Positions 1-24,000 of a DNA stretch of 24,000 nt are shown here, piece by piece. A model generated the notes under the pieces. It saw nothing but the letters and a program-made list of their open reading frames with translations. It searched no databases and was not told the DNA's origin. Source of the DNA: Sphingobacterium cavernae (lineage in GTDB: Bacteria > Bacteroidota > Bacteroidia > Sphingobacteriales > Sphingobacteriaceae). The number at the start of each line of letters is the position of its first letter. The first letter of the stretch is position 1. The translations under genes and the position numbers were made by a program. Location of the stretch: assembly GCF_008520265.1 (NCBI RefSeq), contig NZ_VIQM01000026.1, forward strand, positions 7,902-31,901, read 5' to 3'.

Positions 1-507
1 ACTGCTAAGATCGATTTTATATAAAACATCTTTCTCACGACTTTCGAATACAGTGTGTGTGATTACATTATCCGATCTTCCATTATATATTGGAACTTTT
101 TTATCAAAGAAATAATCCTCGCCTGCATTTTTCATCCAATTCGTGTAAGCACGAACACGGTAAACTCCTTCTGTAATGGTATCAGAAAGCGTAAAGTCTC
201 CGACTCCTATCCCCATCGGAGTAGAAATTGTCACACGTTGTACAATTTCGTTAGCAGGAGAAATTAACTCAGCGTACAAAATCCCACTCAAACTTGACAA
301 TAAATTAGCAGAACCAATAGTGGAATACGATTTGAAGAAAATATTTTCACCTGCGGAATAAACAGGTTTGTCAGTATGTAGGTAAACTTTTTCCTGCGCA
401 TTGCTAAGACTATGGTCTTGAAGCTTCTCTAAAAATTGTTGAATATCTTGACCCTGAGCGGACGAAAAAAGAAAAAGAAAAAATACTATAAAAAGCTTAC
501 AGTTCAT
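1..507 (-). CDS. Secreted protein, N-terminal 169 codons only (gene runs off the left edge); possibly an MG2/alpha-2-macroglobulin-like large surface protein
   Basis: Absent from the ORF track because there is no stop in the window. The reverse-strand ATG at 507-505 opens a frame that stays open to position 1: MNCKLFIVFFLFLFSSAQGQ (signal-peptide-like), then ...KVYLHTDKPVYSAGENIFFKSY...GVYRVRAYTNWM. The family guess comes from memory of the YxHTDKPxYxxGE pattern. Confidence 0.7.
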   Translation of the reverse strand, partial: MNCKLFIVFFLFLFSSAQGQDIQQFLEKLQDHSLSNAQEKVYLHTDKPVYSAGENIFFKSYSTIGSANLLSSLSGILYAELISPANEIVQRVTISTPMGIGVGDFTLSDTITEGVYRVRAYTNWMKNAGEDYFFDKKVPIYNGRSDNVITHTVFESREKDVLYKIDLSS

Positions 508-612
508 ATCTAGCTTATAATTAGAATTCTAAAGATATTTTATTTTTTCGAAAAATTAGGTTAAACAGAGTTTAAAATTTAAGATTATCCTGTGAGATTG
601 TATATTTGTAGT

Positions 613-1887
613 ATGAACATCTTAATCGTTGGATCGGGCGGTCGTGAATCTGCCTTTGCTTATAAAATAGCGCAAAGCCCTAAATTAACTAATCTTTATA
701 TTGCTCCTGGAAACGCAGGAACTGAACAATACGGAAAAAATGTAGACCTAAAAGTTACAGATTTTGAAGGCATTGCATCATTTGCTTTGCAAAACAATAT
801 TGAAATCATTCTTGTCGGCCCAGAAGAGCCTTTGGTTAAGGGTATTCATGACTATTTTTTAGGTAGAGAAGATATCAAACATATTGCTATTATAGGCCCT
901 CAACAATTGGGTGCACAGCTAGAAGGATCTAAAGATTTTTCTAAAGAATTTATGTTTAGACACAATATTCCTACCGCAGCCTACAAATCTTTCAATCAAT
1001 CAAATTTGGAAGAAGGTCTAGCATATTTAGAAACACAAAAACTTCCAATCGTACTTAAAGCTGATGGTTTAGCTGCTGGTAAAGGTGTTTTGATTTGCGA
1101 AACATTAGAGGATGCCAAAGCAGAATTGAAGGCAATGATTGCTGACGCAAAATTTGGTGCAGCAAGTAGTGTTGTTGTAATTGAAGAATTCTTGAAAGGT
1201 ATTGAATTATCAGTTTTCGTGCTTACTGACGGCGATTCATATAAAGTTCTTCCTTCAGCTAAAGATTACAAACGTATTGGCGAAGGTGACACAGGCTTAA
1301 ATACGGGTGGTATGGGCTCGATCTCCCCAGTTCCATTTGCAAATGAGGAATTCTTATCCAAAGTAGAAGAGCGTATCATCAAACCAACGGTTGAAGGTTT
1401 GAAAAAGGACAACATCCCATATAAAGGGTTTATTTTTATTGGTTTAATGAATATAGATGGCGAACCGTTTGTTATCGAATACAATGTGCGCATGGGTGAC
1501 CCAGAAACAGAATCCGTATTACCTCGTATTGAATCAGATTTAGTTGATCTCTTAGAAGGAGTTGCTACTGGCGATTTAGCAAATAGATCGTATACAGTGA
1601 GTCCAAAAACTGCTGTAACAGTTATGCTTGTATCTGGTGGCTATCCTGGAGATTACGAATCAGGTAAAGTGATTTCAAACATTGAAAATGTAAAAGAATC
1701 TATTGTTTTTCATGCTGGTACAAAAGAAGAAAATGGTGAAGTATTAACTGCTGGCGGTCGCGTAATCGCAGTTACTACGATGCAAGATGATTTATTTTCG
1801 GCTCTTCAACAAGCTACCGCAGATGCTGGACGCATATTTTTCCAAGGAAAATACTTCCGCACAGACATAGGGTTTGACTTGATTTAA
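613..1887 (+). CDS. purD: Phosphoribosylamine--glycine ligase (GAR synthetase)
   Basis: The ORF is 592-1887. I prefer the ATG at 613 because MNILIVGSGGRESAF is the canonical PurD N-terminus. ATP-grasp motifs are present (LKADGLAAGKGV, EYNVRMGDPE), and the C-terminus GGRV..VT is typical. Confidence 0.95.
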   Translation: MNILIVGSGGRESAFAYKIAQSPKLTNLYIAPGNAGTEQYGKNVDLKVTDFEGIASFALQNNIEIILVGPEEPLVKGIHDYFLGREDIKHIAIIGPQQLGAQLEGSKDFSKEFMFRHNIPTAAYKSFNQSNLEEGLAYLETQKLPIVLKADGLAAGKGVLICETLEDAKAELKAMIADAKFGAASSVVVIEEFLKGIELSVFVLTDGDSYKVLPSAKDYKRIGEGDTGLNTGGMGSISPVPFANEEFLSKVEERIIKPTVEGLKKDNIPYKGFIFIGLMNIDGEPFVIEYNVRMGDPETESVLPRIESDLVDLLEGVATGDLANRSYTVSPKTAVTVMLVSGGYPGDYESGKVISNIENVKESIVFHAGTKEENGEVLTAGGRVIAVTTMQDDLFSALQQATADAGRIFFQGKYFRTDIGFDLI

Positions 1888-1936
1888 AAATATTAATTTC
1901 AAAATCAGCAGCTTATGAAAAAGTAGCTGAAAATAT

Positions 1937-1967
1937 TTTGATGATGCATATTATGCCCTTATATTTG
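1937..1967 (+). promoter_or_regulatory. Candidate Bacteroidota-type promoter for tRNA-Glu (-33 TTTG and -7 TAnnTTTG)
   Basis: TTTG lies at 1937-1940 and TATATTTG at 1960-1967, with a 19-nt spacer. The tRNA starts at 1986. This matches the published Bacteroidetes sigma-A consensus (TTTG / TAnnTTTG). Confidence 0.5.
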
Positions 1968-1985
1968 CATCATCAAATCCGATAA

Positions 1986-2057
1986 GGCCCGTTCGTCTAG
2001 GGGTTAGGACGCCAGATTTTCATTCTGGAAACAGGGGTTCGATTCCCCTACGGGCTA
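1986..2057 (+). tRNA. tRNA-Glu, anticodon UUC
   Basis: Cloverleaf folded by hand. Acceptor stem is GGCCCGT/ACGGGCT (G1-U72 wobble plus 6 Watson-Crick pairs). D stem is GTCT/GGAC. Anticodon stem is CCAGA/TCTGG with loop TTTTCAT, giving anticodon TTC. T arm is AGGGG-TTCGATT-CCCCT. Discriminator is A and CCA is not encoded. Total length is 72 nt. Confidence 0.93.
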
Positions 2058-2058
2058 C
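2042..2058 (+). repeat. Left copy of a 17-bp direct repeat (attL-like), inside the tRNA-Glu 3' end
   Basis: ATTCCCCTACGGGCTAC at 2042-2058 is identical to 7877-7893. Confidence 0.85.
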
Positions 2059-2083
2059 AGATCTTCAGATCAAAACATACAAA

Positions 2084-2121
2084 AGCTTGCAAATCAAATG
2101 ATGGCAGGCTTTTTTTTTTTC
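2084..2121 (+). terminator. Hairpin plus T-run downstream of tRNA-Glu (islet-borne intrinsic terminator candidate)
   Basis: AGCTTGC (2084-2090) pairs with GCAGGCT (2104-2110), with one G-U pair and a 13-nt loop. An 11-T run follows at 2111-2121. Confidence 0.5.
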
Positions 2122-2129
2122 ATTATTTA

Positions 2130-2650
2130 CTATAACTTACTATCTTTAGGTCAGCAACAAAATCCTGTCGTGAATATAATCCATTGACTTTCAATCCTCG
2201 TTTTGCAAATTCATTAGAGGATTGAATTAAGAGATCCAATCGGTCATCAATAAAATAAAACTGGGTATTATCTGCTTTTTCTGATGGTAGTCAGTCAAAT
2301 ACTTGACATTGTAATATGCCAATGCTATTTTTCCCGCTCCCAGTGTATACCAGATAATGCCTTTCCTTCTACCTTCGTCTAGATTTGCAGTTATTGCCAT
2401 ATTAGCAAACACTTGCGGATAACGCAAATATGTTTTTAGTACTTTCCTCACGCACATAAGCTATATCATATCGTAGAATAAAACCTAAACCTTCTCTACT
2501 GAACAACGACGTAAATATCTTATGCGTAGGACTGTGAGGTTTCTTATTCATCTTGTTTTCTGGACTATGCTTTATAACTAACAGATTGTTATCCTTCAGC
2601 AAAAAGTTTTCCTGATCTTCTAAAGCTACATCAGGATTGTTCGTTGTATT
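2130..2650 (-). pseudogene. Decayed fragment of an SF2 helicase / restriction-enzyme R-subunit-like gene
   Basis: Three short reverse-strand reading frames join only through frameshifts and stops: ...LRYDIAYVREE / VLKTYLRYPQVFANMAITANLDEGRRKGIIWYTLGAGKIALAYY...FILLMTDWIS* / QSSNEFAKRGLKV... The patterns LRYPQ...G(I/L)IWxTxGxGK...(D)R..L resemble the motif Q / Walker A region of HsdR/Res-type helicases. The Walker A is degenerate (GAGKI) and the fragment covers only ~170 codons. Confidence 0.45.
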
Positions 2651-2795
2651 CTATCTAAAAATATAGATTCAAAGATATTACTATCCGATCATCTAATTTA
2701 CTCTCGTAAAGTAATATACGTATGCCCCAAACGCTTTAAATGTAATAGCGCTGGAATCTTTACACGTGAATTTTCGTTAAATGCCATTCTAAAAG

Positions 2796-3656
2796 TTAGA
2801 AGATTTGATTAAACAATATTTCTAGATCTGTTTTTACGGTGTCAAAAGTCGGTAATTTCTTAGGTGAAATCTGATGCCCGAGGCTAGTTTTCCAAGCTTT
2901 TTTCACAGTACTCTCACTCTTAGCATTAAGAAATTGTTCTACACCACAATATTCGAGTCCTTTAAATTCCATTTTTTTCAAAAAGGCCGTTTTTATTTCA
3001 GACCAATCAATATCTCCTCCGTATTTGGATAGACACCATATATCATAGTAATCCCGAGGAGCGGTGTAAGAACGTTGAATTAATGCACTCAGCTTTTCAG
3101 ACAATACCTCACGTATGTCATAACATGAGATAGCCGATACAGCAGAGGAAAGCTCGTCCGAATAATCATGATAGACTGGCTTGCCAATAGGTCTAAATAG
3201 CATTTGCTCATAGAGAATGATTTCTATTTTAATAGAAGTCGTCCACCTAGCAGGAGTAGGGGAAGCTTGGTCTTTAGCATGGTCCGCTCCCCAAAACTTT
3301 ACAATCGCCGCATATCCCGTCAACATATCTTTATGACGTAGCTCAGTTAACTTATCTAAATGAAGAGGCATCTCTGTCCTTTGCTGAACAGAAGTTATTA
3401 TTTCTTGCATCAACTGCTTAGCCAACTTAAACTCCGTATTTATAGAAGTAAAATCCAAGTCCTCTGAAAAACGGTAATCTGGGAAATAACACTTGCGCAA
3501 GCAAGTTCCTCCCTTAAAAATTAAAGAATCTCGACAAATCTTGTTTGAAAATATAGCATCTATAAAATGACCTAATACCCAATCTTTATCAATTGTACTT
3601 CTAGAAACGTCGTGTTCCAGCTCTTTTTTATCGACTTCCTTTTTCAGTATCATCAA
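2796..3656 (-). CDS. abiEii: AbiEii/AbiGii-family nucleotidyltransferase toxin (DUF1814 type)
   Basis: This is a 286-aa ORF. The hallmark motif FKGGTCLRKCYFPDYRFSEDLDFT (aa 47-70) matches the pol-beta-like NTase signature GG(T/S)xL...R.SxDLDF of AbiEii. Its start overlaps the upstream gene's stop (ATGATG/TGA at 3651-3656). Confidence 0.85.
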   Translation of the reverse strand: MMILKKEVDKKELEHDVSRSTIDKDWVLGHFIDAIFSNKICRDSLIFKGGTCLRKCYFPDYRFSEDLDFTSINTEFKLAKQLMQEIITSVQQRTEMPLHLDKLTELRHKDMLTGYAAIVKFWGADHAKDQASPTPARWTTSIKIEIILYEQMLFRPIGKPVYHDYSDELSSAVSAISCYDIREVLSEKLSALIQRSYTAPRDYYDIWCLSKYGGDIDWSEIKTAFLKKMEFKGLEYCGVEQFLNAKSESTVKKAWKTSLGHQISPKKLPTFDTVKTDLEILFNQIF

Positions 3657-4453
3657 TATTGTTTATTAGAGATATCTAACAATTCTCCACGACTGATATT
3701 CAATCGCAACCGCCATTCCGCGACAAACTCACCCTCTTCCAACCCCTGGGGATCAAACAAATTATATTTGTTATTTACTTGGCTTTTTGCATAGTCAATA
3801 AAAGTTTCTAAACCTTCTATACGGAGCAATTCAATTAGATATCCTAATCGCTTAGTGACAGCTATATTGTTCAACTGCTGACTATATTTAATTAATTTAT
3901 GAGCCTCCATTTCCGCTTGGCCAACCGCTCGGATCAACTCTGCGTATCCTCCCGAATATTGAGGCAGGTCAAAACAATCAACAATCGTTTTTTCCACATC
4001 AGTAATAGCATATTTAAGACTTCCATACCCATTGTAAGTAATACCTGCTTTTTTATACGAAGCAATTCTTACAAATTTATACGACGTGCCTAATATAGTT
4101 TTATCCAGTTTTTTGTGGGTTGTCTGAATAAAAACCGTATTCGAAAACTGTTCTGTCAATCCATGCAGATTCAATGCAGACCAGTACGCGACAGCACTGT
4201 TTTCCGTAACGAAGGTGCCTATCACGTATTCGTCCCTGAAATTTTGTCGACAAAACTTTCCTTTTTCTATCCGAGAGAGGAGTTCCTTATCAACCAGATT
4301 TTCCAATATCTCACTTAAGTTATCAAATGTTTGATCCAAAAGCTGTTCTATTTCAGTGAATTTAAAAATCTGTATTTCATAATCATCCAACAACTTTAAG
4401 AATTCAAGCTGTGGTTTAGTTAAGTGTTCCGATATATAAACGCTGTCTGCCAT
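3653..4453 (-). CDS. abiEi: AbiEi-family antitoxin / transcriptional regulator (COG5340-like)
   Basis: This 266-aa ORF lies immediately upstream of abiEii and is translationally coupled to it. AYWSALNLHGLTEQ resembles the conserved S-AL-LHGLT-Q block of AbiEi proteins. The size and operon position are canonical. Confidence 0.75.
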   Translation of the reverse strand: MADSVYISEHLTKPQLEFLKLLDDYEIQIFKFTEIEQLLDQTFDNLSEILENLVDKELLSRIEKGKFCRQNFRDEYVIGTFVTENSAVAYWSALNLHGLTEQFSNTVFIQTTHKKLDKTILGTSYKFVRIASYKKAGITYNGYGSLKYAITDVEKTIVDCFDLPQYSGGYAELIRAVGQAEMEAHKLIKYSQQLNNIAVTKRLGYLIELLRIEGLETFIDYAKSQVNNKYNLFDPQGLEEGEFVAEWRLRLNISRGELLDISNKQY

Positions 4454-4456
4454 ATT

Positions 4457-4511
4457 ACCAATTGAGGAACGATAAGACCCAATTATTAGGTCTTATCGTT
4501 CCGCGATTGGT
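4457..4511. promoter_or_regulatory. Extended inverted repeat abutting the abiEi start codon (candidate AbiEi operator / 5'-UTR hairpin)
   Basis: GGAACGATAAGACC (4466-4479) and GGTCTTATCGTTCC (4489-4502) form a perfect 14-bp inverted repeat around a 9-nt spacer. A second 6-bp pair, ACCAAT (4457-4462) / ATTGGT (4506-4511), flanks it. The repeat lies 4 nt from the abiEi ATG (4453), within the 196-bp divergent intergenic region. Confidence 0.5.
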
Positions 4512-4649
4512 AAAGATATGAAACGAAATAGATAAAAAACAAGCAAAGAATTGATATCCTAAATCAAATTGGAACATCATTAATTTCTACAAAAGTTAAT
4601 AACAATGGCACTCAATTTTATATCTTAACCCAGAATTGCATAATGCGTA

Positions 4650-7616
4650 ATGAATTACACACCAAATGACATAAAACTTATTCTTAGGCTCTTTAAAGGT
4701 CGCGAAGATGTGTTTGCTACTCGTTGGGAAAAGGCTGGTAAATCTGCCTATATGCCCGCCTATAGTTACGACCCGTATCATTATAGGTTGCATAAAGCAA
4801 ATGGAGGTACATTTAAAAGCTATCAACACAAGACATACTTGCCATTATCGGAGATAGAGATTGATAAACACTTAAGAGGAGATCAGCAGATTGGCATTTA
4901 TCCATTGCTACAGGATAATACTTCTTGGTTCATCGTAGCTGACTTTGACAAATCAGACTGGCAAGAACAAGCTGCAAAGTATTTGGAAGCTTGCACTAAT
5001 AAAAATATTCCCGCTTATCTTGAACGTTCTCGTTCAGGCAATGGAGCACATGTGTGGATATTCTTTGATCAGCCATATCCCGCCATTAAAAGTCGTAGGA
5101 TATTCCTTCGTATCTTAGAAAATTGTGGAGCTTTCTCTATGTTTGATAAGAGTTCTAGTTTTGACAGAATGTTTCCAAGCCAAGATTATCATTCAGGTGA
5201 AGGACTAGGGAATTTAATCGCACTACCTTTATATTTACCAGCGCTAATAAAAGGTAATAGTTGCTTTATCGATTCTGAAACATTAGAAGCATTTCCTGAC
5301 CAAGTCACCTACCTGAAAAACATCAACAAGGTCAATTTGGAATTACTGGACCGACTAGATAATGAAATTGATAGCGACGAGAATAACCCTAGCTCTTATA
5401 TTGATAAAAAACTTAAAATAACTCTAAATAACACAATTCGGTTAAATCGTTTCTCCATCCCATTTACTCTGATCAATTTTCTAAAAGAAAACCTGAACTT
5501 TGCAAATTCTGCTTTTATCATAAAGAAAAAAGCCGGTAGAAGCACGTTTGAAACACCTAGGTTCTATAATTTAATAGAAGAGAAGAAAAATGAACTTCAC
5601 ATCCCTAGAGGATTTATTGGGAGACTTTTGAGGTTCTGTAGAGATATAAAATTAGAGCATGAATTTGTGGATGAAAGAAAAGCACTTCCTGTTATCCCTT
5701 TTGTTTTTCAAGCGACATTAAGAAATCATCAAAATAACACAGTAGAGGCTGTTGCAAAAAAAGACTTTGGAATAATTGTCGCGCCACCTGGTGCAGGAAA
5801 AACCGTTATTGGATTAAAAATTATTGCAGACAAACAACAGCCAGCTCTTATCCTTGTACATCGTAAGCAACTTTTAGATCAATGGATAGAACGTATTGAG
5901 GGATTTTTAGTCATTCCTAAAAAAGACATAGGTATCATTGGTAAAGGAAAAGCTAAAATTGGCAATCATATTACAATAGCTACTATCCAGAGTCTCCCTA
6001 AATATATCGACACTTTACATGATAAGTTTGGAACAATTCTCATCGATGAATGTCATCACGTTCCTGCAGAATCATACCGTAATACCATTAATGCTCTACA
6101 AAGCAAGTATTGTTATGGACTTACAGCAACACCATTCAGGAAGCATAACGATGATAAGCTAATTTTTACATATCTCGGTGACATTATAACCGAAATCAAA
6201 TCTGAAGAAATTGAAGACTATAAAAAAGCAACAATAATTATTAGAAACACAACGCTTAATGTACCATACAATTCGAAAACAGACAATTTTGAGGTTCTTT
6301 CTCAAATACTAATCCATGATACAGCCAGAAACAATATCATAAGGGATGATGTAGCTAAGGAACTAAATCAAGGAAAGAAAGCTGTAATAATTACGGAGCG
6401 AAAAGAACATATCGAAACATTAAACCTGCTTCTAAAATCTAATTATGAAACCATAACACTCAGTGGCGACGATACAGACAGTAATAAGAAAGCAAAGTGG
6501 AAAACACTTTCAGAAGGGAATTTTCAAGTGTTAATTACTACAGGACAATACTTCGGTGAAGGCTCCGACATTAAGCATATTAACACACTTTTTTTAGCTT
6601 ATCCATTTTCATTTAAAGGGAAATTAATACAGTACATCGGCAGGGTACAAAGGTCCGAAATCAACCCAACGATATACGACTATCGGGACTTGCAGATTGA
6701 CTATCTTAATAAACAGTTTTTGAAACGAAACACATATTATCGTCAAATAGATAAACAAGTGACATTGTTTGATGAACCAACCTTAGATTACCAACCCAAT
6801 ACAGCAGACCTATTTATATTAGAAAAATCAGTCAAAATACCAATTGACAATCTTTCTTTTCATTATGGTCATGTGACATTTACCTATAAAGTTGATGAGA
6901 TGCACAGTATGTTAGAGTTTCAGATTGAAAACAAAGAAATGCGACCTGAATTTGATGTATTAAAAGCATATTTCAGCAAAAACTTAAAGTCAAAAAATAT
7001 AACTGTCGAAATTAAAGCAGAATTTGAGTACGGAAAACTAGTAGCACAAATAGCTACTTCTAAAGATATCGAACATATCAATAAAGAGATAGTAGAAGGG
7101 GTAAAATTCCAATTTCTCAATAAAGGTTTATTAGGGAGAAGCCCTTTTCAAAAGAAAGATATACTAACCGCAGAGCAATTACAGGAAGGACATAATATAT
7201 ATAAAAATGCAAAGGATATGATATCCGATATTCTTAAGCAACGACAATACAAACATTCCGATCAAATTCGTTTTTTAGCCGACCAGCATAGAACTGATAT
7301 TATGAAAATTCGCTTTGTGCTTAGTCCGTTTGCTTTTGTATTCCTTTTTTCAGGGAATAGACAATATCACATCATTCTAGAAACACTAGATACAGAAGAA
7401 GCAACATACATCTGGCATACAGATAAAAACAGATCTTCATTAATAGAAGCAATCGAAATCATTAACAAAGACCTTCAGGTTATTCGAGAAAAAGGCAGAC
7501 AAGTGTTTTTAGATGAATACATTCCTTCAAATTTTAGTCGAATACTACATGACTATACAGAACCAGAGAAAGGTTTCATATTATGGAAGAGCATGTTGGA
7601 AGAAGTCATTCACTGA
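4650..7616 (+). CDS. Fusion protein: N-terminal archaeo-eukaryotic primase (PrimPol-like) domain + SF2 DEAH-box helicase + uncharacterised C-terminal region
   Basis: This is a 988-aa ORF. AEP motifs are hhhADFD (aa 94-100), SGNGAHVWIFF (129-139) and FDRMFPSQD...GLGNLIALPL (171-194). Helicase motifs are LRNHQ (357-361), APPGAGKT (378-385), DECHH (466-470), TATP (492-495), VLITTGQYFGEGSDI (627-641) and QYIGRVQR (661-668). I recognise no motifs in aa ~700-988. Confidence 0.85.
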   Translation: MNYTPNDIKLILRLFKGREDVFATRWEKAGKSAYMPAYSYDPYHYRLHKANGGTFKSYQHKTYLPLSEIEIDKHLRGDQQIGIYPLLQDNTSWFIVADFDKSDWQEQAAKYLEACTNKNIPAYLERSRSGNGAHVWIFFDQPYPAIKSRRIFLRILENCGAFSMFDKSSSFDRMFPSQDYHSGEGLGNLIALPLYLPALIKGNSCFIDSETLEAFPDQVTYLKNINKVNLELLDRLDNEIDSDENNPSSYIDKKLKITLNNTIRLNRFSIPFTLINFLKENLNFANSAFIIKKKAGRSTFETPRFYNLIEEKKNELHIPRGFIGRLLRFCRDIKLEHEFVDERKALPVIPFVFQATLRNHQNNTVEAVAKKDFGIIVAPPGAGKTVIGLKIIADKQQPALILVHRKQLLDQWIERIEGFLVIPKKDIGIIGKGKAKIGNHITIATIQSLPKYIDTLHDKFGTILIDECHHVPAESYRNTINALQSKYCYGLTATPFRKHNDDKLIFTYLGDIITEIKSEEIEDYKKATIIIRNTTLNVPYNSKTDNFEVLSQILIHDTARNNIIRDDVAKELNQGKKAVIITERKEHIETLNLLLKSNYETITLSGDDTDSNKKAKWKTLSEGNFQVLITTGQYFGEGSDIKHINTLFLAYPFSFKGKLIQYIGRVQRSEINPTIYDYRDLQIDYLNKQFLKRNTYYRQIDKQVTLFDEPTLDYQPNTADLFILEKSVKIPIDNLSFHYGHVTFTYKVDEMHSMLEFQIENKEMRPEFDVLKAYFSKNLKSKNITVEIKAEFEYGKLVAQIATSKDIEHINKEIVEGVKFQFLNKGLLGRSPFQKKDILTAEQLQEGHNIYKNAKDMISDILKQRQYKHSDQIRFLADQHRTDIMKIRFVLSPFAFVFLFSGNRQYHIILETLDTEEATYIWHTDKNRSSLIEAIEIINKDLQVIREKGRQVFLDEYIPSNFSRILHDYTEPEKGFILWKSMLEEVIH
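4692..5294 (+). other. AEP / PrimPol-like domain of the 988-aa protein
   Basis: The three classical AEP motifs (DxD, sGxGxH, hD...) appear in the correct order and spacing, at nt 4938-4949, 5034-5057 and 5160-5177. Confidence 0.7.
5712..6665 (+). other. SF2 (DEAH, Res/XPB-like) helicase core of the 988-aa protein
   Basis: Walker A is at nt 5781-5804, DECH at 6045-6056 and motif VI at 6630-6653. This gives two RecA-like lobes. Confidence 0.85.
6747..7613 (+). other. C-terminal ~290-aa region of unknown function
   Basis: aa 700-988 are Lys/Glu/Ile-rich with a hydrophobic block, RFVLSPFAFVFLFSGNRQYHIILETLD. I found no nuclease, NTPase or Zn-finger signature by eye. Confidence 0.4.
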
Positions 7617-7876
7617 GAGACAAGCTTAAAATTACAGTCAACACCGTATAATACTCATGAGTATATAAATTCCTCAATCATGTAACACAAACCTTACTTT
7701 CTCCAATTATTTACTCAAAAACAAATATTACAATTAGATAATATTAAGAAAAATCACTAAATTTATCAAATAGCAATTGCGGCTAAAATGTATATCAAAC
7801 AAGTGAGATATTCAGTATGTCTGAAAAAATAAGGTTTGTAAATCACTGATAAAGAGATTGATGTTCGGCAGGTGTT

Positions 7877-7893
7877 ATTCCCCTACGGGCTAC
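7877..7893 (+). repeat. Right copy of the 17-bp direct repeat (attR-like; displaced tRNA-Glu 3' end)
   Basis: ATTCCCCTACGGGCTAC is identical to 2042-2058. Flanking bases also partly match (GGT..ATT). Confidence 0.85.
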
Positions 7894-7894
7894 G

Positions 7895-7926
7895 AAAAGC
7901 GACTACAAAAGAGTCGCTTTTTTATT
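7895..7926. terminator. Bidirectional intrinsic terminator (probable original tRNA-Glu terminator; also ends the convergent hydrolase gene)
   Basis: AAAAGCGACT (7895-7904) pairs with AGTCGCTTTT (7912-7921) around a 7-nt loop. The T-run continues on the + strand, and an A-run/T-run is present on the - strand. Confidence 0.7.
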
Positions 7927-8671
7927 TTAAGACCTCATCCAAAAACAATATTAAATGATTCCAAGCGCGTTTTGCCATTGTAGGGTTATAATCATTTGAT
8001 GCAGGATTTGTAAAAGTATGACCGCTATTTGCGTAAGTTATGATTTGGTAATCTGCTTTCCCCTCTTTTAATTCTTTTTCTAGATTGTCGTAATCAGCCT
8101 TACTAACAGATTTGTCTTCAGCTGGATGCTGAACCAACACCCTCGTCTTAATTGTACCATTTATTCTATCTGATCCTTTCGACAAACCTCCATGAATACT
8201 CACAGCACCTAGGACATCAAAATTTGCTCTCGCTACCTCTAGTGCTCCTGTCCCTCCAAAACAATATCCGATTACAGCAATTTTTTCAGGATCAACCCCT
8301 TTCTCAATAAATGTTTGTAATGCTAATTTAATACGATGTTGGTAAGCTTTGTAATCTGACTTATACATCCCAGCTAGTTTACCTGCTGCAGCGTTGTCTT
8401 GCGGCACATTTCCCTCGCCATAGATATCAGCAATAAAAACATTGTAGCCAATTTTATGCAATTCTACCGCAGCGTCTTTGGCCTCTTGATCAATTCCCTT
8501 CCATGCTGGCAAAATAAGAACACCGGGCTGCAAATTACCTTTGGTCGAGGTAATAACCAAACCTTTAAGTATTTGTGTGTTATCCTTGTAAATTACTTCT
8601 TTTAGTTCTTGGCTAAAGGAATTGCTAACACAAAGTAAGCATAGTAATACTGCAATTAGATTATTTTTCAT
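7922..8671 (-). CDS. Dienelactone hydrolase family protein, secreted
   Basis: This is a 249-aa ORF. It has an N-terminal signal peptide (MKNNLIAVLLCLLCVSNSFSQ), the nucleophile motif IGYCFGG and a C-terminal GHTF histidine motif. Confidence 0.85.
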   Translation of the reverse strand: MKNNLIAVLLCLLCVSNSFSQELKEVIYKDNTQILKGLVITSTKGNLQPGVLILPAWKGIDQEAKDAAVELHKIGYNVFIADIYGEGNVPQDNAAAGKLAGMYKSDYKAYQHRIKLALQTFIEKGVDPEKIAVIGYCFGGTGALEVARANFDVLGAVSIHGGLSKGSDRINGTIKTRVLVQHPAEDKSVSKADYDNLEKELKEGKADYQIITYANSGHTFTNPASNDYNPTMAKRAWNHLILFLDEVLK

Positions 8672-8747
8672 AAAGATCTTAGATTAGTGATATTTAATTT
8701 ACAACATATAATCTATACAATTTGTTCGGCTATATTAAATCAAATAT

Positions 8748-11432
8748 TTACTTGCTTGTTTTTGAAAAATTAAATACTGCTTTTAAAACGGCCATTCTAC
8801 CACGTAGTTCATAGCTGTTTTGAGATTGCATATTAGCATTGATGTTATAAGTATTGAATCTCTTGTTATTTCCAATATTGGATATACGAAGCTCAAAATC
8901 TGTTTTCCATTTCTTATGCGCGTAACGCATAAAGGAGTCCATGAAAAAGTAATTTATATCTTGTAATGCTTGTTGATGGCTATATAAATGTCGACCACTA
9001 ACCTGGATATGAAATTTCTTGTATAAAGTCAACGGAAAACTCAGATTTTGAGAAATGCCAAATGTTTTTTGATCTAGATCCATATCTGAATGCATTTGTT
9101 CTGTCTTCGTCCAATTCATATTTCCACTGTAGGAAAGATTTAACTTCTTCCATAGTCTAGTTTCAATTTTTGGACTTAAAGAATAAGTTGTATTTAAAAA
9201 TGGCAACAACTCGTCATTGAATATTTGATTGTAATCAGTCCAGTTTACAGAGGATCCTATTTTTAATGATGTTGCCCATTTGAAAATATATTTATCAAAA
9301 CCCGCATTTACACCATAACTATTTATCGCATTCTCTTGTTCTATTAGCACAATCTGCGAGTTGTCTACATCAATCCTATTCGAAATCATCGTTGAAGAAA
9401 CTGATTTATTATAATTCAATCCCAGATTGTAGAAAAGAAGCTTCACCGCTTTACCGGATTTATAATTCAAAGTAAAATTGTTGTGTATAGATTCATTAAT
9501 TCCTGCGGTATTGTTTGCAATCATCCGGTAATTTCGTACGATATATCCACGATAAACATTCTCTATATTGCCAAAAGTATTGCCTCGCTGAAAATTAAAT
9601 GATAGTTCATTTTGTGCATCAAAATTGTATCTACTTGAAAAAGCTGGCTCAAACATTATCTTATTCAAATTTTCTTTGAGCTGAAACAGCGGATCATTGT
9701 ACGATGTATGTTGAAATGCTAATGGCAAAACAAGTTGAGACGACAATTTTCGATGTTTATAATCATACGTCGCTAGTGCAGCTACAGAAGACCGCGACCA
9801 CTCCATATCATTTTGCGTAGATATTGCAGTTAATGGTATTAGACTATTGCCATCTTCTAGGGAAATATCGGAATTTAAATTTTGCTTGTCCGCGGTAATA
9901 TTTACACTATAATACTGCGAAATTCTACCTTTTGGAAGCCTATAGCCAACACTCATATTTGTCAACCAAGAAGGAACTTCTACGTGCTGATTAATCTTAT
10001 CATAAGGAGAATCCTCATTCAATAAGTCAACATATACTCCTGGCGTAATACCTAATATTTGTGGTTTAGAACCGTAATTAAAATACCAGCCAAATTGAAT
10101 GATATCGCCATTTTTCAATGCGGGTACATAATCCAATTTATTCTTAAATCCTTTTATTAAATAATCGCGGTTAAGTTCGAATGATGAGTTATTTGAAAAT
10201 ATAGAAGCATTAGCATGTGCGTTTTCAATTTCCCACGCAAATTCATTATTGAAATAATACTTCTCAATATTTTTAGCGAAGCTAGCGTTGAATGAACCCA
10301 CCCATTCTTTTTCCAAAGCATGTTGTTTCTCGTCAAAACTTATATCTCCACCCTCTGTAAAATAGGTTGTTTTTCCAAAAAATTCCTTCGAACTTTTATC
10401 CAATACCCCCTGTATGTTAATTGTCAACGTCCAATCTTTCTTGAATTTGTAAAGATTGTTCGCGTTAAATCCTACTGAATTATTCATTAAATAATGCGCT
10501 CTTTGGATCGGTGGATTTCCTACCGTGCCTAAATCCAATAGGTTATTAATTGGTGTTCGTCCTAATCGCGATAATAGCGAAGATGAATTAAACCCAATTA
10601 AATCTCCCTTCAGCTCATTTCCAATATTATTTCCTTGTAATACATTTAGACCTTTATATTTCTTATTGAACATCACACTATTCAATTCCATGTCATATTG
10701 CTTTGGAAGTCCTATACCAATCTTCGCTTGCCCAGACACAGAAATTTTGGCTTCATCTTTAGTCACCAAATTCAATGCAACATCATCGCTGTACCTTCTA
10801 TTTTTTAGTACTTTCATATGCTCATGATTGCTAATCATCTCCACATCTTGAATTAGTTTGTGTCCTATAGTCTTTGTGCCTATTCGATATTTGTCCTTCA
10901 ACAGATCATCCCCATCCAAATAAAAATTTGATATAGCCTTACCTTGATATTTTATTTGTCCAGACTCAGACACTTCAATTCCTGGCATTCGCTTTAGCAC
11001 GTCGCCTATAGATCGATCTTCATCTTGCGCAAATGAAGACACATTATAAGCTAGAGTGTCTCCAACTTGCTGTATCCTTGGCTTGCTTTTTACTTCTACA
11101 TCTTCTAATAAAATTGTACTCTCTTCAAGTTCAATAATCTGTGTTTGCCCTTTATTGATAAGGTCATGTCGCTTCTTTTTATAACCTAAGTGATTAATCT
11201 CAAGGTAGATTCCTTCTATTTGTTTAGAAGTTTGAAGTACAAACTCTCCTTCTTTATTCGTTGACTTAAAAGTAATTATTTTGTTTTCATAACTTTTCAA
11301 TAAAACTGTAATTGCTTGTAAGCTTTTTTTGGTTTCGTAGTCAATAACTTTGCCTGAAATCTCAGTAACTTGCGCGATGCCGTGTATGCATACGAATGTG
11401 CAAAAGAAGAGTAATAACAGTATTTGACGCAT
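8748..11432 (-). CDS. Outer-membrane beta-barrel protein with CarboxypepD_reg-like and TonB-dependent-receptor plug-like N-terminal domains
   Basis: This is an 894-aa ORF with a signal peptide. GKVIDYETKKSLQAITVLLK is a carboxypeptidase-regulatory-like fold. DTLAYNVSSF...DRSIGDVLKRMPGIEV...GQIKYQGKAISNFYLDGDDLL is plug-like. A long Asn/Tyr/Ser-rich barrel region ends in an aromatic residue pattern. Confidence 0.8.
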   Translation of the reverse strand: MRQILLLLFFCTFVCIHGIAQVTEISGKVIDYETKKSLQAITVLLKSYENKIITFKSTNKEGEFVLQTSKQIEGIYLEINHLGYKKKRHDLINKGQTQIIELEESTILLEDVEVKSKPRIQQVGDTLAYNVSSFAQDEDRSIGDVLKRMPGIEVSESGQIKYQGKAISNFYLDGDDLLKDKYRIGTKTIGHKLIQDVEMISNHEHMKVLKNRRYSDDVALNLVTKDEAKISVSGQAKIGIGLPKQYDMELNSVMFNKKYKGLNVLQGNNIGNELKGDLIGFNSSSLLSRLGRTPINNLLDLGTVGNPPIQRAHYLMNNSVGFNANNLYKFKKDWTLTINIQGVLDKSSKEFFGKTTYFTEGGDISFDEKQHALEKEWVGSFNASFAKNIEKYYFNNEFAWEIENAHANASIFSNNSSFELNRDYLIKGFKNKLDYVPALKNGDIIQFGWYFNYGSKPQILGITPGVYVDLLNEDSPYDKINQHVEVPSWLTNMSVGYRLPKGRISQYYSVNITADKQNLNSDISLEDGNSLIPLTAISTQNDMEWSRSSVAALATYDYKHRKLSSQLVLPLAFQHTSYNDPLFQLKENLNKIMFEPAFSSRYNFDAQNELSFNFQRGNTFGNIENVYRGYIVRNYRMIANNTAGINESIHNNFTLNYKSGKAVKLLFYNLGLNYNKSVSSTMISNRIDVDNSQIVLIEQENAINSYGVNAGFDKYIFKWATSLKIGSSVNWTDYNQIFNDELLPFLNTTYSLSPKIETRLWKKLNLSYSGNMNWTKTEQMHSDMDLDQKTFGISQNLSFPLTLYKKFHIQVSGRHLYSHQQALQDINYFFMDSFMRYAHKKWKTDFELRISNIGNNKRFNTYNINANMQSQNSYELRGRMAVLKAVFNFSKTSK

Positions 11433-11437
11433 ACAAA

Positions 11438-12328
11438 CTAAGGAATCAGTTCTATAGGATTATTAGTAATCTGTGAAGGCTTATAGTTCTCTTCATTATT
11501 GATTGAAATAGATTTAATCCGAGATGGATCCATAACTCCTCCAGCCGCACTTCCGCTAGATGAAGACTTCACAACCACACCATTACCTGATGAAATCATT
11601 TTACTATTATTCGCTTGTCTGGACTCAATGTATGCAGATGGATTATTTCTAAATGCTTTATCCAACTTTTCTACTTCCTCCTTTGTCGCAGAAATCGCTT
11701 TTTCAGAAGGTTGAATTTTTAAAGGAGTATCGCCTTCGATTTTTTCAAAACCATCGAATTCAAACATAACTTCTTGTTTCGTATCTGCTGCTGATAATAT
11801 TAATCCAGGCAATCCATGCAATTTCCATGGTCCAAAAGGCATAGGTATCTCCGTTGTAAACCAAGCTTCATAAGTTCTTCCTTTAAACTTTGTTGTAGCT
11901 TTCTGACAAGTGTATCCGCCTATTACTTTTGAGTCTTCAAAAATCTCCCAGTCCAATACTGGAAAGTTTTCTTTTAAAAGATATTCATCTGATGCTACAC
12001 GATATACTTCCTGCAATTCATTTTTAGCTAAATCTAACACATAAGATGATTTTATCGTTGATGTGTTTTTACTAAGGACGATATTTCCGTCAAAAGAAGG
12101 GTTACTCATTTGCTCCTTTAGCTTTTCATTGACTTTGTCACTAGATACACTCGTATAAAGACTAGTCTTTACACCTAAATATGTACCAACATTATCACGC
12201 AAGAATTTATCACGCTGCGCGGTATCATTCATATGTTTAAAAACATAATAGATTTTTGCGATAGGTGTTTCTTGTGCTATTGATTGTAAGCAAAACACCA
12301 ATAAAAACGATAGAATTGAAAGTCTCAT
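11438..12328 (-). CDS. GLPGLI family protein
   Basis: This is a 296-aa ORF with a signal peptide and the eponymous motif [11 protein letters not shown]. It lies 5 nt upstream of the OMP gene on the same strand. Confidence 0.85.
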   Translation of the reverse strand: [296 protein letters not shown]

Positions 12329-12375
12329 AATATATTAATTTACGATTTTTTAGTAATACTACGGTTTTTTAGTAA

Positions 12376-13146
12376 CTAACGCAAATTTTTTCTTCCTTTC
12401 AATTCTTTGGGGTTATTAGTTTCAAAAGAAGGCTTATAATCGTCATCGGTCCTTAAATCGAAATGATGCTTTGAATAATCAATTCCCATTAAATCATTAC
12501 CGATCTCCATTCTTCCAGAATTTTGTAAGGATTGAAAATAGGTGCCTTGATCTTCATTAAAGGCTTTTCTTATCTTCTCAATTTCAGATGGATTAGACTT
12601 TATCACGTAAAATGGAATTTCTACCCGAGAATCATCATCAAGTTTTTCAAAACCATGATATTCGAATTTTACTTCTCTTTTATCATCATATGCTTCTAAT
12701 ATAAGTCCTGGTAAGCCATGAAGTTTCCAAGGTCCGAAAGGAAATGGTAACTCTGTTGTAAACCAAGCTTCATACGTTCTTCCTTTGAATTGTGTTATGG
12801 CTTTCTGACAGGTGTAACCACCAATTTCTTTTGTTTCTTCTAAAATTTTCCAGTTTTATTCCACTAAAGGCACTTTATAAGTAAATGCATCAAAGGTTGA
12901 TGATATAGTTACCACCTTATCCACCTCTTTACTCTCTTTATGAATCAACTAGAATTCATTAATTGCTGTGGTAGTGAACTTGAGAACTATATGCCCTGTA
13001 AAATCCGCTAAAACTTTTTGTGCAGCTATGTCTTTTTGAATAATAACATTACTATACGTTGTATAATAAGAAGAATTATTACTTAAGTAAGTAACTACTT
13101 TATCTCGTAACGGTTGATCTATGTGATTTGAATCGTTGATGTGGTG
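12376..13146 (-). pseudogene. GLPGLI family paralogue, inactivated (two in-frame stops, 5' end abutting the IS element)
   Basis: A single reverse frame reads ...VVHHINDSNHIDQPLRDKVVTYL...INEF*LIHKESKEV...[63 protein letters not shown]...NNPKELKGRKNLR*. The stops are TAG at 12949-12951 and TAA at 12856-12858. The sequence is colinear with the 11438-12328 protein. Confidence 0.8.
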
Positions 13147-13330
13147 AACTACCCATTTGCTAAAGACAAATGGGCTTCGGGCTTCACAGACTTGTGCTTT
13201 GTTGCCAAAGTCTTATTTGAGTCTCCGCCCGTGTAATCGCCAGTTCCTGACGATATTATTTTTAATCCTTCTTTCAGAATGTTTTTTGCAGCGTTTAAAT
13301 CACGGTCTAAAACGTGTCCATTTTTGCAAG
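13125..13330 (-). ncRNA. Predicted TnpB omega-RNA (reRNA) scaffold plus flanking guide; extent approximate
   Basis: By analogy with characterised TnpB systems, the guide RNA derives from the tnpB 3' end plus the right end and reads into the flank. The right-end hairpin is present. No covariance model was run. Confidence 0.4.
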
Positions 13331-14342
13331 TCCATTCTCTTATTGAAAGATTTAAGTCTTGATTTATCCAACCGCACTCACAGCAGGTTTTACTTGATGG
13401 ATAGAAGCGATTGATTTTTACAATCTGTTTATCGTTCCAATCAGCCTTGTATTCAAGCAACCTAACGAAAGTTCCCCAACTTGCATCAGAAATATGTTTT
13501 GAAAGTTTATGGTTTTTCACCATACCTTTCACATTCAAATCTTCTAATGCAATTATATCGTAGTTAGAAACTAATTGGTGCGATACCTTATGTAAGTTAT
13601 CCATTCGTGAGTTGGTTATCTTCTGGTGAAGTCTTGCTGTTTTTCGTCTTTGTCTTTCAAACGAATTACTGCCTTTTGTCTTACGAGAAAGATGTTTTTG
13701 TGCTTTCGCTAATTCTTTTTCATATTGTTTTGTGTATTTGTTGTTCTTGAATTTGACACCATCAGAAGTAATAGCAAAGTCTTTTAAACCTAAATCTATT
13801 CCACAAAAAGCACCAGTCTTTTCTTTTACTTGATATTCTTCTTCTGATAGTATTGATACAAAATATTTTCCTGTTGGTGTTTTACTCAAAGTACATTTAC
13901 TAATTTCGCCTTTAACTTCACGATGAACATTAACTTTAATACCTTCTTTGAATTTTGGTGCAAAAAATCTACCACCTTCAAGTTTTGCGAACTGTGGAAC
14001 TGTGAATGAGTTTTTCTTTTTCCTTGACTTAAATCGTGGAAACTTAGCATTACCTCTAAAAAAATTCACGTAAGCAGTATCTAAACATCTTAAAACAAAT
14101 TGTAATGATTGACTATTCACTTCTTTCAGCCAAGCAGTTTCCTCTTTCTTTTTTAGTGCAGTTAAGGTAGCTGCCTGTTTATAGTAATTATCAGACTTTT
14201 TATTTGCTTGATATTGCTCTTTCTTTTCATTTAAAAAGTAGTTGTAAACGTAACGGATACATCCAAAATGCTTATCCAACAACACTTTTTGCTCTTGTGT
14301 TGGCTGCAATTCAAATTGATATGTCCGAAAAATTATCTTCAT
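13149..14342 (-). CDS. tnpB: RNA-guided endonuclease TnpB (IS200/IS605 OrfB family)
   Basis: The ORF is 13149-14372. I prefer the ATG at 14342 (MKIIFRTYQFELQPT is a typical OrfB N-terminus). RuvC-I is GIDLGLKDFA and RuvC-II is IALEDLNVKGM. The Zn finger is CCECGW...CKNGH, and RuvC-III is DRDLNAAKNI. Confidence 0.9.
   Translation of the reverse strand: MKIIFRTYQFELQPTQEQKVLLDKHFGCIRYVYNYFLNEKKEQYQANKKSDNYYKQAATLTALKKKEETAWLKEVNSQSLQFVLRCLDTAYVNFFRGNAKFPRFKSRKKKNSFTVPQFAKLEGGRFFAPKFKEGIKVNVHREVKGEISKCTLSKTPTGKYFVSILSEEEYQVKEKTGAFCGIDLGLKDFAITSDGVKFKNNKYTKQYEKELAKAQKHLSRKTKGSNSFERQRRKTARLHQKITNSRMDNLHKVSHQLVSNYDIIALEDLNVKGMVKNHKLSKHISDASWGTFVRLLEYKADWNDKQIVKINRFYPSSKTCCECGWINQDLNLSIREWTCKNGHVLDRDLNAAKNILKEGLKIISSGTGDYTGGDSNKTLATKHKSVKPEAHLSLANG
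13152..13174 (-). repeat. IS right-end (tnpB-proximal) subterminal hairpin
   Basis: CCCATTTG-CTAAAGA-CAAATGGG on the + strand forms a perfect 8-bp stem. It overlaps the last tnpB codons (stop at 13149-13151). Confidence 0.75.
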
Positions 14343-14458
14343 TCTACTATTAAATAGTTTTATTTTATGCAAAAAAACATTTTATTTATGCAGTCCGATG
14401 CGTTTTTTGTAAATATCTCCATTTTCATTGAGAAACATTCACAAAAAACTTCGCTAAT

Positions 14459-14962
14459 ATGTCTAAAAAATGTAATTACATCAGCACAAATCGTTCAAAA
14501 CACTACTTAAAGTGTCATTTAATCTTCGTTTGCAAGTATCGTAAAAAGTTACTTGTAGGTCAGTTAAAAGATGATATGCGTTCTCTCTTAAACATTACTT
14601 CTAATTCAGATTTTCAAATTGAAGTGTTTGAATCTGATTTAGAACACATCCATTTTCTTATTCGTTATATCCCCCGTGTTTCAATTACTTCTATTGTTCG
14701 CAAGTTAAAACAAGAATCTACTTATTACATTTCCCGTTCACCACACAGGTCATTCTTATTTAAACATTTTTGGAAAGAACATACTTTCTGGTATGATGGT
14801 TATTTTGTTTGTTCAATAGGTGAAGCATCTCCTGATACTATTCGTGAGTATATTCTCAATCAGGGTGAGTCGCTTACATCCAACAGGCTAAAGACCTGTG
14901 GGTTTTACGCTCCGTTTTATAAAATTTTTACAAATGATGCTTTTATTGAAGCATATCCATAA
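14459..14962 (+). CDS. tnpA: IS200/IS605 family Y1 (HUH) transposase TnpA
   Basis: This is a 167-aa ORF. The HUH motif is HIHFLI and the catalytic Tyr context is IREYILNQ. The C-terminal ~30 codons read through the left-end hairpin, so the tail may be non-native. Confidence 0.85.
   Translation: MSKKCNYISTNRSKHYLKCHLIFVCKYRKKLLVGQLKDDMRSLLNITSNSDFQIEVFESDLEHIHFLIRYIPRVSITSIVRKLKQESTYYISRSPHRSFLFKHFWKEHTFWYDGYFVCSIGEASPDTIREYILNQGESLTSNRLKTCGFYAPFYKIFTNDAFIEAYP
14880..14902 (-). repeat. IS left-end (tnpA-proximal) subterminal hairpin
   Basis: CCAACAGG-CTAAAGA-CCTGTGGG pairs at 7 of 8 positions. It has the same 7-nt loop and the same orientation as the 13152-13174 hairpin. Confidence 0.7.
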
Positions 14963-15083
14963 TATAACGATTCATGAAAGGAATTATTTTATCAAACTAC
15001 TAAATTTTAGTAATAATACGATTATTCAGTAGGTAACATCAATTTTATAGTTATGCAAAATACCAGAGGAAAATATTATCCTA

Positions 15084-15992
15084 CTATGCTATAAGCCAAT
15101 CGATAACAATGCCGTCTTTTTCCATCTTTCGAAAATAAGTCATCTGTCTCTTCGCATAGCGATGGATTTCGGTTTCTAATTTTTTCACAAAATTATCGTA
15201 AGGAATCTTTCCTTTGAGGTAATATGAGATATACTTGTATTCCAAACCGTAATATTCGAGTTCATCATGCGTTATTCCACGCTCCAAAAGATCTTTAACC
15301 TCAGCGATCATACCTTCATCCAAACGCTGTAGCAGACGCTTACTAATTCGATCTCGGCGAGTTTCGACAGAGGGGTTTAAACCTATAATTTTATAACGGT
15401 GTAATTTCCCAGTACTAAAATCATATTCTGGATTTGCTACTAGAAATCTACATATTTCAACAGCTCTAATCATTCGTTTTCGGGAAGAAAAATCAATTTG
15501 AAAATTAGATGGGATGGACTCTTCTTTTAATAGAATTTGAAGTTCTTCCTTATTAAGTGATTCTAATTCACTACGCAATTGCAAATCATTGGGAATTTGT
15601 GTGTAACGTTTAGTTTGTAAAAGGCTTTGAATATAAAAACCTGTACCACCACAGACTATCACACATTTGCCGCGTTGAATAATATCGTAATAACTATCTT
15701 CAAAATCTTTCAAAAACAAATCGACATTATATTTTTCTCCAGGCTTAAGAATATTTATTAAGTGATATTGAATATCTTGGTATTCGGCCAAATCCTTGCC
15801 CGTACCTATATCCATATGCCGATAAACTTGACGTGAATCTGCGGAAATAATTTCGGCATTAATATGTTTTGCAATTTCTACAGCAAGTTTGGTCTTACCG
15901 CTGGCAGTTGGGCCAAGAATTATTAATAAATCTTCAGGAAGAAGTTGAGCATCTTCCTGAAGATCTGTTATAATTTTTGAAGTGTTTATCAC
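15084..15992 (-). CDS. miaA: tRNA dimethylallyltransferase
   Basis: This is a 302-aa ORF. It has the P-loop GPTASGKT and the motif ISADSRQVYRHMDIGTGK. It uses a GTG start that overlaps the upstream gene's TGA (GTGA at 15989-15992). Confidence 0.93.
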   Translation of the reverse strand: MINTSKIITDLQEDAQLLPEDLLIILGPTASGKTKLAVEIAKHINAEIISADSRQVYRHMDIGTGKDLAEYQDIQYHLINILKPGEKYNVDLFLKDFEDSYYDIIQRGKCVIVCGGTGFYIQSLLQTKRYTQIPNDLQLRSELESLNKEELQILLKEESIPSNFQIDFSSRKRMIRAVEICRFLVANPEYDFSTGKLHRYKIIGLNPSVETRRDRISKRLLQRLDEGMIAEVKDLLERGITHDELEYYGLEYKYISYYLKGKIPYDNFVKKLETEIHRYAKRQMTYFRKMEKDGIVIDWLIA

Positions 15993-17161
15993 ACCACAAA
16001 TTTAGTCCATTTTTCGTTACTTTCGTTGCTTTTTACTACAGTATCAATAAATGCCATACCTCTTACCCCATCAGCTACTGTAGGGAAATCTAATTGTTCA
16101 GGAGTCGGTGTTTTACCTTCATTTTTGGCTGAAACTGTTAACGCAAAATTTCGGTAAATATTTCCAAAAGACTCTAATAATCCTTCAGGGTGACCTGCAG
16201 GAATACGCGTATTATGCGTTGCAAATGAACTTAAAGTATACGGATCTGCATAATTATTTCCCGTACGATAAATTTGACGTGGAATATCCAGCATCTTAAC
16301 AATTAAATTATTTGGATCTTCATTTGCCCACTCCAAACCACCTTTTTCTCCATAAATACGTATACGCACTGCATTTTCTTCACCGGCACAGATTTGCGAA
16401 GCCATCAAAACTCCCTTTGCGCCGTCATTGAAACGTAATAACACATTACCATCATCATCCAACACACGTCCTTCTACAAATGAAGTTAAGTCAGCACACA
16501 CCTCTTGAATACGCAATCCTGTAACGTATTCTGCCAAATGCGCGGCATGCACACCAATATCTCCCATAGCAAGAGATTTACCCGAACGCTTTGGATCTGT
16601 ACGCCATGCAGCACCAGCATTACCTTCACGCTCTGATAATCGGCTTAGCCATCCTTGCGGATATTCAACTACTACCTTACGAATCTTACCAAAATGACCC
16701 GCAGCAACCATCGCTTTTGCTTGTTTTACCATCGGATAACCTGAATACGTATGAGTCAAACACAAAGTACGACCAGTGCGTTCTACAATCTCTTGTAAAG
16801 ATTTCGCTTCTTCCAGTGAAACTGTAATTGGCTTTTCTACAACCACATCAAAACCCGCTTCTAAAGCTAATTTGGCAGGATCATAATGTAAAAAATTAGG
16901 TGTAACGATAGTCAAGAAATCCATACGTTCGCCTTCAGGAAGTTGCGCTTCTTTTTCAATCATAGTTTGATAGTCAGGATATACCCTGTCATCAGCCACA
17001 AATAAATCGCGACCAGATTGAATAGAAATTTCTTGATTAACACTAAATGCACCACAAACCAACTCAATTTTGCCGTCCATGAATGCTGCTATACGGTGTA
17101 CTGCTCCGATGAAGGCGTCATTTCCTCCACCCACCATACCCATGCGTAGTTTTCTCTTCAT
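15989..17161 (-). CDS. Gfo/Idh/MocA family oxidoreductase
   Basis: This is a 390-aa ORF. It has an N-terminal Rossmann motif (MGMVGGGNDAFIG) and EKP (VVEKPITVSLEEA), typical of the family. Confidence 0.85.
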   Translation of the reverse strand: MKRKLRMGMVGGGNDAFIGAVHRIAAFMDGKIELVCGAFSVNQEISIQSGRDLFVADDRVYPDYQTMIEKEAQLPEGERMDFLTIVTPNFLHYDPAKLALEAGFDVVVEKPITVSLEEAKSLQEIVERTGRTLCLTHTYSGYPMVKQAKAMVAAGHFGKIRKVVVEYPQGWLSRLSEREGNAGAAWRTDPKRSGKSLAMGDIGVHAAHLAEYVTGLRIQEVCADLTSFVEGRVLDDDGNVLLRFNDGAKGVLMASQICAGEENAVRIRIYGEKGGLEWANEDPNNLIVKMLDIPRQIYRTGNNYADPYTLSSFATHNTRIPAGHPEGLLESFGNIYRNFALTVSAKNEGKTPTPEQLDFPTVADGVRGMAFIDTVVKSNESNEKWTKFVV

Positions 17162-17206
17162 TATATATTTAGTTTATATTGACTTTTCTAATTTAACAAA
17201 AACTTA

Positions 17207-17950
17207 TCAGAGATAAAGCTTCAATTTTATACTGCCGCTATTTTTTATAATATAATCATAATTTTCTTCGTCTGCTGCATAATTCAATCTTTTGCCATCC
17301 TTTACCTTAAACGTTTGTCTATCCGTATTATTCACGACCTGAAAACCAATAGTTTCTAAAGAAGATTGTTGGCTCCAATCACGATCTGCGTACGTCATAA
17401 TATCATTGGGTTTGAAATCCTTGATAAATGCCTTGATCAACTTTGAAATACCTCCAGTTATCAAATAATCCGTTTTATGGCAAAATCGAACCAGTTCAAA
17501 TGAGCGGTAGTCTTCACTAATTTCATGCAAAATCCTTCCACCACTAAATACCGCAACACTTACCAATTCTCCTTTATAAAATAATCCATAACGATATTTG
17601 CCAGCCATCGGACCATTTATATGATTTTCTTCCAAAAAATCCAACGTCACCTTTTTATCTATACGAGCTACCACTGTTTTACGTGCATATAGACGTTTTC
17701 CTTTCCCTATCATACCTTTCAGTCGTTTTAAGACCTTTTGATAAGAATGAATTAATACATCTATATCCAGATGAATTGTTTTTAACTCCTCTTCTATATT
17801 CAGACGAGAAGAATGCGGTAGATAAATTAGCAAAAGAAATTTTGAGGTACGGATACGAATAATATGCTCTTCAAAAGTTAAATTTTCTACTATTCTTTCA
17901 TCTCGAAGATCCGCAATCAACCGCTCCACCTCAGGTAAATCTTTCTGCAT
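17207..17950 (-). CDS. Hypothetical protein (possibly GNAT-like fold)
   Basis: The ORF is 17207-18043. I prefer the ATG at 17950 because the longer form would overlap the divergent def start. The pattern FLEENHINGP...ELVRFC...GGISKLIKAF...YADRDWS...GF resembles an acetyltransferase-like family, from memory only. Confidence 0.55.
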   Translation of the reverse strand: MQKDLPEVERLIADLRDERIVENLTFEEHIIRIRTSKFLLLIYLPHSSRLNIEEELKTIHLDIDVLIHSYQKVLKRLKGMIGKGKRLYARKTVVARIDKKVTLDFLEENHINGPMAGKYRYGLFYKGELVSVAVFSGGRILHEISEDYRSFELVRFCHKTDYLITGGISKLIKAFIKDFKPNDIMTYADRDWSQQSSLETIGFQVVNNTDRQTFKVKDGKRLNYAADEENYDYIIKNSGSIKLKLYL

Positions 17951-18029
17951 AGGGTTAAAAATACAAAAAATTTTCGTCCCTGTCTTATTATAAATAATTG
18001 GTAACTTTGCGAACTGAATATTTATAAGA

Positions 18030-18617
18030 ATGAAATTACCCATAGTAGCATACGGAGATCCTGTACTTAGAAAAAAAGCAGAAGAGATTGATGAGGATTA
18101 CCCAAATTTGAAAGAATTGATTGACAACATGTTCGAAACCATGTACGCGGCACGTGGTGTCGGACTTGCAGCTCCGCAAATAGGGCTACCAATTCGATTA
18201 TTTGTTGTGGATGGCTCACCTTTTGGCGAAGATGATGAGGATGGTGAAGGCGACCCAACGGTTAAAGATTTCAAAAAAGTTTTTATAAACCCTATCATAG
18301 TTCAAGAGTCTGGTGAAAAATGGGCATTCAATGAAGGTTGTCTTTCTATTCCAGATGTGACAGAAGATGTACTACGCCACTCTAATGTGTTGATCAACTA
18401 TTTGGATGAAAATTTCGTAGAACACGAAATTGAATTGACAGGTCTGGCTGCTCGTATTGTACAACACGAATACGATCATATTGAAGGTAAATTATTCGTG
18501 GATAAAATTGGTCCTTTGAAAAAAGCAATGTTAAAAAGTAGATTAGATTCTATTTCTAAAGGATTAATCCGTGTAAGCTATAAAATGAAGTTTCCTTTCC
18601 AAAAGAAAGGCAGATAA
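18030..18617 (+). CDS. def: Peptide deformylase
   Basis: All three PDF motifs are present: GVGLAAPQIG, EGCLS and QHEYDHIEG. Confidence 0.95.
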   Translation: MKLPIVAYGDPVLRKKAEEIDEDYPNLKELIDNMFETMYAARGVGLAAPQIGLPIRLFVVDGSPFGEDDEDGEGDPTVKDFKKVFINPIIVQESGEKWAFNEGCLSIPDVTEDVLRHSNVLINYLDENFVEHEIELTGLAARIVQHEYDHIEGKLFVDKIGPLKKAMLKSRLDSISKGLIRVSYKMKFPFQKKGR

Positions 18618-18655
18618 AAAGATTAGGCTCACATTAAAAGTGAGCCTAATCTTTT
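18618..18655. terminator. Bidirectional terminator between the convergent def and isomerase-like genes
   Basis: AAAGATTAGGCTCAC / GTGAGCCTAATCTTT form a 15-bp perfect stem around a 7-nt loop. A/T runs sit on both sides. Confidence 0.75.
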
Positions 18656-19709
18656 AGGATAACCCTAATATTTCTTTATTGAATTTTGCGTCAGCACCTG
18701 TAGAAGCAAAATCATCAAAAGCCTTATCCGTCACTCTGATGATATGATCCTGAATGAATTTAGAACCTTCTGTTGCGCCATCAATTTGATTTTTGATACA
18801 GCACTCCCACTCCATCACAGCCCAACCATCGTAGCCATACTGTGTTAATTTACTAAAGATAGTTTTAAAATCTACCTGACCATCGCCCGGAGAACGGTAT
18901 CGACCAGCACGATTTAACCAAGATTGGTACCCGCCAAAAGTTCCTTGTCTCCCTGTAGGGTTAAACTCCGAATCTTTTACGTGGAAAGCTTTAATACGTT
19001 CGTGGTAAAAATCTATATATTGGATATAATCCAGTTGTTGTAATACAAAATGCGATGGATCATACAATAGACACGCTCTTGGGTGATTATTTACTTTTTC
19101 CAAAAACATTTCATATGTAACCCCATCAAACAAGTCTTCACCTGGATGAATTTCATAGCATACATCTACACCAGCTTCGTCAAAAGCATTCAAAATCGGC
19201 GTCCAGCGACGAGCTAACTCTGTAAATGCTTCATCTACTAATCCTTCGGGACGCTGTGGCCAAGGATGAAAATATTGCCACAATAATGATCCACTAAAAG
19301 TCGCATGCGCATTCAAACCTAAATTTTGAGAAGCTTTTGCCGCATAAATCATCTGCTGTGTAGCCCATTCTGTACGTGCTTTTGGATTATTGCGGTATTG
19401 CTCTGGCGCGAAAGCATCAAATAACTTATCATAAGCCGGATGCACAGCCACCAATTGACCTTGTAAATGTGTAGACAACTCTGTGATTTCTAAGCCAATT
19501 TCTTGCAACTTACCTTTATACTCGTCAGCATACGTTTTGCTTTCTGCTGCTTTTTGTAAATCAAAATATGTTGGGTCATTTGTAGGAATTTGCAATCCAA
19601 CAAAATCTAATGATTTTGCCCACTTTGCAATATTCTCAATGGAATTAAATGGCTCTTGATCGGAGATAAATTGCGCTATAAATATACCCGGTCCTTTAAT
19701 TGTTTTCAT
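18654..19709 (-). CDS. Sugar phosphate isomerase/epimerase family protein (xylose-isomerase-like TIM barrel)
   Basis: This is a 351-aa ORF. Its overall pattern is typical of AP-endonuclease-2/xylose-isomerase-like barrels (YEIHPGED, HVKD, AVMEWE). Confidence 0.7.
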   Translation of the reverse strand: MKTIKGPGIFIAQFISDQEPFNSIENIAKWAKSLDFVGLQIPTNDPTYFDLQKAAESKTYADEYKGKLQEIGLEITELSTHLQGQLVAVHPAYDKLFDAFAPEQYRNNPKARTEWATQQMIYAAKASQNLGLNAHATFSGSLLWQYFHPWPQRPEGLVDEAFTELARRWTPILNAFDEAGVDVCYEIHPGEDLFDGVTYEMFLEKVNNHPRACLLYDPSHFVLQQLDYIQYIDFYHERIKAFHVKDSEFNPTGRQGTFGGYQSWLNRAGRYRSPGDGQVDFKTIFSKLTQYGYDGWAVMEWECCIKNQIDGATEGSKFIQDHIIRVTDKAFDDFASTGADAKFNKEILGLS

Positions 19710-19841
19710 AACTGTTAGTTTACGATTTAAATCTTTATTGATAGAAACTAAAAATAAGGTAAAATTTGTTGGTATAAAAATTGTTCGGCAAAGAATAGTA
19801 AAATTCTGATTATTTTACTTATATTCTTACAATCAAGCACA

Positions 19842-21065
19842 CTAATCGTGTGCTTTTTTATTTTTTTCTTCTATCCAAAGTGACATATATTTTGTTGCAT
19901 TCATTTGTTGTTGCAATAATATCTCACTTATAAAATGTTTCTTCCTAATCGCATTCAAGTTTGTCTTATAATGGTTAACCGTTTCTAACATCTCTTCCGA
20001 ATAAGAAGTATTTGCAATATCTGCATTAAACATCTCAAAACCCAGATGTTGCTTTTCCTTCCAAAGCTGCTCATCTGTATAAAGAAGAGCACATTTTTCT
20101 ATAAAATCTGACTTATCATCTGTAATAAAACCATTCCAATTGGATTCTGTCATCGACTCTGCCCCTACACGTGTAGTAATAGAAGGAGTTCCTGAAGCCA
20201 TAGCGTCAACAAATTTTCCTTTAGCTCCTGCGCCAAATGGAATTGGCGCAATCATAACGCGGTATTGCGCAATCGTGTTACGCGCATCCTCTGCTCTACC
20301 TTTTACTAAAAAGCGCTCTTTAGGATTATGTAATTGCAAAACTTTCTCCGACGCATAAGCACCATAGATATGCAATTCAGCCAATGGGCATTTTTTCCGA
20401 AGAATTGGCCAAATTTCCTTTTTTAGTATTTCTACTGTTTTAAAATTAGGCTCATGAATAAAATTGCCAATAAATACAAAATCCTTTCTTTTTCCGAAAC
20501 CCGGTAAATTCTCCATGTAATCTTCGGTAAGCGATTCTTCTTGGAATGGAATATAAAGCAATTTATTATTAGGTATGTTAAATTGTTCCGATAGCAATTG
20601 CATTTCCACTTTTGAGATAATTAATGATATATCCGAACGTAAGATCGACGCTAATTCGCGCTTTGCTGTAGGTGAATGATAATCAACTTCCTTATTTTTC
20701 TTATAAGCTTCTTGACGAGCCAATCGCACAAAGTGCAAATCTTCTGTATCTAATACGCGTAACGCACCTGGACAATGCTCAGCTATTCGCCAGCCATATT
20801 GCTCCTCTACCATGAAGCGATCGAAGACAACAATGTCAGGTAATAAATTTTTTACAAAGTCATCAAAGGAAGAATCATTCAAAAAAATGGACTTTTCTTG
20901 AACGCCTAAAGAGGACAATTCAGCACTGTGAATTGACTTCATCGCTGCTGAAGCAAACAAAACCTCACTTATTTTGCTAAAACATTTTATCAAGTGCAAA
21001 ATCCGCCATCCTGCTGCTGATGATGTTGGCTCAGGCCAAACTAATCCGATGAATAAAATTTTCAA
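19842..21065 (-). CDS. Glycosyltransferase (GT4/group 1-like, GT-B fold)
   Basis: This is a 407-aa ORF. It starts MKILFIGLVWPEP, and its C-terminal half carries a GAGAKGKFVDAMASGTPSITT (E/GxxxxE-like) sugar-nucleotide-binding region. Confidence 0.75.
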   Translation of the reverse strand: MKILFIGLVWPEPTSSAAGWRILHLIKCFSKISEVLFASAAMKSIHSAELSSLGVQEKSIFLNDSSFDDFVKNLLPDIVVFDRFMVEEQYGWRIAEHCPGALRVLDTEDLHFVRLARQEAYKKNKEVDYHSPTAKRELASILRSDISLIISKVEMQLLSEQFNIPNNKLLYIPFQEESLTEDYMENLPGFGKRKDFVFIGNFIHEPNFKTVEILKKEIWPILRKKCPLAELHIYGAYASEKVLQLHNPKERFLVKGRAEDARNTIAQYRVMIAPIPFGAGAKGKFVDAMASGTPSITTRVGAESMTESNWNGFITDDKSDFIEKCALLYTDEQLWKEKQHLGFEMFNADIANTSYSEEMLETVNHYKTNLNAIRKKHFISEILLQQQMNATKYMSLWIEEKNKKAHD

Positions 21066-21144
21066 AACTCGGGCTTTACTTAATGAATTTTTTATATATA
21101 TTTATTTTACTAATACAAAAGTATAATAAAATATAAACCAAATA

Positions 21145-22881
21145 ATGTCTACGTTTCAAATAATAGAAGAGTCTACAGTATACGATGCCGTAGTGGTCGG
21201 ATCTGGTGCTGGAGGCGGTATGGCAGGCTATATTCTTGCGAATGCAGGACTTAAAGTCTTGATGCTTGAGGCAGGTCCATTTTTCGATCCTGCTAAAGAT
21301 GCTTTACAATTGCGATGGCCGTGGGAATCTCCTCGTAGAGGAGCAAGTACTACACGCCCATTCGGAGATTTTGATGCTGCTTTTGGTGGATGGCAATTGG
21401 AAGGAGAGCCTTATACGCACGAAAAAGGCACGGAATTCGACTGGTTTAGAGCCCGCATGCTGGGTGGAAGAACCAACCACTGGGGTCGTATTTCTCTACG
21501 AATGGGGCCAGATGATTTCAAACCGAAAGATGGATTGACCGATGAATGGCCGATAACATACGATGAAGTAAAGCCTTTTTATGATCGTGTAGATCGTATG
21601 ATAGGAATCTACGGAACTGTGGAAGGTATTCACAATGAACCTGATGGTATTTTCTTGAAACCACCTAAACCTCGTTTAAGTGAACTTTATATTCGCAAAG
21701 CCGGACAAAAATCTGGTGTTCCTGTTATTGCAGGACGTGGATCTGTATTAACTGAAGCATTACCAGGTAACAAAGACAGAGGAGTTTGTTTTTATTGTGG
21801 TCAATGTGGTCGTTCTTGTAAAGTCTATGGTGACTTTTCTTCTTCTTCATGCTTGGTAATTCCCGCTATGAAAACTGGTAATTTGACCGTAATAGACAAT
21901 GCAATGGTGCGTGAGGTGTTAACAAATGATGAAGGCCTTGCTGTCGGGGTTTCTTATGTTAATACTAAAGATTTAAAAGAATATTCCGTTAAAGGAAAAA
22001 CAGTAATATTAGGTGCTTCTGCCTGCGAAAGTGCGCGCCTTATGCTAAACTCAAAATCTGCATCGCATCCAGGTGGAATTGGAAATAGCTCAGGTCTTGT
22101 TGGGAAATACCTACACGATTCGACTGGAGCTGGCTTAGGTGGATTTTTACCTCAGCTTCTTGACCGTAAGAAATATAATGAAGATGGCGTTGGTTCAGTA
22201 CACATCTATTCTCCATGGTGGCAAGGCGACAAGAAACTTGATTTTGCTAGAGGATATCACATTGAATATTGGGGCGGAATGGGAATGCCAAGTTTTGGTT
22301 ACTTCCACGGTATTCAAAATTACAATCACCTAGCGCCGAAAGCTGATGGCACAACCAGTGAAAGTGGTGGATATGGCGCTGCCCTGAAGCAAGATTATAA
22401 ACGTTTTTATGGAGCTTCTGTGGGTATGGATGGTCGTGGTACCGCCATCGCAAGAAAGGAAAACTATTGTGAAATAGATCCTAATAGAGTTGATAAATTC
22501 GGTATTCCGGTACTAAAATTCAATTACAAATGGTCGAATGAAGAGGTACTGCAAGCAAAACACATGATGGAAACTTTTCAAGAAATCATGCATAATATGG
22601 GCGCAATTATCACTTCACCTATACATGGTGCAGACACCTTGTATGGTTTGCAAACACCGGGTAAAATTATCCATGAAGGTGGTACAACCCGTATGGGCAA
22701 CGATGCTAAAACATCTGTCTTAAATAAATGGGGACAAGCACACGATTGTAAAAATCTTTATGTGGTAGACGCAGGACCTTTTGTACAGCAAGGTGATAAA
22801 AATTTGACTTGGACAATTTTAGCTCTGTCAATGCGTACCGCTGAGTATATTTTAAAGGAAAAAAATAAATTAAATAGCTAA
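21145..22881 (+). CDS. GMC family FAD-dependent oxidoreductase (gluconate 2-dehydrogenase flavoprotein-subunit-like)
   Basis: This is a 578-aa ORF. It has an N-terminal FAD motif (DAVVVGSGAGGG) and a C-terminal GMC region, HEGGTTRMG...NLYVVDAGPF. Confidence 0.88.
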   Translation: MSTFQIIEESTVYDAVVVGSGAGGGMAGYILANAGLKVLMLEAGPFFDPAKDALQLRWPWESPRRGASTTRPFGDFDAAFGGWQLEGEPYTHEKGTEFDWFRARMLGGRTNHWGRISLRMGPDDFKPKDGLTDEWPITYDEVKPFYDRVDRMIGIYGTVEGIHNEPDGIFLKPPKPRLSELYIRKAGQKSGVPVIAGRGSVLTEALPGNKDRGVCFYCGQCGRSCKVYGDFSSSSCLVIPAMKTGNLTVIDNAMVREVLTNDEGLAVGVSYVNTKDLKEYSVKGKTVILGASACESARLMLNSKSASHPGGIGNSSGLVGKYLHDSTGAGLGGFLPQLLDRKKYNEDGVGSVHIYSPWWQGDKKLDFARGYHIEYWGGMGMPSFGYFHGIQNYNHLAPKADGTTSESGGYGAALKQDYKRFYGASVGMDGRGTAIARKENYCEIDPNRVDKFGIPVLKFNYKWSNEEVLQAKHMMETFQEIMHNMGAIITSPIHGADTLYGLQTPGKIIHEGGTTRMGNDAKTSVLNKWGQAHDCKNLYVVDAGPFVQQGDKNLTWTILALSMRTAEYILKEKNKLNS

Positions 22882-22884
22882 GCA

Positions 22885-23520
22885 ATGAATAGAAGAGATT
22901 CATTAAAAGCCTTAGGACTAATTGCAGCTGGATCAGCTGCAGTTTTGTCAACAAATTCATGTGATAATAAACCCGCAAAATCAACGGCAGCAGCAGGTCA
23001 AGGAGATAAGTTACCAGGTGTCCAAGATTTTGAACATGAACGTACGCAAAAATTACTTGAAGAAGTTTATTTTGACGAACATGAAATGGCAACAATTGCA
23101 GTACTGGCGGATATTATCATTCCAAAAGATGATAACTCACCATCGGCTACAGAGGTTGGCGTTCCAGATTTCATTGAGTTTATCGTTAAAGATATTCCTT
23201 CCTACAAATTACCAATGCGAGGCGGCTTGAAATGGTTAGATATACATGCACAAAAAAGATTCAAGAATGTTTTTGTAAAATGTACGAGTGAAGAACAAAT
23301 TGCAATTGTAGAAGAAATCGCATTCCCTAAGAAAGCAAAACCTGAGGTTTCTCAAGGCGTAAGCTTTTTTAATACTATGCGAGATTTAACTTCTTCGGGA
23401 TACTATACGACGAAAGAAGGCATTGCAGAAATTGGATATGTAGGCAATAGACCTGGTGTATGGACTGGCGTTCCTGACGAAGTATGGAAAGCCCACGGCT
23501 TTGCTTCTAACGAAGGCTAG
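22885..23520 (+). CDS. Gluconate 2-dehydrogenase subunit 3 family protein (Tat-signal small subunit)
   Basis: This is a 211-aa ORF with a twin-arginine signal, MNRRDSLKALGLIAAGSAA. It starts 4 nt after the GMC gene. Confidence 0.8.
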   Translation: MNRRDSLKALGLIAAGSAAVLSTNSCDNKPAKSTAAAGQGDKLPGVQDFEHERTQKLLEEVYFDEHEMATIAVLADIIIPKDDNSPSATEVGVPDFIEFIVKDIPSYKLPMRGGLKWLDIHAQKRFKNVFVKCTSEEQIAIVEEIAFPKKAKPEVSQGVSFFNTMRDLTSSGYYTTKEGIAEIGYVGNRPGVWTGVPDEVWKAHGFASNEG

Positions 23521-23540
23521 TTTGTAATATCCAAGACACA

Positions 23541-23574
23541 AAAGCCAATAGGACGAACTCCTATTGGCTTTTCT
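23541..23574 (+). terminator. Intrinsic terminator after the dehydrogenase operon
   Basis: GCCAATAGGA (23544-23553) pairs with TCCTATTGGC (23559-23568) around a 5-nt loop, followed by TTTT. Confidence 0.75.
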
Positions 23575-23611
23575 ATTTGACTATTTTGTATTTTTGTAAA
23601 AAAGGGATAAT

Positions 23612-24000
23612 ATGCTTGGTTTAAAATTATTGACAGACCCGAGATGGGCTAATATCGCAGAATCTAATTTGGAGGAAATTCTTTCGGATCACGCGTGGTG
23701 TGAACAAAAAGCGGCGTCTAATGCTATTATGCTGATAACACAAAATCCAGAATACGAAGATTTGGTTCATGAATTGACGGCTATTGCTATCGAAGAAATG
23801 GAACATTTCAAAATGGTAATCGAAATTATCAAAGAAAGAGGATACACTTTAGCGCGCGAACGCAAGGACGATTATGTGGGTCAGTTAATGAAATTTAATA
23901 AGAAAGATGGTTCACGCAATCAAGCATTTATCGATAGATTACTTTTCGCTGCGATGATCGAAGCGCGTAGTTGCGAACGATTCCGTGTATTATCTCAAAA
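23612..24000 (+). CDS. miaE: tRNA-(ms2io6A37)-hydroxylase MiaE, 5' part (runs off the right edge)
   Basis: Absent from the track because there is no stop in the window. The ATG at 23612 gives MLGLKLLTDPRWANIAE...DHAWCEQKAASNA...EEMEHF...MIEARSCERF. The two ExxH-type di-iron ligand blocks are typical of MiaE. Confidence 0.85.
   Translation, partial: MLGLKLLTDPRWANIAESNLEEILSDHAWCEQKAASNAIMLITQNPEYEDLVHELTAIAIEEMEHFKMVIEIIKERGYTLARERKDDYVGQLMKFNKKDGSRNQAFIDRLLFAAMIEARSCERFRVLSQ

Follow-up and report, generated by a model that had tools for sequence, protein, structure and literature searches.

The DNA analysed here, a 24,000-nt stretch of Sphingobacterium cavernae (the window), contains two copies of a sequence from the 3′ end of a tRNA gene with 5.8 kb of DNA between them. 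The question raised by this locus is whether that DNA arrived by site-specific integration and, given that it has no recognisable recombinase gene, whether it can still move. Our reading, to which we assign a probability of roughly 80%, is that 2059-7876 would be the decayed remnant of an integrative element of a Sphingobacterium family that targets tRNA-Glu(UUC).

Boundaries of the islet

A single tRNA gene, tRNA-Glu(UUC), was detected in the window. It lies downstream of purD, whose product has 99% amino acid identity to that of S. bovisgrunnientis; purD served as the query for gathering 80 syntenic loci for comparison. The features that delimit the islet are as follows.

613-1887, + strand: purD (phosphoribosylamine-glycine ligase), conserved left flank (Pfam GARS_N/A/C)
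1986-2058, + strand: tRNA-Glu(UUC), intact, putative integration target and attB side of attL (ARAGORN)
2042-2058, + strand: attL core, where the 17-bp direct repeat first occurs (exact match, none expected by chance)
2059-2134, + strand: truncated left arm of the element with its own terminator, also conserved 3′ of the tRNA at 21 other loci
7617-7876, + strand: right arm of the element, with conserved blocks in the right ends of relatives
7803-7820, + strand: arm-type motif GTGAGATATTCAGTATGT, two mismatches to the family motif (motif scan)
7877-7893, + strand: attR core, second copy of the repeat (exact match)
7894-7926, + strand: ancestral tRNA-Glu terminator, overlapping the stop codon of the convergent hydrolase gene (terminator scan; follows the full tRNA at empty sites)
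7922-8671, − strand: dienelactone hydrolase family gene, conserved right flank (Pfam DLH E = 1e-38)

The sequence ATTCCCCTACGGGCTAC, the 3′ end of the tRNA gene, was found twice in the window. The count stayed at two when up to two mismatches were tolerated, and none was expected from 100 shuffles, in agreement with the original prediction of a perfect 17-bp direct repeat bounding the islet. Its derivation from the tRNA 3′ end also held; the description as the last 16 nt of the tRNA plus 1 nt did not, as ARAGORN placed all 17 nt inside the gene, a trivial difference. The hydrolase protein on the right flank has identical copies on 13 contigs.

Empty sites and terminators

Conspecific contigs whose right flanks are 99.3 to 99.8% identical to the window read AAACAGGGGTTCG-ATTCCCCTACGGGCTAC-GAAAAGCGAC... 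and then the hydrolase gene, an order of tRNA-Glu T-arm, 7894-7926 terminator and hydrolase gene. The terminator directly follows the full tRNA in L081, L085-L089 and L096, the last being a metagenome contig in which purD (97% nucleotide identity), tRNA-Glu and this terminator are contiguous. A purD-adjacent tRNA-Glu is also present in 60 or more Sphingobacterium loci, and a terminator of the 7894-7926 type lies directly 3′ of tRNA-Glu in 14 other Sphingobacterium species. The empty site that had been predicted thus occurs in conspecific strains and across the genus, and the presence of this terminator directly 3′ of the tRNA at such sites bears out its identification as the original tRNA terminator.

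The terminator after the first repeat copy had been described as different and weaker. It is different, being borne by the element, but the hairpin at 2081-2113 with its T run at 2110-2120 (−16.8 kcal/mol, z = −4.0) is not weaker than that at 7894-7922 with its T run (−12.7 kcal/mol, z = −5.1). The left-end terminator forms a 14-pair hairpin in which five pairs have compensatory changes across species; it is a conserved, covarying structure carried by the element and no weaker substitute.

Integrase-bearing relatives at the same tRNA

At 21 other loci, the tRNA leads directly into a left end like that at 2059-2134. In 8 of these an intact tyrosine integrase starts ∼240 nt downstream of the tRNA (L004, L022, L024, L027, L029, L032, L053 and L059), and truncated integrases were found in L002, L003, L004, L012 and L031. 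By Pfam, these integrases are tyrosine recombinases with the architecture Arm-DNA-bind_5, SAM_5 and catalytic domain. The right arm of the window is 86% identical to that of L001, compared with ∼73% for the islet interior, and it shares blocks with the right ends of L001, L106, L047, L059 and L042. One of these, L059, is 3.2 kb long and encodes an integrase; its right arm is as in the window. In other species, the same tRNA is thus occupied by integrase-bearing relatives that match the window in both arms. Along with the empty sites, they support the proposed footprint of site-specific integration into a tRNA 3′ end. The content of this site differs between strains and between species, and the tRNA-Glu site is a genus-wide integration hotspot in Sphingobacterium.

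Cargo genes

The interior of the islet contains the following features.

2135-2787, − strand: hsdR pseudogene of a type I restriction system (tblastn with the 1,022-aa HsdR of L094; Pfam ResIII/SWI2_SNF2 N-terminal matches)
2796-3656, − strand: abiEii, nucleotidyltransferase toxin, full length (Pfam PF08843 E = 2.5e-35; PADLOC AbiEii E = 6e-91)
3653-4453, − strand: abiEi, antitoxin and transcriptional autorepressor, full length, overlapping the abiEii start (PADLOC AbiEi E = 4.7e-94)
4455-4513, no strand: palindrome with 29-nt arms, 90% complementary, in the divergent promoter region; candidate AbiEi operator (repeat search)
4650-7616, + strand: intact gene for a 988-aa AEP primase-polymerase with an XPB/Rad25-like SF2 helicase and a ∼280-aa C-terminal region (Pfam AEP-TOTE E = 2e-81, ResIII, Helicase_C)

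AbiEii is equal in length to its homologues, and AbiEi has 266 aa, as in all relatives; no record of this exact AbiEi protein was found elsewhere. AbiE is a toxin-antitoxin and abortive infection system (PMC3985639) in which AbiEi binds inverted repeats in its own promoter (PMC7319586). The pair resembles such type IV systems (PMC3985639, PMC7319586) in its overlapping bicistronic abiEi-abiEii arrangement, its strong HMM matches and its long promoter palindrome (−36.4 kcal/mol, z = −9.9), which is conserved in L093, L094 and L106. It differs from them in sharing its promoter region divergently with the primase-helicase gene.

Residues 6-242 of the 988-aa protein matched PDB 7nqd/7nqf (deposited as 'TPR_REGION domain-containing protein') by sequence, and residues 332-522 matched XPBII (6p4f). 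Matches to the NCBIfam CRISPR-associated primase-polymerase type A1 and the PADLOC CRISPR-associated primase-polymerase models were below cutoff. Almost all scored candidates in a homologue search (7,986 of 8,000) had E values of ≤1e-10, and among the 120 matches listed the homologues were 983 to 1010 aa long and at least 63% identical, the best being 96%. The homologues sit in chromosomal defence islands, as the last gene of restriction-modification or OLD-UvrD operons or beside AAA_13 and Schlafen-like genes, and no integrase was present within the 10 kb shown on either side. The AEP-TOTE, below-cutoff and 7nqd/7nqf matches of the N-terminal domain link the protein to TOTE (TPR, OB, TBP, Effector) conflict systems and CRISPR-associated primase-polymerases, but neither TPR-OB or TBP partner genes nor CRISPR-Cas genes lie nearby. 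Fusion of the AEP domain to an XPB-like helicase and a C-terminal region distinguishes the protein from both.

Decay of the element

No recombinase ORF was found between the repeats, where the hsdR remnant, abiEii, abiEi and the 988-aa gene account for all coding capacity, and tblastn with seven integrases of related elements gave no match in the window with an E value below 0.03, as expected for the integrase-less islet originally proposed. Only ∼76 nt of the left arm is kept, and the repeat motifs of this arm (GTGAGTCATTCGGTGAGTCA...ACTCAC), found in every intact relative, are missing. The frameshifted helicase remnant reported beside the tRNA is real; rather than replacing the integrase, it is the N-terminal part of HsdR and belongs to the cargo. 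Amino acids 1-50 map to 2787-2638, 51-220 are deleted, 221-384 are frameshifted (2620-2135) and the rest is deleted. In L094 and L099, this abiE-primase module adjoins an intact hsdRMS, whose hsdM and hsdS lie beyond hsdR. Comparison with these relatives indicates that a single deletion removed the integrase and, probably, the remaining restriction-modification genes.

In the proposed sequence of events, the family integrase, a Bacteroidota-type tyrosine recombinase, would have recombined a 17-bp attP core with the tRNA-Glu(UUC) gene next to purD, at its 3′ end. From the anatomy of the locus, the tRNA would then have been completed by element DNA and terminated by the element-borne terminator, with the cargo in the centre and the right arm, second core and original tRNA terminator at the far end. 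Comparison with relatives shows that one deletion joined the left arm at ∼+76 to hsdR codon ∼384, with loss of the integrase, the left-arm motifs and the intervening DNA. To judge from L094 and L099, it probably also took two thirds of hsdR along with hsdM and hsdS. Frameshifts and a further deletion of ∼500 bp completed the loss of hsdR. The intact survivors are the AbiEi/AbiEii type IV toxin-antitoxin/abortive-infection pair and the divergent primase-polymerase/XPB-like helicase gene. As the AbiE pair is intact and homologues of the primase-helicase lie in defence islands, the islet may now act as a fixed anti-phage defence locus. AbiE stabilises an ICE (PMC11062541), and the pair here probably stabilises the islet as an addiction module.

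The islet carries at least three decay events but is absent from strains whose flanks are 99.5% identical, which is awkward for integration followed by decay in place; there are hints that it arrived already decayed. With two perfect 17-bp cores and a well-preserved right arm, some capacity for recombination in trans may remain. The analysis covered 24 kb of this genome, and a cognate integrase may be encoded outside that stretch.

By eye, the interior had seemed more AT-rich than the flanks. The GC contents were 34.5% for the islet and 35.7% for the flanks, and 43% of 5.8-kb flank windows were equally or more AT-rich. Composition offers no separate evidence that the DNA is foreign. Nor does this similarity refute a foreign element, since the element moves among members of one low-GC genus.

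Alternative explanations

Continued mobility as a CIME, in cis or in trans, with an integrase from elsewhere in the genome or from an incoming related element and possibly after tandem accretion, is unlikely. It would fit the 17/17 match of the cores, the better conservation of the right arm than of the cargo and the use of the same core by related integrase-bearing elements in many congeners. L004 has two tRNA-Glu copies, one beside a degenerate and the other beside an intact element, and integrase-less islets with the same cargo have decayed independently in L001 and probably L106. Presence of the islet is polymorphic among strains with near-identical flanks, but ancestral empty sites explain this equally well. 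The left-arm motifs are deleted, and both mismatches of the single right-arm motif fall in its second half-site, whereas the motifs of L001 and L106 are perfect; moreover, no integrase is present in the 24 kb, and the viral collection yielded no junction of attP or attL type. Fossilisation and mobilisation in trans had been offered as alternatives, and the former fits better given the deleted left-arm motifs and mutated right-arm motif. A different history for the same remnant, import in an already decayed state through homologous recombination, with another Sphingobacterium strain as donor of the flanking chromosomal DNA, is possible though doubtful. It would account for at least three decay events (large deletion, 500-bp deletion and frameshifts) alongside conspecific empty sites with 99.3 to 99.8% identical flanks, and for an interior ∼73% identical to the L001 islet within flanks of 95 to 97% identity. 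Seven private SNPs at 1860-1949, just upstream of the tRNA, compared with ∼7 in the preceding 1.5 kb, resemble an imported patch, but the cluster is small and could be local variation, and the right flank has no matching cluster (first SNP at 8240). No donor was found, the exact AbiEi being unrecorded and the best primase-helicase 96% identical among the matches listed.

The remaining alternatives concern the nature of the islet itself. Primase-helicase fusions are typical replication genes of phage satellites and integrative plasmids, and the AEP domain would allow the 988-aa protein to be the replicase of such an element. This is highly improbable: its homologues lie in chromosomal defence islands where the 10 kb shown to each side lacks an integrase, the helicase is of the XPB-like SF2 type rather than SF3, the islet has no packaging, regulatory or mobilisation genes, and its DNA had no match in phage or plasmid collections. 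The second 17-mer could also be the leftover of a tandem tRNA-Glu gene with its 5′ part deleted, given arrays of three copies in L005 and two in L004 at this locus and two copies each of the tRNA 3′ end in L007 and L055. However, the sequence upstream of the second copy (GGCAGGTGTT, ending in …GATAAAGAGATTGATGTTCGGCAGGTGTT) is not a tRNA T-arm but the right arm conserved in L001, L106, L047, L059 and L042, the first copy is followed by an element left arm that leads to an integrase in relatives, and only one tRNA, with the terminator after it, is present at empty sites. A tandem tRNA-Glu origin is effectively refuted.

Relationship to known elements

The decayed remnant favoured here is a fossilised CIME-like defence islet, a real but ordinary example of a common and well-understood kind of genomic island. 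CIMEs, defined in the Streptococcus literature, are decayed ICEs or IMEs that have kept attL and attR and lost integration and transfer genes (PMC5704250). The islet shares with them flanking direct repeats from integration at a tRNA 3′ end, the lack of integrase and transfer genes, and a site used by related integrase-bearing elements, as with the degenerate and intact elements at the adjacent tRNA-Glu copies of L004. It differs in its Bacteroidota host and in its ∼76-nt left arm without repeat motifs, such that attL may be non-functional.

The relatives' integrases were likened by domain architecture to those of IntN1/IntDOT-type elements. NBU1, for example, is a tRNA-Leu-targeting Bacteroidota element with an IntN1/IntDOT-like tyrosine integrase. 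The type of target is also shared, a short core that matches the 3′ end of a tRNA gene exactly, and in the relatives an integrase adjoins the att site. The window copy, by contrast, lacks any integrase, and neither the window nor the small relative L059 yielded mob or oriT genes. As in defence islands at tRNA hotspots, all of the cargo is of defence type (AbiE, a type I restriction-modification remnant and a defence-island primase-helicase) and the content of the hotspot is variable between strains and species. In contrast to such islands, the islet is very small, at 5.8 kb, and its ends are marked precisely by the att cores and the conserved arms.

Direct repeats and gene content of the islet

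The sole tRNA of the window, identified with ARAGORN, was a tRNA-Glu(UUC) at 1986-2058 on the plus strand. Its last 17 nt, ATTCCCCTACGGGCTAC, were found at 2042-2058 and again at 7877-7893 with identity at 17/17 nt, and these were the only copies in the window, even when up to two mismatches were allowed, while none were expected from shuffled sequences. The distal boundary is thus marked by a direct repeat of the tRNA 3′ end, as originally noted, which was confirmed at every position and at a level not expected by chance. A chance or dispersed repeat was discarded as an explanation, given two copies where none were expected and the identity of the 17-mer with the tRNA 3′ end; a remnant of a tandem tRNA gene was also discarded, as the right arm of the element stands upstream of the second copy. 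A hairpin was detected 3′ of the first copy (2081-2113, with a T run at 2110-2120; −16.8 kcal/mol, z of −4.0) and another 3′ of the second (7894-7922 plus a T run; −12.7 kcal/mol, z of −5.1). An attP junction would consist of the right arm, ...GGCAGGTGTT, the core, ATTCCCCTACGGGCTAC, and the left arm, AGATCTTCAG...; in a repaired attB, GAAAAGCGAC would follow the tRNA.

Features between the two cores

2135-2787, minus strand: frameshifted remnant, N-terminal signatures of ResIII/SWI2_SNF2
2796-3656, minus strand: abiEii (PADLOC AbiEii, E = 6.3e-91; Pfam PF08843)
3653-4453, minus strand: abiEi (PADLOC AbiEi, E = 4.7e-94)
4455-4513: palindrome with 29-nt arms
4650-7616, plus strand: gene for a 988-aa protein with AEP-TOTE and SF2 helicase domains

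The adjacent abiEi and abiEii genes, which overlap at 3653-3656 and lie in one operon, have the AbiE gene arrangement (a COG5340-type AbiEi and a DUF1814 nucleotidyltransferase, AbiEii). AbiE is a type IV toxin-antitoxin or abortive-infection system (PMC3985639). The targets of AbiEi are inverted repeats within its own promoter (PMC7319586) and, by analogy, the palindrome at 4455-4513 is a candidate AbiEi operator. No database record matched the AbiEi protein exactly. The closest copies of the cargo were in loci L093 (94% nucleotide identity), where the right-hand context differs, and L106 (89%), where the right arm is the same and the core spans 23 nt. The original observation that the islet lacks an integrase was confirmed, as the coding space was filled and tblastn with seven integrases of related elements was negative across the 24 kb; neither a recombinase open reading frame nor a remnant was detected in the window, and a hidden integrase remnant was rejected on the same tblastn result.

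The impression gained by eye that the islet is more AT rich than its flanks was not supported. The GC content was 34.5% in the islet and 35.7% in the flanks, with 43% of flank windows of the same size being as AT rich or more so; GC3 values overlapped, and only the tetranucleotide distance was slightly higher in the islet. Base composition (GC and GC3) was, therefore, uninformative as a sign of foreign origin. An unremarkable GC content has no bearing on the integration model, since the elements of this family circulate inside the genus.

The empty site

PurD of the window and its counterpart in S. bovisgrunnientis KCTC 52685 (locus L001) shared 99% identity, and the flanking DNA was 95 to 97% identical. 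The hydrolase protein, encoded immediately to the right of the islet, was identical on 13 public contigs, 10 of which were read and had DNA 99.3 to 99.8% identical to the window. In at least six conspecific contigs (L081 and L085-L089), the hydrolase gene was succeeded by the 7894-7926 terminator and then directly by ...GTAGCCCGTAGGGGAAT-CGAACCCCTGTTT, which is the tRNA T-arm and differs from the islet right arm; these contigs end inside the multicopy tRNA. Logan contigs break in this tRNA and no same-species contig spanning purD, the tRNA and the hydrolase gene was obtained, such that linkage comes from the sister lineage (metagenome contig L096) only. This contig was one of four matches in a scan of metagenome contigs for the T-arm, core and terminator, and in it purD (97% identity with the window) was contiguous with tRNA-Glu and a 7894-7926-type terminator, with an extra segment 3′ of the terminator, as in L001. 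Among species-representative genomes with purD-tRNA-Glu synteny, this terminator (GAAAAGCGACTTCAAAAGAGTCGC plus a T run, with small variations) directly followed the tRNA in 14 other species. As the 7894-7926 terminator directly follows the tRNA in empty sites, it is the ancestral one. The anticipated empty site was thus found in conspecific contigs, L096 and 14 other species, and the assignment of the terminator beyond the second copy as the original tRNA terminator was upheld by the same sequences.

Conspecific contig L084 ended, in its last 30 nt, with another terminator junction, ...TTCGGGTTC-GGCTAC-GAAAAGCGAC, having only 6 nt of the core in common, which could reflect either a further insertion or a chimeric assembly. 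In L001, a 2.2-kb segment (10950-13180) lies between the terminator of the islet attR and the hydrolase gene, with 25 bp of the terminator, AGCGACTTCAAAAGAGTCGCTTTTT, duplicated at its two edges (10924-10948 and 13181-13205). The 372-aa open reading frame of this segment had no Pfam or NCBIfam match; the first 80 nt of the segment were also present 3′ of the terminator in the empty site of L096.

A family of elements at tRNA-Glu

A close relative of window positions 2059-2134 followed the tRNA in 21 other loci (...RTCAAAACATAC-AAAAGCYTGCAAA...TTTGCAGRC-T run). RNAalifold analysis of 23 of these left ends produced a hairpin of 14 pairs, hardly any of which were broken and 5 of which showed compensatory changes; one pair of the hairpin was GC, CG and UA in 13, 9 and 1 sequences, respectively. 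This covariation indicated that the elements supply their own terminator to the interrupted tRNA. In intact relatives, the left end was followed by GTGAGTCATTCGGTGAGTCA...ACTCAC motifs and, ∼240 nt after the tRNA, by a plus-strand integrase gene (405 to 444 aa) whose product combines Arm-DNA-bind_5, Phage_int_SAM_5 and Phage_integrase domains.

Left ends following the purD-adjacent tRNA-Glu in related loci

Intact integrase (8 loci): L004 (second copy), L022, L024, L027, L029, L032, L053, L059
Truncated integrase: L002, L003, L004 (first copy), L012, L031
Left end without integrase (several loci, including): L001, L025, L028, L037, L041, L043, L060
Second left-end type (six species): L030, L033, L044, L051, L054, L061

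At the other end of the islet, window positions 7617-7876 were 86% identical to the right end of L001, and the gene-bearing interior was only ∼73% identical. The right-arm blocks CAATTGC, GTGAGnnATTCnnTGAGT, TGTAAA and CTGATAAAG recurred in L106, L047, L059 and L042, where they precede a second core that is degenerate in some cases. L059 represents a complete small element of 3.2 kb, in which an integrase and a RhuM/Fic gene are combined with the right arm and a core that has degenerated. Both islet ends are, hence, common to integrase-bearing members of the family. A right-arm motif, GTGAG...TGAGT, resembles the left-arm repeats and, as the integrases have an arm-binding domain, we infer that the motifs of both arms are arm-type sites.

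A second left end (CGAGAGGCTCCAAAGAG...ATTCAAAA..., at about +1 to +60), unrelated to the first, was observed after the same tRNA in six species and was followed in L051 by a different tyrosine integrase of 456 aa. The presence of two unrelated left ends indicated that at least two element families share this attB. The purD-adjacent tRNA-Glu is a genus-wide integration hotspot in Sphingobacterium.

In L106, whose islet copy is 89% identical, the identity of attR to the tRNA extended over 23 to 24 nt (5313-5336; GGTTCGATTCCCCTACGGGCTAC), and the core of identity therefore varies among family members. ARAGORN detected tandem copies of the purD-adjacent tRNA-Glu, three in L005 (10141-10741) and two in L004, while L007 and L055 each contained two copies of the tRNA-Glu 3′ end. 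The ancestral terminator followed every tRNA copy in L005 and L055 and only the first in L007.

Decay of the islet

Locus L094 (from an NCBI Sphingobacterium assembly) and locus L099 contained the same primase-helicase (87% amino acid identity), abiEi and abiEii, followed by a type I restriction-modification system with an intact 1,022-aa HsdR and then an intact HsdM; HsdS was complete in L094, and in L099 the contig stops within the next gene. Relative to this HsdR, the window remnant retained amino acids 1 to 50 (2787-2638), had lost amino acids 51 to 220 and contained a frameshifted stretch of amino acids 221 to 384 (2620-2135), where the match stops. Without hsdM and hsdS and with hsdR in this state, the islet differs from an intact type I system. 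Similarity of the left arm to L001 and the rest of the family stops at 2121-2138. As both matches stop here, a single deletion from about +76 of the left arm to about codon 384 of hsdR is indicated, which removed the arm motifs, the integrase and the intervening DNA and, from the comparison with L094 and L099, probably also hsdS and hsdM.

The same cargo was present in L001, where hsdR was cut at amino acid 270 by an ISL3 transposase fragment, and in L106, where only ∼94 nt of the 5′ end of hsdR were left, so that decay was independent in at least two lineages. In all these copies abiEi (266 aa), abiEii (285 or 286 aa) and the primase-helicase gene (988 or 989 aa) were of full length. The right-arm motif of the window (7803-7820) had two mismatches in its second half and was perfect in L001 and L106.

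In L001 (4540-5000), the truncated hsdR borders directly on the ISL3-family transposase fragment and on GGATCATGTACAAA repeats, and decay of this copy was therefore probably IS mediated. A 38-nt stretch with a GGATCATGTACAAA repeat, 97% identical, was observed 3′ of the terminator in L096 (4588-4625).

Origin and mobility of the islet

The feature is real and represents a defence islet, of a kind that is well known, which has decayed and lost its integrase at a tRNA-Glu hotspot. The original interpretation as an integrase-less islet integrated at the tRNA was correct, and the cores, empty sites, arms and integrases of the family and the deletion map all support it. The element would have entered through recombination by an integrase within the 17-bp core, and the islet would now act as a defence locus. 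AbiE stabilises an ICE in Streptococcus suis (PMC11062541) and, by analogy, may also stabilise the islet. The islet fits a cis-mobilisable element (CIME) in that the integration and transfer genes have been lost, with the qualification that attL is truncated. There is some room for mobilisation in trans, as both cores are perfect and presence or absence of the islet is polymorphic among near-identical strains; the left arm, however, is cut before the repeat motifs and the right-arm motif has two mismatches, both of which count against such movement.

A further possibility is that the islet entered the window strain already decayed, by homologous recombination. The amount of decay and a cluster of seven SNPs at 1860-1949, in the purD 3′ end and tRNA promoter region left of the tRNA, suggest that this may have occurred; the SNPs are private relative to L091, L092, L096 and L001 and may represent an imported recombination patch, but no matching cluster was present on the right flank. 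A prophage, plasmid or satellite origin for the decayed islet was rejected, as islet DNA had no match in phage or plasmid collections and a scan of viral contigs did not reveal the left-end pattern of the element. A PICI-like phage satellite is also a poor fit, since the islet shares only the primase-helicase with such elements, lacking an integrase and regulatory, phage-interference or packaging genes, and since homologues of this gene sit in non-mobile defence operons.

The islet provides a clean, fully bounded example of a tRNA-integrating element decaying into a fixed defence locus: the att cores are exact, the element supplies the tRNA terminator, the deletion junction is mapped and the empty sites match. 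As the biology is expected, the locus is chiefly of use for annotation and comparative work.

The primase-polymerase/helicase gene

The 988-aa protein starts with an AEP-TOTE primase-polymerase domain and also contains an SF2 helicase. By sequence, the former resembles PDB chains 7nqd and 7nqf, with below-cutoff matches to NCBIfam and PADLOC models of CRISPR-associated primase-polymerases, and the latter resembles archaeal XPB. The C-terminal ∼280 aa, predicted to form two beta4-alpha units in a structural model, had no Pfam family and no significant PDB fold match. The AEP-TOTE domain is shared with TOTE conflict systems, but neither the protein nor the neighbouring genes yielded a TPR, OB or TBP domain. 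The protein belongs to a very large and unusually conserved family, with 7,986 of 8,000 scored candidates at E ≤ 1e-10; the 120 matches listed were 983 to 1,010 aa in length and at least 63% identical and included several Bacteroidota lineages.

Among the context loci (L101, L102, L104 and L105), the homologues in two distant genomes, Alkalitalea and Arachidicoccus, were the last gene of HTH-methylase-methylase-OLD/AAA-UvrD operons, and others adjoined AAA_13 or Schlafen-like genes. No integrase was present within the 10 kb shown on either side of the homologues. This integrase-free defence context argues for a role of the primase-helicase in defence rather than in replication of the element. 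No functional study of the primase-polymerase/XPB-helicase gene was found in the literature searched and, being conserved and recurrent in defence islands of Bacteroidota, it is the most useful lead from this locus. It is quite unlikely, though conceivable, that the islet, with its conserved right arm and perfect cores, is a minimal defence cassette moved in trans between strains by the tRNA-Glu integrases of Sphingobacterium; in that case, the highly conserved 988-aa protein would be the effector in an anti-phage system, as yet uncharacterised, which combines with different sensor or restriction modules.

A second indel

An IS200/IS605-family element was present to the right of the hydrolase gene, at 13149-14962.

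13149-14372, minus strand: tnpB, 407 aa, with OrfB_IS605 and Cas12f1-like TNB domains
14459-14962, plus strand: tnpA, Y1 transposase of 167 aa

A 6-kb segment (9024-15049) that includes this element, most of the gene for an 894-aa CarboxypepD_reg-like outer-membrane protein and the gene for a 296-aa Porph_ging protein was absent from conspecific contigs L081 and L083-L087, in which 9023 joins 15050 directly. The segment was present in conspecific contig L082 up to the contig end at window position 13172. This segment is a second strain-level indel, ending beside the IS.
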